Made by a program: the position numbers and the translations under genes | Source: Sphingobacterium sp. | Lineage (GTDB): Bacteria > Bacteroidota > Bacteroidia > Sphingobacteriales > Sphingobacteriaceae | DNA: 64,000 nucleotides | Direction of reading: 5' to 3' | Assembly: GCA_048595255.1 (NCBI GenBank) | Contig: JBMDWK010000025.1 | Coordinates: 4,342-68,341 of the forward strand | The notes under the pieces: generated by a model | What the model was told of the DNA's origin: nothing | Seen by the model: only the letters and a program-made list of their open reading frames with translations | Databases searched by the model: none | In this document: positions 1-64,000 of the stretch, piece by piece | How the letters are laid out: every line of letters starts with the position of its first letter | Numbering within the stretch: position 1 is the stretch's first letter

Positions 1-1
1 A

Positions 2-538
2 AATCTTCAGGTTAGAAATGAAGCTACAGAAATGGAGTTGATGCCCTTTTACAAGTTACATGATAGTCGTTATATCATCTATTGGCCAAAGGTGAATTCC
101 TCATCAGAATTGGCAGAACGACTGGTAAAATACGAACGTGATGATTACCAAAGAAAACTCAATGCCATCACAGTTGATCAAGTACACTGCGGACAACAAC
201 AATCAGAGTCGGATCATGCTATTCAATACGAACTTTCCAATACCGGATCGGATAATGGTGTACAATGGCGGAATGCAACGGGATGGTTTGCTTATGAATT
301 AGCGAACAAAAATAAGCGTGCGAAACTACTTTGGATAGCAGATTTAGAAGGTAATTCGCAAAATTTCAATGTGCTGATCAATGGAGCTGTTGTAACCCCT
401 ACCGAAGTAAATGCTGATGGTAGATACTATCTGCTGGAGGATATAAATGAAAATATTAAGGTAAAACTCCAGGCCTTGCCGAATCAATCGGTTCCCAAAA
501 TTAAGGAAGTTAGGCTTTTATCGAATAAAATAGATTAA
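2..538 (+). CDS. C-terminal part of a GH146/GH127 beta-L-arabinofuranosidase-family protein (5'-truncated by window edge)
   Basis: Frame is open from base 2. 'LMPFYKLHDSRYIIYW' and 'VDQVHCGQQQSESDH' resemble the C-terminal region of Bacteroidota GH127/146 proteins. The catalytic domain lies outside the window. Confidence 0.7.
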   Translation, partial: NLQVRNEATEMELMPFYKLHDSRYIIYWPKVNSSSELAERLVKYERDDYQRKLNAITVDQVHCGQQQSESDHAIQYELSNTGSDNGVQWRNATGWFAYELANKNKRAKLLWIADLEGNSQNFNVLINGAVVTPTEVNADGRYYLLEDINENIKVKLQALPNQSVPKIKEVRLLSNKID

Positions 539-559
539 CTCCTAACATACAAACTCGCC

Positions 560-2491
560 ATGATGAATTTGAAAAGAATTATTCTTCCTTTTATAATTGT
601 CTTTGCCAATAGTGTTTTTGCACAACAAGAGCCAGTTGAAACTCAATTCGAAGGCTATCTCTTTGCTTATTTTGAAGGGAAGAGCGATCCGATGAAGCGC
701 GAGCATTTGCGGTTTGCGACGAGTTCGGATGCTCTTAAATGGAAAGCTTTAAATAACAATCATGCAGTGATTTCTTCCGATACCATTTCGAGTACTGGAG
801 GTATTCGCGACCCTCACTTATTACGCGGAGAAAATAAAGGTTTTTATTTGGTAGCTACAGATATGAAGACTTTTAAGGATGGATGGGACAATAATCCGGG
901 TATTGTGATGATGTATTCGGACAATTTGGTGGATTGGAAACATCAGGTCATCAATCTTGAAAAATCGTATCCTAAAAAGTTTAAAAATGTAAAATGGGTA
1001 TGGGCACCTCAAACATTTTATGATGCCAAGAAGGATAAATATCTGGTGTATTTCACTGTTCGTTATCATCATAATGATAAGTTAGATTTTTATGCCGCAT
1101 ATGCAAATAAGGATTTTACAGGTTTTGAATCGGAACCTAAATTGCTATTCAGTCCCCAATATGGAGGTATCGATGGAGATATAATTTTTGATAAAGGAAT
1201 TTATCACTTCTTCTACAAAGGAAACACCAAGGATGCAGCTGGCAAAGAATTCCAAAATGGTATCAAAGTGGCCACTTCAGCATCACTCTGGGGACCTTGG
1301 AGAGAAAATGAAGGATATGTAGACAGTTATGCAGATACATCTACTGTGGTAGAAGGATCTAGTATATTCAAACTCAATAATTCGGACGAATATATTCTGA
1401 TGTATGACGTATACGCAGATGGTCGCTATGAGTTTCAAAGAAGCACAGATTTATCTTCTTTTACACAAAAGCCTGAGACATTTACAAAGAATTTTGATCC
1501 GCGTCACGGCAGCATAATCTCTATTACGAAAGAAGAAGCTAGGAATTTGGATCGCAAATGGGGAGGTGTGGTGCCGGAGTTAGTTCAGCCAACGAAAAAA
1601 AATGATCGCTATGTATTCCAATCCAAAGGAAATCCTATTATTACACACCATTACACGGCAGATCCAGCTGCATTGGTTATGAATGATACGTTATGGATGT
1701 ATACAGGACATGATTTTGAAGGTGGGCAGCGTGATTACATCATGCGCGACTGGTTGGTGTATTCGACTACCGATATGAAAACTTGGACTGAATATCCAGT
1801 TCCACTGAAAGTAACAGACTTTGAGTGGGCGACTAGCAAGTCTGCATTTGCGGGCCATGTGGCAGAAAGAAATGGAAAATACTATTGGTATATCAGTACA
1901 AATTGGACAGGAATAGGTGTGGCTGTCGCGGATCGGCCTGAGGGTCCTTTCAAAGATGCTTTAGGAAAACCCTTATTGACCAATGAAGATTGTTTTGCTT
2001 CTACACATTCTTGGGCATGTATTGATCCTGCAATTTTTATTGATGATGACGGTACACCTTGGATATTTTGGGGTAATAGAGAATGCTATTATGCGAAGTT
2101 GAAAGATAATATGATTGAAATCGATGGGGAAATCAAACAAATTGATTTTGAAGGTTTTTCTTTCACAGAAGCTCCTTGGATGCATAAATATAAGGATAAG
2201 TATTATTTGACCTATGCAACAGAATTTCCTGAAAAGATAGCTTATGCAATGGCCGACAATGTCGAAGGACCATATGAATATAAAGGAATATTGAATGAGA
2301 TAGCTGGAAATAGCAATACCAACCATCAATCTATTGTGGAATTTAAAGGGGAATGGTACTTCCTTTATCATAATGGAGGAATTCAGACCGACGGGGGAAG
2401 TTATAGTCGTTCGGTATGCATTGATCGTATGGAGTATAATGCGGACGGTACAATCAAGCGCATTATTATGACTACTGAAGGAATATTATAA
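560..2491 (+). CDS. Secreted double-domain GH43 glycoside hydrolase (probable alpha-L-arabinofuranosidase)
   Basis: Signal peptide. Domain 1 motifs YLFAYF/IRDPH/WAPQ/IDGD/VEGS; domain 2 motifs NPII..YTADPA/WAC IDPA/FTEAPW/NHQS, typical of five-bladed GH43. Confidence 0.88.
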   Translation: MMNLKRIILPFIIVFANSVFAQQEPVETQFEGYLFAYFEGKSDPMKREHLRFATSSDALKWKALNNNHAVISSDTISSTGGIRDPHLLRGENKGFYLVATDMKTFKDGWDNNPGIVMMYSDNLVDWKHQVINLEKSYPKKFKNVKWVWAPQTFYDAKKDKYLVYFTVRYHHNDKLDFYAAYANKDFTGFESEPKLLFSPQYGGIDGDIIFDKGIYHFFYKGNTKDAAGKEFQNGIKVATSASLWGPWRENEGYVDSYADTSTVVEGSSIFKLNNSDEYILMYDVYADGRYEFQRSTDLSSFTQKPETFTKNFDPRHGSIISITKEEARNLDRKWGGVVPELVQPTKKNDRYVFQSKGNPIITHHYTADPAALVMNDTLWMYTGHDFEGGQRDYIMRDWLVYSTTDMKTWTEYPVPLKVTDFEWATSKSAFAGHVAERNGKYYWYISTNWTGIGVAVADRPEGPFKDALGKPLLTNEDCFASTHSWACIDPAIFIDDDGTPWIFWGNRECYYAKLKDNMIEIDGEIKQIDFEGFSFTEAPWMHKYKDKYYLTYATEFPEKIAYAMADNVEGPYEYKGILNEIAGNSNTNHQSIVEFKGEWYFLYHNGGIQTDGGSYSRSVCIDRMEYNADGTIKRIIMTTEGIL

Positions 2492-2532
2492 AAATAACAT
2501 AGCAGCATTAACTAACGGATTAGAAGGATAGA

Positions 2533-4452
2533 ATGAAACTACAACAACACAAAATTGCAATACTAATATTTTTTATTTTTCAAAGTATAGGGCATTATAC
2601 CTGTGCTCAAGAATATAAATCAGGGCCTGCCGAAAAAGATTATATAGGCTATTTATTCACGTATTTCAAAGGAAATGCCGTGGTAGATGAGGCTGTGTGC
2701 TATGCAGTGAGCACCGACGGATATAATTTTAAGACATTAAATAATAACCAACCTATTCTAAATTCTTCGGTCATCAGTTTGACAGGAGGGGTTCGTGATC
2801 CGCATATATTGCGCGGTCAGGATGGCAAGACTTTTTATATGGTCATCACGGATATGACTTCGAGTAAAGGTTGGGATTCCAATCGCGCCATGGTGCTATT
2901 GAAGTCAGATGATTTGATTAATTGGACACATTCTAATATCCATATTCAAAAGCGATTCATAGGTCATGATGATCTTAAACGTGTGTGGGCTCCCCAAACT
3001 ATTTATGATGAGTCGGTTGGGAAATATATGATTTATTGGTCAATGCAGCATGGTGATGGACCTGATATTATCTATTATTCCTATGCTAATGCAGATTTTA
3101 CGGATCTAGAAACAGAACCAAAACCTTTGTTTATTCCAAAAAACAAAAAATCCTGTATCGACGGCGATATCATTAATAAAAATGGTTTATTCTATCTTTT
3201 TTATAAAACAGAAGGTGATGGAAATGGTCTGCGCCTTGCGATTACGGATTCATTGACTTCGGGAAAATGGATTGAACAGCCAGGATACAAGCAACAGACA
3301 CAAGATGCGGTGGAAGGGTCGAGTATTTTTAAATTAAATCATTCGGACAAATACATTCTTATGTATGATGTCTATACCAAAGGCCGTTATGAATTTTGTG
3401 AGAGTGTAGATTTAGATAGATTTGAATTAATAGATCAAAATATATCGATGGATTTTCACCCAAGACATGGCTCTATTATTCCTATTTCAAGGTCTGAATT
3501 GATAGCCTTGACCGATAAATGGGGTAAACCGGAAGGTATTGAAATTCCTAAATCTAATAATCCTGTTTTAGAAGGCTATTATGCGGATCCAGACATTATT
3601 TATTCGCATAAACATAAAAAATATTACTTATATCCTACGAGTGATGGGTTTGATGGTTGGGGTGGCTATTATTTCAAGGCTTTCTCTTCCGACAATCTAA
3701 AAGATTGGAAGGATGAAGGTGTTATCTTGGATTTGAAAAAAGATGTGCCTTGGGGAAGTCGAAATGCTTGGGCGCCAACTATTACGGAGAAAAAGATAGG
3801 AAAAAATTATAAATACTTCTATTACTTCACAGCAGCGCAGAATATAGGTGTTGCGGTTGCGGATGAGCCAACTGGCCCTTTCAAAGATTCGGGTAAGGCA
3901 TTGATAGATTTCAAACCTGAGGGAGTACAAGGGGGACAAGAAATAGATCCAGCGGTGTTTAATGATCCAAAATCGGGTAAGAGCTACTTGTATTGGGGAA
4001 ATGGTTATTTGGCGGTAGCCGAATTGGAAAAGGATATGGTGAATATCAAGAAAAACACAATAAAGACCATTACACCCGATCGTACTTTTAGGGAAGGTGC
4101 TTTTGTAATTTATAGGCAAGGTAAATACTATTTCTTTTGGTCTGAAGACGACACAAGAAGTCCAAATTATAGTGTACGCTATGGCTATGCGGATTCACCA
4201 GTGGGTCCTATAACTGTTCCCGAGAATAATAAGATCTTACAAAAGGATGCCTCGAAAGGTATTTATGGACCAGGGCATAATTCTGTTATTCAGGTGCCTG
4301 GAAAGGATGAATGGTATATCGTCTATCATCGTTTTAGCATTCCAAATGGTGTTAAAATGGGAGATGCGGCTGGGTTTCACCGCGAAGTATGTATAGACCC
4401 CCTTGTATTTGACGAGAAGGGATATATTTTACCAGTTAATCCAAGCCTATAA
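2533..4452 (+). CDS. Secreted double-domain GH43 glycoside hydrolase
   Basis: Signal peptide. Domain 1 YLFTYF/VRDPH/WAPQ/IDGD/VEGS; domain 2 NPVLEGYYADPD/WAP/IDPA/FREG/GPGHNS. Confidence 0.88.
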   Translation: MKLQQHKIAILIFFIFQSIGHYTCAQEYKSGPAEKDYIGYLFTYFKGNAVVDEAVCYAVSTDGYNFKTLNNNQPILNSSVISLTGGVRDPHILRGQDGKTFYMVITDMTSSKGWDSNRAMVLLKSDDLINWTHSNIHIQKRFIGHDDLKRVWAPQTIYDESVGKYMIYWSMQHGDGPDIIYYSYANADFTDLETEPKPLFIPKNKKSCIDGDIINKNGLFYLFYKTEGDGNGLRLAITDSLTSGKWIEQPGYKQQTQDAVEGSSIFKLNHSDKYILMYDVYTKGRYEFCESVDLDRFELIDQNISMDFHPRHGSIIPISRSELIALTDKWGKPEGIEIPKSNNPVLEGYYADPDIIYSHKHKKYYLYPTSDGFDGWGGYYFKAFSSDNLKDWKDEGVILDLKKDVPWGSRNAWAPTITEKKIGKNYKYFYYFTAAQNIGVAVADEPTGPFKDSGKALIDFKPEGVQGGQEIDPAVFNDPKSGKSYLYWGNGYLAVAELEKDMVNIKKNTIKTITPDRTFREGAFVIYRQGKYYFFWSEDDTRSPNYSVRYGYADSPVGPITVPENNKILQKDASKGIYGPGHNSVIQVPGKDEWYIVYHRFSIPNGVKMGDAAGFHREVCIDPLVFDEKGYILPVNPSL

Positions 4453-6938
4453 TGAATCTTATTGCAAAACTACTTTTAAGCCATCTCCTATATTTTTGTT
4501 TTTTAGCTATCTCATTAGCACAACCAGGTTTTGGTGAGCCGACGAAGCTAAATAAGGGCTGGTTTTTCAAATTAGGTGATATACAGAATGGACAAAACCT
4601 AACTCAATTCGATCCTTCATTTCAACGATTAGATTTACCGCACGACTGGTCTGTAAAACAAAGTTTGAGTCCTACATTAGCAAGTGCTACAGGCTATTTG
4701 CCTGGCGGCATCGCTTGGTATTATAAAGTGGTGAATTTTTCGAAAGAAGATGCAGGAAAGAAATACTATGCATACTTCGAAGGGGTATATAATCGCAGTG
4801 ATGTATATATCAATGGACAATCATTAGGTCATCGCCCTAACGGTTACGTTTCATTTATGTATGATTTGTCTGCTCATATCAAGTACGGTGAACAGAATGT
4901 TATCGCTGTTCGAGTGAATCACAGTCAAGATGCAGATTCTCGCTGGTATACGGGATCTGGTATTTATCGTAACGTTTGGTTAGTCAAATCCGAGCCTGTA
5001 CATATAGATTTGTGGGGTGTATACTGCTATCCAGAGTTGAGTAAGGATAACGGAACGTTGCAGGTAGAATTGAACTTGGTTAACCACCTAAGTACTACAA
5101 AAAAATTAAAAGTGCAATACGAGCTTATTGATCCATTGGGTAAAGTTGTAGCTTTTAAAAGTGCATCAGAGAATATTCTTGCAAATGAAAAAAGAGTTTT
5201 CAAATCCAATCTCAATGTTTCCAAACCCCAACTTTGGTCCGTTGAGTCACCTCAATTATACCAATTGAAAACTAAAATTTTTGATAATAACAAATTGATT
5301 GATAGTAGCACCGTTAATACTGGTTTTCGTAAATTCACTTTTGACCCCAATAAGGGCTTTGCTTTGAATGATAAATGGATGAAAGTAAAAGGAATCTGTT
5401 TTCACCATGATGCAGGGGTATTGGGAGCCGAAGTGTATAAGGAGGTGTGGGAACGCCGTTTGTTGAATCTCAAAAAAATAGGGGTGAATGCAGTGCGCAC
5501 GAGTCACAATCCTCAATCTCCGATTATTTATGAATTGTGTGATAGGCTTGGGCTATTGGTGTTGAACGAAGTATACGATGAATGGGAATTCCCTAAACGT
5601 AAATGGCTTCAAGGCTGGAATATAGGCACTCCTGGTTTTCAAGGTACATTCGATTTTTTTGAAGAATGGGGCGAACGAGACTTAGCCGATATAGTGCGAC
5701 GCGATCGCAACCATCTATCTGTATTTGCATGGAGTATTGGTAATGAAGTGGATTATCCGAATGATCCCTATTCTCACCCTATATTGAACGGTGACAAAAA
5801 CCAAGGTTTTACGCAAGCTATCTATGGCGGATACAAGAAAGACGCTCCTGATGCGATGCGTTTGGGAATTATTGCTAAGAAGTTAACAGCGGTAGTGAAA
5901 AAATACGATCAAAGTCGCCCTGTGACAGCTGGTCTGGCTGGCGTAGCTATGTCCAATGAAACAGAATACCCTGGCGCCTTAGATATTACCGGTTACAATT
6001 ATACGGAGAGCAAATATCACGAGGATCACAAGAGATATCCAAATCGTATAATCTTTGGCAGTGAAAACAGACATGATTTGGCTGCTTGGAAAGCAGTGGT
6101 AGATAATGATTTCATTTTTGGTCAATTCTTATGGACGGGGATTGATTATTTAGGAGAATCAAGAGCATGGCCTTCTCGTGGATTTTATTCGGGATTAATG
6201 GATTTGGGCGGTTTCATCAAACCGAGAGGCTATTTTAGACAATCTCTCTGGGCTGAAGAACCTATGATTTATATCGGAACATACCCATTATCAGATACTA
6301 AGTGGGAAAATAATTCTTTTGTTTTTGAAATCAATGAACGTCGTAAACTTGATCCCCCATCTATTGACGCATGGCCTCATTGGAATTATCAATCTGGACA
6401 ATTAGTTCGTGTAGTGGTTTATACCAATGCAACGCAAGCTTACTTGTTATTAAATGGAAAACCAATTGACGAAAAAAAATCGGATAAAGGTAGTTTTGGT
6501 GTTCTATATTGGGATGTACCATACTCCGCAGGCATATTGGAAGCTATTGGATTAGATGAGAATGGTAAAGAAATATCTCGTCATTCGATACAGACAAGTG
6601 GTCGTCCTGATGCGATTACTGTCAATCAAGAGCAAATTGAAGTGGCGAAGAATGATGGTGCAGGACAAATTGAAATTCAAATTGTTGATGCAAAAGGAAT
6701 ACCCGTATCATTATCAGAGGAGGAAATTACTTTTGAATCTACACCCAATATTAGATTGTTGGGTATGGAAGCAGGGAATAATTCAGATATGACAAGTTAT
6801 ACCGATAATCGGCATCGCGTATTTAGGGGTAGAATGATTATTTATTTCAAATCGCACGATGAAACAAGTAAGGAAGGTAAAATTTTGCTAAAATCAGACT
6901 GGCTGAAACCAAAGGAAGTGACCGTTATATTTAAATAA
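4452..6938 (+). CDS. GH2 glycoside hydrolase (beta-galactosidase-like)
   Basis: LPHDW, YFEGVY, RWYTGSGIYRNV, RTSHNP, WSIGNEV (acid/base) and FGSE (nucleophile) motifs. Start overlaps the upstream stop (TAATG). Confidence 0.92.
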   Translation: MNLIAKLLLSHLLYFCFLAISLAQPGFGEPTKLNKGWFFKLGDIQNGQNLTQFDPSFQRLDLPHDWSVKQSLSPTLASATGYLPGGIAWYYKVVNFSKEDAGKKYYAYFEGVYNRSDVYINGQSLGHRPNGYVSFMYDLSAHIKYGEQNVIAVRVNHSQDADSRWYTGSGIYRNVWLVKSEPVHIDLWGVYCYPELSKDNGTLQVELNLVNHLSTTKKLKVQYELIDPLGKVVAFKSASENILANEKRVFKSNLNVSKPQLWSVESPQLYQLKTKIFDNNKLIDSSTVNTGFRKFTFDPNKGFALNDKWMKVKGICFHHDAGVLGAEVYKEVWERRLLNLKKIGVNAVRTSHNPQSPIIYELCDRLGLLVLNEVYDEWEFPKRKWLQGWNIGTPGFQGTFDFFEEWGERDLADIVRRDRNHLSVFAWSIGNEVDYPNDPYSHPILNGDKNQGFTQAIYGGYKKDAPDAMRLGIIAKKLTAVVKKYDQSRPVTAGLAGVAMSNETEYPGALDITGYNYTESKYHEDHKRYPNRIIFGSENRHDLAAWKAVVDNDFIFGQFLWTGIDYLGESRAWPSRGFYSGLMDLGGFIKPRGYFRQSLWAEEPMIYIGTYPLSDTKWENNSFVFEINERRKLDPPSIDAWPHWNYQSGQLVRVVVYTNATQAYLLLNGKPIDEKKSDKGSFGVLYWDVPYSAGILEAIGLDENGKEISRHSIQTSGRPDAITVNQEQIEVAKNDGAGQIEIQIVDAKGIPVSLSEEEITFESTPNIRLLGMEAGNNSDMTSYTDNRHRVFRGRMIIYFKSHDETSKEGKILLKSDWLKPKEVTVIFK

Positions 6939-6971
6939 TATAAGGAAACGTAGAATTTGGAAATGCGTCGG

Positions 6972-7002
6972 AGGCTATAATAATATATTGTAGCCTTTTT
7001 TC
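6972..7002 (+). terminator. Intrinsic terminator after the GH operon
   Basis: AGGCTATA...TGTAGCCT stem (one G-U) followed by a T-run. Confidence 0.65.
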
Positions 7003-7059
7003 TTAAAGTGCTTCTTGCAGAATATTCTAATGAAGTTTCAAACGGTATTTATTTTTTTG

Positions 7060-7124
7060 GTTAAAATACGATTCTATGTAGTTAATATTTGAAGTATAAA
7101 GGCTTGATTTTGAATTTAAATTTG
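7060..7124 (+). promoter_or_regulatory. susC1 promoter: direct-repeat activator site plus -7 box
   Basis: GTTAAAAT (7060) and GTTAATAT (7081) 21 bp apart; TAAATTTG at 7117 matches Bacteroidota TAnnTTTG. Confidence 0.7.
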
Positions 7125-7161
7125 GTAGTTAAAACTACCAATCATTACTAAATTATTTAAA

Positions 7162-10100
7162 ATGAGAGCCATTTTACTATTTGTATCGCTTTTGTTTTCC
7201 ATACATTGTTTTGGACAGCAAATCAAAGGTATCGTGGTAGACCAAGACAACAAGCCCATCGCTGGTGCTACTGTTCGGAATCTACAGACATCGTTGAATA
7301 CACAAACCAATCTTAAGGGAGAATTCGTCTTGAACGGCATGATCAATCAAGAGTTTGAAGTGCATTACATTGGATACGAACGACTTCGGGTTAAAGTCAA
7401 TCAGGCCGAGATGCGTATCCAATTGTTAGAAACATTAAGCACATTGGATGAAGCCGTGGTCATTGGTTATCAAACTGTATCCCGAAAAAAAGCTACAGCT
7501 GCTATTTCAAGTATTTCGGGTAAAGAGTTAGAAAATATTCCGGCCGCAAGTTTCGACATGCTACTGCAAGGGAGGCTTGCAGGTGTGAATGTTCAAAACT
7601 TTACAGGAGCACCCGGCGCAGCACCAACTTTATCCGTAAGGGGGTCCTCTGCGGTGAGTACAGCTTATTCAGGAGATGATTATTACAATGTTATTTCTAG
7701 TCCTTTGTATGTCATTGATGGAGTTCCTCAGCCTACAGAACAGTTTGTCGGCCCTAACACCGGAACAGGGACCAACTATCTTGCAGGTTTGAATCCAAAT
7801 GATATTGAATCTGTAGACGTGCTGCGTGATGCTTCTGCTGCTGCAATCTATGGGTCTAGAGCTGCAAATGGTGTTGTAATGATTACGACAAAAAAAGGTA
7901 TTAATGGAGAACCAAGAGTACAATTAACAGCTTATTCGGGACTAACTCAACGGCCAGAACTTAGGGAGGTCACTATTGGAGCTGCCGAGAGACGGCAAAA
8001 ATTGGGCGTATTAAATAATCAGCTCTCTGAGAATGATTTAAGATACCTTCCTTATCTTTTGACGGACTCCTTAAATCCAGCTTTCAATGGAAATACGGAT
8101 TGGCAAGATTTATTTTATCAAAGAGGTGCAGTAAACAGCGTAAATATGGCTGTGACGGGTGGTAGTGGAACCACAAATTATCGTTTTAGTGGGGACTATT
8201 TTAATGAGGATGGAATTATTAAGGCTACAGGCTTTCAGCGGTTTAGTGGTCGTTTAAATTTAGCGACTAAAGCGTTGAAAGAACGTCTGATGATCAATCC
8301 TATAGTGGCCTACTCGTATTCAACCCGTGATAGAGGTAATGGAAGTTCTTCGAGCCCAATAGCTTTGGGAGCGGGTAATATGCCTTCTTCATTATTTAAT
8401 CTTTCGGACGAAAAGCGGGAATTCTTATTAGGTCAATACGATTCGAATTTGGATGTCAACGAGAATACAAATTTGAATGCTAACCTTAACTTGCATTTAC
8501 AGATTTTGCCGAATTTAAAATTTACGTCGCAATCATCTTATATCATCAACTCCGCAAAACGTGATTACAACCGTCCAGCAGCTTTGATGAGCGGTGCAGG
8601 AAACTATTCTTACGCATACGCGTATGGCGACAACCAATTGCGTATTTCGAATATATTATCCTACACCAATTCATTTGGGAAACACAATTTGGACGTTTTC
8701 ATAGGTCAAGAAGCGGAAAAGAATAGACTAAATACTGTCGGAGCTTGGGGAAGTCAAGGGGTCTCCGATCAGATTAAAGTGGTTAATGGTTTTTTGCAAA
8801 ATAATATCGGCGCTTCCTCTGATATTCAACGTTGGACCCAACTGTCCTTCTTAAGCCGTTTGACTTACGACTTTGATGATAAATATTTATTCTCAGGAGC
8901 CATTCGTGCAGATGGTTCTTCACGCTTTGGAGCCAATAATAAGTGGGGATATTTCCCTTCGGTGTCTGCTGGGTGGATACTTTCCGAAGAAGATTTCCTA
9001 AAAGATTCAGAATGGTTAAGCTTGCTGAAAATTCGAGGCAGTTACGGATTAACAGGAGCATTGCCGGGAAGTAATTATTTACAATATAACTTGTACAATG
9101 TAAATGCTGGGGCCTACCAAGGTAACGATAACTCAGCTTCATACAATGGACAAGTGGTTATTAGACCTAATTTCTATAATGGGGTAGCCCAAAGCAACTT
9201 AAGTTGGGAAAAAAATAAGCAATGGAATATCGGTACAGATATAAACCTTTATGGAGGTAAATTTTCATTTATGGTGGATATCTTCAACAAGGAAAATTAT
9301 GAAGGACTTTTTAATGTGGAATTACCGATAACTACAGGCTATGATATTGCTCAAACAAACTCTGTAGCCATTCGAAACTCAGGCTTAGATTTTCAATTCT
9401 CAGCAAGCATATTACCTAAATCCTCTACTGTAGATTGGCGCTCTAATTTTAATATTTCGTATGTCAAGAATCGGATTATGAGTCTTCCTAACGGTAACCG
9501 TGATTTGGTGATGAGCGGAGACCGATTTGATAAGTCTCATATTTTATCAGTGGGAAGCCCAGTTAATGCATTCTATTTGTATAAAACCTTAGGCGTATAT
9601 AGTACAATGGATGATATACCTGTAAACCCATATACCGGCGAAAGATATGGTAATTCTAATGGTCTATTTAATGCGGGTGATTTCTATTTTGCGGATTTAG
9701 ATGGCGATTATTTTATTGACGTTTTCAATAGTGGAATCAATCCTGATAAAATACCAATGGGAGATCCTAATTTCAAATGGGTAGGTGGTTGGAATAATAT
9801 TATTTCTTACAAAGACTTTTCGTTTACCTTTCATTTTACCTATGGCTTTGATCGAGACGTGTTGAATTTATTTGAGGCAGACCAATTTTCAAACTCTACA
9901 GCAGGAGACGCGGTTAGTAACTTTGTATATTATTCAACTCCAAATTTGGATAAACTAAATATATGGAGACAACCAGGTGATCAAGCAGAGTATGCTAAAT
10001 ATGACTTGGGAACATACCGTTATTATTATACTTCTGCACAATCATTCTTCTTAGAGAGGGGATCATATATCCGTTGGAAAAACTTTATTGTATCATACAA

Positions 10101-10293
10101 CTTACCTAAAAATACTATAAAGAAATTAGGCATATCAAACATGCGTGTCTTTGGATTGATGGATAATGTACTTATGTGGCAACAATCTAAAAAATTACCA
10201 GATGCAGAAGCGGTGAATCCTTATGGAGAGTACAATGGTGGGGGATATCCAATACCTCGTAAATACACAATAGGTTTAGAAATGTCACTATAA
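7162..10293 (+). CDS. susC: SusC/RagA TonB-dependent transporter (pair 1)
   Basis: N-terminal carboxypeptidase-regulatory-like domain, plug motifs 'PLYVIDGVP' and 'DASAAAIYGSRAANGVVMITTKKG', 'RADGSSRFG', 'LSWEK'; followed by a SusD-like gene. Confidence 0.95.
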   Translation: MRAILLFVSLLFSIHCFGQQIKGIVVDQDNKPIAGATVRNLQTSLNTQTNLKGEFVLNGMINQEFEVHYIGYERLRVKVNQAEMRIQLLETLSTLDEAVVIGYQTVSRKKATAAISSISGKELENIPAASFDMLLQGRLAGVNVQNFTGAPGAAPTLSVRGSSAVSTAYSGDDYYNVISSPLYVIDGVPQPTEQFVGPNTGTGTNYLAGLNPNDIESVDVLRDASAAAIYGSRAANGVVMITTKKGINGEPRVQLTAYSGLTQRPELREVTIGAAERRQKLGVLNNQLSENDLRYLPYLLTDSLNPAFNGNTDWQDLFYQRGAVNSVNMAVTGGSGTTNYRFSGDYFNEDGIIKATGFQRFSGRLNLATKALKERLMINPIVAYSYSTRDRGNGSSSSPIALGAGNMPSSLFNLSDEKREFLLGQYDSNLDVNENTNLNANLNLHLQILPNLKFTSQSSYIINSAKRDYNRPAALMSGAGNYSYAYAYGDNQLRISNILSYTNSFGKHNLDVFIGQEAEKNRLNTVGAWGSQGVSDQIKVVNGFLQNNIGASSDIQRWTQLSFLSRLTYDFDDKYLFSGAIRADGSSRFGANNKWGYFPSVSAGWILSEEDFLKDSEWLSLLKIRGSYGLTGALPGSNYLQYNLYNVNAGAYQGNDNSASYNGQVVIRPNFYNGVAQSNLSWEKNKQWNIGTDINLYGGKFSFMVDIFNKENYEGLFNVELPITTGYDIAQTNSVAIRNSGLDFQFSASILPKSSTVDWRSNFNISYVKNRIMSLPNGNRDLVMSGDRFDKSHILSVGSPVNAFYLYKTLGVYSTMDDIPVNPYTGERYGNSNGLFNAGDFYFADLDGDYFIDVFNSGINPDKIPMGDPNFKWVGGWNNIISYKDFSFTFHFTYGFDRDVLNLFEADQFSNSTAGDAVSNFVYYSTPNLDKLNIWRQPGDQAEYAKYDLGTYRYYYTSAQSFFLERGSYIRWKNFIVSYNLPKNTIKKLGISNMRVFGLMDNVLMWQQSKKLPDAEAVNPYGEYNGGGYPIPRKYTIGLEMSL

Positions 10294-10307
10294 AAATTTT
10301 TAGAATC

Positions 10308-11921
10308 ATGAATAAAGTAAATAAATCGATAATATCTTGTGCACTTGTTGCCTTAATATCACTATGTTCTTCATGTAAAGATTTTCTAGTGGAAGAGCCG
10401 GTGAACTCCACCTATTCAGATGCTTTTTGGAAAAAGTCGTCAGATTTGCGTAGTGCATTGGCTGGAAATTATGCCTTAATCCGTGATGTAATGAGTTCAG
10501 GAAACTGGAACGTCAGTCCGCGCTACTATATGTACGGTGATGCGGTAGCTAAAACTTATTTTACCATGCAATACACAGGTGATGGTCTAGAAGGAATTCA
10601 GAACGGAGATTATACATTTCAATATAATGTAGAAAGCTTAGGCGATTGGACTAAATATTACAAAGCCATCAGTATGAGTAATATTCTTATTAATAGAGTT
10701 CCTAAGGTAGACGCTACGCAATTCACTGATGTTGCTAACCCGGAGAAATTTAAGAATGAAATCTTAGGTGAAGCTTATTTCTTGAGAGCTTTAGCTTATT
10801 TTATGTTGGTCCGTGTATGGGGAGATGTACCTATTGTTACAGAAGAATATGAAGACCCTATTACCGCTCCTGAACTGCCACGTAGCCCTAAAGCTGATGT
10901 AATGGCACTGATAGAAGAAGATTGTATCAAAGCGAGAGATCTTTTGGAGTGGCAATACGCTAATATCGGCGATGCAAAAGTGACAGCAAATAAAGGATCA
11001 GTACATGCTTTACTAGCTCATTTATACCTGTGGAAAGCTACAATGATAAATGTACAAACGAATGCCGTAAATCTCGAAGACGTACAAAAAGCAGATGCCT
11101 CTATCGATCAAGTTATCCAAAGTGGCATGTATTCCCAAACCGATACAAGCAATTATTATAAAACATTTATTGGAAAGTCATCTGAAGGAATTTTTGAAAT
11201 AAGCATTGATGAAAATAACCGTGAAGGTAGTAATATGCATGTAGCGAATTTGTTTTTACGCACATCGCATATCCAGTACTATGGAACAAATTCAAGATGT
11301 TATGTGAATCCAGAATACCTTACAAACCATTTTTATAAGATTATCAAAGAATGGAATTGGTATTGGAACTATACGCTAAACGAATGGGAATGGAGGGAAG
11401 GCGAAGTGTATGCACTGGATGATAAGGATGTACGACTTAAAAAAAGTTTTACCGATATCGATACAGACCGCCCTACTTGTATAAAGTATAGTAACGTTTC
11501 CTATCGAAATACTTCTCAGAATCAAGATGCATATCTATCGAACAATATAATTGTTTTTCGTTTGAGTGACTTATTATTGCTAAAGGCGGAGATAGCTTTG
11601 TATCGTGGTGAAGTGGGTAAGGCCATTGACATTATAAACGGCTTCCGTAGACGTAATGGTGCTGATAGTTCTTCATACTTGGCTACCAATTTGTCTAAGG
11701 AAGATGTAATGTACGAATATGCTTTGGAGAGAGGTAAAGAAATGTATTTAGAAGGCCATTTGATGTATGATCTTTTAAGAACTCGTCAATACAATAATTT
11801 CGTAGGATGGTTATCGGAATCAAGATTCAAACAAGAGGGGTTTTATTGGCCTATCAATCCAGCCTTATTCAAAAACAATAACAAACTCGTCCAAACCAGT
11901 TACTGGAGAGGAAAGGTATAA
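10308..11921 (+). CDS. susD: SusD/RagB lipoprotein (pair 1)
   Basis: Lipobox SSC; 'GEAYFLRALAYFMLVRVWGDVP', 'RLSDLLLLKAE', 'ERGKEMYLEGH' SusD motifs. Confidence 0.93.
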   Translation: MNKVNKSIISCALVALISLCSSCKDFLVEEPVNSTYSDAFWKKSSDLRSALAGNYALIRDVMSSGNWNVSPRYYMYGDAVAKTYFTMQYTGDGLEGIQNGDYTFQYNVESLGDWTKYYKAISMSNILINRVPKVDATQFTDVANPEKFKNEILGEAYFLRALAYFMLVRVWGDVPIVTEEYEDPITAPELPRSPKADVMALIEEDCIKARDLLEWQYANIGDAKVTANKGSVHALLAHLYLWKATMINVQTNAVNLEDVQKADASIDQVIQSGMYSQTDTSNYYKTFIGKSSEGIFEISIDENNREGSNMHVANLFLRTSHIQYYGTNSRCYVNPEYLTNHFYKIIKEWNWYWNYTLNEWEWREGEVYALDDKDVRLKKSFTDIDTDRPTCIKYSNVSYRNTSQNQDAYLSNNIIVFRLSDLLLLKAEIALYRGEVGKAIDIINGFRRRNGADSSSYLATNLSKEDVMYEYALERGKEMYLEGHLMYDLLRTRQYNNFVGWLSESRFKQEGFYWPINPALFKNNNKLVQTSYWRGKV

Positions 11922-11939
11922 CCCATAATGATTCAATTT

Positions 11940-12623
11940 ATGAAAAAGGTATTAATTAAAGCTTTAGTATTATTCTTCATTTGTACTTCTTGCCAGAAAG
12001 ATGATTACAGAGTAGATGGAGGTACGAGCGATCCAAATGTGAACACTACGACTTATGACTTTTTGAAGAGTCATGGTAAGTTTGACTCATTAGTGCGCAT
12101 AATAGATCATGCAGGTCTTAAAGATATAGTCAATTCAAATGTGACCTTATTTGCAACGACAGACTACGGAGTACGTGATTATGTAGCAGCAAAAAAACAA
12201 GAAAAAATAGTGCAAGTAGGAGATGAGAACATTTCTTTCTCCATATCGGATATTCCAAAGCAGGAACTAAGGGATTCCATGATGATTTATCTCTTTGATG
12301 GTAAAATTACTCGTGAAACCTTGACTACAGATAATAAATTCTTTGGAAGTATGCTGGGCAACATCCCGAATGTGCGTTTTAATATCAAATTGAGAAGAAC
12401 TTATTCATATAGTTCATATTTGGACTATGTGGATTTCGTGAATTTCACGAAAGTAATCAAGACTCTGGATGCGGATGAGCCGGATTATTCTAAAATTCCG
12501 GATGCTGAACTTGATCGTTCTTTTGATTGTCAAACCTCCGGACTGATTTCCACTACAGGCGTAATTCATGTGCTGGACAATTCGCACCGATTGTTTTTTA
12601 ATAGAGGCAAGATGGCCCAATAG
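11940..12623 (+). CDS. Fasciclin-like surface lipoprotein
   Basis: Lipobox TSC from ATG 11940 (ORF track starts 11928). 'TTYDFL', 'TLFATTD' and 'GVIHVLD' match FAS1 H1/H2 motifs. Confidence 0.7.
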   Translation: MKKVLIKALVLFFICTSCQKDDYRVDGGTSDPNVNTTTYDFLKSHGKFDSLVRIIDHAGLKDIVNSNVTLFATTDYGVRDYVAAKKQEKIVQVGDENISFSISDIPKQELRDSMMIYLFDGKITRETLTTDNKFFGSMLGNIPNVRFNIKLRRTYSYSSYLDYVDFVNFTKVIKTLDADEPDYSKIPDAELDRSFDCQTSGLISTTGVIHVLDNSHRLFFNRGKMAQ

Positions 12624-12639
12624 TTTAAAATGAAAAGTT

Positions 12640-13629
12640 ATGAAAACCAATAGAATAAAAATATTAGCATTAGTAGGGTTAGGTCTTGCTGTGGGGGCGT
12701 GTTCCAAAATTGAGAATGGCTTTCAAAGCGATAATATCCGTTATAAATCCGATATTATATTTTGCAAAAGAGGAATGTCACTCACGATGTCTGATCGGAT
12801 TAATGCTGACGGAAGTACCCCTCCATATACTTTTGAAATGTTGAATCTTCGAAATGCAGAAACGGGTGAGCCAGCTCCTAGCGAATTTTTCAATGAATAT
12901 GAGATTATAAGTTTTAAGAATGGAATGGTATTCAATGCAGAGACCGATACCACTGTCGAACTGTTAAATCAGAAAAGAGAAGTGGTAAAAAAGCCACCTA
13001 TGGAATTTAACCCGGTGAGTGGGCAGTTAGTGTTTAATCGTGCTTCTGCAAATTTGCCTTTGGGTAAATATAAATTTGATGTTAATTTCACCAATTCACG
13101 TGGAACCAAATTATTTAAAGACTTAGCTACTATAGAAATTGTAGAACCCACTATTGACGATATGTTTGAAGTGACATATGAAGCTGCAACGGGCTCAAAT
13201 GCCTCCGAAACTTTTACTACCACTACTGCTCCGAAATTAAGCTGTACAAAAGTGAGTAACGAGGGGGCTCGAGTAATCTTGAAGATCGTAGACAAGGCTG
13301 GTAGACCTTTTAATCCAAAGGCTGGTGAAATCGTAAAACGTGGAGACCGCCCCATGTTTGAATCACATGTGAAGTTCAATCCTGTTATAACAACTGATAC
13401 AGCTCTGATTTGTGATTTTGAAGTTGCCCCCTTTCCTTTGACCAAGTTGGTGGATAAAGCGGGTACGGACTGGGGATATTTGAATTATTACCGCATCCCT
13501 ATGTCATTTGCGCAAGTAGACGGTTTACCTAATAACAATGTGAATCCCGTATTTGGTTTTCGGGTCAAGATGGAAGGCACTTACTTGGTGGAAGTCCGAT
13601 TACCAAGTGTAACGCGAGTTAATCGTTAA
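12640..13629 (+). CDS. DUF5007-like surface lipoprotein
   Basis: Lipobox GAC. Position after susC-susD-fasciclin is the arrangement I associate with DUF5007; family call is from recall, not a search. Confidence 0.55.
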   Translation: MKTNRIKILALVGLGLAVGACSKIENGFQSDNIRYKSDIIFCKRGMSLTMSDRINADGSTPPYTFEMLNLRNAETGEPAPSEFFNEYEIISFKNGMVFNAETDTTVELLNQKREVVKKPPMEFNPVSGQLVFNRASANLPLGKYKFDVNFTNSRGTKLFKDLATIEIVEPTIDDMFEVTYEAATGSNASETFTTTTAPKLSCTKVSNEGARVILKIVDKAGRPFNPKAGEIVKRGDRPMFESHVKFNPVITTDTALICDFEVAPFPLTKLVDKAGTDWGYLNYYRIPMSFAQVDGLPNNNVNPVFGFRVKMEGTYLVEVRLPSVTRVNR

Positions 13630-13642
13630 GTCTATAATATAC

Positions 13643-13672
13643 AGGTGGGAACTAGTTCCCACCTTTTCTTTT
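13643..13672 (+). terminator. Intrinsic terminator; perfect 22-bp palindrome
   Basis: AGGTGGGAACTAGTTCCCACCT (13643-13664) followed by TTTCTTTT. Confidence 0.8.
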
Positions 13673-13710
13673 ATGGCACAACCATATTTAAAGATAAATG
13701 TGGTTATGTT

Positions 13711-13775
13711 GTTAAAATCCTCATCATATTAGCTAAAATCCTTATGCCTGATCACCTATCATTTTTCTACTTTTA
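13711..13775 (+). promoter_or_regulatory. GH146 promoter: direct-repeat site plus degenerate -7 box
   Basis: GTTAAAAT (13711) and GCTAAAAT (13732); TACTTTTA at 13768, the same offsets as at susC1. Confidence 0.65.
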
Positions 13776-13818
13776 TAATTGTATGCTTATTCTGCAATTG
13801 ATTATCTAAAATATACTG

Positions 13819-16800
13819 ATGATGGTACTTATAAAAATAATTTCTAAGATTTTGCTGACATTAATAATAGTGTGTTTTTCTAATATGGTGAAGGCACAAA
13901 GTGGTGACCAAATACTGGATGGTATTGGTGAGACAGGAATGGTTTCTCGCTACATCTTCAATGGTGATCTTAAAGATTGGTCGCGCAATAACTTACATGG
14001 AAATTATCAGGGTGGTCAGCCAAAATTTGTATCTGATCCAAAGTTCAATAAAGTATTATCTTTTGAAAATAAAAAGGAGGCAATATTATCCCTACCGAGC
14101 GACGTATTATTGAATATCGAATCTTTAAGTATTTCAGCATGGGTGTTCTCAAAATCCAATACAAAAGCACAGACTATTTTGGACTTTGGAAAGAATAATA
14201 ATTCTTTGCTTCACGTCTTTCAAGCGAAAGGTAAGCTATGTCTTTCTTTTGCGGGGAATGTCATAGAAGGTACTGCTTTACCCTTGAATAAATGGTCTCA
14301 TCTAGTTGTCGTGTTAGATGCTCCTGCAAAATCCATAGGCCTATATGCCGACAACAAGCTTTTGGTCGAAATGACCGATATAAATATAGACTTAACAAAA
14401 CTATTCGGTGCAAAATCTGTTGACGGTACTACGCTTTGGATAGGAAATTCGCCAGCTAAAAAAGAATCTTCTCTTCAGGCTTTGTTGCATGATTTTAGAA
14501 TATATCGTGTACCGCTCAGTAAGAGACAGATAGCTGGGATCTATAATAATGTGGTAAAAGGAGTGCGGCAAGATGAAGCACGTATGGGAAAGGTAGAAGA
14601 CAATCTTCAAGACTTTCCACTCACACAATCTCAGCTTTATAATAGTTATTTGGTCAATGTATCGGATGTGGAAGTAGAAACGCAAGTGGGCGAATTGCCA
14701 AGATTACCAAGCTATATACAAGGTGAATATAATGGAAATATGGTCGGACCTAAAGTGCGTGTAATCTGGCCCTCACCTATAGATAATGCTGAAGTATTAA
14801 AGGCTGGTCAATATACCATTACGGGTAAAATACCAGGTTCGTCTCTTATTCCTAAAGCTGTTGTTACTGTTAAATCAAAAGTTCAAGGTAATGCTCCGTC
14901 TATAAAATTGGCTGCTTTCCCACTCGAGCAAGTTTCTTTAAATAATGATGCGAATAGTCAGCAGACTAAATTTATTGAGAATAGAGACAAATTTTTAGGA
15001 ACATTAGCCAATACAGATCCTAATTCGTTTTTGTATATGTTTCGCAATGCCTTTGGACAAGCCCAACCCGCAGGTGCTAAACCGCTAGGAGTATGGGACA
15101 GCCAAGACACAAAATTGCGCGGACATGCTACTGGACATTATCTAACGGCATTGGCACAGGCTTATGCGAGCACAAAAGCAGATAAGAAACTAAATGAGAA
15201 TTTTTCGCAAAAGATGTCCTACATGGTGGATGTTTTATACCAATTAGCGCAACTTTCCGGTACAGCAAATAGCAAAGGGGAGTCCGTATCGGATCCTTTG
15301 GCTGTTCCGATAGGACCTAACAAGGAGACTTATGACTCAGATTTAAGTGTAGAAGGAATCCGTACAGATTATTGGAATTGGGGTAAAGGATTTATAAGTG
15401 CTTATCCACCAGACCAATTTATTATGTTGGAAAAAGGCGCTAAATATGGCGGTCAGAAAAATCAGGTTTGGGCTCCATATTATACATTACACAAGATTTT
15501 AGCAGGACTATTGGATGTATACATAGTAAGTGGGAATCAAAAAGCGTTGGATATCGCAGTAGGCATGACAGATTGGTTGCATCTGCGCTTGAATGCTCTA
15601 CCTAAAGAAACATTGATCGCCATGTGGAATACCTACATCGCAGGCGAATTTGGTGGTATGAATGAGACTTTAGCTCATCTCGCAGCTATTACTAAGGATA
15701 ATAAATATCTTAAAACAGCACAGCTTTTTGATAATATAGACTTGTTCTTCGGAAATGCAGAGCATACACATGGTCTTGCCAAAAATGTAGACTCATTCCG
15801 CGGATTGCATGCTAATCAACATATCCCTCAGATTGTAGGAAGTATTGAGATGTACCGTGTGTCGAATATGGAAGATTATTACAAAGTCGCAGATAACTTT
15901 TGGTACAAAGCGGTAAATGATTACATGTATAGTATTGGCGGTGTAGCTGGAGCACGCAACCCAGCCAATGCAGAGTGTTTTACAAAAGAGCCTTCTACGC
16001 TGTATGAGAATGGTTTTTCGGCAGGTGGACAGAACGAAACATGTGCAACTTATAATATGCTCAAATTAACTTCTAACCTATTCATGTATGATCAAAAGGC
16101 AGAGTATATGGATTATTACGAACGCGCTTTATATAATCATATTTTAGCATCGGTTGATGAGCATACACCAGCAAACACATACCATGTGCCACTCCGTCCA
16201 GGGTCGATCAAGCAATTCGGCAACCCAAATATGACAGGTTTTACCTGTTGTAATGGAACCGCAATAGAAAGTAATACGAAACTTCAAACAGCTATTTATA
16301 ATAAAAGTATAGACAATCAATCGTTGTATGTCAATTTATATATACCATCTACTTTGGATTGGAAAGAGCGTAATGTAATTATCGAACAGATTACTAATTT
16401 CCCTAAAGAAGATAATACAAGCTTGGTAGTAAAAGGAGAAGGTAATTTTACTATCAACCTGCGTCTACCACAATGGGCTAAAAAAGGCTTTACTGTAAAG
16501 ATTAATGGTAAGCAAGAAATAGTGAAAGCAGAAGTAGGCACCTATTTGGCTTTGCAACGACATTGGAAGAATGGGGATACTATTGAATTACAAATGCCTT
16601 TTGAATTCCATTTGGATCCTGTGATGGACCAGCAAAATATAGCGAGTTTGTTCTATGGCCCTATACTATTGGCTGCACAAGAGCCTGAGGCACGCGTAGA
16701 TTGGAGAAAAGTGACTTTGGATGCCAAAGATTTGAACAAGACGATCCAAGGAGATCCAAAAACTTTAGAGTTTACTATAGATGGGGTAAAATTCAAACCA

Positions 16801-16854
16801 TTCTATGACACCTATGGCAGGCATTCTGTCTACCTTGACGTAACTTTAAAATAA
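13819..16854 (+). CDS. GH146 (GH127-like) beta-L-arabinofuranosidase with N-terminal LamG-like and Ig-like domains
   Basis: Signal peptide; LamG-like region; 'LRGHATGHYL', 'EFGGMNE', 'LHANQHIP', 'NETCATYNMLKL', 'FTCCNGT' (Glu/3xCys Zn site). Confidence 0.88.
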   Translation: MMVLIKIISKILLTLIIVCFSNMVKAQSGDQILDGIGETGMVSRYIFNGDLKDWSRNNLHGNYQGGQPKFVSDPKFNKVLSFENKKEAILSLPSDVLLNIESLSISAWVFSKSNTKAQTILDFGKNNNSLLHVFQAKGKLCLSFAGNVIEGTALPLNKWSHLVVVLDAPAKSIGLYADNKLLVEMTDINIDLTKLFGAKSVDGTTLWIGNSPAKKESSLQALLHDFRIYRVPLSKRQIAGIYNNVVKGVRQDEARMGKVEDNLQDFPLTQSQLYNSYLVNVSDVEVETQVGELPRLPSYIQGEYNGNMVGPKVRVIWPSPIDNAEVLKAGQYTITGKIPGSSLIPKAVVTVKSKVQGNAPSIKLAAFPLEQVSLNNDANSQQTKFIENRDKFLGTLANTDPNSFLYMFRNAFGQAQPAGAKPLGVWDSQDTKLRGHATGHYLTALAQAYASTKADKKLNENFSQKMSYMVDVLYQLAQLSGTANSKGESVSDPLAVPIGPNKETYDSDLSVEGIRTDYWNWGKGFISAYPPDQFIMLEKGAKYGGQKNQVWAPYYTLHKILAGLLDVYIVSGNQKALDIAVGMTDWLHLRLNALPKETLIAMWNTYIAGEFGGMNETLAHLAAITKDNKYLKTAQLFDNIDLFFGNAEHTHGLAKNVDSFRGLHANQHIPQIVGSIEMYRVSNMEDYYKVADNFWYKAVNDYMYSIGGVAGARNPANAECFTKEPSTLYENGFSAGGQNETCATYNMLKLTSNLFMYDQKAEYMDYYERALYNHILASVDEHTPANTYHVPLRPGSIKQFGNPNMTGFTCCNGTAIESNTKLQTAIYNKSIDNQSLYVNLYIPSTLDWKERNVIIEQITNFPKEDNTSLVVKGEGNFTINLRLPQWAKKGFTVKINGKQEIVKAEVGTYLALQRHWKNGDTIELQMPFEFHLDPVMDQQNIASLFYGPILLAAQEPEARVDWRKVTLDAKDLNKTIQGDPKTLEFTIDGVKFKPFYDTYGRHSVYLDVTLK

Positions 16855-16890
16855 CAAGATCAAAAGAGTACACGTGACGATTAAAAATTT

Positions 16891-16921
16891 ATCCCTCAGA
16901 ACAATTTCTGTTCTGAGGGAT
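16891..16921. terminator. Hairpin between convergent genes (bidirectional terminator)
   Basis: ATCCCTCAGAACA-atttc-TGTTCTGAGGGAT, a 13-bp perfect stem. Confidence 0.8.
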
Positions 16922-16931
16922 TTTAGTAGAG

Positions 16932-18329
16932 CTATGAGAGATTAGCATCCCGATAATTTTCGATTTCGTCTATAGATTGAAATAGATGAGGGCCTAAAGT
17001 GCGATAGCCATCTTCAGTAATTACATAGTTATCTTCAATACGGATACCTCCAAAGTCTTTATATTTTTCTAATTGGTTATAATTGATAAATTCTGCATGC
17101 TTTCTTTCCGCGGTCCACATATCAATTAGTGTAGGGATGAAATAAATCCCTGGCTCTACGGTAAGCACATTCCCGGTGTTTAATTTTTTTGCTAATCGCA
17201 GAGATTTCCATCCGAAAGTTTTAGTGTCTTTAGGCTCTTCGTCTATGTAACCTACGTATTGCTCTCCCAAATCTTCCATATCATGCACGTCCAATCCCAT
17301 CATATGACCTGTGCCACATTGGAAAAACAGCGTGAAAGCATTGGATTCTACAGCATCGTCTACATTTCCTTGGACGATTCCTAAATCTTTCAGTCCTTCC
17401 ATTAAAGTCGTTACAGAGCGGAGGTGAACATCGCGGAATTTGGTCTGAGGAGCTAGCATACTGCTAGCAGATTGGATAGCAGCATGCACTATGCTATATA
17501 TATCCCGTTGGACTGGTGTAAATTTATTCGCCACAGGATAAGTACGTGTTAAATCTGCAGCATAACCTTTATCCGTTTCGCAGCCTGAGTCATTTAAGAC
17601 CATGTCGCCCAAAGATAATAGGTGATGGCTATGCAGATTGTGCAATATTTCGCCATGCTTTGTGACTATAGGCGGATATGCAAATGTACAGCCGTGGTCT
17701 TCAGCATAGTGACGCATCACATTGATGATTTCATATTCTTTCATGCCTGGCTGGGTAGCAAGCATTGCCAATTTGTGCATTTCTACAGTAACCGCTAGCG
17801 CTTTTTCAATATCTTCAATCTCTTGTTTTTCTTTGACTGATCGTTGACTTACTACTGCTTTTATAAAAGGAATAGAAGGCTGTAATTGTGAAATAGGTTT
17901 TTGTATTAATTGTGAAAGTAAAATTTTATTGTAAGCTTGATAAGGAGGTAGATAATGAACAGTTCGATCTTGCTTAATAACTTTTTCTACATAATCAAAT
18001 ATCTCTTTTTTGGGGACAGTTTTTTGAATACCTGATTTATGAGCCTTCTCTTTTAGAGTTTCTAATTTTCCCGTCCATATGATGTCATCTATGCTCGCTT
18101 CATCTCCAAAAAGGATGGTTTCATTTGAATCCAAATCTAGTACAACGTAAATTTCCGGAGCGTTGATGCCAAAATAATACAAAAAACTGCTATCCTGTCT
18201 GAAAGGATAGCAGTTGTGTTCGAAATTAATAGGGCTCTCTTTATTCGTTAAAAATAGAAGAATTCCCTTTGAATCGATGTTATGTATTAATTGTTGTCTA
18301 CGTCTAATGTAAGTTTCAGTCGAAAACAT
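16932..18329 (-). CDS. pepP: Xaa-Pro aminopeptidase (M24B), cytoplasmic
   Basis: Pita-bread metal ligands: 'LHN', 'DSGCE', 'DLTRT', 'GHMMGLDVHD', 'TVEPGIYF', 'GIRIEDN'. No signal peptide. Confidence 0.92.
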   Translation of the reverse strand: MFSTETYIRRRQQLIHNIDSKGILLFLTNKESPINFEHNCYPFRQDSSFLYYFGINAPEIYVVLDLDSNETILFGDEASIDDIIWTGKLETLKEKAHKSGIQKTVPKKEIFDYVEKVIKQDRTVHYLPPYQAYNKILLSQLIQKPISQLQPSIPFIKAVVSQRSVKEKQEIEDIEKALAVTVEMHKLAMLATQPGMKEYEIINVMRHYAEDHGCTFAYPPIVTKHGEILHNLHSHHLLSLGDMVLNDSGCETDKGYAADLTRTYPVANKFTPVQRDIYSIVHAAIQSASSMLAPQTKFRDVHLRSVTTLMEGLKDLGIVQGNVDDAVESNAFTLFFQCGTGHMMGLDVHDMEDLGEQYVGYIDEEPKDTKTFGWKSLRLAKKLNTGNVLTVEPGIYFIPTLIDMWTAERKHAEFINYNQLEKYKDFGGIRIEDNYVITEDGYRTLGPHLFQSIDEIENYRDANLS

Positions 18330-18331
18330 AT

Positions 18332-21043
18332 TTATATTTTTTTTAATAAAATAGTTGTAGTCCCTTTTGGAATAATGTACTTACCGTTAGAATTTCTTTT
18401 GAAACCTTCCAACATATAACCACTTTGTTCATTCAAAGATAGAATTATGTTGTCGATATCTATATTGTTGACTTTACTATGGAGTGCAAGTGTTACTTCT
18501 TTAGATTTAATATCATATGTAATGTTGTTGATTTCCCCCACATCAGTTGTTATCCATAGATTTTCTTCCGCTAAAAATATTCTAGCTTGTGATGCTGTAG
18601 TGATTTCAACAGAAATAGTATTTTGATTTTCGGTCAAATTACCAGAAAATGCTAACCAACCGAATTCAGGATGATTAATAATATAAGTGCCGGAATTAAC
18701 AGCATAACCATAAAATCCACTACCGTAATCCCCTGATATTCCATCAATAGCTAAGGTAGAAGGATAAGAGTGGAAAGCTGCTGGTCCAAAACCATCTTCC
18801 GTCACATTCGCTAGTGCCCCCATTGTTCCTGCATGTCCGACACGAAGGAGGTAAAAATCCTCTGGTTTGGATCGATATTCATGTAATACCGGAATAGCGT
18901 TTAATGCAGATCCGTAATGATGCAATTGTCGCTCGATGCGTGATAATTTCCCCCCATATACAAAGTCCCAATACCGGCGTGCACTTCCATTATAACCCCA
19001 ATGAGGTACAGTAGGCATATAGGCTAGGATAGCATTTAGCGTTACTAAGGCTTTATCATCAAAGCCAAAATATTTTGACCACAAATACACTTCTTCCTGT
19101 CCCGTAGAATCCCAAGGCATCTCACTGCCAAATGGATAATTCAGTGTACGCCAATGTTCGGCTCTCTTGCGCATAGTCGCTTCCAAATGATTTGCTTCCG
19201 CTGTTAATCCTTCATTTTTCAGATCATTCAGGATAAACAAAAATACACTACCTTCCATCTGCCCGAATTGAGCATAATAGGGCGCCTTTTCGACCATAGC
19301 TATCACTGTATGGTAAGCGCGTTGCAGGTATATAGACCAATCCTCTTCAGTAACCAAATTTTTATAATTCCTGCTCAATTTATATAGCACCCAATGAGCA
19401 GCTGCTACGTGCGGATAGTTGTACGAACGTCCGATGTTGTCAGCTTCTTTTTTAGGCCAAGCGGACCAAGTTTCCCAATTAATATCTTTACTGTATGTCC
19501 CTGCAGGCATAGAATCGGGTTCATAATAGAACAAACTTTTTACTACACCATATTTATTTTTGCCTTCTTTGTGCTGTATGCGACCAAATAGAGTTTCGTT
19601 TGTAAAGCGTTTTAATTTATTAATCTCTTGAGGCTCGGGTTGTAGCAATTGTTTCATTATAGCTGCGAGCCAACTTGCAGCACCAGCTTCATCACTTAGA
19701 CCTGCATACCAAGCCCTTTTCTCTTGCGTAATGTGTGATTTTGTTTCATAATCATAAGAAATAACCGAAGGCGATCGACCGAATAAATCATTTGGATTTT
19801 CATACCACTGTACTGTCGTCAAGAAATGACCTAAATCCTTGACCACATCTTTTTCGGATTTAATAATTTTATAATGCACCGTTTGTATACTTCCATCTGA
19901 GTAAGTAATTTCTACACGCGCACGTCCCCATTTTCTTCCTTTTATATTATACTTCGTCCACTTGTTAGTGGTGCTAGGCTCTTTTTTCAGTTCTAAGGCA
20001 TCAGTAGGATAAGATTGAATGGATTTAATAGCTTTTGTGGACTTCAAAAATAGTTGAGCGGTGTTATTTATAGGAAGGACATAGCCCGGCACACCCACTG
20101 CAACAGGTCGCTGTTGGCGAATTAATTCATCTTCAATCTCCTTAATGCTCGGAGCAAGAGTAAAACGCAGAGCAAAAGATTTGCTTTGACCGGGCCTTAG
20201 AATGGTTGAGGTAGGTGTATTCCATTGTTCCACACCTTTCCACTCGGTCTCCGCATAAGCCTTGCTATGAATTACCCATTCATGAAATCCTTCAAATGTA
20301 ATACTGCGTGGAGTAGGGTCTGTATTTAGGGGATTATAAGCTTCGAAACCCGCATTTTCGTAGGGTAATACTAATAAACTTGGACCCTTTCCGTGCAATC
20401 GGTTAACCTGCAAATAGCCAGCATCTTTACCGATATATGGATCAAAAAACACATTATCCATGTGTGCCGTATCTAAGTTTTTCCAATCCAAATTGTTGTT
20501 GAAAATCATCGGAATACCTAAACCTCCGATTTCAAAGGATTCATTTGTAGTGTTTTTTATTTCAAATTTTAGGACTAGGTCACCGTTATTATTTTGCCAA
20601 TAACGGTGAACCTGCAAGGGGATATCTCCGAGAGCAGCTGATATATTTGCCGCTGCAAGTGATTTTTTGTCTACTAATGTCTTTACATCAACTCTTTTCG
20701 TGGAAGATGAATATTTTTTCCACTCCGAAGTTCCTACTTGTTTGATACTGATATTTAAATCCCCTAAGTGATAAAATTTATCCCTATCTCTTTTATCCAG
20801 CAATTCGTCGGGTGTATAATCAAACTTTGAGTCGGTTTTTAATTTGAGGCTTGACACCGTTTGTGAAGAATTAAGAATTGATAGATTCAAGCTGCTAAGC
20901 GAAAAATCTTTAGTTCCTTTATCAATGCCCAGTGTGGCAGGTTGTTTTTTTACTTCCTCCCAAAATGGATTTTGTGCGAATACGTTGTGCGAAGCGGCAA
21001 AAGTTAATAAGTAAAATGCTAAATAGAGGATGATGCTCTTCAT
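18332..21043 (-). CDS. DUF5695-like secreted protein, putative glycoside hydrolase of unknown specificity
   Basis: Signal peptide. Motifs 'GLSDEAGA', 'RSYNYPHV', 'GSEMPWDSTGQE', 'WGYNGSARRYWDF', 'ERQLHHYGS' recalled as DUF5695; no HMM was run. Confidence 0.65.
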   Translation of the reverse strand: MKSIILYLAFYLLTFAASHNVFAQNPFWEEVKKQPATLGIDKGTKDFSLSSLNLSILNSSQTVSSLKLKTDSKFDYTPDELLDKRDRDKFYHLGDLNISIKQVGTSEWKKYSSSTKRVDVKTLVDKKSLAAANISAALGDIPLQVHRYWQNNNGDLVLKFEIKNTTNESFEIGGLGIPMIFNNNLDWKNLDTAHMDNVFFDPYIGKDAGYLQVNRLHGKGPSLLVLPYENAGFEAYNPLNTDPTPRSITFEGFHEWVIHSKAYAETEWKGVEQWNTPTSTILRPGQSKSFALRFTLAPSIKEIEDELIRQQRPVAVGVPGYVLPINNTAQLFLKSTKAIKSIQSYPTDALELKKEPSTTNKWTKYNIKGRKWGRARVEITYSDGSIQTVHYKIIKSEKDVVKDLGHFLTTVQWYENPNDLFGRSPSVISYDYETKSHITQEKRAWYAGLSDEAGAASWLAAIMKQLLQPEPQEINKLKRFTNETLFGRIQHKEGKNKYGVVKSLFYYEPDSMPAGTYSKDINWETWSAWPKKEADNIGRSYNYPHVAAAHWVLYKLSRNYKNLVTEEDWSIYLQRAYHTVIAMVEKAPYYAQFGQMEGSVFLFILNDLKNEGLTAEANHLEATMRKRAEHWRTLNYPFGSEMPWDSTGQEEVYLWSKYFGFDDKALVTLNAILAYMPTVPHWGYNGSARRYWDFVYGGKLSRIERQLHHYGSALNAIPVLHEYRSKPEDFYLLRVGHAGTMGALANVTEDGFGPAAFHSYPSTLAIDGISGDYGSGFYGYAVNSGTYIINHPEFGWLAFSGNLTENQNTISVEITTASQARIFLAEENLWITTDVGEINNITYDIKSKEVTLALHSKVNNIDIDNIILSLNEQSGYMLEGFKRNSNGKYIIPKGTTTILLKKI

Positions 21044-21129
21044 AATTAATGGTTTAAATTCTAATACTTTTTAGGAAACAGTTCTTGTGAATTGATTACC
21101 AATCCCTTCCATATATTCTTTTTCTGTTA

Positions 21130-21193
21130 CAAATATGTTTATTATTCTGCTGCTGAATGACTAAATATTATCCCATTATACTTTATTTTTAGC
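21130..21193 (-). promoter_or_regulatory. DUF5695-pepP promoter: direct-repeat site plus degenerate -7 box
   Basis: On the minus strand: GCTAAAAA (21193-21186), GATAATAT (21172-21165), CATATTTG (21137-21130). Confidence 0.55.
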
Positions 21194-21268
21194 CGGTTGC
21201 ATTTTTTGTTGCTTATTTCTAGTTAGAATATTTAAATTTAATATAACTTCTAACCGAATTAATGAACC

Positions 21269-22153
21269 ATGAAAGCTTTACACTATAACTTAAACATCCC
21301 GAATGATCGAACTATTTTCGTTCAAGATGAGGTATTGGATTCATTTTATCCCTATTTTCATAAGCATCCAGAGTATCAGTTGGTATGGGTCGCTGAGGGG
21401 AGTGGTAAACTCATTGTAGATAACAATATGCATGAGTTTGATTGTGGTGAAGTATTTTTGATAGGAGCAAATCAACCTCATGTTTTCAAAGGGGATAAGC
21501 TTCCACTTCATGTGAGAACAGTTTCGGTATTTTTTAATTTAAAGGGCTCCTTGGAATATATTTTTAACCTACCTGAACTCAAAAGTTTGCAAAATTTCCT
21601 TATCACTAACAGCCATGGCTTTCGAGTTCCAAAACATTATTTAAAAGATGTATGTGATAGCATAGAAATTTTGAAAAATTCGGATGGTGCAGATAGACTA
21701 GTGAATTTTATATACTTATTGAAACTATTAAATATTATCTCTAAAGATGTATCCCCCCTCTCAGGATCTATCATTAAAGAGATCAATGATATAGCATCTA
21801 TTCGAATCATAAGTTTGTGCACGTATATCAAGAATAATTTTCGTAAAGAACTCAATCTTAATGATATTGCAGAGAAGGCTAATCTGACTCCTCAAGCTTT
21901 CTGTCGGTATTTCAAAAAATGTACAGGTAAAACATTTGTATGTTATTTGAATGAATTACGTGTTAGTGAGGCATGTAGACTTTTGGTTAATGAACGATAT
22001 GATTGCATCTCAATGATTGCGTATAACAGTGGCTTCAATAGTATAACTAATTTTAATCGTGTATTTCGTTCTATTACAGGAGTTTCGCCAAAGGAATATG
22101 TTTTAAGATATCAAAGTTCAATAAATCAAAAACCTTTACAAGAAGTTAATTAA
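21269..22153 (+). CDS. AraC-family transcriptional regulator (cupin sensor + double HTH)
   Basis: N-terminal 'HKHPEYQL' cupin; C-terminal 'LTPQAFCRYFKK' and 'IAYNSGFNSITNFNRVF'. Confidence 0.95.
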   Translation: MKALHYNLNIPNDRTIFVQDEVLDSFYPYFHKHPEYQLVWVAEGSGKLIVDNNMHEFDCGEVFLIGANQPHVFKGDKLPLHVRTVSVFFNLKGSLEYIFNLPELKSLQNFLITNSHGFRVPKHYLKDVCDSIEILKNSDGADRLVNFIYLLKLLNIISKDVSPLSGSIIKEINDIASIRIISLCTYIKNNFRKELNLNDIAEKANLTPQAFCRYFKKCTGKTFVCYLNELRVSEACRLLVNERYDCISMIAYNSGFNSITNFNRVFRSITGVSPKEYVLRYQSSINQKPLQEVN

Positions 22154-22209
22154 TGGTCGTTATTTGTCAATAGGTGGTTAGGGTTTGTTTTTATTAATAA
22201 ATACTTTTG
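22145..22209 (+). promoter_or_regulatory. Hyp operon promoter: degenerate direct-repeat site plus -7 box
   Basis: GTTAATTA (22145) and GTCAATAG (22166); TACTTTTG at 22202, the same 57-bp offset. Confidence 0.5.
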
Positions 22210-22236
22210 AGAGTAAGTTATTAATTGAAAATAGAT

Positions 22237-23160
22237 ATGGCAAATTTAAATTGGGAAGGAATTTATCCCGCAGTTTTAACACCTTTTGATGAACAATACA
22301 ATATAGACTTTGCAATGTTTGCGAAGAATACCGAAGCACAAATCCAAGCAGGTGTGCATGGGATTATTCTTGCTGGATCGCTAGGAGAAGCAAGTGCTTT
22401 GTCTCAAGATGAAAAGTTTTTATTGCTCGAGAAGGCTCTGGAGATAGTTAATGGAAGAGTGCCTGTCATTCTAAATTTAACAGAGAACACCACAAAGGAT
22501 GCTGTCGAATTTGCCCAGAAAGCTGAAAAGCTTGGCGCAGATGGTCTAATGGTATTGCCGCCCATGCGTTATAAGGCAGATGATCGTGAAGTAGTAGCTT
22601 ATTATAAAGCCATTGCACAGAGTTCATCTCTACCCATTTTAGTTTATAACAACCCGGTTGACTATGCTACTTATATCACATTGGAAATGATGGAAGATTT
22701 ATTAGAGGAGCCAACCATTCAGGCAGTAAAAGAATCTACTCGGGATTTGGCAAATGTAACTCGTTTGAAAAATAGATTTTCAAACCGCTTGAAAATTTTA
22801 GGTGGAGTTGATACGATTTGTTTAGAATCTTTAATGTTGGGGGCTGATGGTTTAGTAGCAGGGCTGGTTGATGCATTTCCTAAAGAAACAATGGCTCTTT
22901 ACAACTTAGTAAAAGCTGGTGAATATCAAAAAGCTGTAGAAATCTATCGCTGGTTCATGCCTTTGTTAGAATTGGATATTCATCCCAAATTAATACAATA
23001 TATCAAATTAGCAGCAAGCTATGAGGGAATCTCTACGCCATATACGCGCGCTCCTCGTCTGCCTTTAATAGGGGAAGAGAAAGAAAGAATCGAAAGGATT
23101 ATTGAAGATGCTATTGCTATAAGGCCGCAACTAACCGTATATAATTATGCTACAACCTAA
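22237..23160 (+). CDS. DapA-family protein, probable delta1-pyrroline-4-hydroxy-2-carboxylate deaminase (LhpC-like)
   Basis: GSLGE (instead of GTTGE), YNNP, KES Schiff-base Lys; operon context. ATG 22237 preferred over TTG 22225. Confidence 0.82.
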   Translation: MANLNWEGIYPAVLTPFDEQYNIDFAMFAKNTEAQIQAGVHGIILAGSLGEASALSQDEKFLLLEKALEIVNGRVPVILNLTENTTKDAVEFAQKAEKLGADGLMVLPPMRYKADDREVVAYYKAIAQSSSLPILVYNNPVDYATYITLEMMEDLLEEPTIQAVKESTRDLANVTRLKNRFSNRLKILGGVDTICLESLMLGADGLVAGLVDAFPKETMALYNLVKAGEYQKAVEIYRWFMPLLELDIHPKLIQYIKLAASYEGISTPYTRAPRLPLIGEEKERIERIIEDAIAIRPQLTVYNYATT

Positions 23161-24598
23161 TATAAATGAGCTTGAAATGGTAGTGGCAGAAGCAGTAGAT
23201 GGATACAAATATCTACAGCAATTGTCACGAAAGGATAGGGCATCATTAATGGGTGCTATCGCCTCTAAAATTGAGTCTTTGGGCGAAGAACTCATCCAAG
23301 TGGCTCATCAAGAGACCAACTTACCTTTCGCACGCCTAAATGGCGAAAAGGCCAGAACTATTCATCAATGGCGTTTATATTCTGATGTAACGGCTGCGGG
23401 CGTATTATTGGATGCGCGTATAGATAATGGTGAGGGTAAGAACGATATCCGTAAATACAATGTAGGTTTGGGTCCAGTTGTTGTATTTGGAGCTTCAAAT
23501 TTTCCCTTTGCTTTTTCTACAGCCGGAGGGGATACAGCAAGTGCAATAGGGGCGGGTTGTTCTGTGATTTATAAAGAACACCCCGGACACCCACGGACTT
23601 CGCAAATTATGGCACAAGCTATATATGCTGGATTAGAAGCTTTTGGCGCTCCCAAATCAGTTTTTGGATATGTCGCTGATGCTTCGCATGAGACTGGACA
23701 AAATTTAGTAAGACATCCTAAAGTAAAGGCTGTGGCTTTTACAGGTTCTTTCAAAGGTGGAATGGCTTTATACAAAATCGGAGCAAATAGACCAGATCCA
23801 ATTCCTGTATTTGCAGAAATGGGTAGTTTGAATCCTGTAATTGCCTTGCCAAAATATTTACAATCGAATGCAGATCCTTTTGCCAAAGATTATATTGCAT
23901 CATTAACATTAGGTTGTGGTCAATTTTGTACTAATCCCGGTCTTTTATTTATAGTTAAGAATGAAAATTCAGAGCAACTTAAGAATGCTATCAAAGCTGA
24001 ATTAGCTTCTGTGTCAGTTATTCCGATGTTAAATACTGGAATACGACAATCCTATGATGCAGGACTGCGTTTGTTACATTCTATTGAAGCAGCACATAGC
24101 GTAGCACAGACAGAATCAACAGAGCGTATTCCTTCAGCGACTGTATTTACCATATCCGCATCTAATTTTATTACCAATAAGCATTTACATGAGGAAGTAT
24201 TTGGTCCATGTGGAATTATCGTTGAATGCGATTCAATTGCTCAATTGGAAGAAAGTATAGAAGTATTAGGAGGTCAATTGACAATTACATTTGCTGCTTC
24301 CCCCGAGGACTTTAAGGAAAATCCATCTTTAATAGCTCGGGTACAGGAAAAATGTGGTCGTTTACTTTTCAATGGCATGCCGACCGGAGTAGATGTAGTT
24401 TACGCCATGCAACATGGAGGCGTATTTCCGTCTACCACGGATAGTCGCTTTACATCAGTCGGTCCAGATGCTATGAAAAGATTTTTGAGGCCGGTTAGTT
24501 TTCAGAATTGGCCAGATGATTTATTGCCGGCGGAATTACAAAATGCTAACCCTACAAAAATTGAACGAATCGAAAATAATAAACGTATATCACCTTAA
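23147..24598 (+). CDS. alpha-ketoglutarate semialdehyde dehydrogenase (ALDH, NADP+)
   Basis: 'VFGASNFPFAFST', 'EMGSLNP', 'GQFCTNPG', 'EEVFGP'; start overlaps the upstream gene. Confidence 0.85.
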   Translation: MLQPNINELEMVVAEAVDGYKYLQQLSRKDRASLMGAIASKIESLGEELIQVAHQETNLPFARLNGEKARTIHQWRLYSDVTAAGVLLDARIDNGEGKNDIRKYNVGLGPVVVFGASNFPFAFSTAGGDTASAIGAGCSVIYKEHPGHPRTSQIMAQAIYAGLEAFGAPKSVFGYVADASHETGQNLVRHPKVKAVAFTGSFKGGMALYKIGANRPDPIPVFAEMGSLNPVIALPKYLQSNADPFAKDYIASLTLGCGQFCTNPGLLFIVKNENSEQLKNAIKAELASVSVIPMLNTGIRQSYDAGLRLLHSIEAAHSVAQTESTERIPSATVFTISASNFITNKHLHEEVFGPCGIIVECDSIAQLEESIEVLGGQLTITFAASPEDFKENPSLIARVQEKCGRLLFNGMPTGVDVVYAMQHGGVFPSTTDSRFTSVGPDAMKRFLRPVSFQNWPDDLLPAELQNANPTKIERIENNKRISP

Positions 24599-24603
24599 TT
24601 TAT

Positions 24604-25602
24604 ATGAAGAAGACCTTTACCTGTATCGATTCACATACATGTGGCTGTCCAGTTCGCTTAGTCGCGGGTGGTGGCCCATTTTTAAAAGGTAATAGCATGA
24701 TGGAGCGTAGGCTCCATTTTATGCAAGAATTCGATTGGATCCGCAAAGGCCTCATGTTTGAGCCACGTGGTCATGATATGATGAGCGGAAGTATTTTGTA
24801 TCCACCCCTTGATGAACTAAATGATGTGGGTGTTTTATATATTGAAACGAGTGGCTGTCTTCCAATGTGTGGTCATGGTACCATTGGGACGGTGACCATA
24901 GCCATAGAAGAAGGTCTGATTACTCCAAAAGTTCCTGGTAAACTTCGTTTGGAAACACCTGCGGGATTAGTATTGGTGGATTACAAGCAAGAAGGAGAAA
25001 AGGTTACTTCGGTAAAACTTACCAACGTAAAATCATTTCTTTATAAAGAGGCTTTGCATGTAGATTGTCCCGATTTAGGAGATATTTATGTGGATGTGGC
25101 TTATGGGGGCAATTTTTATGGTATAATCGATCCCCAAACTAACTTCTCAGACATTTCAGACTTTACAGCAGCAAAGCTCATTCATTATGGCAAAATTATT
25201 CGTCGTTTATTAAATGAAAAATATGAATTTATTCATCCAGAAGACGCTAATATTCATGGGTTGAGCCATATTCAATGGACAGGAAAACCTACAAAAAGCA
25301 ATTCTTCAGGACGTAACGCCGTACTTGTGGGTGAGAACGCATTGGATAGATCTCCATGTGGTACTGGTACCTCAGCACGTATGGCCCAATGGTTTGCTAA
25401 GGGCATGTTGAGAGCAGGAGAACAGTTTATACACGAAAGTTATATTGGTTCACAATTTACAGGTAAGATAGAAGGTGTGACGGAAGTTGCTGGACAGCAA
25501 GCTATTATACCATCGGTAGAAGGCTGGGCACGGATTACAGGATATAATACAATTTTTATAGACGATCAAGATCCTTACAAAGAAGGTTTTCAAGTTATTT
25601 AA
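24604..25602 (+). CDS. 4-hydroxyproline 2-epimerase (proline racemase family)
   Basis: Two catalytic Cys in 'MCGHGT' and 'DRSPCGTG'; 'EPRGHDMMSG'. Confidence 0.9.
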   Translation: MKKTFTCIDSHTCGCPVRLVAGGGPFLKGNSMMERRLHFMQEFDWIRKGLMFEPRGHDMMSGSILYPPLDELNDVGVLYIETSGCLPMCGHGTIGTVTIAIEEGLITPKVPGKLRLETPAGLVLVDYKQEGEKVTSVKLTNVKSFLYKEALHVDCPDLGDIYVDVAYGGNFYGIIDPQTNFSDISDFTAAKLIHYGKIIRRLLNEKYEFIHPEDANIHGLSHIQWTGKPTKSNSSGRNAVLVGENALDRSPCGTGTSARMAQWFAKGMLRAGEQFIHESYIGSQFTGKIEGVTEVAGQQAIIPSVEGWARITGYNTIFIDDQDPYKEGFQVI

Positions 25603-25628
25603 AAGCACAATAAGAATTTATTTAGAAG

Positions 25629-26882
25629 ATGAATAAAGGTACGGTACTCATAGTTGGAGCCGGGATAGCAGGATTATCTACAGCTTATTATTTAGTCAAT
25701 GATGGATGGAATGTGCATATCATTGAGCAAAATTCGTTAGATAATAATTGTTCGTATGGAAATGCCGGAATGATTGTACCCAGCCATTTTACGACTATGG
25801 CATCGCCAGGTATTGTGGCCCAAGGGATTCGTTGGATGTTTGACAAAAAAAGCCCGTTTTACGTTCGCCCTGCTTTAAATTGGAATTTGATGGATTGGGG
25901 TATGAAGTTTATCAAATATGCCAACAAGCGTCATGTGGATGCACATGTGGAATCTCTACGTGATCTGCATGTTTACAGCAGCAAATTATATGATTTATTG
26001 AATAATGATTCCGCATTCGATTTTGAATTAGAACAAAGTGGTATTATGATGCTTTACAAAACTAAGGCTGTGGAGCATGAAGAAATAGAATTAGCAAAGC
26101 GGGCACAGGACTTGGGTTTGGATGTAGAAATCAGAACAGCGGATGAAATGCAAGCATTGGAGCCAAACGTGAAGTTTGATGTATTGGGCGGTACATATTA
26201 TAAATGTGATGGAAAGCTTAATCCAATGAAATTGATGAACCAGTTAATTGGATATCTGAAAAATAGAGGAGTTCAATTTTATGAACATACAACGGTCAAA
26301 GGCTATAAGATTTCTGGTAGGCAAGTAAAAGAAATAGTCACAGATAAAGGTAATTTCCAAGGCGATGAATTTGTAATTGCTCCTGGTGCTAATTTGATGG
26401 AATTATCAAATAAACTAAAGCTAAAATTACCCTTAATGCCTGGCAAAGGATATTCATTTATGTACACACCTCCATCAGATATAAAATTGCAACATGCTGC
26501 TTTGCTATTGGAAGCAAAAGTTGCGGTGACACCTATGGATGGAAAAATAAGATTTGGCGGAACAATGGAACTCGGCTCACCAAATAATAAAATATATCAA
26601 AACCGGGTAGAAGGTATTGTCAGCTCAATTCCAAAATATCTTAAAAACCTCCATGTTGAGTACCCGAAGCAAGATATATGGTATGGATACAGACCCTGTA
26701 CTCCTGATGGTCTCCCTTACTTAGGAAGAACTGACAAATATGATAATATAACTATTAATGCTGGCGCAGGTATGATGGGATTAAGCCTAGGACCAGCAAT
26801 GGGTAAAGCTATAAGTGATATTCTTGCCCATAGAAAATTTAAAACAAATATAGCCTCTTTCACACCAGATCGGTTTGGATAA
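25629..26882 (+). CDS. FAD-dependent D-amino acid dehydrogenase, probable cis-4-hydroxy-D-proline dehydrogenase
   Basis: GAGIAG FAD motif, 'SYGNAG', 'PGKGYS', 'GYRPCTPDGLP'; operon context. Confidence 0.85.
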   Translation: MNKGTVLIVGAGIAGLSTAYYLVNDGWNVHIIEQNSLDNNCSYGNAGMIVPSHFTTMASPGIVAQGIRWMFDKKSPFYVRPALNWNLMDWGMKFIKYANKRHVDAHVESLRDLHVYSSKLYDLLNNDSAFDFELEQSGIMMLYKTKAVEHEEIELAKRAQDLGLDVEIRTADEMQALEPNVKFDVLGGTYYKCDGKLNPMKLMNQLIGYLKNRGVQFYEHTTVKGYKISGRQVKEIVTDKGNFQGDEFVIAPGANLMELSNKLKLKLPLMPGKGYSFMYTPPSDIKLQHAALLLEAKVAVTPMDGKIRFGGTMELGSPNNKIYQNRVEGIVSSIPKYLKNLHVEYPKQDIWYGYRPCTPDGLPYLGRTDKYDNITINAGAGMMGLSLGPAMGKAISDILAHRKFKTNIASFTPDRFG

Positions 26883-26911
26883 GTAGATATGAAAAACTAA
26901 TAACCTACATT

Positions 26912-28663
26912 ATGAACACTGCCAAAACAGCCAATTTAATTCTTACTTTGTTTCTTACCAACACTGTCCTAATGGCGCAAGACTTATATCAACACACTAC
27001 ACCTATTGAACCGCTTGTGATTCAATATGGCCATGATCAGCAAGCTATCAATTACTTTTATGGCCCTATGCCCAAAGGTTGGGGCTATCAACAAGCTGCA
27101 GAGTCACCTGAGCAGATTCAGCGTCTCATCACTTTGGATAATGAATATCTTCGAAAGTTAAAAGATTTCCCTTATTCTCAATTGAATACCAATGGGCAGG
27201 TTGATTATATTTTACTTGATCGTAAGGTGAAATTTGATTTGGAAGCCTTGCAAGAGCAGTTGAAAACCTATGAACGATTGAAAAGTTATGTGCCCTTTGA
27301 TCATATAATCTATGACTTCGAAAAACTTAGAAGACGAGGTACATCGATAAATGGAGAAGAAATAGCGGGAAATTTACAGCATGCCATTAAGCTAGTTAAA
27401 GAAGCTTCTGAAAAATTAAATAATGTAGATGCTATTCCATATGCAGATGTAGGTTTTCTAAAAGAGGTTATTAACTCCTTAAAGCTTCGGTTAACGAGTG
27501 CCTTTGATTTCTATAATGAATACGATCCCCTATTCACTTGGTGGGTACCGGCGCCCTACCAACAGTTATCGGAAGAATTGAACAATTACAGTAAATTGAT
27601 CACCGAAAAGAGCGATTGGAAAGTATTTAATGATGGAAGTAATATTGGAGGTGCTCCAATCGGAAAACAAGCATTCAACAAGCAATTAAAAGATGAAATG
27701 ATTGCTTACACCACAGATGATTTGCTTCGGTTAGCAGAACAAGAATTCGCATGGTGTGAAGCAGAACTTTTAAAAGCTTCACAGGAAATGGGCTTCGGCA
27801 AAGATTGGAAAGCAGCACAAGAAAAAGTTAAAAACACGTATGTTCCTGAAGGAAAGCAACCAGAGCTGATCCTAAAATTATATAACGATGCGCAAGAGTT
27901 TATCCGTAAGCATGATCTGATGGATATTCCAGCACTGGCTGATGAAACTTGGGGAATGATAATGATGACTGCAGAGCGGCAATTGGTGAATCCCTTTTTT
28001 ACAGGTGGACGTGAAATCAGTATTTCGTATCCAACGAATACCATGACACAAGAGCAAAAACTGATGAGTATGCGCGGGAATAATCCTTACTTTTCCCGTG
28101 GAACGGTACAGCATGAACTAAATCCTGGTCATCACTTACAATATTTCATGAATAGAAGATACAAACCTTACCGTGAAAGAGCTTTCAATACGCCATTCTG
28201 GACAGAGGGATGGACCTTGTACTGGGAGTTATTGATGTACGAAAAAGGTTTTGCAAACACGCCAGAAGAAAGAATCGGTATGTTGTTTTGGCGTATGCAC
28301 CGTTGTGCACGAATCACCTTTAGTATCAAATTCCATTTGGGAGAATGGACACCGCAGCAATGTATAGATTATTTGGTAGATAGGGTAGGTTTTGAGCGTG
28401 CGAATGCGCATGGAGAGGTTAAACGTTCATTTGAGGGCTCATATGGTCCATTATACCAATTGGCGTATTTGGTGGGAGGCTTACAAATGATGAGTATTAA
28501 AAAAGAAGTGGTAGATACCGGAAAAATGACTTACAAAGAATTCCATGATCGTGTGATTAAGGAAAATTATATGCCCTTAGAGATGTTACGCGCGATTTTG
28601 ACTGATCAAAAGCTAGCGCCCGATCATCAGACATCTTGGAAGTTTTATCAATTTAAAAGATAA
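26912..28663 (+). CDS. DUF885-family protein (putative zinc metallopeptidase)
   Basis: N-terminal signal-like segment; 'HELNPGHHLQ', 'EGWTLYWE', 'YQLAYLVG' motifs. Confidence 0.75.
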   Translation: MNTAKTANLILTLFLTNTVLMAQDLYQHTTPIEPLVIQYGHDQQAINYFYGPMPKGWGYQQAAESPEQIQRLITLDNEYLRKLKDFPYSQLNTNGQVDYILLDRKVKFDLEALQEQLKTYERLKSYVPFDHIIYDFEKLRRRGTSINGEEIAGNLQHAIKLVKEASEKLNNVDAIPYADVGFLKEVINSLKLRLTSAFDFYNEYDPLFTWWVPAPYQQLSEELNNYSKLITEKSDWKVFNDGSNIGGAPIGKQAFNKQLKDEMIAYTTDDLLRLAEQEFAWCEAELLKASQEMGFGKDWKAAQEKVKNTYVPEGKQPELILKLYNDAQEFIRKHDLMDIPALADETWGMIMMTAERQLVNPFFTGGREISISYPTNTMTQEQKLMSMRGNNPYFSRGTVQHELNPGHHLQYFMNRRYKPYRERAFNTPFWTEGWTLYWELLMYEKGFANTPEERIGMLFWRMHRCARITFSIKFHLGEWTPQQCIDYLVDRVGFERANAHGEVKRSFEGSYGPLYQLAYLVGGLQMMSIKKEVVDTGKMTYKEFHDRVIKENYMPLEMLRAILTDQKLAPDHQTSWKFYQFKR

Positions 28664-28668
28664 ACCAG

Positions 28669-30081
28669 ATGGAAGCGGAAAAACCAATCTTTAAAAAATC
28701 ACTGACGCTTTTGGATGCTACCATGCTGGTGGTGGGTAGCATGATTGGCTCAGGAATTTTTATTGTGACAGCGGATATTGTACGTAATACTGGTTCAGCA
28801 GGATGGATGATGATAATCTGGACAATAAGTGGTATTATGACTTTGATTGCCGCAATAACCTATGGAGAGCTGAGTGCGATGTTTCCAAAAGCAGGAGGTC
28901 AGTATGTCTATTTACGTGAAGCGTACAATCCTTTAGTGAGTTTTGTGTTTGGCTGGACATTTTTTGCAGTTATTCAGACAGCGACAATTGCTGCGGTGGG
29001 GGTAGCTTTTGCCAAATTTACAGCGTATCTGTTTCCCGTATTGGACGAAGACGTGATATTGCTCACGTTAGGGAGTTTCAAAATTTCTTCTGCTCAACTC
29101 TTATCTATAGGTATTATTTTGGTTTTGACATTTATTAATTCAAGAGGTGTCAATGCGGGGAAATGGGTGCAGACGAGTGTTACGTTGTTCAAATTATTAA
29201 GCTTGTCTTTGTTAGTATTATTTGGGTTCTTAGCCTTCAAGCATGAGGTTTGGAATCTGAATTGGCTATCCGCGGACACCTGGACTCTACGCAAACTAAA
29301 CCTTGATGGCTCATTTGAAAACTACAGTACATTCGCCGCTTTAGGCGCTATATCTGCTGCAATGGTAGGGGCACTTTTCAGCAGTGACTCTTGGCATTCT
29401 TCTTCAGCTGTTGCAGGAGAAATAAAGAATCCACAACGAAATATAGGATTAAGTCTGGCTTTAGGAACAATAATCGTAACCATAATTTATCTGCTCACTA
29501 ATCTGATGTACAGTACCGTGCTGGATCTCAATACGATGATCAATGCCCCGAAAGATCGTGTTGCGATGAGCGTAGCACAGGAAATTTTTGGTCCTGTGGG
29601 AATTACTATTCTGGCTATTATGATCATGATTAGCACATTTGGCTGTAACAATGGATTAATTATGGCAGGGGCTAGAGTGTATTATTCAATGGCTGAAGAT
29701 GGATTATTCTTCAAGAAGGCTAAAGGTTTGAATACGTATTCTGTTCCCGGGTATGCGTTATGGATACAAGGATTAGTTTCTTCGCTTTGGTGTTTAAGTG
29801 GTAAATATGGGGATTTACTCGATATGATAACATGTGTAGTGGTGGTATTCTATGTGTTAGCGATTTATGGTGTGATTCGTTTACGAAAGAAAAAACCTAA
29901 TTTAGAACGCCCTTATAAAGCTTTTGGGTATCCGATACTGCCTATACTTTATATAATCATGGGAATGGCTTTTATCATTTCCCTCATATTATTCAAACCA
30001 ACTTATACAATTTTGGGAGCCGTAATAGCACTATTGGGCATTCCCATATATTACCTTATAAAATCTAAGCAACATGATTAG
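28669..30081 (+). CDS. APC-family amino acid permease
   Basis: 'GSMIGSGIF', 'ELSAMFPKAGGQYVYL', about 12 hydrophobic segments. Confidence 0.92.
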   Translation: MEAEKPIFKKSLTLLDATMLVVGSMIGSGIFIVTADIVRNTGSAGWMMIIWTISGIMTLIAAITYGELSAMFPKAGGQYVYLREAYNPLVSFVFGWTFFAVIQTATIAAVGVAFAKFTAYLFPVLDEDVILLTLGSFKISSAQLLSIGIILVLTFINSRGVNAGKWVQTSVTLFKLLSLSLLVLFGFLAFKHEVWNLNWLSADTWTLRKLNLDGSFENYSTFAALGAISAAMVGALFSSDSWHSSSAVAGEIKNPQRNIGLSLALGTIIVTIIYLLTNLMYSTVLDLNTMINAPKDRVAMSVAQEIFGPVGITILAIMIMISTFGCNNGLIMAGARVYYSMAEDGLFFKKAKGLNTYSVPGYALWIQGLVSSLWCLSGKYGDLLDMITCVVVVFYVLAIYGVIRLRKKKPNLERPYKAFGYPILPILYIIMGMAFIISLILFKPTYTILGAVIALLGIPIYYLIKSKQHD

Positions 30082-32308
30082 AAAAATATTAATTATAATT
30101 CTGTTTATTGCAAATGTAGGGGCTGCTGCTGCTCAGGGAACGTTAGCAGATTATCAGCGTTCTAAAAAGTTTCGGGAGGCATTGGCTGATATTTATTACA
30201 TTCCCACTAATATAAAGTGGAATAAGGGCGGAAATGCTTTTTTATATGAACAGCGGACACCGCAAGGAAGAGAATTTGTATGGGTAGATGTTGCAGCACG
30301 CAAGAAGGAGGCCTTGTTTGACATTAGGTTGTTAGCCGAGCAGCTAGATAAGCAGTCTGGGCAACAGTTAGATATTAATTTGTTAAGTGGCTTTACAACC
30401 AAATTGTTGGGTAAAGACACGGTCGAGTTTACTTACAAAAATGCAATATGGCAATGGAATAGAATATCTTCAAACTTGAAGAAAGTTCGTGATGTAGAAG
30501 AAAATCCGAGGTCGGGAGGTTATTGGGGGCAGCGTCGGGATGATACCCAAGGCAGACCTGTGGTATCACCTGATAAAAAGAAAACAGCTTATATCAAAAA
30601 CCATAACTTGTATTTTGCTCTCGTGGATGATCCAAAATCGGAAAAGCAACTGACTTATGATGGCAATCCCGGCGAATATTATGCCGCCAATATACAATGG
30701 TCCCCCGATAGTAAAAAAATTGCTGGTTCGCGTGTGACCAAACAGGACGTGCGAATATTAACACTATTGGAATCTTCTCCAGCAGATCAATTACAGCCTA
30801 AACTGCAAACGCGTCATTATGCAAAACCTGGTGATGCATTGCCTCAATACTATCCCGTGATTTGTAATATCGAAACGAATAAGGTTTTTGCTATTGACAA
30901 GCAATTTGTAGACAATCAATTTTCCCTCGGATATGCTTCATGGCGGCAGGATAGTAAAAGTGTGACTTTTGAATTTAATAAACGTGGACATCAGCAATAT
31001 GCGATAGTGAAGCTGGACGCTGAAACGGGACAAAGTAAGTATATAATTAATGAGGTAAGCAACACGTTTATTGATTACAGTGGCAAGAAATTTAGATATG
31101 ATGTTAATGATGGAAAGGAAATCATTTGGTCATCAGAAAGAAATGGCTGGAATCATCTATACCTTTTTGACGGAGAATCTGGACAAATAATTAATCAGAT
31201 TACTGAAGGTGAATGGGTAGTAAGGAAAGTTGTAAATGTAGATGAGAAAAATCGTCAGATTATCTTTGAAGGGAGTGGACGTAATAAAAAGGAAGATCCT
31301 TATTTAATTCACTATTACAAAGTGGGTTTTGACGGTAAGAATTTGAAAGAACTTACCAAAGAAGAGGCAAACCATACTGCCTATTTCAATGAAGATTTCT
31401 CGTATTTTGTAAATCAATATTCCCTGATCAATAAAGTTCCTGTAACTGTATTACGGGATGGATCTGGAAAGGTGGTCATGGAGTTAGAAAGTGGAAATGT
31501 ATCTAAATTGCAAGACTTTGGCTGGAGAGCGCCTGAAGTGTTCACGGCAAAAAGCAGAGATAACAAATTTGATATCTGGGGAATTATCGTTCGTCCTACG
31601 AATTTCGACCCTTCCAAAAAATACCCAGTGATTGAGTATATTTATGCAGGGCCCCACAGTTCCTTTGTGCCTAAAACATTCAACGCAAACCCGAGTGGTA
31701 TGCAAGAACTTGCAGAATTAGGATTCATTGTGGTGCAAATAGATGGAATGGGGACATCCAATCGATCCAAAGAATTTCATAATGTAGCCTGGAAAAATTT
31801 GAAAGACGCAGGCTTTCCGGATCGTATAAAATGGATACAAGCAGCTGCTCAAAAGTATAATTACTTGGATATTGAGCGGGTAGGTATTTATGGTACTTCT
31901 GCGGGAGGCCAAAGCTCCACTGGTGGCGTATTATTCCATCCCGAATTTTATAAAGTGGCTGTATCTTCTTGTGGTTGTCATGATAATAGAATGGACAAAA
32001 TTTGGTGGAATGAACAGTGGATGGGCTGGCCTGTCGGTCCTGAATATGCTGAATGTTCTAATATTGAAAATGCTTACCGCTTACAAGGTAAATTGATGTT
32101 GATTGTGGGTGAATTGGATGATAATGTTGATCCATCATCTACGTATCAATTAACTAATGCATTGATCAAAGCAAACAAAGATCACGAACTGATTGTAGTA
32201 CCAGGAATGGGGCACTCTTCGGGAGGAGACTACGGAGAAAGAAAACGTCGCGACTTCTTCGTAAAAAATCTTCATGGTGTAACTCCCCCTGCTTGGAACA
32301 CATATTAA
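30074..32308 (+). CDS. S9B (DPP-IV-like) prolyl oligopeptidase, secreted/periplasmic
   Basis: Signal peptide, beta-propeller region, catalytic triad GTSAGG / LDDNV / GMGH. Confidence 0.9.
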   Translation: MIRKILIIILFIANVGAAAAQGTLADYQRSKKFREALADIYYIPTNIKWNKGGNAFLYEQRTPQGREFVWVDVAARKKEALFDIRLLAEQLDKQSGQQLDINLLSGFTTKLLGKDTVEFTYKNAIWQWNRISSNLKKVRDVEENPRSGGYWGQRRDDTQGRPVVSPDKKKTAYIKNHNLYFALVDDPKSEKQLTYDGNPGEYYAANIQWSPDSKKIAGSRVTKQDVRILTLLESSPADQLQPKLQTRHYAKPGDALPQYYPVICNIETNKVFAIDKQFVDNQFSLGYASWRQDSKSVTFEFNKRGHQQYAIVKLDAETGQSKYIINEVSNTFIDYSGKKFRYDVNDGKEIIWSSERNGWNHLYLFDGESGQIINQITEGEWVVRKVVNVDEKNRQIIFEGSGRNKKEDPYLIHYYKVGFDGKNLKELTKEEANHTAYFNEDFSYFVNQYSLINKVPVTVLRDGSGKVVMELESGNVSKLQDFGWRAPEVFTAKSRDNKFDIWGIIVRPTNFDPSKKYPVIEYIYAGPHSSFVPKTFNANPSGMQELAELGFIVVQIDGMGTSNRSKEFHNVAWKNLKDAGFPDRIKWIQAAAQKYNYLDIERVGIYGTSAGGQSSTGGVLFHPEFYKVAVSSCGCHDNRMDKIWWNEQWMGWPVGPEYAECSNIENAYRLQGKLMLIVGELDDNVDPSSTYQLTNALIKANKDHELIVVPGMGHSSGGDYGERKRRDFFVKNLHGVTPPAWNTY

Positions 32309-32323
32309 AAAACAGATTTTATA

Positions 32324-32354
32324 AAAGAAAGATTCCACATAGGAATCTTTTTTT
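32324..32354 (+). terminator. Intrinsic terminator ending the Hyp operon
   Basis: AAAGATTCC-acata-GGAATCTTT followed by Ts. Confidence 0.8.
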
Positions 32355-32481
32355 GTTGTAGATCAGTAAATATGTGCAAAATGTATCTATATATACATGA
32401 CGATTTCATGGTGTAATACACTGCGTTTCTTTTTAAGAAGTAAGTGTTGCGTGCCTATGTTTATCTTATTGTACCAAAAAA

Positions 32482-32546
32482 GTTAAAATGATGCTGTGAT
32501 AGGATAAAATAATTGTAAAAATGACACGTAATCGTGGGTAATTTTA
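32482..32546 (+). promoter_or_regulatory. susC2 promoter: direct-repeat site plus degenerate -7 box
   Basis: GTTAAAAT (32482) and GATAAAAT (32503); TAATTTTA at 32539. Confidence 0.65.
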
Positions 32547-32570
32547 ATATGCGATTTAAAACTCAAGGTT

Positions 32571-35516
32571 ATGAAAAGAATTATACTATTATTACTTCTA
32601 ACCTTTAACGTCATTTCTTATTGTATAGCACAGCAGAAAATCATGTTAAAAGGTAAAGTTGTCACGTCGAATGGAGAAGCTGTAGCGGGAGCAACGGTTA
32701 GTTTACAAGGTACATCTACTCAAACATCAACAGATACGGATGGTCTTTTTTCCATCGAGTACGCCAACCCAAGTACAGTTGTAGTCACAGCCATTGGATA
32801 TAACACATATCAAACTGCTCTAAATGGACAAACTACACTTTCTTTTCAACTGGAAGCCTCTTCAGAATCGATAGAACAAGTCGTGGTAGTAGGATATGGT
32901 ACCCAAAAAAGAGGAGAGGTGACGAGTTCGATTGCGAGTGTGCGTGCTGAGGATTTTACGAAAGGTGCTATCAAAGATGCGGGCCAATTAATCCAAGGTA
33001 AGGTAGCGGGTTTACGTGTTACTACTCCAAATGGTGACCCCAATGGTATAACTCAAATTAATTTGAGAGGTTTGAATTCTATTAATGGTTCTCAAAATCC
33101 ATTGGTTATTATCGATGGAATTCCTGGGAATATTAACACCGTGGCTCCTGAAGATATTGAGTCCGTAGATGTATTGAAAGATGGTTCAGCAGCGGCTATT
33201 TACGGTACACGTGCTACGAGCGGTGTGATTCTGATTACGACGCGCAGAAATACCTCTAAAGAAAGCAAATCTACTGTCGAATATAATAATTATGTGAATT
33301 GGCAAACGCTTTTCAGAAAGCCAGAAATGCTTACAGCTGATGATTATAGAAGATTAATAGGTGAAGGTAAAACATATGAAGATCTAGAAAGTAATACAAA
33401 TTGGGTAGACGAGGTCACCCAAAGTCCAGTAAGCCATAATCATAATTTGATTTTTTTTGGAGGAAATGCACAAACTAACTTTACCGGAACTGTAAATTAC
33501 AGAAACTGGGAAGGGGTGTTATTGAAAAGTGGCCAAGACCGTTTAAATCTTCGTGCGAATTTGAATCATGACATGTTTGATGGTAAGGTAAAAACCAATA
33601 TTCAGGTGATGAATCAAAGCATTAAAGCACTGCAAGGAGGTTCTTCGGATTACATGTGGAGACAAGCCATTATTCGCAATCCTACTGATGCTATTTATAA
33701 TACAGCAGGCAAATGGCAAGAAAGAAATGCGTATATGTATGATAACCCTTTGGGTATGATTCATGAAACGATAAATGATCGCATCTGGCGTGAAACACGT
33801 ATGAATGGTTCGGTGGATTATAGACCCATTAGAGATTTAAGCATCAAAGCCTTGATGTCTCGTGTACAAACAAATGATTTGTACGGAAATGCCACATCTT
33901 TTGACCATGTCAATACAACAAAAAACAACTTAAATGGTACGGCTTCGCGATCTACTAATGCGGATGTAGAGAATCTATTGGAATTGACCGCCAACTTTTC
34001 AAAGACTCTGGGTGACCATAAACTTGGTGGATTGGTAGGATACAGTTATCAAGATAATACAGCAGAAAATTTTTATGCCTATAACTTTGACTTCCCTACA
34101 GATAATTACACCTATAATAAATTGGAAGCTGGTACAGCGTTACAACGTGGTATGGCTACCATGACCAGTTACAAAAGCGAATGGAAATTAGCAGGATTCT
34201 TCGCACGTGCCACATATAGTTTTAAAGAGAAATATATGGCTATGGCTTCTATTCGTCGTGAAGGTTCATCTACTTTCGGTGAGAATAATAAATGGGGTAA
34301 TTTTCCAGCGGTCTCAGTAGGTTGGGATATATCAAAAGAAGACTTCTTACTTGATAACGGAAGTATCAACCAATTGAAATTAAGAGCAGGATTTGGTGTG
34401 ACAGGTACTATTGCATCCTCCTCATACATGTCCCAGACCAGTTATAATTTTGATAGAGGACAAGGAGCATATATCAATGGCCGATGGGTGCCGGGATTTG
34501 TTCCTGTACGTAATTTTAACCCGGATCTACGCTGGGAGAAAAAACAAGAATACAATTTTGGTATAGATTATAGTTTATTCAATAATCGTGTGTATGGTTC
34601 ATTGGATTATTATTCTAGACAGATTAAAGACCTCTTATACCAATTTAACGTTCCCTCTCCACCGTATTTGTATTCAAGCATGATGCTAAATGCGGGTGAG
34701 CTGAGTAATCGGGGTTTTGAAATGCTAGTGAATGTCAACGCTATTCAAAAAGATACCTTCAAATGGCGTTCAGGAATCACTCTCTCTACAAATAAAAATA
34801 AATTATCAAATTTATCCAACGACAAATTCAACGTCACAGTACCATTTTTTGACGCAGGCTATACAGGAGAGCCTATTCAGACTTCAACACATCGTGTAGA
34901 AGTAGGTCGCGCGGTGGGAGATTTCTTTGTATGGAAGACTGTAGGTGTCGACGACGACGGCAAATGGTTGGTGGAAAACAAGGAGGGGGAAACTATTTCT
35001 CTTGCGAATGCTGGTCCTGATGATAGACAATACTATGGTAATGGTATCCCAGATTTTAATTTGGGATGGAATAATAGCTTTATGTATAAAAATGTGGATT
35101 TGAGCTTCAGTTTCAGAGGTGCCTTCGGTCACCAAATCCTAAATATGACGCGCATGTATTATGAAAATCCTATTAATAAAGCATACAATGTTTTAAAAAC
35201 AGCTTATGACCCCGTATATGGTAAGACCTTGAATAACGATCTAGTGTATGTTTCTCATTATATCGAAGATGGTGATTATTTGAAATTGGATAATTTAACT
35301 ATAGGATACACTTTTCCTCAGCAACTCATCAAAGGGGTTTCAGCATTACGTGTGTATGCATCAGGATTAAACTTACTCACTATCACAAACTACAAAGGTT
35401 TGGATCCAGAAGCGACGAGTTTCTCGGGTGACTTTACTTTCGCTCCAGGTATAGAGCATAGAGATAGATATCCTACTACTAGAACTTTCACTGCAGGTCT
35501 TAATGTTTCATTCTAA
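32571..35516 (+). CDS. susC: SusC/RagA TonB-dependent transporter (pair 2)
   Basis: 'VVVGYGTQK', 'PLVIIDGIP', 'DGSAAAIYGTRA', 'LRWEKK', C-terminal F. Confidence 0.95.
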   Translation: MKRIILLLLLTFNVISYCIAQQKIMLKGKVVTSNGEAVAGATVSLQGTSTQTSTDTDGLFSIEYANPSTVVVTAIGYNTYQTALNGQTTLSFQLEASSESIEQVVVVGYGTQKRGEVTSSIASVRAEDFTKGAIKDAGQLIQGKVAGLRVTTPNGDPNGITQINLRGLNSINGSQNPLVIIDGIPGNINTVAPEDIESVDVLKDGSAAAIYGTRATSGVILITTRRNTSKESKSTVEYNNYVNWQTLFRKPEMLTADDYRRLIGEGKTYEDLESNTNWVDEVTQSPVSHNHNLIFFGGNAQTNFTGTVNYRNWEGVLLKSGQDRLNLRANLNHDMFDGKVKTNIQVMNQSIKALQGGSSDYMWRQAIIRNPTDAIYNTAGKWQERNAYMYDNPLGMIHETINDRIWRETRMNGSVDYRPIRDLSIKALMSRVQTNDLYGNATSFDHVNTTKNNLNGTASRSTNADVENLLELTANFSKTLGDHKLGGLVGYSYQDNTAENFYAYNFDFPTDNYTYNKLEAGTALQRGMATMTSYKSEWKLAGFFARATYSFKEKYMAMASIRREGSSTFGENNKWGNFPAVSVGWDISKEDFLLDNGSINQLKLRAGFGVTGTIASSSYMSQTSYNFDRGQGAYINGRWVPGFVPVRNFNPDLRWEKKQEYNFGIDYSLFNNRVYGSLDYYSRQIKDLLYQFNVPSPPYLYSSMMLNAGELSNRGFEMLVNVNAIQKDTFKWRSGITLSTNKNKLSNLSNDKFNVTVPFFDAGYTGEPIQTSTHRVEVGRAVGDFFVWKTVGVDDDGKWLVENKEGETISLANAGPDDRQYYGNGIPDFNLGWNNSFMYKNVDLSFSFRGAFGHQILNMTRMYYENPINKAYNVLKTAYDPVYGKTLNNDLVYVSHYIEDGDYLKLDNLTIGYTFPQQLIKGVSALRVYASGLNLLTITNYKGLDPEATSFSGDFTFAPGIEHRDRYPTTRTFTAGLNVSF

Positions 35517-35527
35517 CCCTTACTATT

Positions 35528-37141
35528 ATGAAAATGTTTAAAACGATTAAAAGTAGTTTTTACTATATATTATTAGCTTCAGCATGTACAGTAATGAATG
35601 CATGTACAGATTTGGATGAAAAAGTATATTCTGAGGTGTTATCTAGCGATTTTCAACCATCCGAGCGGGATTTGCCATATATCATGGCTCCAGTTTATTC
35701 ATCATTTCGTACGCTTATGTTTGGTTGGCAAGGTTATTTTGATTTACAGGAAGAGTCCGCAGACCATATCATTACACCCGTCAGACCTAATGGCTGGGAT
35801 GATGGAGGTACTTATCGTCGTATGCACCAACACGCTTGGAATGCGTTGCAATGGCAACCATACAATACTTGGCAACAGGCGTATTCGAGTATTACCAAGG
35901 CAAATATGGTGATCATGCAGATAGAAGATGGTACTTTGCCTTTACAAGGAGATGTCGCTAAAGCTGCTATAGCCGAATTACGTGCTGCAAGAGCACTAGC
36001 ATACTACCTCTTATTGGACAATCATGGTAACGTACCTATCGTAACAGATTATCGTGATGTCGAATTGCCACAACAAAAAACACGCAAGGAATTGTATGAT
36101 TTTTTATTGAAAGAATTAACGGAAGCTATTCCTGATCTGTCTACAGAAGTGAGCTCCATGTATGGTAGAATGAATGTATGGGCAGCTAAATCGTTATTAG
36201 CCAGAATATACTTGAATGCACAAGTATACATAGGTACTCCAGAATGGGAAAAAGTAATCACACTGACGAATGAAATTATAAACTCCAATCATTATCGGTT
36301 GGATAATGATTACAAAAATGTGTTCTCATCAACAAATCACACTTCTCCCGAAATAATCTTTGCTGTACCTTATGATGAAATCTATGGTCAGGGTAGTCAG
36401 TTACATATGAAAACTTTAGATCCCTTGAGCCGATTGGTATATAATATGACTGCTGGTCCTTGGGGAGGTAACTGTGCTGTTCCTCAATTCATAGATACTT
36501 ACGATGTAGAGGACCAACGTCTTTATGATAGTTGGATTCAAGGTCCTCAATACCATGCTTCTTCGGGAGAGTTGGTGATTACTTATGTCAAAGAAGTTCC
36601 AGGTATAGGTGGTGATGGAACTATCGCTCCTTCAAATTCTGGCTACCGTATAGGTAAATATGCAATCAAAAATGGAGCAACTAACAATCTCGATAATGAT
36701 TACCCAATGTTCAGATACGCGGAAATCTTAATGATGAAAGCAGAAGCTCTTTTAAGAACAGGAAGAGCTAATGAGGCTGCTGGATTAGTAACACAAGTGC
36801 GCGAAAGAGCTTTCCGTATTAATCCAACAAAAGCAACAGTTACAGGAGCACAATTGAATGGTGGTAGTGTCTATAATTATGGATTGCAAAATAAAAACGG
36901 AACAGTTAATGGATCCGCAGGAGGAGCTGACATACAATATGGACGTTTCTTGGATGAATTAGGATGGGAATTTACTGCGGAAGCCAAGAGAAGACAAGAT
37001 ATTATCCGCTTTGGCGTATTTCAAACCAAATCATGGTTTAATCATAGCCCACATGTCAATGCGCAAAGCCGAACATTATTTCCTATTCCCGAAAATGAAT
37101 TAAACAAAAACTCGAATCTGAGCCAAAATCAAGGATATTAA
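35528..37141 (+). CDS. susD: SusD/RagB lipoprotein (pair 2)
   Basis: Lipobox NAC; 'RAARALAYYLLLDNHGNVP', 'FRYAEILMMKAEA', 'ELGWEFTAEAKRRQDIIRF'. Confidence 0.93.
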   Translation: MKMFKTIKSSFYYILLASACTVMNACTDLDEKVYSEVLSSDFQPSERDLPYIMAPVYSSFRTLMFGWQGYFDLQEESADHIITPVRPNGWDDGGTYRRMHQHAWNALQWQPYNTWQQAYSSITKANMVIMQIEDGTLPLQGDVAKAAIAELRAARALAYYLLLDNHGNVPIVTDYRDVELPQQKTRKELYDFLLKELTEAIPDLSTEVSSMYGRMNVWAAKSLLARIYLNAQVYIGTPEWEKVITLTNEIINSNHYRLDNDYKNVFSSTNHTSPEIIFAVPYDEIYGQGSQLHMKTLDPLSRLVYNMTAGPWGGNCAVPQFIDTYDVEDQRLYDSWIQGPQYHASSGELVITYVKEVPGIGGDGTIAPSNSGYRIGKYAIKNGATNNLDNDYPMFRYAEILMMKAEALLRTGRANEAAGLVTQVRERAFRINPTKATVTGAQLNGGSVYNYGLQNKNGTVNGSAGGADIQYGRFLDELGWEFTAEAKRRQDIIRFGVFQTKSWFNHSPHVNAQSRTLFPIPENELNKNSNLSQNQGY

Positions 37142-37253
37142 AATTTAATGTGATGGTTTGACGCTCCATTTAATATATCAAAAGCTTTTCAAAGTTTTGT
37201 AATAGTCCTTTGACCGTATATTAGTGAGTAACCAACTAAAGAAGCCTCTTCCA

Positions 37254-37288
37254 AAAAAGAAAGCCATTACGAGTATGGCTTTCTTTTT
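37254..37288. terminator. Bidirectional terminator
   Basis: AAAAAGAAAGCCAT-7nt-ATGGCTTTCTTTTT between convergent genes. Confidence 0.85.
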
Positions 37289-37289
37289 A

Positions 37290-37889
37290 TTACGAATCTC
37301 TTTTCATCTGTTCATCTAAGAGTTGGCGTTTTAGCTTTTGTTCAGTTTCTAGTGCTTTTTTCTTGAATGTCTGTAATTCGCTTTGTAATTCTTCGGCAGT
37401 TTTTTGATGTTCTACAGCATCAACTTTCGCTTTGCGGAACGAAATTAAAAGAATGAAAAAAGCAAGTCCCAAGACCGTAATGATGCTCCATACAAGCGTG
37501 TGGTATGCGGATTTAGAAAAATCCATGCCTAAGAAGGAAATGCTATCTGTCTTGGCGCGCTCTGCAGCTAGGTCCGTGCTCAATGTCTGTACCGAGTCCT
37601 TCAGCGACTGAATCTGTTGTGTAGACGTAGACGTAGAATTTTTTAGTGATGCAATTTCTTTTGTATATCGTGATAAAGAGTCTGCTACATTTCGTTGTAT
37701 AATTTCTACATTACTTCTACGAATTATCTTAAAATCAGCGTCTTGATTGCGCGACTGATTAAGCAAAGTCTGGAATTGAGCATTTATAGGGATGTTCGAT
37801 TGAAGTTTTTGCTGTAAAGTAGGCTGCGGTTGGGCAATAGAAGCAAAGGATATTAAGGTAAAAATGAATGCGAGAGATATTTTATACAT
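37290..37889 (-). CDS. Hypothetical membrane protein (signal peptide, coiled coil, one TM, cytoplasmic coiled coil)
   Basis: Architecture read from the translation; no catalytic motif seen. Confidence 0.75.
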   Translation of the reverse strand: MYKISLAFIFTLISFASIAQPQPTLQQKLQSNIPINAQFQTLLNQSRNQDADFKIIRRSNVEIIQRNVADSLSRYTKEIASLKNSTSTSTQQIQSLKDSVQTLSTDLAAERAKTDSISFLGMDFSKSAYHTLVWSIITVLGLAFFILLISFRKAKVDAVEHQKTAEELQSELQTFKKKALETEQKLKRQLLDEQMKRDS

Positions 37890-38014
37890 AGTATTTTGAT
37901 ATTTTCTTGATTGCTAGGCGTAAAGTTGTTAAATAATTTGGTCAATAGCAAAAATACCAGCTTTTAAATCTTGAATAACTCTAATCACCACGACATTAAT
38001 GGACTATATACAAT

Positions 38015-38042
38015 AAAAAAGCTCCAACGAATTGGAGCTTTT
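38015..38042 (-). terminator. Intrinsic terminator after the DUF4136 gene
   Basis: AAAAGCTCCAA-cgaa-TTGGAGCTTTT with an A-run on + (U-tract on -). Confidence 0.8.
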
Positions 38043-38045
38043 GGT

Positions 38046-38609
38046 TTATTTTATTTGTAAGGGATATTTTTTCATTACACCTTCCACGATTTTGGGTAGG
38101 TTGTTGATTGCTTTCTCTGGCACATTGACCTCAGATGTTCCACGAGCTTGCCATATTACTGATTTTGATTTCGTATCTAAAGCTTCTAGTATAATATGAC
38201 CATATCGTACACGTCGTTCACCGACTACATACGGATGGTAATTATACCCATAGAATCCCCATGGCTGGTACCAACCCCATGGTCCACCAAATGCATATGG
38301 ATGAGCGTGAACCAAGCGTTTTTTATTGTTGACAATAGTCACGTAGCGGAATAAAATATCTGGATTATCCTTGCTGTATTGGAGACCTCTGCGTTCTATT
38401 TCCTTATTAGCTGTAGTCATTATATTATGCTTAGCTATATCATTATTGAAATAGTCTTTGGACAAAGAATCAATAGGAGGTAACCATCCATACGTTTTAT
38501 ATTGATTAAAATCTAAATTTTGAATACGTGTCGTGTTATACCGATTGGATGAGCATGAAGCTACCCCAAATAGCACCACAGCAATGAATATTATACCTAA
38601 ATTTTTCAT
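38046..38609 (-). CDS. DUF4136-like lipoprotein
   Basis: Lipobox ASC; 'FNQYKTYGW', 'PDIL', G/Y/P-rich insert, 'VIWQARG'. Confidence 0.75.
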   Translation of the reverse strand: MKNLGIIFIAVVLFGVASCSSNRYNTTRIQNLDFNQYKTYGWLPPIDSLSKDYFNNDIAKHNIMTTANKEIERRGLQYSKDNPDILFRYVTIVNNKKRLVHAHPYAFGGPWGWYQPWGFYGYNYHPYVVGERRVRYGHIILEALDTKSKSVIWQARGTSEVNVPEKAINNLPKIVEGVMKKYPLQIK

Positions 38610-38673
38610 AATTAAGCCAGATTATATAGCATATGACATGGGAATATAAAAAAGGTTTAATTTAATTTTTCAA

Positions 38674-39462
38674 TTATTTCCATTCCTCCGGAATATCACA
38701 TACGGGTATAGGTTGAATTTTGTGCTGCGCAGCTTTGTGCATGCGATCAAATATTTTGAATACCTCCAAATCCCTGCCTGTATAGTCGTTTTCGGTCTTT
38801 GTGCCGTATTCTTTTTGGATTTTTTCGAGTTCTGGATAAGTGGCGCCGATCTGTTGTTCGTCGGTCCGTTCGGCATCCCACAATCCATCAGTCGGTATGG
38901 CATTTTTGATGCTTTCTGGCAGATCCAGCGCTCTCGCTAAAGCGTAGACTTCTGTTTTGTAAAGATCCGCTATAGGGGAGAGGTCGACTCCTCCATCGCC
39001 ATATTTGGTGTAGAAACCAATACCAAAGTCTTCTACTTTATTGCCTGTACCGCATACTAATAGCGCGTTCGTCTGACCATAATAGTAAAGAGACAACATG
39101 CGCAATCGCGATCGTGTATTCGCTAATGCTAAATCTCTATGAAGAATATCCGGTTGATTTGCGTCAAAGATCTTTGTTAATTCATCAAAGGCAGAAGTCA
39201 AATCTATATTAAGTCCTCTTACATTCGTGAATTTGGCTTTCAGATAATCAATATGTTCTGAAGCACGGTCGACTTGATCCGCCTTTTGACGAATAGGCAT
39301 CTGTACCACCAATACTTCCATACCCGTCATGGCACACAGTGTTGAGACTACACCCGAGTCCACACCGCCCGATACACCTACTACGAATCCCTTTACTTTT
39401 GCATTATGCGCATAATCTTTCAGCCACGTAACAATTCTATCGATGATTTTTTCTGTCTGCAT
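38674..39462 (-). CDS. nadE: NH3-dependent NAD+ synthetase
   Basis: 'GVSGGVDS', 'NTRSRLRM', 'GTGNKVE', 'FYTKYGDGGVD', 'PIADLYKTEV'. Confidence 0.95.
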   Translation of the reverse strand: MQTEKIIDRIVTWLKDYAHNAKVKGFVVGVSGGVDSGVVSTLCAMTGMEVLVVQMPIRQKADQVDRASEHIDYLKAKFTNVRGLNIDLTSAFDELTKIFDANQPDILHRDLALANTRSRLRMLSLYYYGQTNALLVCGTGNKVEDFGIGFYTKYGDGGVDLSPIADLYKTEVYALARALDLPESIKNAIPTDGLWDAERTDEQQIGATYPELEKIQKEYGTKTENDYTGRDLEVFKIFDRMHKAAQHKIQPIPVCDIPEEWK

Positions 39463-39481
39463 ATAGGTAATTTTTAAATAA

Positions 39482-39532
39482 AAAACGAGGTTAATACGAA
39501 TTTAAAGATAGAATTCGTATTAACCTCGTTTT
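39482..39532. repeat. 21-bp perfect inverted repeat (9-nt loop) upstream of nadE
   Basis: AAAACGAGGTTAATACGAATT / AATTCGTATTAACCTCGTTTT. Confidence 0.9.
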
Positions 39533-39552
39533 ATTTTCTTTTTTAGCTTCTA

Positions 39553-40209
39553 CTAAAAGAATATACCTAAGTTAAGGGCTACGTAAGATGACTTTGGTTT
39601 ACCTTCTTTGATGGCTCTACTGAATCCGTTGTTGAAAGTTATACCTGTCATTAAGCCTAGATTGTCGGATAGTGTCCATTCTTTACCGCCACCCAATTGT
39701 AGGCCTAAACGGAAGATGTTGTCGCCATCGATAGCTCTTTTGGTACCGTCGATTGTTTCTTTGCCCGATACCTTGATACCTGCTGTGAAACCAAATTGAC
39801 CATAAAATCTACCCGTTTCGTTTTCTTCTGATTTTAGTTTTATTGTCAATGGAACTTCTGCATATTGAAGACGGATTTTTTCTCTATCAGGTTCTCCCGC
39901 CGGAAAATCTACCTTAGAGTTGATAGATGTAATTAATAAACCGGTCGAGAAATAGTAGTTTTTAGAAAAACCTAAATCAGCTATCAAACCATAAGAAAAT
40001 CCTACTTTGGAGCTCGCATCATAATCATCATCATAACGTAACCAGCCGATATTCGGATTAACCGATAGACCTAAACGGAAATTTTTCTCTTCTGCGTAAT
40101 CCTTATTTTTTGATTTCGTGTAATAATCTTGCGCATTCGCTTTCGAAGCAAATAATAAAATTACTAGAGACGCTAATGTTGTGATTGTAGTTTTTGTAAA
40201 ATTTAACAT
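39553..40209 (-). CDS. Outer-membrane beta-barrel (porin/PorT-like) protein
   Basis: Signal peptide from ATG 40209; alternating beta-strands, 'YAEVPLTIKL', terminal Phe. Confidence 0.8.
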   Translation of the reverse strand: MLNFTKTTITTLASLVILLFASKANAQDYYTKSKNKDYAEEKNFRLGLSVNPNIGWLRYDDDYDASSKVGFSYGLIADLGFSKNYYFSTGLLITSINSKVDFPAGEPDREKIRLQYAEVPLTIKLKSEENETGRFYGQFGFTAGIKVSGKETIDGTKRAIDGDNIFRLGLQLGGGKEWTLSDNLGLMTGITFNNGFSRAIKEGKPKSSYVALNLGIFF

Positions 40210-40256
40210 TGTTATAATTTTAGTTTTAAATTTATGGTTATAACTTCGCGATACTG

Positions 40257-41294
40257 ATGAAATTAAAACCACTACAAAAGTATTTCTTTTTTTTTACAGT
40301 TGCTATAGCGTCTTGTCGTGAAACAACTACAATAAATCGTCCTAAAGTAAATCATATTGCAGTCGATGTAAAAATTGAGCGATTTGATAAAGAACTCGCA
40401 GCGATAAAACCAGAAGAACTGCTGTACTATAACAACCTGTGGCAACAAAAATATGGCGCATTTTATAATGACTATATGAACCAAATGCTACAAATCGGGG
40501 ACCCCAAGGATAGTATTCGCGTCTATGAATATCTGCGTCAGATTTTACTTCAAAAAGATTTTATCGACCTGAATAACGCCGTCATTAAGGCGTATCCGAA
40601 TATGGAGCGCTACGAAAAAGAATTGGCGACTGCGATGAAATATGTGAAACACTATTTTCCCAATTATACTATTCCACGATTCATTACATATGTGAGTGGT
40701 TTTGCTTACCAGACGCCGATAGGCGAAGATTATATCGGGATCGGACTGGATATGTTCCTGGGTGCAGATTCAGAGTTTTATCCTGCCTTGGTACAGTCCA
40801 TTCCGCTCTACATTTCGAGACGTTTTACTTCTGAAAATATTACGCCAAGAGTGGTCGAAGCATTGTTGCGCGAAGACCTTTACCCGTTGCCTGATCTTAC
40901 TCAAAATACCCTTCAGCATATGGTATACAATGGTAAGATTCTCTATGCGATGGATATGTTGTTGGAGGATGTGCCGGACGAAATAAAAATTGGCTACACA
41001 GCCGAGCAGTTGGCATGGGCCAAACGTTACGAAGCGGATGTGTGGACTTGGTTTTTGCAGGAGAACTTACTGTACCACACCGATTATTTGCGTATTCAGA
41101 AATATTTTACCGAAGCGCCTTTCACACCGGAACTCGGAGAAAATAATGAATCGGCGCCAAAGCTGGGCACTTACATCGGCTGGAAGATTGTTCGAAAATA
41201 TATGGATAAACATCCAGAGGTCACGCTCAAGGAATTGCTGGAAGATACTGATGCTCAGTTTATTCTAGAAAAGTCAAAATATAAAGGCAAATAA
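40257..41294 (+). CDS. gldB: GldB-family lipoprotein
   Basis: Lipobox ASC; 'KIERFDKEL', 'IGLDMFLG', 'APFTPEL..ESAPKLGTYIGWKIVRKYM'; sits near nadE as in other Bacteroidota. Confidence 0.85.
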   Translation: MKLKPLQKYFFFFTVAIASCRETTTINRPKVNHIAVDVKIERFDKELAAIKPEELLYYNNLWQQKYGAFYNDYMNQMLQIGDPKDSIRVYEYLRQILLQKDFIDLNNAVIKAYPNMERYEKELATAMKYVKHYFPNYTIPRFITYVSGFAYQTPIGEDYIGIGLDMFLGADSEFYPALVQSIPLYISRRFTSENITPRVVEALLREDLYPLPDLTQNTLQHMVYNGKILYAMDMLLEDVPDEIKIGYTAEQLAWAKRYEADVWTWFLQENLLYHTDYLRIQKYFTEAPFTPELGENNESAPKLGTYIGWKIVRKYMDKHPEVTLKELLEDTDAQFILEKSKYKGK

Positions 41295-41325
41295 AAAAGG
41301 GTACATCTTTCGGATGTACCCTTTT
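41295..41325. terminator. Bidirectional terminator
   Basis: AAAAGGGTACATC-tttcg-GATGTACCCTTTT. Confidence 0.85.
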
Positions 41326-41343
41326 ATCTATTTTCAAATATTT

Positions 41344-41922
41344 TTATTTAATATTTACGACTTCAATCTCGAAGAATAATGGAGAATTGGCCGGGATTTT
41401 ACCTTGTTGGCTGGCTCCATAACCATAATAAGAAGGCGTTACAATTCGGATTTTGCTTCCTATTTGTAGACCGGAAGGTGTAAGGCCGCCAAATTTAAAT
41501 TCGCCTATATCTTTTGGAATAAATGCCAGTTGCCATGCTCCAATCAAATTGTTCAATTTGCTGGTAAGACCAGCTGTTGTTGTATTGGAATCAAACACAG
41601 AATTATCCGAAATCAGCTTACCTGTATAACGAACGGTAATTGTCGGCATGCGCAACGCTTTTACGGTTTGTCCATACATGTTTGTCGTATCGACTACTTT
41701 GTATTCATAGCTATTGGGCATTCCTTCATCTACAATTTCAAACCATATTCCAGTAGTATCATTAAGTGTCATTTCAGGATAATTACTGTTTACATAGGAT
41801 TTGATAATTGGTTTTTCAGATTCGAATTGAGCAATAGGATCAAAGACATTACTCTCCTTTGTACATGCTGTAAAAAGAGATATAATGATTGTTAGGCAAA
41901 ATAATTGTTTAATAAAATTCAT
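41344..41922 (-). CDS. FKBP-type peptidyl-prolyl isomerase lipoprotein
   Basis: Lipobox TAC from ATG 41922; 'VRYTGKL..VFDS', 'LIGAW', 'PSYYGYG', 'IPANSPLFFEIEV'. Confidence 0.85.
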   Translation of the reverse strand: MNFIKQLFCLTIIISLFTACTKESNVFDPIAQFESEKPIIKSYVNSNYPEMTLNDTTGIWFEIVDEGMPNSYEYKVVDTTNMYGQTVKALRMPTITVRYTGKLISDNSVFDSNTTTAGLTSKLNNLIGAWQLAFIPKDIGEFKFGGLTPSGLQIGSKIRIVTPSYYGYGASQQGKIPANSPLFFEIEVVNIK

Positions 41923-41936
41923 AGCTCTAAAATAAC

Positions 41937-41973
41937 AAAAAAGAGATAAAATCATATATTTTATCTCTTTTTT
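41937..41973 (-). terminator. AT-rich 16-bp hairpin between the two FKBP genes
   Basis: AAAAAAGAGATAAAAT-catat-ATTTTATCTCTTTTTT. Confidence 0.6.
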
Positions 41974-41983
41974 TATCCTTCGA

Positions 41984-42637
41984 TTATTGAATTTCTAGAA
42001 CTTCAATTTCGTACACTAGAGGTGAATTCGCAGGAATGTCACCAACTTTGTTTCCACCGAAAGCCCACAAAGATGGCGTAATGTATCTGATTTTACTTCC
42101 TTTTTTCAGACCATCCTTAGTCAATCCGCCCAATCCACTAATTTTCACATCTACACCATTGAATTTTACTGCATAAGGGAAAAATGCAAAATACCAGGAG
42201 TTGTTGAAAATATTGTTACTACCTGTAGTAAATGAATATTGGGTTCCTTGTAAGTCTGACTGAACTACTGTGCCATTTAATAATTTTGCCGTATACTTTG
42301 CCTTGAAAGTAGGTGCTGTCAATTGTTGCGTATTTACGGCTTTGTATTCGTAAGAATTGTCCGTAGGTGGGTTAAGGATTTCGTACCAAATACCTCTATT
42401 TACGGGGCCTTTATTCAAGTATGTATACCTGATTTTTACAGTATCCTCTACCTCGTTTTGAAAATGTAGATTGACATATTCTTCGATTTTGATCTTTTCT
42501 GCACTAAGAATAGAGTCTATAGCTCGCTCTTGTTGTAAAATTTGTTGTTCGTAATCGACATCAACACTATCATTACATGAAGTAAATGTAATGGCCATTA
42601 ATACAGCAGCAGTTAGTGTGCTAAATAAGTTTTTCAT
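41984..42637 (-). CDS. FKBP-like lipoprotein with diverged active site
   Basis: Lipobox TSC; 'KYTAKLLNG', 'KKGSKIRYITPSLWAFG', 'IPANSPLVYEIEV'. Confidence 0.75.
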   Translation of the reverse strand: MKNLFSTLTAAVLMAITFTSCNDSVDVDYEQQILQQERAIDSILSAEKIKIEEYVNLHFQNEVEDTVKIRYTYLNKGPVNRGIWYEILNPPTDNSYEYKAVNTQQLTAPTFKAKYTAKLLNGTVVQSDLQGTQYSFTTGSNNIFNNSWYFAFFPYAVKFNGVDVKISGLGGLTKDGLKKGSKIRYITPSLWAFGGNKVGDIPANSPLVYEIEVLEIQ

Positions 42638-42713
42638 AAAAAATAATTACTAGTTATAATAGAGCATAACGCTAAAAACAGACGGAATGCTACATGGTTT
42701 TACATTTTTTTTT

Positions 42714-43196
42714 CTAATTCGTTGATAAAGATTTTTCCATAACGAGTAAGAGCTGATTTAATTGTGCAGGATTTAGTAATCCGGGCTGTCTGAATAATGG
42801 ATTATAGGTAGCATCGAGAAGAATCCATGTCGGATAGGAGATTTGATCGCTTCCATTCAATGCTATTGCTAGCTCATGTGTACCCAAATTGATTCCTCGA
42901 GGTATGAATTTGTATTCTCTCCCTTGAAATACAACTTTATCCCTACTTTCAGCATTAAAGTCCACGAAGTAAAACTGATGATGTTGCTCAGCAAACTGTT
43001 TATTTTTCTGTATTTGTTGTTTCTGCATCGCACAATATTGACACCAGTCCGTCGAAATCAAAAGGAGTATAGGCTTCGGCTCTGTTTTCATCAAGCTATC
43101 TACTTTTGCAATGGGTACAGGAATAATCTGTGCAGATGCGTAGGCAGCTGCACAGGTATATATCATGAACAATATTAGCTTACGAACATGTAACAT
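42714..43196 (-). CDS. Exported thioredoxin-family protein
   Basis: Signal-like N-terminus, WCQYC motif, 'SYPT' cis-Pro loop. Confidence 0.85.
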   Translation of the reverse strand: MLHVRKLILFMIYTCAAAYASAQIIPVPIAKVDSLMKTEPKPILLLISTDWCQYCAMQKQQIQKNKQFAEQHHQFYFVDFNAESRDKVVFQGREYKFIPRGINLGTHELAIALNGSDQISYPTWILLDATYNPLFRQPGLLNPAQLNQLLLVMEKSLSTN

Positions 43197-43215
43197 AGTC
43201 GCTCTTTAAACTTTT

Positions 43216-45444
43216 TTATAAAATATTATACCGTAGCCCTAAGAATCCACGTATACCCTGATTGGGTCCGTATACGTAGCTTGGGTCAAATGGCAATAGA
43301 TTAGGATCATCAATTCTCTCAAAAGGATCGTGTGCTCGCGAGATAATTTCAATACCGCCACGTGTTGGTGTCCAGTTTAACAGATTTTTTACTCCCCCGA
43401 ATATTTCCAATCCATTATTGAAGTTTTTGGTGAGTTGGATATTTTGAATGCTCCAGGCTTTGGATTTATCAGGTCTTGTATCTTGTGGCCCAAGAACAGG
43501 CAGGCGCATTGGTCCGATTACATTTCCGGTATAATCAATTGTCAATCCAAGACGTCTTAGGTTGTAACCGATGGTCCATGTGCCCATCGCTTTTTCCGTC
43601 AGCATCTGCCATTCTTTGACTCCATCTTCCACGCTGTATACATCCATGACGGTAGCGCCGATCATGGCTTTCAGTCCACTGGTGTGCGCCCAATCCAAGT
43701 TGAGGGACACTCCTTTTGAAACCGCATGACCATTTAAGTTCTCATAGATAATCTTGTTGACATCGGATTCATAATCTGGAATGATTTTGTTGTTAAAGTA
43801 GGTGTAAAAGGCACTCGCATCAATTGCAAATACCGAACCACCATCCATATAGAATTTCTTTATGTAATTTACATTTCCATTCCAGGAGGTTTCGGGTTTT
43901 AGATCTTCTTCAAAAGTCACATCGCGTGCTCCTGTGAGCGCTGCGTGGTCTTCCGTAAACACATTTGCAACACGGTATCCGTTGCCAACACCTACACGGA
44001 GCACTTGTGTGCGATCCAGCGAGTTCCATTTATAATTCACACGTGGAGAAACAATACTTCCGTGAATAGAATTGTAATCATAACGTGCTCCCAGCAATAA
44101 TTTATGCTGCGGATGTAAGGTGATTTCGTCCTGAATAAACAATCCGGGAAGATGGGTGCGTGAGGAATTGACTGTTGCGGGTGTATTGTCATTATAATAG
44201 GTATAACGATAAGCTAATCCCGTTAGTAGATCATGATTATTAATTTCCTTGCGCCATGTCAACTGTCCAAATGCTATTTTTTGATCAGCTAAATAGCGGG
44301 TATCTCCATATACAGAATTTTGGTCGTGACCATTTACGCTGAAAGTAAACGTTAAGTTTTCGCTTGTTGGTAAATCATACGCACCCATCAATTCCCAACG
44401 TTTTGTATATATACTTTCGCCGTATACCTCATCTCCTCCGCGGTACTTTCTGGACCAGTTCATTTCGCCTCCCCAACGATCCTCGTACACATATCGACCA
44501 GCCAAAGTGAACAATTTGTTGTCTTTGCGCGCAAAATTCCATTTGTTGAATAGCGAAAATCTATTTTGTAACGTTACGTCCGTGAAATTGTCACCATTTT
44601 TGTCAATTGGATTGCTATAATTGAAATAATTAGCGCCAATTAGTGACTGTGAGGAACCTACGTTAAATTTTCCACCCAAGTCGAGATTGTACTCTTGCCA
44701 TGAAGTTCCAAAAGTTTCTATGTTTAATCGTGGTGCGGAATTTGGGCTTTTGGTGATAATATTTATGAGTCCGCCCACGGCTTCGCTACCATAAAGGGTA
44801 GAAGCTGGTCCTTTGACAATTTCCACACGCTCGATCAACGCTTGTGGAATACCATTTAAACCGTACACTGTAGAAAGTCCCGACACTATGGGTAATCCAT
44901 CAATCATAACCATCGTATAGGGGCCTTCTAGACCATTGATGTGGATATCCCCCGTATTACATACGCTACAGTTGATTTGCGGACGTACTCCATTGATATT
45001 TTGCAATGACTCGAATATCGTAGGCGCCGGATTAGATTGGAAAAATTTTGCTGTAAAAACTTCTACAGGGATAGGGCTATCCAATTTGGATACCTGTTTG
45101 AGCGTGCCGGACACGACTACTTCTTCAAGATTGCGGTTGTCGCTGTCCAAGATGATTTCTAGTCCTTCTTGGTAGGTGGTATTGGCAAGGTCTTTCTTTG
45201 CCGGCATATAACCTACAGCGCGTGCCGTGATTTTTGATTTTCCGCTAGGCAATTGAATGGTGAAATTTCCTTCCGAATTCGTGGAGATTGCCACCTTCGT
45301 GCCATCCACAGATATAGTTGCATTGTCGATCGGATTACCGTCCGAATCTTTTATAGTTCCTTTGATTAGATTTTGTGCATGTAATATGAAAGCAAAGCTA
45401 ACCAACAAGGCAGTTAGCGTACAGCTTTTGATAAGTTGTAACAT
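43216..45444 (-). CDS. TonB-dependent outer-membrane receptor (non-SusC; probable metal/metallophore uptake)
   Basis: Carboxypeptidase-like N-domain; plug 'NCSVCNTGDIHINGLEGPYT', 'IERVEIVKGPASTLYGSEAVGGLINIITK'; C-terminal 'GFLGLRY'. Confidence 0.9.
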   Translation of the reverse strand: MLQLIKSCTLTALLVSFAFILHAQNLIKGTIKDSDGNPIDNATISVDGTKVAISTNSEGNFTIQLPSGKSKITARAVGYMPAKKDLANTTYQEGLEIILDSDNRNLEEVVVSGTLKQVSKLDSPIPVEVFTAKFFQSNPAPTIFESLQNINGVRPQINCSVCNTGDIHINGLEGPYTMVMIDGLPIVSGLSTVYGLNGIPQALIERVEIVKGPASTLYGSEAVGGLINIITKSPNSAPRLNIETFGTSWQEYNLDLGGKFNVGSSQSLIGANYFNYSNPIDKNGDNFTDVTLQNRFSLFNKWNFARKDNKLFTLAGRYVYEDRWGGEMNWSRKYRGGDEVYGESIYTKRWELMGAYDLPTSENLTFTFSVNGHDQNSVYGDTRYLADQKIAFGQLTWRKEINNHDLLTGLAYRYTYYNDNTPATVNSSRTHLPGLFIQDEITLHPQHKLLLGARYDYNSIHGSIVSPRVNYKWNSLDRTQVLRVGVGNGYRVANVFTEDHAALTGARDVTFEEDLKPETSWNGNVNYIKKFYMDGGSVFAIDASAFYTYFNNKIIPDYESDVNKIIYENLNGHAVSKGVSLNLDWAHTSGLKAMIGATVMDVYSVEDGVKEWQMLTEKAMGTWTIGYNLRRLGLTIDYTGNVIGPMRLPVLGPQDTRPDKSKAWSIQNIQLTKNFNNGLEIFGGVKNLLNWTPTRGGIEIISRAHDPFERIDDPNLLPFDPSYVYGPNQGIRGFLGLRYNIL

Positions 45445-45624
45445 AAATTGTTATTCTTGATTAATGATTAGTTGGTACAATATGAACCACGCAATAAGCG
45501 GGAAATAAGTCAATATACAGCTGTATACAGAGCTATTTTCCAATCCACATGGAGTTCATCAAATTATAATCTGTTCTAAAAAAGTAATTTGCAAAGCCTC
45601 TGCTCAGCAAAATTTAGGAAATCA

Positions 45625-45987
45625 TTAAGCAAGAGAGGGAGGTCCTCTTAGGTAATTGTGAAATAGGGGTACGGGCCTATTTGAGCGTGTGTATCCTATA
45701 TCAACGGGGGTAGAAAATTCGGGAATAATTGGGGCTTCGAAAGTGATAAAATCACTCTCAATAAATACGCCTTGATAAACAACATCCAAAAAGCGAATCT
45801 CCGCATCGCTTTTGTGCTGGTGTTTTTGTTTTTTGGTAAAGTCATAAGGGTGAATGTGCGTGATGATTTCACCCTTAGAGGTTACCTCTTTGTGCATAAA
45901 CACTATTCCACTAATCACAATAATACTCATCCAGCACGTCAGCAACGTGGCTATGAGTCTGCGATATGTCGAAATTAGGTTAATCAC
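45625..45987 (-). CDS. His-rich leader (uORF) ending in RGPP, candidate ribosome-arrest peptide
   Basis: GTG start, hydrophobic N-terminal helix, H-K..H-I-H-P..H-Q-H cluster, C-terminal LRGPPSLA*; directly upstream of the TBDT gene. Confidence 0.75.
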   Translation of the reverse strand: MINLISTYRRLIATLLTCWMSIIVISGIVFMHKEVTSKGEIITHIHPYDFTKKQKHQHKSDAEIRFLDVVYQGVFIESDFITFEAPIIPEFSTPVDIGYTRSNRPVPLFHNYLRGPPSLA

Positions 45988-46003
45988 AAAAATAATATAC
46001 GTG

Positions 46004-46354
46004 TTATTTTATTAATCTATTGTTGTCGTCTGGAAAAACAAGTTTTGGTTTGTGTGCTCTTGCTTCTTCTCTGTCCATCAGCCCGTACGAAATGATGATA
46101 ACGATATCACCTACTTGTACCAATCTAGCTGCTGCACCATTCAAACAAATTGTTCCTGTACCTCGTTTTCCAGGGATGACGTAAGTTTCTAATCTTGCGC
46201 CGTTATTATTATTTACAATCTGTACTTTCTCGTTTGCAATTATATCTGCTTCATCCATCAAATCTTCGTCGATGGTAATACTTCCCACATAATTCAATTC
46301 AGCTTGCGTTACACGAGCGCGATGAATTTTGGATTTCATTACTTCAATCATCAT
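46004..46354 (-). CDS. panD: Aspartate 1-decarboxylase
   Basis: '[20 protein letters not shown]' (G-S autocleavage), 'TYVI', 'NGAAARL'. Confidence 0.97.
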
Positions 46355-46394
46355 GATACAAAGTTACGCTTTATATTTAAAAATGTATATGTTA

Positions 46395-47246
46395 TTAATC
46401 GTTCAAAAACATATTGTCTATTAATCTAACTCCTTCTATCCAAGCGACAATATGAGCCACATATTGCTTGCCTTCTTCAGTGGATTCGGCTCTTTCTAAT
46501 GTGCGAACTTCACTCAAGGCAAAATATTCCAGTTCCACGCCTTCTTTGTCGGCTATCATTTTTTCGGCCAATTGTTGGCAGACGGATAGAGGTTTCCCTT
46601 CGGCAAATGCAGATTTGACAGCTTGTAAGGTTTTGTATAATATGAGTGCTTTTTCTTTGCCTTCTGCCGATAGTCGAGCGTTTCTAGAGCTTAAAGCTAG
46701 TCCAGATTCGCTTCGAATGATGGGACAAATGACCAACTCGATGTCGAGGTTCTTCAGCTCGATCATGCGTTGTATGACCATGACCTGCTGAAGGTCTTTC
46801 TGTCCAAAGCAAGCAATATCCGGATTTACTAGCGTAAATAGTTTGTAGACAATCTGTGTGACCCCCTGAAAATGTCCTGGTCGCTGTTCCCCTTCCCATA
46901 TCAAGTCGAGTCGGCCTAGATCAAGATGCCATTGTTCGTTCGTGTCAGGATACATCTCTTCTACTGTAGGAAGAAATAGCACATCACAGCCATTATCGGA
47001 TAGCAGCTTTATGTCGTTTTCGATCGGTCGAGGATATTTTTCTAGATCCTTAGGATCATTGAATTGAGTAGGGTTGACGAAAATGCTACATATTATAATA
47101 TCGGCCTTCGCTCGGGCCTGCTGTATAAGCGAAAGATGACCTTCGTGTAGCGCTCCCATCGTTGGTACCAAAGCTATTTTCTTTTGTTGTGCACGAGGCG
47201 CCTCTAGATAGGCGCGTAGTTCATTTTGGGTGTGAATAACTTTCAT
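46395..47246 (-). CDS. panC: Pantoate--beta-alanine ligase
   Basis: 'VPTMGALHEGH', 'SIFVNPTQF', 'RPGHFQGV', 'FGQKD', 'GLALSSRN', 'RLIDN'; ATG 47246 preferred. Confidence 0.97.
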   Translation of the reverse strand: MKVIHTQNELRAYLEAPRAQQKKIALVPTMGALHEGHLSLIQQARAKADIIICSIFVNPTQFNDPKDLEKYPRPIENDIKLLSDNGCDVLFLPTVEEMYPDTNEQWHLDLGRLDLIWEGEQRPGHFQGVTQIVYKLFTLVNPDIACFGQKDLQQVMVIQRMIELKNLDIELVICPIIRSESGLALSSRNARLSAEGKEKALILYKTLQAVKSAFAEGKPLSVCQQLAEKMIADKEGVELEYFALSEVRTLERAESTEEGKQYVAHIVAWIEGVRLIDNMFLND

Positions 47247-47318
47247 TCGTGTAGGAGTAAAATAGGGGGCAAAAATGCATAATAAATTTGTAATCTGAAA
47301 GCTATAAATTACAAAGAA

Positions 47319-47349
47319 TTGTAAAATTTGTTTATTATTTGTATCTTTG
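47319..47349 (+). promoter_or_regulatory. Bacteroidota sigma-A type promoter
   Basis: TTG (47319)-N20-TATCTTTG (47342). Confidence 0.6.
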
Positions 47350-47391
47350 TACACCGATTTTACTGTTCAAATAATAAAAAAACAATTGGAG

Positions 47392-48219
47392 ATGGCAAAA
47401 ACGAAAATATTGTTTATTACCCACGAGATGTCGCCTTTCCTTGAAATAAGTAAAATTTCTGAAATAACACGCCAATTACCGCAAGCGATGCAAGAAAAAG
47501 GATTTGAAATCCGTATTCTAATGCCACGTTTTGGTAATATTAATGAGCGCAGAAATCGTCTACACGAGGTGATAAGGTTGTCGGGAATGAATATAGTGGT
47601 GGATAATAACGATAATCCATTGATCATTAAAGTAGCATCGTTGCCAACAGCTCGTATGCAGGTTTATTTCTTAGATAATGAGGAATACTTCCAACGCAAG
47701 AAGGTGTTTAGAGATGAGAGTGGAAAATTCTTTGAAGATAACAACGAGCGTTCGTTGTTCTTCTGTAAAGGTGCATTAGAGACTGTTAAGAAATTAGGCT
47801 GGTCTCCGGATGTAGTACACTGTCACGGCTGGTTTACAGCTATGGTTCCATTGTACTTGAAGAAAGTATATCATGATGATCCTACTTTCAAAGATGTAAA
47901 AGTGATGTATTCATTATTCAATGAAGAATCAGACTTTGGTAAAGACTCACTGACTACGAAGTACGCGGACATGGCAGCACAAGAAGATGTGTCGGCTGAA
48001 GATGCCGCTGTGTATGGCTCAGGAAGCTATGCGGATGTATACAAAGGTGCTTTGACCTATACGGATATTGTCGTTAAAGCAGATGAAAATCTGGATGCCG
48101 ATGTGTTGAAATTTGTTGAAGAGCAAAATATCCGTACGTTCACGCCAGAATCTATTGATGATTACGAAGGGTATTCGTCACTTTACGAGGAATTTGCTTC
48201 AGAAGAAGTCGAAGCTTAA
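47392..48219 (+). CDS. Glycogen/starch synthase N-terminal (GT5) domain-only protein
   Basis: 'EIRILMPRFG', 'YFLDNEEYF', 'PDVVHCHGW'; about 275 aa, no second Rossmann domain. ATG 47392 preferred. Confidence 0.85.
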   Translation: MAKTKILFITHEMSPFLEISKISEITRQLPQAMQEKGFEIRILMPRFGNINERRNRLHEVIRLSGMNIVVDNNDNPLIIKVASLPTARMQVYFLDNEEYFQRKKVFRDESGKFFEDNNERSLFFCKGALETVKKLGWSPDVVHCHGWFTAMVPLYLKKVYHDDPTFKDVKVMYSLFNEESDFGKDSLTTKYADMAAQEDVSAEDAAVYGSGSYADVYKGALTYTDIVVKADENLDADVLKFVEEQNIRTFTPESIDDYEGYSSLYEEFASEEVEA

Positions 48220-48238
48220 TGGCTTCATCGCAACATAC

Positions 48239-48270
48239 AAAAAAGGCTTTCCCTACGGAAAGCCTTTTTT
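48239..48270. terminator. Bidirectional terminator
   Basis: AAAAAAGGCTTTCC-ctac-GGAAAGCCTTTTTT. Confidence 0.88.
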
Positions 48271-48273
48271 GTA

Positions 48274-48594
48274 TTATAGCATAATCACTTTTTCGATGGT
48301 CGATACCTTTTTATAATAATCAATTACTTCGTCTGCAGACTGCACAAATGTTTCTACAGTTAGCGAATTATATTTTCCAGTTTTTGAGTCTTTCACAGAA
48401 ATTTTTGTGCTAGGATGCTCGAAAATCTTTTCAATATCCTCTTTTTTTGCTGCTTCCGCTGGAACAATAAATTTAAATGTATATATAGACGGAAACTGTT
48501 CGATATCAATTAGTTTTTGTCTAAAGGTATTGTAAAAATCATCACCATTATTGTCGTTAACGTCTTGAATGCTGATGTTGTTGAAATCACTCAT
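48274..48594 (-). CDS. DUF493 (YbeD-like) protein
   Basis: 'FPSIYTFKFIVP', 'SKTGKYNSLT', 'VIML'. Confidence 0.85.
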   Translation of the reverse strand: MSDFNNISIQDVNDNNGDDFYNTFRQKLIDIEQFPSIYTFKFIVPAEAAKKEDIEKIFEHPSTKISVKDSKTGKYNSLTVETFVQSADEVIDYYKKVSTIEKVIML

Positions 48595-48919
48595 TATTAA
48601 ATCCTTTCTGTTATAGTGTTACGCTATATAATCAATTTACGTGCCGCTGCTATTCTGTCAGTTGATCAGGACTTAATGTCGTATATTTATCTGTTTTTTT
48701 TAGTTCTGATTGGCAGGGTAGAGTTCTGGTTTTATTTGTTGAAGTTCACGCTACAGCAACATTTTTACCATGCTTAGCAGGTGGGGATAGATGACTTCTA
48801 AGGATTAGAAATTGTTACAAAAAGGGTTTTTTGCTTATTTTTGCTTAACTTATCAACAAATCAAGTGTCAAGAATAATTTGAACCATTATTACCGACTAA
48901 TTATTATTAACATTAGGAA

Positions 48920-49906
48920 ATGAAAAAAAGACTTTCTATTAGCGATATTGCTAACAACCTTGGGGTATCGGTTACTACGGTTTCTTTTATCCTTAATGGT
49001 AAGGCCAAAGAAAAGCGAATCAGTGACGCCCTAACAAAAAGGGTGCAGGATTATGTTAAGAAAGTTGACTATAAGCCCAATCAGTTAGCCAAAAGTTTGC
49101 GTACCGGAAAGTCTAAAAGTATTGGTCTCCTGGTCGAGGATATATCGAATCCATTCTTTGCGAATATAGCGGACCATATCGAGAAGATGGCTTACGACAA
49201 TGGCTATCATATTATCTATTGTAGTATGAATAATGACGAGCAACGTGCCCGCGAGCTTATCCAGTTATTTCGTGATAGACAAATTGATGGCTTCGTGATC
49301 GCGCCCACTGAAGGTTTAAGTGAGGTGATAAACAGTCTCATCAAGCAGGCGGTGCCGGTGGTGCTTTTTGACAGACCATTGGCGGATGTCGAGACACATA
49401 CCGTCTTGTCCGAAAATATGAATGGTGCATATGAAGGGACGATGTATTTACTGGAGAAGAAAAAAGCAAAACGCATAGGTTTTGTTACGACCACGAGCAC
49501 GCAATCTCAGATGAAAGGACGATTGGAAGGGTATATGAAAGCAATCGATAAGGTGGGTATGGATCTGTTAGTCAAGAAAATCAACCCTTCGTTGACGGAA
49601 GAAGATGTTGCTCTGCAGTTGCAAAGCTTTATAGTTGACAATAAGCTGGATGCGGTTCTTTTTGCTACGAATTACTTGGCAATCAATGGTTTAAAGATTA
49701 TTAAGAAATACAAAATAGCAATTGACAAGTTGGTGTCCTTTGATGAAAACACGGCGTTTGCTTTGGTAGAACCACCCGTATCGGCTATTTCTCAAAACAT
49801 TAAAGGAATAGCCAGTGAAGTGGTGCGGATACTGTTGAGTCAGATAGATGGTAAATCCACCGATATTGAAAAGGTGGTTATACCTTGTGATTTGATTGAA
49901 CGCTAG
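48920..49906 (+). CDS. LacI-family transcriptional regulator
   Basis: 'SISDIANNLGVSVTTVSFILNG', 'YKPNQLAKSLRTG', 'NPFF'. Confidence 0.95.
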   Translation: MKKRLSISDIANNLGVSVTTVSFILNGKAKEKRISDALTKRVQDYVKKVDYKPNQLAKSLRTGKSKSIGLLVEDISNPFFANIADHIEKMAYDNGYHIIYCSMNNDEQRARELIQLFRDRQIDGFVIAPTEGLSEVINSLIKQAVPVVLFDRPLADVETHTVLSENMNGAYEGTMYLLEKKKAKRIGFVTTTSTQSQMKGRLEGYMKAIDKVGMDLLVKKINPSLTEEDVALQLQSFIVDNKLDAVLFATNYLAINGLKIIKKYKIAIDKLVSFDENTAFALVEPPVSAISQNIKGIASEVVRILLSQIDGKSTDIEKVVIPCDLIER

Positions 49907-49911
49907 ATAAA

Positions 49912-50391
49912 TTATTTGGCAGCGACAAATTTCATCGAAATGGAATTTACGCAGTGTCTCGTGTTTTTGGCAGTGAACCCTTCGCCCTCAAATACATGCC
50001 CAAGGTGAGCACCGCAATTGTTACATAGTATTTCGACTCTTCGGCCATCAGCATCCGTTTCTCTTTTTACGGCTCCCGGGATTTCGTCATCGAAGCTTGG
50101 CCATCCACAGTGTGATTCGAATTTATCTTGAGAATGATACAATGATGCATCGCAGCGCTTGCAAATGTATGTTCCTTTTTCTTTGTTGTCTAGTAATTCA
50201 CCTGTAAAAGGCATTTCGGTGCCTTTGTGTACAATTACATATTCTTCTTCTTTCGTTAGTTTATTGTATTTATTGCTGTCCATGGTAGCGTTGATTTTAG
50301 TTTTAGAAGCAGCTGTTTTGTTGTTTTGACAAGCTTCTAAAAGTAAAGTTAAGAAAAGTGCTATGAATATAATTGAAAATTGTCGTGGCAT
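49912..50391 (-). CDS. msrB: Peptide-methionine (R)-S-oxide reductase with lipoprotein signal
   Basis: 'GTEMPFTG', CKRC/CNNC Zn pair, 'GWPSF', 'HLGHVF', 'RHCVNS'; N-terminal LEAC lipobox. Confidence 0.93.
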
Positions 50392-50543
50392 AGCTATAAA
50401 ATTATGTTTATTTTAATAAAGAATAAATGACAAATGAAATAAAAAAAAGTTTCAAATACCATTTATTGAAACTAGTGGAATAATTAGGAATGCAAAATTC
50501 ATTTTATGCCTTTAAACCTTATATATACGCAAAAAATAATCTT

Positions 50544-50562
50544 ATTTAGAATGATTTTAAAT
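50544..50562. promoter_or_regulatory. Fur-box-like 19-bp palindrome between msrB and actA
   Basis: ATTTAGAATGATTTTAAAT, a near-perfect 9-1-9 palindrome. Confidence 0.5.
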
Positions 50563-50582
50563 TGATATTTTGAGTCATTAAA

Positions 50583-50615
50583 TTGTCAGGGATTGCTTAT
50601 AAAGTTATACTTTTG
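50583..50615 (+). promoter_or_regulatory. Probable act operon promoter
   Basis: TTG (50583)-N22-TACTTTTG (50608). Confidence 0.5.
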
Positions 50616-50699
50616 TGCATTGTTTGATGGGAAAAATCCCTTTAGACAGTACATTAAGTAATTTTTATATTCATAAATAAATAGTATAAAGTGCTAAAT

Positions 50700-51983
50700 A
50701 TGAGAAATATCTCATCCGTATTGGGAAGGTTTGCAAAGTCAATATCAGTTAGTTTGGTGTTGTTATTTGCTGTTACGATGTCGTCGAATGCGCAAGATGC
50801 TAAAGAAGGAGCGGCGTTGTTTAAGGCGAACTGTACTGCCTGTCACAAGGTAGACAGAAAAATGACTGGTCCTGCATTGGCGGGTATGTCCGAAAGACAT
50901 TCTGAGGAGTGGTTGGTGAAGTGGATTAAAAATTCAGGTGCTTTGATTGCTTCTGGCGATCCGGTTGCTAATCAAATTTTCGAAGAATGGAATAAAGTAG
51001 CGATGCCTGCTTTTACACAATTTTCTGATGATCAAATCAAAGGTATCATCGCTTATGTAAAAGAGGAAGAAGCAAAAGCTGCTGCTGGTGGCGGCCAAGG
51101 TGGTGCTACTGCGGGTGCTGCTGCTAGTTCAGATGCTAACAATTTGATGATTCTTGGGGTTGCTGCGATTTTGTTGTTGGCTATTGGTGTGATCGTGATC
51201 TTGAGTCGTGTTATTAAGACTTTGGAGAAAGTTATTGCTAATAATGCTGCTGCAATTGAAGCTGCTAAAGTTCGCAACGAAGCTTATGAAGAGTCTGGTA
51301 AAGTTAAGTTTGCTCAAAAATTCTTAAAGAACAAGAAGTTAGTTGGTTTCACTGCGCTGATGCTGGTTGGTTTGTTAGCTGTTGTAGGTTGGCAAACGAT
51401 GTGGAACGTAGGTGTCCATACGGGTTATAAGCCTGTACAACCTATCAAGTTCTCTCACCAGATCCACGCGGGTGTAAATCAGATTGACTGTCAATACTGT
51501 CACGGTGGTGCATATAAATCCAAAAATGCATCTATTCCTTCAGCTAATGTGTGTATGAACTGTCATAACACCGTAACTGCTGCAGATCACTACGAAGGTA
51601 ATATCTCTCCAGAGATATTGAAATTGTACCGTGCGGTAGATTTTAATCCAGATACACGTGAATACGGCAATAATCCGCGTCCGATTGAGTGGGTTAGAAT
51701 TCATAACTTACCAGATTTCGCGTATTTCAATCACTCACAACACGTTAGTGTAGCAGGTGTTGAATGTCAAACATGTCACGGTCCTATCGAGTCTATGGAA
51801 GAGGTGTATCAATATTCTCCATTGACAATGAAATGGTGTGTGGACTGTCACAGAACTACCGAAGTGAATACAGATAACAAATACTACGATCAATTAATCG
51901 AAGCACACGAGAAATTGAAAAAAGGAGAGAAGATGACAGCTGCGATGATCGGTGGATTAGAGTGTGGTAAGTGTCACTATTAA
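50700..51983 (+). CDS. actA: Alternative complex III hexaheme cytochrome c subunit
   Basis: Six CxxCH motifs (CTACH; CQYCH, CMNCH, CQTCH, CVDCH, CGKCH): monoheme + pentaheme domains. ATG 50700 or GTG 50691. Confidence 0.92.
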   Translation: MRNISSVLGRFAKSISVSLVLLFAVTMSSNAQDAKEGAALFKANCTACHKVDRKMTGPALAGMSERHSEEWLVKWIKNSGALIASGDPVANQIFEEWNKVAMPAFTQFSDDQIKGIIAYVKEEEAKAAAGGGQGGATAGAAASSDANNLMILGVAAILLLAIGVIVILSRVIKTLEKVIANNAAAIEAAKVRNEAYEESGKVKFAQKFLKNKKLVGFTALMLVGLLAVVGWQTMWNVGVHTGYKPVQPIKFSHQIHAGVNQIDCQYCHGGAYKSKNASIPSANVCMNCHNTVTAADHYEGNISPEILKLYRAVDFNPDTREYGNNPRPIEWVRIHNLPDFAYFNHSQHVSVAGVECQTCHGPIESMEEVYQYSPLTMKWCVDCHRTTEVNTDNKYYDQLIEAHEKLKKGEKMTAAMIGGLECGKCHY

Positions 51984-52021
51984 TAATTAATTAGGAAAAC
52001 GCAATCTTATATACAGCTTAA

Positions 52022-55000
52022 ATGGATAGCAATAAAAAATATTGGAAAGGTTTAGAGGAATTAAATCAAACTCCTGCTTTCGTTGAGAATAGCAAGAGTG
52101 AGTTTGCTGAGCCTATTCCTGTAGAAGATGTATTAAACGAAGCAGGCTTAAGTACAAGAACTCCACGTCGTGATTTCTTGAAGGCTTTAGGTTTTGGTTT
52201 GGGAGCTGTTACTTTGGCAGCGTGTAACCGTACGCCGGTACACAAAGCTGTTCCTTATGTAATAAAGCCAGAAGAGATTACTCCTGGTATTCCTAACTAT
52301 TATGCTTCATCATTCAATGGACAGAGTATTTTAGTAAAAACACGTGAGGGTCGTCCAATCTTCATCGAGCCTAATCCAAACGGTGTAGGCTTGAATCAAG
52401 GTACAGATGCTGCTACGGTAGCGTCAGTATTGGATCTTTACGACATGTCTAAATTGCAAAATCCGCAATTAGATGGTAAAGATGTAGAATGGTCTAAGTT
52501 AGATAGCACAGTGGTGGCTGCTTTGAATAAAGCTGCTCAAGCTGGTAAACAAATCGCTATCGTTTCGACTACAGTAAATTCTCCATCAACGTTAGCTTCT
52601 ATCGCTACATTCACTGCCAAATACCCTACTGCTACATTAATTCAAGTAGATGCAGTTTCGTATAGCGGAATTATTGAAGCCAACAAAAATTCATTCGGCA
52701 AAGCTGTTGTCCCTTCGTACAACTTCGGTAATGCGCAAGTGGTAGTTTCAGTTGCTGCGGATTTCTTAGGTTCGTGGTTGTCGGGTGAGGAGCATTCTCA
52801 AGATTACATGAAAAATCGTGACTACAAATCATTGAAAAATGGTAAAATGTCACGCCATATCCAATTCGAGTCCGGTTTATCTATGACAGGTTCGAATGCA
52901 GATGTTCGTATCGCTATCAAACCTTCTGAAGAAGGCGCTGTATTGATTTCATTGTACAATGAAATCACAGGTCAAACTGTAGCGGGTGGTACTACAAATG
53001 CAAAAGCACAAACTGCGATCAAATTAGTAGCTAAGGAATTAATAGCGGCTAAAGGTTCGGCAGTAGTGGTAGCAGGAGCGAATGATGTAAACATTCAATC
53101 TTTAGTTAACGCTATCAACACACAATTGGGTGCGTACGGAGCAATTATCGATTTAGATAATTACTCTAAACAATTCCAAGGATCAGATGCTAGCTTCCAA
53201 CAATTCTTGACTGCTGCAAAAGCGGGTCAAGTTGGTGTAGCGTTATTCTTGAATAGCAACCCAATGTACAACTACTTCAATGCAGATGATGTAAAAGCAG
53301 CTATTGAAAAAGTAGAATTTACATTGTCATTCGCAGATCGCGCAGATGAAACAGCTTCATTAGTGAAGGGTATCGCACCAGTTCCTAACTATTTAGAGTC
53401 ATGGGGTGATTCATCAGCGAAAGAAGGATTGTTCACAATCGTACAACCGACTATCAACCCAATCTACAACACACGTCAAGCTGAGCAAAGTTTCTTAGTA
53501 TGGGCGGGTGATACAACAAATGTTTACGATTTCGTAAAACAAAATTGGGAAGCAAATATTCTAGCTGGCTCTGGTAAAGCTTGGAAAGAAGTTTTACAAG
53601 CAGGTTATATATTCAAAGGTACTACCGTTGGTTCTTCTTATTCAGCTAATGTAGATGTGGCTTCAGTGGCTGCAGCTATCGTGGCAGATGCTAAGAAAAT
53701 CGCTGGTGATGTAGAATTGAAATTGTACGAATCGACTACACTACGTGACGGTCGCTATGCAAACAATGCTTTCTTGCAAGAGTTGCCTGATCCAGTATCT
53801 AAAGTTACTTGGGACAACTACGCAGCTATCAACCCTAAATTTGCTGAGCAATTGGGCGTAGGCGAGAATGGTAAAGTTAAAGTTGAGGCAAACGGTAAAT
53901 CTATCGAATTGCCAGTGCTGATGCAACCGGGGCAAGCTATGGGTACAGTCTCTGTAGCTGTTGGTTACGGTCGTACATCAGTAGGTAAAGCAGGTAACAA
54001 TGTTGGTCAAAATGCTTTCCCATTGGCTTCTGTAGTTAATGGAACAGTACAATTTGCTGCTAAAGCTTCAGTATCAAAAATATCAGGAACTTACGAATTA
54101 GCACAAACTCAAACACACCATACTATCGAAGGTCGTAACATCATCCGTGAGACTACTTTCGCTAAATATCAAAAAGATCCTAACTCAGAATCTGGTCGTT
54201 TCGCTGATACACACAAAACTTACGATTTGTGGAACAAATTTGAGCAACCAGGTCACAAATGGGTAATGGCTATCGACTTGAATGCTTGTACAGGTTGTGG
54301 TGCTTGTATCGTGGCTTGTAACGTAGAGAACAACATTCCAGTTGTAGGTCGTGACGAGGTTCGTCGTCGTCGTGAGATGCACTGGTTGCGTATTGACCGT
54401 TACTACACAATTGAAGATAACGGCACGAAGTACACCAAAGAGAATGATATTGCTGATGTACAAGATTTCGAAAATGTAACAGTAGTTCACCAACCAATGT
54501 TGTGTCAACACTGTGAGCATGCACCTTGTGAGACAGTATGTCCTGTATTAGCTACAGTACACTCGTCAGAAGGTCTTAACCATATGGCTTACAACAGATG
54601 TTTCGGTACTCGTTACTGTGCAAACAACTGTCCATACAAAGTACGTCGTTTCAACTGGTTCAACTACTGGAATGATTCACGCGTTGATAACTACTTGAAC
54701 AATGAATGTACACAATTAGTATTGAACCCAGATGTAACAACACGTTCACGTGGTGTTATGGAAAAATGTTCGATGTGTATCCAACGTATTCAAGGTGGTA
54801 AACTGAAAGCAAAAATGGAAAACCGCAAATTGGTTGACGGAGATGTGAAAATGGCATGTCAAGCAGCATGTTCGGCAAACGCTATCATCTTCGGTGATGC
54901 AAATGATCCAGAATCAGAGGTGTCAAGAGCATTGCGCAACGAGCGTGTTTACTATGTGTTAGAAGAGATCAATGTTCAACCGAATATCGGTTACATGACT

Positions 55001-55027
55001 AAAGTTAGAAACACATTTGAAGCATAA
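52022..55027 (+). CDS. actB: Alternative complex III molybdopterin-oxidoreductase-like/Fe-S subunit
   Basis: Tat motif RRDFLK plus lipobox LAAC; C-terminal ferredoxin Cys clusters (CTGCGAC, CQHC..C..VC, C..C..C..NC). Confidence 0.93.
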   Translation: MDSNKKYWKGLEELNQTPAFVENSKSEFAEPIPVEDVLNEAGLSTRTPRRDFLKALGFGLGAVTLAACNRTPVHKAVPYVIKPEEITPGIPNYYASSFNGQSILVKTREGRPIFIEPNPNGVGLNQGTDAATVASVLDLYDMSKLQNPQLDGKDVEWSKLDSTVVAALNKAAQAGKQIAIVSTTVNSPSTLASIATFTAKYPTATLIQVDAVSYSGIIEANKNSFGKAVVPSYNFGNAQVVVSVAADFLGSWLSGEEHSQDYMKNRDYKSLKNGKMSRHIQFESGLSMTGSNADVRIAIKPSEEGAVLISLYNEITGQTVAGGTTNAKAQTAIKLVAKELIAAKGSAVVVAGANDVNIQSLVNAINTQLGAYGAIIDLDNYSKQFQGSDASFQQFLTAAKAGQVGVALFLNSNPMYNYFNADDVKAAIEKVEFTLSFADRADETASLVKGIAPVPNYLESWGDSSAKEGLFTIVQPTINPIYNTRQAEQSFLVWAGDTTNVYDFVKQNWEANILAGSGKAWKEVLQAGYIFKGTTVGSSYSANVDVASVAAAIVADAKKIAGDVELKLYESTTLRDGRYANNAFLQELPDPVSKVTWDNYAAINPKFAEQLGVGENGKVKVEANGKSIELPVLMQPGQAMGTVSVAVGYGRTSVGKAGNNVGQNAFPLASVVNGTVQFAAKASVSKISGTYELAQTQTHHTIEGRNIIRETTFAKYQKDPNSESGRFADTHKTYDLWNKFEQPGHKWVMAIDLNACTGCGACIVACNVENNIPVVGRDEVRRRREMHWLRIDRYYTIEDNGTKYTKENDIADVQDFENVTVVHQPMLCQHCEHAPCETVCPVLATVHSSEGLNHMAYNRCFGTRYCANNCPYKVRRFNWFNYWNDSRVDNYLNNECTQLVLNPDVTTRSRGVMEKCSMCIQRIQGGKLKAKMENRKLVDGDVKMACQAACSANAIIFGDANDPESEVSRALRNERVYYVLEEINVQPNIGYMTKVRNTFEA

Positions 55028-55056
55028 TTTTATTCTTTATTTGAAATAAAACAACT

Positions 55057-56547
55057 ATGTCATCGCATAACGAATCAATATTAAGAGAACCATTAATGAC
55101 TGGTAAAGACATCACGTATGCACAAATTACGGATGATATCTTATTACCAGTTGAAAATAAACCCAACAAAGCTTGGTGGATTGGATTTATCGTAGCCGCA
55201 TGTGGAGCTATGTTATGGGTTATTAGCGTTGGATACACGTTTTGGACGGGTATCGGTGCTTGGGGTCTAAACAAAACAGTGGGTTGGGCATGGGATATCA
55301 CCGACTTCGTATGGTGGGTAGGTATCGGTCACGCCGGAACACTAATTTCAGCAGTATTATTAATTTTCCGCCAAAACTGGCGTAACTCGATCAACCGTTC
55401 TGCGGAAGCGATGACGATTTTCGCCGTAATCTGTGCCGCTACTTACGTTGTGGCTCACATGGGTCGCCCGTGGTTGGCATATTGGATTTTCCCACTTCCA
55501 AATCAATTTGGATCACTGTGGGTAAACTTTAACTCGCCACTTGTTTGGGATGCCTTTGCGATCTCTACATATTTCACGGTATCATTAGTATTCTGGTACT
55601 GTGGTCTATTACCTGATATCGCTTCAGTACGTGACCGCGCTACAGGCTTACGTAAGAAGATGTACTCGATCTTTTCATTCGGATGGAATGGTTCTGTTAA
55701 GACTTGGCAACGTTTTGAGATTGTGTCATTGATTTTGGCAGGTATCTCTACTCCATTAGTACTTTCGGTACACACTATCGTATCCATGGACTTTGCGACA
55801 TCCGTAATTCCAGGATGGCACACGACGATCTTCCCTCCATATTTCGTGGCAGGAGCGATCTTCTCAGGTTTCGCAATGGTACAAACATTATTGTTGATCT
55901 TGCGTAAAGTGATGAACTTCGAGCACTACATTACAATGTTCCACATCGAATCGATGAATAAAATCATCATGGTGACAGGATCGATCGTAGGTGTAGCTTA
56001 TTTGACAGAGTTATTCATTGCATGGTACTCTGGCTCGGAATATGAAATGTATGCATTCGCGAATCGTGTTGCTGGTCCATATGCTTGGGCATACTGGGCG
56101 ATGATGACGTGTAACGTGATTTCACCTCAATTATTCTGGTTCAAAAAAATTCGTACAAGTATTCCTATTTCTTGGGTATTGTCTATTATCGTAAATATCG
56201 GTATGTGGTTTGAGCGATTTGTAATTATCGTTACATCATTACACCGTGACTATTTACCCTCGTCATGGGCAATGTTCTACCCGACATGGGTTGACGTAGG
56301 TATCTTTGTTGGATCAATAGGTTTATTCTTTACTCTTTTCTTGTTATTCTTGCGCTTTTTACCTGGTATAGCTATTGCCGAAGTAAAATTATTATTGAAG
56401 AGCTCGAGTTTACAACATAAGACTAAGCTTATTAAAGAAGGAGCTTTCCCTGCAGAACAAGTTCAACATTTTGCGAACTCTCTAGAGAAATACGATTCAG
56501 TATCAGCAGAGGAAATTAACGAAATTCGTAAAGCAGTAAATAAATAA
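55057..56547 (+). CDS. actC: Alternative complex III NrfD-type quinol-binding membrane subunit
   Basis: 'WVGIGHAGTLISA', 'INRSAEAM', 'HMGRPW', 'SVHTIVSMDFA'. Confidence 0.93.
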   Translation: MSSHNESILREPLMTGKDITYAQITDDILLPVENKPNKAWWIGFIVAACGAMLWVISVGYTFWTGIGAWGLNKTVGWAWDITDFVWWVGIGHAGTLISAVLLIFRQNWRNSINRSAEAMTIFAVICAATYVVAHMGRPWLAYWIFPLPNQFGSLWVNFNSPLVWDAFAISTYFTVSLVFWYCGLLPDIASVRDRATGLRKKMYSIFSFGWNGSVKTWQRFEIVSLILAGISTPLVLSVHTIVSMDFATSVIPGWHTTIFPPYFVAGAIFSGFAMVQTLLLILRKVMNFEHYITMFHIESMNKIIMVTGSIVGVAYLTELFIAWYSGSEYEMYAFANRVAGPYAWAYWAMMTCNVISPQLFWFKKIRTSIPISWVLSIIVNIGMWFERFVIIVTSLHRDYLPSSWAMFYPTWVDVGIFVGSIGLFFTLFLLFLRFLPGIAIAEVKLLLKSSSLQHKTKLIKEGAFPAEQVQHFANSLEKYDSVSAEEINEIRKAVNK

Positions 56548-56552
56548 TAGCA

Positions 56553-57089
56553 ATGAGCAATACAAAATATATAGTAGGAAGTTTTGCGGATCCCGATGAA
56601 ATGATGCATGGGATTGAGAAATTGCAAGCGAACAATATCAGTATATATGACTGTTATACCCCTATGCCAATTCACGGTATAGAGGCTAAGTTAGGCGTGA
56701 AACCATCTAGATTACCTATAGCAGCATTTTGTTTTGGTACTTTAGGATTCGTATTAGGATTTAGCTTATTATACTACACGATGGCTCATGATTGGCCAAT
56801 GAATATCGGTGGTAAGCCTACCTTACCATTACCTAACTTTGTACCGGTAACATTTGAGGTGACGATTTTATTATGTGCATTAGGTATGGTGGCGACGTTT
56901 TTCTACCGCAATCACTTATTTCCAGGACGTGCACCACGTGTGATGGACTTGAGAGCAACAGACGATCGTTTTATCTTAGCAGTTGATGCTCGTGAAAATA
57001 CAGATCATGCTTTAGTTGACAGTTTATTGAGAGAAGCTGGAGCAGTAGAGGTTAAATACAATGAAAGAAAATATGTTAGTTATGAATAA
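56553..57089 (+). CDS. actD: Alternative complex III subunit (DUF3341)
   Basis: 'YTPMPIHG', 'NIGGKP', 'VTFEVTIL'; operon order. Confidence 0.9.
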   Translation: MSNTKYIVGSFADPDEMMHGIEKLQANNISIYDCYTPMPIHGIEAKLGVKPSRLPIAAFCFGTLGFVLGFSLLYYTMAHDWPMNIGGKPTLPLPNFVPVTFEVTILLCALGMVATFFYRNHLFPGRAPRVMDLRATDDRFILAVDARENTDHALVDSLLREAGAVEVKYNERKYVSYE

Positions 57090-57717
57090 GAAGAATTTTC
57101 TTGGCGCTGTATGTATGGCTGTAGCTTTCGCAGCAGTAACTACTGCATGTGGAGATGGTACTACGCGTAGCACGGGTTGGGAATTTTCGCGTAATATGTA
57201 CGATCCGATAGCTTATAATCCAGATCAGCCAAACAATAATTTTAGTAATAAACAAACAGCACAAACTCCTCCAGCAGGTACTTTACCTCAAGGATTTGAA
57301 AGGTTTGCTGCTGAATATTCAAATACACCTGAAGATTACGCAAGAGCGGGAGCAGAATTGTCTAACCCACTTGAGGTAAATGAGGAGAACCTTGCACAAG
57401 GTCAACACTTATATCTGGTAAACTGTGCGGTATGTCACGGTGCTGAAGGTAAAGGTGATGGAGCCATTACTAAAGATCGCTCGGTAACAGACTCAAGAGG
57501 TACTCGTCAGTTGGAAAACTTCCCTAATCCTCCAGCTTATAGTAGATCAGCTGCAGCAAACTCTTCAAGAGGTGGATTAATGGCAGATTTGACTGCTGGT
57601 AAAATTTATCATACTATTTACTACGGTTTGAATACAATGGGATCACATGCATCTCAATTGAATCCAGAAGAACGTTGGAAAGTAGTTATGTATGTTCAAG
57701 AATTACAAAAGAAATAA
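57082..57717 (+). CDS. actE: Alternative complex III monoheme cytochrome c lipoprotein
   Basis: Lipobox TAC; CAVCH; 'MGSHASQL'. ATG 57082 preferred (ORF track 57061). Confidence 0.9.
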   Translation: MNKKNFLGAVCMAVAFAAVTTACGDGTTRSTGWEFSRNMYDPIAYNPDQPNNNFSNKQTAQTPPAGTLPQGFERFAAEYSNTPEDYARAGAELSNPLEVNEENLAQGQHLYLVNCAVCHGAEGKGDGAITKDRSVTDSRGTRQLENFPNPPAYSRSAAANSSRGGLMADLTAGKIYHTIYYGLNTMGSHASQLNPEERWKVVMYVQELQKK

Positions 57718-57736
57718 TCTAACATCAATTAAATAA

Positions 57737-58963
57737 ATGGGAACTCACAATCATCATCACGATTATAATTTCAGCGAGCAATATACATTTGCTGGTACAG
57801 CGAAGATTGTTAGCTTGGTTGCTATTGTATTAGGTGTTGCTGCCATTGCATATGGTTTGTATACAGGTGATACAATGCGAACTTTCGCCAATCTACTATT
57901 GATGGGATATTATTTTGCTTGTGTATGTGCTGCTGGAGCATTCTTTGTTGCGCTTCAGTTAGTAACACAGTCCGCGTGGTCAGCTGGTCTATTACGTATT
58001 CCACAGGCCATGGCTTCTGTATTGCCTATTGCATCGATTATCTTATTAATTATCGCAGCAGGAGGTATCTATACACACACATTATACCACCACTGGACTG
58101 ATCCGGATTTATTCGATCCAAACAGCCCTAAATATGATGCGTTGGTAGCAGGTAAAGCGGCATTCTTAAACATTCCTGGATTCTTTATCCGTCAGATTTT
58201 GTTTATGGGATGTTACAGTATCTTTGCTTTCATCTTAGCGAAATTATCTTACAAAGAAGATTTAGAAGGCGGATTGAATACGTACAAACAAGGTTTCAAA
58301 CTATCTGCTATTTTCTTAGTAATCTTCGGATTTACTACTCCTATCTGGTCTTTTGATACAATCATGTCATTAGAAGCGCACTGGTTCTCTACCATGTTTG
58401 GTTGGTACAACTTTGCTGCGATGTGGGTTAGTGGTATTGCAGTAATCACTGTAATCTTAATCCTTTTGAAAAAGGCTGGTTACATGGCATGGGTAAACGA
58501 GAATCACTTGCATGACTTAGGTAAATTAATGTTTGGTTTCTCAATATTCTGGACTTATGTGTGGTTTGCACAGTTCATGTTAATTTGGTACTCAAATATT
58601 CCTGAAGAAACAGTATACTTCTACAAACGTTGGGAGCCAGAGTACAAACCATGGTTCTGGTTAAGTATCGTAATTAATTTCTTAGCGCCTTTATTGCTAT
58701 TGGTTGATAGAGATGCTAAACGTAAACAAAATATGATGTTGTTCGTTGCAATATTATTATTGTGTGGTCACTGGTTAGACTACTATATTATGATTATGCC
58801 AGGTACAGTAGAAACAGATAGAGGATTTGGGCTTTTAGAAATAGGTACGGCTATAGGATTTGCAGGTTTATTTACATTCTTAGTGATGAATAAGATCAGC
58901 AAGCATGCCTTGGCACCTAAACATCATCCATTCCTTGATGAAAGTTTAAACCACCAGATTTAA
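57737..58963 (+). CDS. actF: Alternative complex III membrane subunit
   Basis: Polytopic; 'MSLEAHWFSTMFG', 'HLHDLGKLMFGFS', 'WYSNIPEET'. Confidence 0.9.
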   Translation: MGTHNHHHDYNFSEQYTFAGTAKIVSLVAIVLGVAAIAYGLYTGDTMRTFANLLLMGYYFACVCAAGAFFVALQLVTQSAWSAGLLRIPQAMASVLPIASIILLIIAAGGIYTHTLYHHWTDPDLFDPNSPKYDALVAGKAAFLNIPGFFIRQILFMGCYSIFAFILAKLSYKEDLEGGLNTYKQGFKLSAIFLVIFGFTTPIWSFDTIMSLEAHWFSTMFGWYNFAAMWVSGIAVITVILILLKKAGYMAWVNENHLHDLGKLMFGFSIFWTYVWFAQFMLIWYSNIPEETVYFYKRWEPEYKPWFWLSIVINFLAPLLLLVDRDAKRKQNMMLFVAILLLCGHWLDYYIMIMPGTVETDRGFGLLEIGTAIGFAGLFTFLVMNKISKHALAPKHHPFLDESLNHQI

Positions 58964-59005
58964 TATTGAATTGAAAGAAGTTACGTTCAAACGTTTATAT
59001 AAGAA

Positions 59006-60331
59006 ATGAATTTAAAAATTAATAACAGGTTTAAATCCATAGCGGGTTTACTACTTTTAATCAGCTTATTTTTTGCAGCACCCGTGCTTGCAGTGCAGGA
59101 TGATTCGACGGTAGTTGACACTACGGCGGTAGCGCAAGCTACTACCGAGGCAAGTACGGTTGATAGTTCCTCGGCAGCACCTACAGATACAACAGCAGCC
59201 GCTGCTGTATCTGCAGATAATGCAAATGCTACCACAACTACAGCGGCAACAGCAAGTGTAGAAGAAGTGAAAAGTATAGATCCTCAAGTCTATAAAAATT
59301 TTTTCTACTACTTATTACTATTCTTGGTGATCTGTACGATCGTTGCTGTCATTGGTAAGATCCATTCAGTCTATGTATTGACTAGAAAAATGAATGGTAA
59401 ATACAATGAATATGGTAATAACAACTTACAAGCTACACTATTACTTGTTTTTTTAATAGCTTTCTTAGCTTTTGTATATTACTCGTATGATGTATGGGGC
59501 AGTTGGTCATGGAGAGATGCAGTGACAGAACACGGTAAAGACATTGACCGCATGTTCATCATTACATTAGTAATTACTACTGTAGTTTTAATCTTGACAC
59601 ACATTGTTCTTTTTGTATTCACATACATCTATAGAGCAAAAGCAAAGAGCAAAGCTTATTACTATCCGCACAATGATGCTATTGAGAGATTATGGACTAT
59701 CGTTCCAGCTATCGTATTGACGGTATTGGTGTTATTTGGTTTCTTCACATGGAGATCAATTACGAATGTACCTGAGGAATTACAGAAATCAGCTATTCAA
59801 GTTGAGGTATTAGGTGAGCAGTTTGCTTGGCACGTAAGATACCCAGGATTAGATGGTAAAATCGGTAAGCGTAATTATAAAATGACTACGCCTACGAACC
59901 CTTATGGTATCGATTTCAATGACCAAGCTTCATGGGATGATTTGCAAACACAAGATATTGTAATCCCTGTGAATAAATCAGTGCGTTTCCATATTATTTC
60001 AAAAGATATTATTCACTCATTTTATATTCCTGACTTCCGTGTTCAAATCAATGCGGTACCAGGTATGACAAACTATTTTCAGTTCACACCTACAGTGACA
60101 ACAGAAGAAATGCGTGATAAGATGAATGATCCTAATTATGATTTTATTATGTTATGTAATAAAATCTGTGGTCAAGGTCACTATAATATGGGTAAAAAAG
60201 TCATTGTTGTTACTGAAGCAGAATACAAAGAGTGGTTGGCTACTCAAAACAAGTATTTCACAGAAGATTTGCAAAAAGAATTCGCTAGTAACAATACAGT
60301 AGAAGGTGTTCAAACAGCTTCAATCAATTAA
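59006..60331 (+). CDS. ctaC: Cytochrome c oxidase subunit II with N-terminal extension
   Basis: CuA motifs 'DIIHSF' and 'CNKICGQGHYNM'; 'IERLWTIVP'. Confidence 0.93.
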   Translation: MNLKINNRFKSIAGLLLLISLFFAAPVLAVQDDSTVVDTTAVAQATTEASTVDSSSAAPTDTTAAAAVSADNANATTTTAATASVEEVKSIDPQVYKNFFYYLLLFLVICTIVAVIGKIHSVYVLTRKMNGKYNEYGNNNLQATLLLVFLIAFLAFVYYSYDVWGSWSWRDAVTEHGKDIDRMFIITLVITTVVLILTHIVLFVFTYIYRAKAKSKAYYYPHNDAIERLWTIVPAIVLTVLVLFGFFTWRSITNVPEELQKSAIQVEVLGEQFAWHVRYPGLDGKIGKRNYKMTTPTNPYGIDFNDQASWDDLQTQDIVIPVNKSVRFHIISKDIIHSFYIPDFRVQINAVPGMTNYFQFTPTVTTEEMRDKMNDPNYDFIMLCNKICGQGHYNMGKKVIVVTEAEYKEWLATQNKYFTEDLQKEFASNNTVEGVQTASIN

Positions 60332-60356
60332 TTATAGAAGATTTTTATAAAATAAT

Positions 60357-62231
60357 ATGTCAAGTACAGTTTTATCACACGACGCAGCTCATCATGATGC
60401 ACATGGTCATCACCATGAGACGTTCCTTACTAAATATGTATTTAGTCAGGATCACAAGATGATTGCGAAGCAATTCTTGATCACTGGTATCATTATGGCA
60501 GTTTTTGCCATGTTATTGTCTCTTTTATTCCGTATCCAATTAGCTTGGCCGGACAAAGAGTTTCCGATCTTAGAAGTATTTTTGGGTAAATGGGCAGAAG
60601 GTGGTCGTATTAAACCTGAATTCTTTCTATCCTTAGTTACTATTCACGGTACAATGATGGTATTCTTCGTTTTGACAGCGGGTCTATCAGGTACATTTAG
60701 TAACTTATTAATTCCATATCAAATTGGAGCGCGCGATATGGCGTCGCCATTAATGAACATGCTATCATACTGGTTCTTCTTTATAGCATGTGTTATTATG
60801 ATTGCTTCATTCTTTATTGAAAGTGGACCTGCTTCTCCAGGATGGACTATCTATCCACCATTATCTGCTGTTCCGACAGCGATAGCTGGATCGGGATTAG
60901 GTATGACTATGTGGTTAGCTTCTATGACTTTATTTATCGTTTCACAGGTATTGGGTGGTGTTAACTACATCTCTACAGTCTTAAATATGCGTACTAAAGG
61001 TATGGATCTTTGGAAAATGCCATTGACAATTTGGGCATTCTTCTTGACAGCTATCGTAGGTTTATTATCATTCCCAGTATTAGTTTCGGCGGTTGTATTA
61101 TTAATTTTTGACCGTTCGGCTGGTACTTCATTTTATTTGTCAGACTTAGTAGTACAAGGTCAGATCTTACCTAATGAAGGTGGTTCTCCTATATTATTCC
61201 AACACTTATTCTGGTTCTTAGGTCACCCTGAGGTATACATCGTTGTAATGCCTGCATTAGGTTTGACTTCAGAAGTAATCTCTACAAATTCTCGTAAACC
61301 AATCTTTGGTTACCATGCGATGGTTTACTCTTTAGTAGGTATTACCGTATTATCATTTATTGTATGGGGTCACCACATGTTCGTGACAGGTATGAATCCT
61401 TTCTTAGGAGGTGTATTTATGATCACGACATTGATTATCGCGGTACCTTCAGCAGTAAAATCGTTCAACTACATGGCTACATTGTGGAGAGGTAACATTC
61501 GTTTCACTCCAGCGATGATGTTTGCTATTGGTATGGTTTCATTCTTCATCTCAGGTGGTTTGACAGGTTTATTCCTAGGTAATGCTGCTTTGGATATCAA
61601 CTTGCACGATACATACTTCGTGGTAGCTCACTTCCACTTGGTAATGGGTTCTGCTTCTATCTTCGGTATGTTGTGTGGTGTATATCACTGGTTCCCTAAG
61701 ATGTTTGGTAGAATGATGAATGAGAAGTTGGGTTATTTCCACTTCTGGTTGACATTTATCGGTGCTTACCTTGTATTCTTCCCAATGCACTTTATGGGTG
61801 TAGATGGTGTACCTCGTCGTTACTATTCATTTACTGAATTTGCTTTCATGGAGAAATGGGTTTCAGTAAACATCTTAGTTACATGGGCTGCTATCATCGC
61901 TGGTGTAGGTCAATTGGCATTCTTGATTAACTTCTTTGGTTCTATCTTTAAAGGTAAAGTAGCTCCTCAAAACCCTTGGAACTCGAATACGTTAGAGTGG
62001 ACTACACCTGTAGAGCATATCCACGGAAACTGGCCAGGAGAAATCCCTACAGTACACCGTTGGCCATATGATTACAGTAAACCAGGTCACAACGAGGATT
62101 TCATCCCTCAACATATTCCTTTCTCGCAAACTATGAGTTCGAATATGCCTCACGATTTCGAAGGAAATGAAGAAGCTATCCGTATTCAGGAGCAATGGAA
62201 TAAAGAAAATAATAGAGTAGTAGAAGGTTAG
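60357..62231 (+). CDS. ctaD: Cytochrome c oxidase subunit I (A1-type)
   Basis: 'DHKMI', 'HGTMM', 'GHPEVY', 'WGHHMF', 'HFH'. Confidence 0.97.
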   Translation: MSSTVLSHDAAHHDAHGHHHETFLTKYVFSQDHKMIAKQFLITGIIMAVFAMLLSLLFRIQLAWPDKEFPILEVFLGKWAEGGRIKPEFFLSLVTIHGTMMVFFVLTAGLSGTFSNLLIPYQIGARDMASPLMNMLSYWFFFIACVIMIASFFIESGPASPGWTIYPPLSAVPTAIAGSGLGMTMWLASMTLFIVSQVLGGVNYISTVLNMRTKGMDLWKMPLTIWAFFLTAIVGLLSFPVLVSAVVLLIFDRSAGTSFYLSDLVVQGQILPNEGGSPILFQHLFWFLGHPEVYIVVMPALGLTSEVISTNSRKPIFGYHAMVYSLVGITVLSFIVWGHHMFVTGMNPFLGGVFMITTLIIAVPSAVKSFNYMATLWRGNIRFTPAMMFAIGMVSFFISGGLTGLFLGNAALDINLHDTYFVVAHFHLVMGSASIFGMLCGVYHWFPKMFGRMMNEKLGYFHFWLTFIGAYLVFFPMHFMGVDGVPRRYYSFTEFAFMEKWVSVNILVTWAAIIAGVGQLAFLINFFGSIFKGKVAPQNPWNSNTLEWTTPVEHIHGNWPGEIPTVHRWPYDYSKPGHNEDFIPQHIPFSQTMSSNMPHDFEGNEEAIRIQEQWNKENNRVVEG

Positions 62232-62251
62232 GTTATTAAACCTACCTTCTA
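62221..62251 (+). terminator. Hairpin overlapping the coxI stop (weak terminator or mRNA stabiliser)
   Basis: TAGAAGGT(T)AGGTT-atta-AACCTACCTTCTA; weak U-tract. Confidence 0.45.
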
Positions 62252-62294
62252 TTCCTTAAAAAATTTATAGTAGACAAATATAAATTAGGGCGTA

Positions 62295-63338
62295 ATGTAT
62301 CCAGCTGGTGAGAAGAGATTTATAAATGTTAATAGAATCACTATTATCACTTTGTTTCTTGTTATTCTCGCTGGTGGTGTGGTCCGAAGCACAGGTTCGG
62401 GTATGGGTTGTCCAGACTGGCCTAAATGCTTTAACCAAATTATTCCTCCGACAGATGCAAGTCAACTGCCAGAAGGATATGAAGAACACTATATAGAGGG
62501 CAGAGTAAAGAAAAATCAGCGTTTTGCAAAGATGATTGATTTTTTCGGATACGCTGAGATGGCCGACAAAATCCGCCACGACGAATCTATATTACAACAT
62601 GAAGAATTTAATGCCGCTAAGACCTGGACGGAATATATCAATCGTCTGGTAGGTGTGCTAGCTGGTTTTGCTTTATTGTTTACAGCTGTTTTTTCGTTCA
62701 TTTATATTAAGTCAAAGCCAAGCATAGTCGTTTGGAGCGTTCTTAATGTAATTCTTGTTATTATTCAAGCATGGTTAGGGTCGATTGTCGTATCGACCAA
62801 TCTGATGCCTTGGATTATTACAGTGCACATGTTGCTGGCATTAATAATAGTTGCTGTAAGCATCTATACATTCTATGTGGCGACGACATTAAGAAACAAA
62901 CAGATATTAATTAACTATTCATTCCCAGGTCTCAAAGCCTTAGCGATAGTATCCTTAATCATTACCTTGATACAAGTCGTATATGGTACAGAGGTACGGG
63001 AGATAATAGATCATCTCAATAGCGAGGGGATCCCACGCACGAAATGGATAGATTCTATAGGTGCAAATTATAATATCCACCGGATATTGGCTTATGTGAC
63101 ATTGTTACTTACCGGTTTGTTGTTCTTTTTGGTGAAGAGTAGATTCAGCAAATCGTCAATACAGAGTCAATATGCATGGATTATCTTAATATTAGTACTG
63201 ATACAAATGTTGTCTGGAATTATATTAGCTAGATTTGCAGTTCCAGCTTTTGCGCAGACAACACACTTAGTAATTGCAAGTTTGTTTTTCGGAGCTCAAT
63301 ATTATTTGATGCTTTTGATGACGAAGCTGAAAAGGTAA
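62295..63338 (+). CDS. ctaA: Heme A synthase (COX15/CtaA)
   Basis: 'GGVVRSTGSGMGCPDWPKC', 'EYINR', 'VHM', 'HRI', 'HLV'. Confidence 0.9.
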   Translation: MYPAGEKRFINVNRITIITLFLVILAGGVVRSTGSGMGCPDWPKCFNQIIPPTDASQLPEGYEEHYIEGRVKKNQRFAKMIDFFGYAEMADKIRHDESILQHEEFNAAKTWTEYINRLVGVLAGFALLFTAVFSFIYIKSKPSIVVWSVLNVILVIIQAWLGSIVVSTNLMPWIITVHMLLALIIVAVSIYTFYVATTLRNKQILINYSFPGLKALAIVSLIITLIQVVYGTEVREIIDHLNSEGIPRTKWIDSIGANYNIHRILAYVTLLLTGLLFFLVKSRFSKSSIQSQYAWIILILVLIQMLSGIILARFAVPAFAQTTHLVIASLFFGAQYYLMLLMTKLKR

Positions 63339-63384
63339 GCACAAGAGCTTATTATTGAGAAGGAAAAAGGAGAAGAGTAGTCAA

Positions 63385-64000
63385 ATGAAAACTTTTATTT
63401 CAGATTTTAACAAACTTGTCAAATTACGACTGACGTTAACTGTTGTATTTTCAGCATCTATTGCATTTTTGATAGGTGCCAAGCAGCAGGGTGATATCAT
63501 GTGGTTCAATTGGTTATTATTGACGATTGGCGGTTTTTTGGTGACAGGAGCAGCTAATGGTTTTAATGAGATCATTGAAAAGGACATCGATAAATTGATG
63601 AAGCGTACAATGGACCGTCCACTTCCCGCCGAAAGAATGACTACTGGTCAGGCTTTGGTGTTGAGTGTGTTCATGGGCATATTGGGTACGATGGTATTGG
63701 TAAAGCTTAATTTCGTAGCCGGCTTACTATCCGTTTTTTCAATTTTCTTGTATGCTTTTCTATATACTCCGTTAAAGCCAAAATCACGAATCGCCGTATT
63801 TGTAGGCGCTATACCTGGTGCATTGCCACCGCTAATTGGTTATTTTGCGGCTTTCGAATCTTTAGGATTTGGTTTAGCTTATGCTGCACAAAATGAATCG
63901 GCTATTGTCATTACTCCTTTTGTATTGTTCTTGATTCAGTTTTTCTGGCAATATCCGCATTATTGGGCGATTGCTTGGGTAGCGGATGAGGACTATAAAA
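63385..64000 (+). CDS. cyoE: Protoheme IX farnesyltransferase (heme O synthase), 3'-truncated by window edge
   Basis: Not in the ORF track; translated by hand from ATG 63385: 'AANGFNEIIEKDIDKLMKRTMDRPLP', 'YTPLK', 'GAIPGALPPLIG', 'WQYPHYWAIAW'. Confidence 0.93.
   Translation, partial: MKTFISDFNKLVKLRLTLTVVFSASIAFLIGAKQQGDIMWFNWLLLTIGGFLVTGAANGFNEIIEKDIDKLMKRTMDRPLPAERMTTGQALVLSVFMGILGTMVLVKLNFVAGLLSVFSIFLYAFLYTPLKPKSRIAVFVGAIPGALPPLIGYFAAFESLGFGLAYAAQNESAIVITPFVLFLIQFFWQYPHYWAIAWVADEDYK

Follow-up and report, generated by a model that had tools for sequence, protein, structure and literature searches.

A conserved His-rich leader peptide ending in RGPP as a candidate ribosome-arrest switch for a TonB-dependent transporter in Sphingobacterium

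In the window analysed here, a 64,000-nt stretch of Sphingobacterium DNA, a 120-aa ORF lies between panD and the gene for a TonB-dependent transporter (TBDT), which raises the question of whether this ORF, hereafter the leader, encodes a small protein with a function of its own or a peptide whose translation controls the transporter. The original prediction described an N-terminal hydrophobic helix, a His cluster and an RGPP motif three residues before the stop codon, and we found all of these features in the 120-aa ORF at the same positions. The distances to the neighbouring genes also agree: the TBDT ATG is at 45444, leaving a gap of exactly 180 nt, and the panD stop codon (46004-46006) is 16 nt before the leader GTG (Table 1). 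We propose that the leader is a regulatory peptide of the RAPP/RGPP ribosome-arrest class that acts as a stalling switch for the TBDT by unmasking an RNA helix, a reading to which we assign a probability of roughly 0.6.

Table 1. Features of the leader locus, numbered from the first nucleotide of the window.
Feature	Coordinates	Strand	Description
Leader ORF	45625..45987	minus	120 aa; GTG start 45985-45987; TAA stop 45625-45627
N-terminal transmembrane/signal-anchor helix	45895..45954	minus	Residues 12-31; Kyte-Doolittle 19-residue mean 2.14
His module, presumed metal-sensing part	45787..45894	minus	Residues 32-67; predicted to face the periplasm
Spacer	45652..45786	minus	Residues 68-112; sequence poorly conserved, length conserved
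RGPP (R114-G115-P116-P117), predicted ribosome-arrest core	45637..45648	minus	Conserved; known arrest cores elsewhere
Helix 5' arm (CUUGCUUAAUGAUU)	45620..45633	minus	Codons L119, A120, stop codon and 5 nt beyond
Helix 3' arm (AAUCAUUAAUCAAG)	45456..45469	minus	-25 to -12 from the TBDT AUG; 13 of 14 positions pair with the 5' arm
Terminator-like hairpin (45588-45611) and U-run (45578-45583)	45576..45611	minus	Begins 13 nt past the leader stop
TonB-dependent transporter, presumed regulated gene	43216..45444	minus	Pfam: CarboxypepD_reg, Plug and barrel
Thioredoxin-like protein, CxxC (WCQYC)	42714..43196	minus	Pfam Thioredoxin_2/7; 19 nt after the TBDT
panD (aspartate 1-decarboxylase)	46004..46354	minus	Ends 16 nt before the leader ORF

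The 120-aa ORF proves to be a genuine gene that relatives have kept, and its features go far beyond chance. We found 72 homologues of the leader, and the order panC-panD-ORF-TBDT-thioredoxin is common to 80 species-level loci of the Sphingobacteriaceae; a TBDT follows the leader in all 78 loci that reach far enough, the remaining two ending earlier. The doubt that the original prediction attached to the GTG start is settled because almost every one of the 80 loci has a start codon 31 ± 1 codons 5' of the HKE motif; at this position 56 of the 80 species have ATG, 14 GTG and 10 TTG. A Bacteroidota -7 promoter box (TAnnTTTG) over the GTG was considered as an argument against this start and set aside, the box being missing in close relatives. 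In the window's clade the leader is probably co-transcribed with panCD.

RGPP together with the His core was invariant in a first set of 29 sequences and later across 80. The original prediction depended on both elements being kept in orthologues, and both show little or no variation in the 80 species and in a superfamily that exceeds 250 clusters. At the motif itself, the 80 loci have RGPP in 73 cases, RDPP in three, RAPP in two, and NSPP and LDPP in one each, so that 78 of 80 read R[G/A/D]PP; the two prolines are invariant, and 2-5 residues separate the motif from the stop. L113 (45649-45651), the residue in front of the motif, is 77% conserved. All six Arg, all four Gly and all four Pro codons occur at R-G-P-P in these loci, and codon variability is 0.59 at the third position vs 0.13 at position 1 and 0.07 at position 2. 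The motif is conserved at the amino-acid level. Among 147 distant representatives RGPP (81), RAPP (37) and RSPP (13) dominate, and the substitutions that are common in the motif (RAPP, RDPP, RSPP, RPPP) always keep PP; the Arg is missing in four sequences only, namely NSPP, LDPP, KSPP and one of the five counted as GPPP. A six-frame search of the 64-kb window, covering open segments of 100 aa or more, found RGPP only once.

In other bacteria, RGPP and RAPP are experimentally shown arrest cores; they are the most robust ones, refractory to EF-P and depleted from proteomes, with a frequency bias of 0.17 in Bacteroidota (PMC12992588). The leader has the attributes of the upstream ORFs (uORFs) of this arrest class: a C-terminal RAPP/RGPP that is conserved among homologues, a small product (<300 aa) with an N-terminal signal or transmembrane segment, and a same-strand position directly upstream of its presumed target, across the 180-nt gap.

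The histidines of the window leader (H32, H44, H46, H56 and H58) belong to a longer pattern, H32-K-E34 ... G39 ... H44-x-H46-P47-Y48 ... H56/H58 ... D61, I64, L67, whose columns are invariant in 79 distinct sequences. Across the superfamily alignment, H31, H43, H45 and P46 never vary, and conservation reaches 90% or more at H33, G38 and H60. AlphaFold2 places a β-hairpin (29-35/41-47) and a helix (61-70) in this module, with low confidence (mean pLDDT 64). The signal is likely a divalent transition metal bound by the His module. Between this module and the motif lies a spacer with a column entropy of ~3 bits and a fixed length: only one indel occurs from D61 to R114 among 79 sequences, and the distance from HxHP to the Arg of the motif is 68-73 residues in the 80 loci and 65-78 (mode 70-72) in 139 distant representatives from the superfamily. 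At the other end of the leader, AlphaFold2 predicts a helix at residues 2-25 (pLDDT 81-85), R9 and A13 are invariant in the alignment of homologues, and the positive-inside rule suggests an N-in topology for the anchor.

In addition to these protein features, the end of the leader ORF is coupled to the TBDT start by a long-range RNA helix. The window helix (45633-45620/45469-45456) was recovered in the minimum free energy fold, and its 3' arm is the best-conserved block of the intergenic region in eight close relatives. Permutation tests were run on unaligned windows, which we preferred to pair counting because MAFFT misaligned the 3' arm in alignment A2. The cognate duplexes have a mean energy of -8.7 kcal/mol vs -6.5 kcal/mol for permuted pairs (z = -7.9; 0 of 20,000 permutations, p < 5e-5), and the signal persists when the set is thinned to 25 representatives under 70% identity (z = -6.4) or to nine under 60% (p = 0.002); four control segments gave no helix signal (z from -0.8 to +1.0). 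Of 76 loci, 45 have an unbroken helix of 7 bp or more, vs 19.6 expected. The helix sequences differ between clades, with compensatory changes in the window's own clade, and in other clades the 3' arm falls on the TBDT start codon itself. About 40% of loci have no clear helix in the windows tested, and some of the TBDT starts, taken as the first ATG, may be wrong. Seven distant loci gave -8.3 vs -6.4 kcal/mol, which at this small n is suggestive only. An Rfam 15 scan of the ORF and gap returned two chance-level matches only (E = 0.17 and 0.48), far below the gathering scores. The region that an arrested ribosome would cover thus pairs with the downstream initiation region, as translational unmasking requires, and the co-varying helix independently supports gating of TBDT expression.

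Bacteroidota mostly initiate translation without Shine-Dalgarno pairing. We envisage that the N-terminal helix would anchor the nascent chain in the inner membrane, leading to export of the His module during translation, and that some 70 residues further on the ribosome would arrest at R114-G115-P116-P117. At the arrest, the last ~35 residues would occupy the exit tunnel and the next ~15-20 would cross the translocon, with the His module having just emerged in the periplasm. The arrested ribosome would cover the last codons and the stop codon, which form the 5' arm of the helix; with P116 in the P site and a footprint reaching ~+16 nt from the P-site codon, the first 8 nt of this arm should lie inside it. 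The arrest would leave the TBDT initiation region open, and the TBDT and the thioredoxin-like gene would be translated. After release, translation would terminate three codons later, the helix would re-form and the TBDT would be switched off. Metal binding and folding of the module may pull on the chain and release the arrest, and a sensor ~70 residues from the peptidyl-transferase centre would have a geometry compatible with such pulling-force release. Because the cargo is an importer, the transporter would be expected to be off when metal is replete, as in CruR.

The best-studied comparison is CruR (Bp2923, DUF2946) of Bordetella pertussis, which lies upstream of the TBDT BfrG (Roy et al., mBio 2022, PMC9426467) and acts via Rho-dependent termination, the 3' part of its ORF being a CT-rich unstructured stretch (PMC9426467). 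Both CruR and the leader are small exported proteins directly upstream of a TBDT, with a fixed spacing from sensor to arrest motif (45 ± 2 residues in CruR, PMC9426467; ~70 in the leader), a C-rich 3' part of the ORF and a long untranslated gap before the transporter. CruR, however, is a proteobacterial protein with a cleaved signal peptide, a CxxC motif and RAPP, whereas the leader belongs to Bacteroidota and combines a membrane anchor with His motifs (HxE/HxH, HxHP, HxH) and RGPP. The two are not homologous: the leader has no CxxC and no profile match to DUF2946 (PF11162), and hhalign against a DUF2946 sequence gave a probability of 0.45%, which rules out membership in the DUF2946/CruR family and leaves the leader as the analogue that the original prediction had taken it to be. 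Their outputs also appear to differ, Rho-dependent termination in CruR vs an RNA helix masking the TBDT start in the leader, whose output looks more like the translational unmasking of SecM and CutF.

CutF is itself a DUF2946 protein, encoded in the cutFOG operon of Rhodobacter capsulatus (PMC9973294; bioRxiv 10.1101/2025.02.05.636593). There, a stalled ribosome melts an mRNA stem that shields the downstream initiation site, as in our model of the leader. In contrast to the leader, CutF has a Cys-based motif and a PPP-type, EF-P-dependent stall, its copper-induced stalling switches on a detoxifying enzyme instead of a TBDT importer, and its stem masks a Shine-Dalgarno site, whereas the leader helix covers the A/U-rich upstream region or the AUG. 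The pairs SecM-secA, MifM-yidC2 and VemP-secDF2 share with the leader an N-terminal localisation signal and a C-terminal arrest sequence, and their arrested ribosomes disrupt a stem that sequesters the downstream initiation region, as we propose here. They differ in that they sense the state of the secretion or insertion machinery, whose components they also regulate, whereas the leader has a His-rich module and precedes a TBDT. ApdA and ApdP share the R-A/G-P-P core with the leader. [quoted passage not shown]

RGPP/RAPP uORFs upstream of TBDTs have been catalogued as a 'TonB-related' class by Fujiwara, Tsuji, Sakiyama, Niki and Chiba (EMBO J 2025, PMC12992588). The source data of its Fig. 4 contain homologues of the leader, WP_133585647.1, WP_145327559.1 and the RAPP variant WP_133639041.1, listed as uORFs of TonB-dependent receptors and showing the pattern FMHKEV...HxHPYDF...RGPP, as well as several members of the wider family described below. 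The class was treated there in bulk, without a His-motif family, a spacing rule or RNA structure, and the peptides tested were those of Streptomyces lividans and CruR only (PMC12992588); the word Sphingobacterium is missing from the paper and from the supplements searched. The class has thus been known since the 2025 catalogue, and the leader is an uncharacterised member of it, less new than the original prediction assumed.

The evidence has to be weighed against four other explanations. The main output could be attenuation of the CruR type, in which Rho is kept from loading onto the C-rich ORF end and the untranslated stretch behind it for as long as the ribosome stays arrested, and release of the arrest leads to Rho-dependent termination before the TBDT. 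Among RAPP uORFs that precede a TBDT, CruR is the only one worked out experimentally (PMC9426467). Over its last 60 nt the leader ORF is C-rich and G-poor, as is CruR's stretch (C 31-34%, G 11-20% at -60..0 in 78 loci), and the gaps between the ORF and the TBDT are untranslated, long and variable (42-443 nt, median 203, across loci). The excess of C over G may, however, just mirror His, Pro, Thr and Tyr codons, and Rho loading offers no explanation for the co-variation between the stop region and the TBDT start. We consider Rho-dependent attenuation unlikely as the main output, though it is the strongest of the four and may add to the helix. Co-variation also bears on whether the ORF product is simply a small, stable protein that sits in the inner membrane and binds metal, perhaps as a chaperone or accessory factor for the TBDT and thioredoxin system, with RGPP as a structural or interaction motif. 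Such a protein would fit the strong conservation and partly predicted fold of the N-terminal two thirds, and a second hydrophobic segment, present in about half of the distant relatives, is a feature of real membrane proteins. Yet the C-terminal third is unconserved save for L-R-G-P-P at a fixed distance by the stop codon, the substitutions tolerated there match arrest motifs, proteomes otherwise avoid RGPP, and the RNA helix couples the end of the ORF to the TBDT start, all of which make a stable protein improbable.

An arrest peptide could also monitor something other than a metal: like SecM and MifM, it might follow the capacity for secretion or for insertion into the membrane, or it might follow the periplasmic redox state. 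A membrane anchor combined with a C-terminal arrest motif is typical of monitoring substrates, a thioredoxin-like CxxC protein is conserved downstream, and in the distant relatives a hydrophobic segment ends at a median of 25 residues before PP, where insertion can pull on the chain. The downstream genes are not Sec or YidC components, however, and the leader has five conserved His and no conserved Cys; its only Cys, C18, lies within the membrane helix, and the alignments have no conserved Cys column. This composition fits metal binding better than redox sensing, and we rate a non-metal signal slightly below a stable protein. The explanation we rank lowest, and think very improbable, is that in the window genome the ORF is merely the last gene of a panCD transcript that ends at the hairpin (45576-45611), with the TBDT expressed from its own promoter. 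The weak GTG start lies just 16 nt past panD, the terminator-like hairpin follows 13 nt past the stop in the window and in locus L001, and a metatranscriptome contig over panD and the ORF (depth 24) ends at 45555, vs a depth of ~2-12 over the TBDT. Contig ends and assembler depths are poor evidence of termination, though, and conservation of the hairpin and U-run stops at the nearest relatives, whereas the helix from stop to TBDT start is kept in the window's clade with compensatory changes, which implies that transcripts carrying both arms matter.

The hairpin deserves mention in its own right. Lying outside the footprint of an arrested ribosome, the window's hairpin and U-run could end most transcripts regardless of arrest. 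Across loci, hairpins that follow the stop average -8.3 kcal/mol, stronger than the -5.6 kcal/mol of shuffled sequences; their location ranges from 1 to 59 nt, and most have no U-tail. An intrinsic terminator as a family-wide mechanism was rejected, since a strict scan finds one in a minority of loci only; an antiterminator in the window was rejected as well, the codons of the RGPP tail pairing with the hairpin over 5 bp only, a pairing not conserved given the codon variation.

Beyond the Sphingobacteriaceae, the leader belongs to a Bacteroidota superfamily with HxH...HxHP...HxH, ~70 aa and then R[G/A/S]PP, usually upstream of TBDTs. Pfam and NCBIfam scans of the leader gave no family at E ≤ 1, and a Pfam scan of 10 distant relatives gave no family. 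Tentatively, and with somewhat less than even confidence, we suggest that the leader represents a distinct, undescribed Bacteroidota-wide family of nascent-chain metal sensors. They would be composed of an anchor, a His-pair triad (HxH/HxE ... G ... HxHP ... HxH), a ~70-residue spacer and R[G/A/S]PP, would respond to a divalent metal other than copper, the signal of the Cys-based DUF2946 leaders, and would form a portable switch in which arrest opens a long-range helix that covers the AUG or the A/U-rich stretch before it. CruR (copper, Proteobacteria) is the only RAPP-type leader before a TBDT that has been studied experimentally, thousands of others having merely been counted in genomes, and this family would offer a second model with a His instead of a Cys sensor, from another phylum and with another predicted output. 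Its parts lend themselves to mutational tests one by one: His residues, spacer length, RGPP and both arms of the helix. If the proposal is true, it would show Bacteroidota, despite initiating mostly without Shine-Dalgarno pairing, controlling a gene by ribosome arrest, and it would assign a regulator, and eventually a substrate metal, to widespread uncharacterised TBDT-thioredoxin operons. The superfamily members are all annotated as 'hypothetical protein', and a new protein-family entry would be justified once the mechanism is confirmed.

The genes near the leader and its relatives bear on which metal might be sensed. The window TBDT has NCBIfam matches that are all far below cut-off, and a search of solved structures gave distant siderophore and B12 receptors only, the best being CirA (E = 6e-22). 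The thioredoxin-like gene has a match in nearly all complete Sphingobacteriaceae loci (none in L013) and also in the distant locus L087; as a third gene it is a conserved part of the leader-TBDT module. For the leader family, cobW and HisI-like neighbours hint at Zn, XusB and DHOR neighbours at Fe, and matches to HypB_prefix_2 on the His region, obtained in a scan of ten distant relatives, at Ni, the last being below threshold (best 27.8 bits vs a cut-off of 35), so that we took them as a resemblance in pattern and not as family membership. These hints from neighbours and profiles conflict. Among nine distant contexts checked, a TBDT lies directly downstream of the leader relative in seven; relatives also precede a CBM9/DUF5916 protein, a DHOR-Rieske-porin set and, at a single locus, two TBDT types that are unrelated to each other. 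A further member of the wider family lies upstream of an RND-pump adaptor in the 2025 catalogue (PMC12992588).

The leader ORF is exactly as the original prediction described it from the sequence, in its coordinates, hydrophobic helix, histidines, RGPP and the 180-nt gap to a TonB-dependent transporter (TBDT) gene. Residues 12–31 are hydrophobic and histidines occupy positions 32, 44, 46, 56 and 58. The genes upstream are panC and panD, and the TBDT gene is followed by a gene for a thioredoxin-like CxxC protein and then by a tandem pair of paralogous lipoproteins, each with an FKBP-type prolyl isomerase domain at its C-terminus; genes related to the latter lie downstream in most Sphingobacterium loci. 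The leader had no match among Pfam and NCBIfam models even at E ≤ 1, and no close characterised relative of the TBDT of the window was found. The GTG start, 16 nt after the panD stop, had been raised as a caveat, which is settled by the conserved position of the start codon (ATG 56, GTG 14, TTG 10), 31 ± 1 codons 5' of the HKE motif in almost every one of 80 syntenic loci.

A protein search returned 72 leader homologues, every named one from Sphingobacterium, and scanning a single genome for each species gave the 80 loci, which come from Sphingobacterium, Parapedobacter and Rhinopithecimicrobium. The best-matching species locus is that of S. alimentarium (90% identity), which makes the source of the window a close relative of this species. 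The order panC-panD-ORF-TBDT-thioredoxin is found in all 80 wherever the contig is long enough. In the 79 distinct leader sequences, R9, A13, I23, S26, G27 and F30 in the N-terminal part, H32, K33, E34, H44, H46, P47, Y48, D61 and L67 in the His module, and P116 and P117 are invariant, with R114 conserved at 97% and G115 at 91%. The prediction had been staked on conservation of RGPP and of the histidines in orthologues, and both are kept, invariant or nearly so. The motif (RGPP 73, RDPP 3, RAPP 2, NSPP 1, LDPP 1) ends 2–5 residues before the stop. It uses every synonymous codon (six Arg, four Gly, four Pro), and across L-R-G-P-P codon position 3 varies more (0.59) than position 1 (0.13) or position 2 (0.07), which places the constraint on the peptide rather than the RNA. 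Judged from this pattern of variation, the leader is a real gene selected as a protein. Conservation is high at residues 23–67, low at 77–112 (column entropy ~3 bits) and high again only at L113–P117, the last three residues being free. Between D61 and R114 an indel occurs in only a single sequence, and HxHP and R stand 68–73 residues apart, so that the length of the spacer is kept while its sequence drifts.

The minimum-free-energy fold of the window pairs the end of the leader with the region preceding the TBDT start at 13 of 14 positions, and in eight close relatives the two arms are the best-conserved blocks of an otherwise divergent gap. We computed duplex energies between the ORF end (−15 to +9 around the stop end) and the TBDT start (−40 to +12) for 59 representatives, with randomly re-paired loci as the null. 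The mean was −8.7 kcal/mol for own pairs and −6.5 kcal/mol for permuted pairs (z = −7.9, none of 20,000 as low), and the signal persists when the set is cut to 25 representatives sharing less than 70% peptide identity (z = −6.4) or to nine below 60% (p = 0.002). Four control segments gave no signal in the same permutation test (z −0.8 to +1.0); two of them lay farther 5' in the ORF, one immediately past the stop and one within the TBDT coding region. Of 76 loci, 45 have an unbroken helix of at least 7 bp (19.6 expected), and the arm sequences differ from clade to clade. The leader stop region and the TBDT start region co-vary. In Spirosoma montaniterrae, the gap is only 33 nt, which makes a long-range helix impossible, so that the coupling there must be another one, for example local structure or reinitiation.

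With P116 in the P site, an arrested ribosome would shield ~16 nt downstream, to the stop codon, and would take in most of the 5' arm; we infer this footprint and its consequences. The same arrangement is found in secM-secA and cutF-cutO. In this position roughly the final 35 residues would still sit in the tunnel and the next 15–20 or so in a translocon, and the module of residues 32–67 would have just come out on the periplasmic side. AlphaFold2 predicts the N-terminal helix confidently and, at low confidence (mean pLDDT 64), a β-hairpin (29–35/41–47), which would set H32 and E34 across from H44 and H46, and a helix (61–70), the remainder being disordered. Within the limits of sequence analysis, the arrest-switch reading is supported. 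That the leader gates the TBDT is likewise supported, with the output corrected: it is predicted to be translational unmasking through the co-varying helix, perhaps plus Rho.

RAPP and RGPP are experimentally robust, context-tolerant and EF-P-resistant arrest cores, RGPP being generally the strongest, and both are depleted from proteomes (PMC12992588). The same 2025 study compiled a catalogue of small proteins, secreted or in the membrane, that carry RAPP/RGPP at the C-terminus and are encoded upstream of TonB-dependent receptors (RGPP 4450 versus AGPP 125), and it states that uORFs of this kind are spread throughout the Gram-negative bacteria. Leader homologues from three Sphingobacterium-type genomes, one with RAPP, appear in its Fig. 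4 source data, along with several members of the wider family below, but the His-motif family was neither singled out, described nor tested there. In CruR, the only dissected TBDT case, arrest at RAPP blocks Rho termination and copper relieves the arrest via CxxC, with a sensor-arrest spacing of 45 ± 2 residues (PMC9426467). CutF works in the opposite way: its stalling is copper-induced and opens a stem that covers the ribosome-binding site of cutO. Membership of the leader in DUF2946 was rejected. The leader is like CruR in cargo and probable logic and like CutF and SecM in predicted RNA output, whereas its sensor module is its own. As a class, RGPP/RAPP uORFs before TBDTs had been described earlier; the present analysis contributes the definition of the family, its spacing rule and the helix, which make the leader a well-defined experimental model.

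A profile search (E ≤ 0.001) against 1.8 billion cluster representatives matched 254 clusters, nearly all of 110–130 aa. Among 147 divergent representatives, 139 contain HxHP[YF], 132 an extra HxH just upstream of it (HxE in the Sphingobacterium type), 121 an HxH or HH downstream, and 143 a C-terminal xxPP (RGPP 81, RAPP 37, RSPP 13, GPPP 5, RPPP 3). The His-to-R spacing is 65–78 residues (mode 70–72). In a 32-sequence alignment (~25% identity), H31, H43, H45, P46, R115, P117 and P118 are invariant, and H33, G38 and H60 are conserved at ≥ 90%. A strongly hydrophobic spacer segment, ending a median of 25 residues before PP, is present in about half of the distant members and is only mildly hydrophobic in the Sphingobacterium type. 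The named genera, Runella, Spirosoma, Fibrella, Fibrisoma, Nibrella and Arsenicibacter, belong to the Cytophagales, and all named members are annotated as 'hypothetical protein'.

A CarboxypepD_reg-type TBDT lies directly downstream in seven of nine distant contexts, one of them with a thioredoxin gene too; the other two carry a CBM9/DUF5916 protein and a DHOR-Rieske-porin set, and one catalogue entry precedes an RND-pump adaptor (PMC12992588). At the panCD-linked locus itself, two very different TBDT types stand behind the same leader, with 62–98% identity to that of the window in one group and 26–30% in the other, while the leaders are 42–60% identical; the thioredoxin gene splits alike (46–57% versus 26–36%; nearest relative, L001, 89%). 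This suggests that cargo was swapped behind a retained leader. Pantothenate genes adjoin the leader in two lineages, Sphingobacteriaceae (panC-panD) and S. montaniterrae (panB ~1.4 kb upstream), which may be a coincidence.

By their sequence, the five conserved His and one Glu, with no conserved Cys, would fit Zn, Ni, Co or Cu(II). A hint of zinc comes from a COG0523/cobW GTPase gene, itself preceded by two amidohydrolase genes, 113 nt upstream of one distant member on the same strand, and from a stand-alone, divergent HisI-like PRA-CH gene adjoining another. Such neighbours are typical of zinc-limitation regulons, and COG0523 is tied to zinc homeostasis (PMC2770081). Nickel is hinted at by sub-threshold matches of the HxH...HxHP region (residues ~30–57) to HypB_prefix_2 (NCBIfam NF053668), a model of the prefix at the N-terminus of HypB, which inserts nickel. 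They occur in eight of ten distant members, including P0101, P0123, P0128 and P0205, the best scoring 27.8 bits against a cut-off of 35. Iron is hinted at by XusB and DHOR neighbours of distant members.

Features of the leader locus, its relatives and the long-range helix (L001–L080, syntenic Sphingobacteriaceae loci; L084–L091, distant-member contexts; other coordinates, the window)
Feature	Coordinates	Strand	Details
Leader ORF	45625–45987	−	120 aa; GTG at 45985–45987; ends in TAA
R114-G115-P116-P117	45637–45648	−	then three residues and TAA
TBDT start	45444	−	180 nt past leader; gene at 43216–45444; CarboxypepD_reg, Plug, barrel
FKBP-type lipoproteins	41344–42637	−	two, after thioredoxin gene
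panC-panD	46004–47354		panD stop at 46004–46006
5' arm	45633–45620		5'-CUUGCUUAAUGAUU; last two codons, stop, 5 nt beyond
3' arm	45469–45456		5'-AAUCAUUAAUCAAG; −25 to −12 from TBDT AUG
Window helix			5' arm TTAATGATT; 3' arm AATCATTAA
L007 helix			5' arm GTGCTTGTTT; 3' arm AAACAAGCAC
L015 helix			5' arm GTTTTTGCGT; 3' arm ACGCAAAAAC
L036 helix			5' arm TATTTTAGCT; 3' arm AGCTAAAATA
L047 helix			5' arm ATTAGCATA; 3' arm TATGCTAAT
L056 helix			5' arm AATTCAGC; 3' arm GCTGAATT
S. multivorum clade helix			5' arm TTAGCAT; 3' arm ATGCTAA, TBDT AUG included
Terminator-like hairpin	45588–45611		UUUGCUGAGC-AGAG-GCUUUGCAAA; begins 13 nt past leader stop
U-run			UUACUUUUUU; after hairpin, whole element 45576–45611
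cobW gene	L084 4913–5887
HisI-like gene	L088 6523–6918
Member with CBM9/DUF5916 cargo	L088 7001–7429		142 aa; RGPP 26 residues before stop
Member with other cargo	L091 8001–8369		DHOR di-haem protein, Rieske protein, porin downstream
panB, S. montaniterrae	L090 5824–6642
33-nt gap, S. montaniterrae	L090 8372–8406
−7 box/hairpin element	~5950–6000		L017, L029, L035, L040, L045, L053, L054, L059–L080
Palindrome	~5960–5990		L036–L044; (A)TGCTAATTTTAGCA(T)

The last 60 nt of the leader ORF are C-rich and G-poor across loci, which is compatible with a CruR-like Rho loading site, although the skew may follow from the amino-acid composition. Downstream of the stop, hairpins are more stable than in shuffled sequence (−8.3 versus −5.6 kcal/mol) and vary in position, and the U-tails that follow them are largely confined to the window and its nearest relative. 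The terminator-like hairpin and U-run of the window sit within the loop closed by the long-range helix and are not kept outside the nearest relatives. As a weak indication, a metatranscriptome contig (depth 24) covers panD and the leader and stops at 45555, ~20 nt past the U-run, while the TBDT depth is ~2–12. An Rfam search matched no family.

In many species, the leader ATG directly adjoins a U-run, which is preceded by a G+C-rich hairpin and, before that, by a −7 box of the Bacteroidota type (TAnnTTTG) that often stands at −38; the stem of the hairpin varies in sequence among species. From its sequence, this element looks like a panD terminator overlapping the leader's own promoter; loci with the leader directly after panD, in which it is absent, have mostly GTG or TTG starts. 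In one clade, L036–L044, a near-perfect palindrome between the likely −33 and −7 elements of the leader might be a repressor operator, possibly of the Fur/Zur kind.
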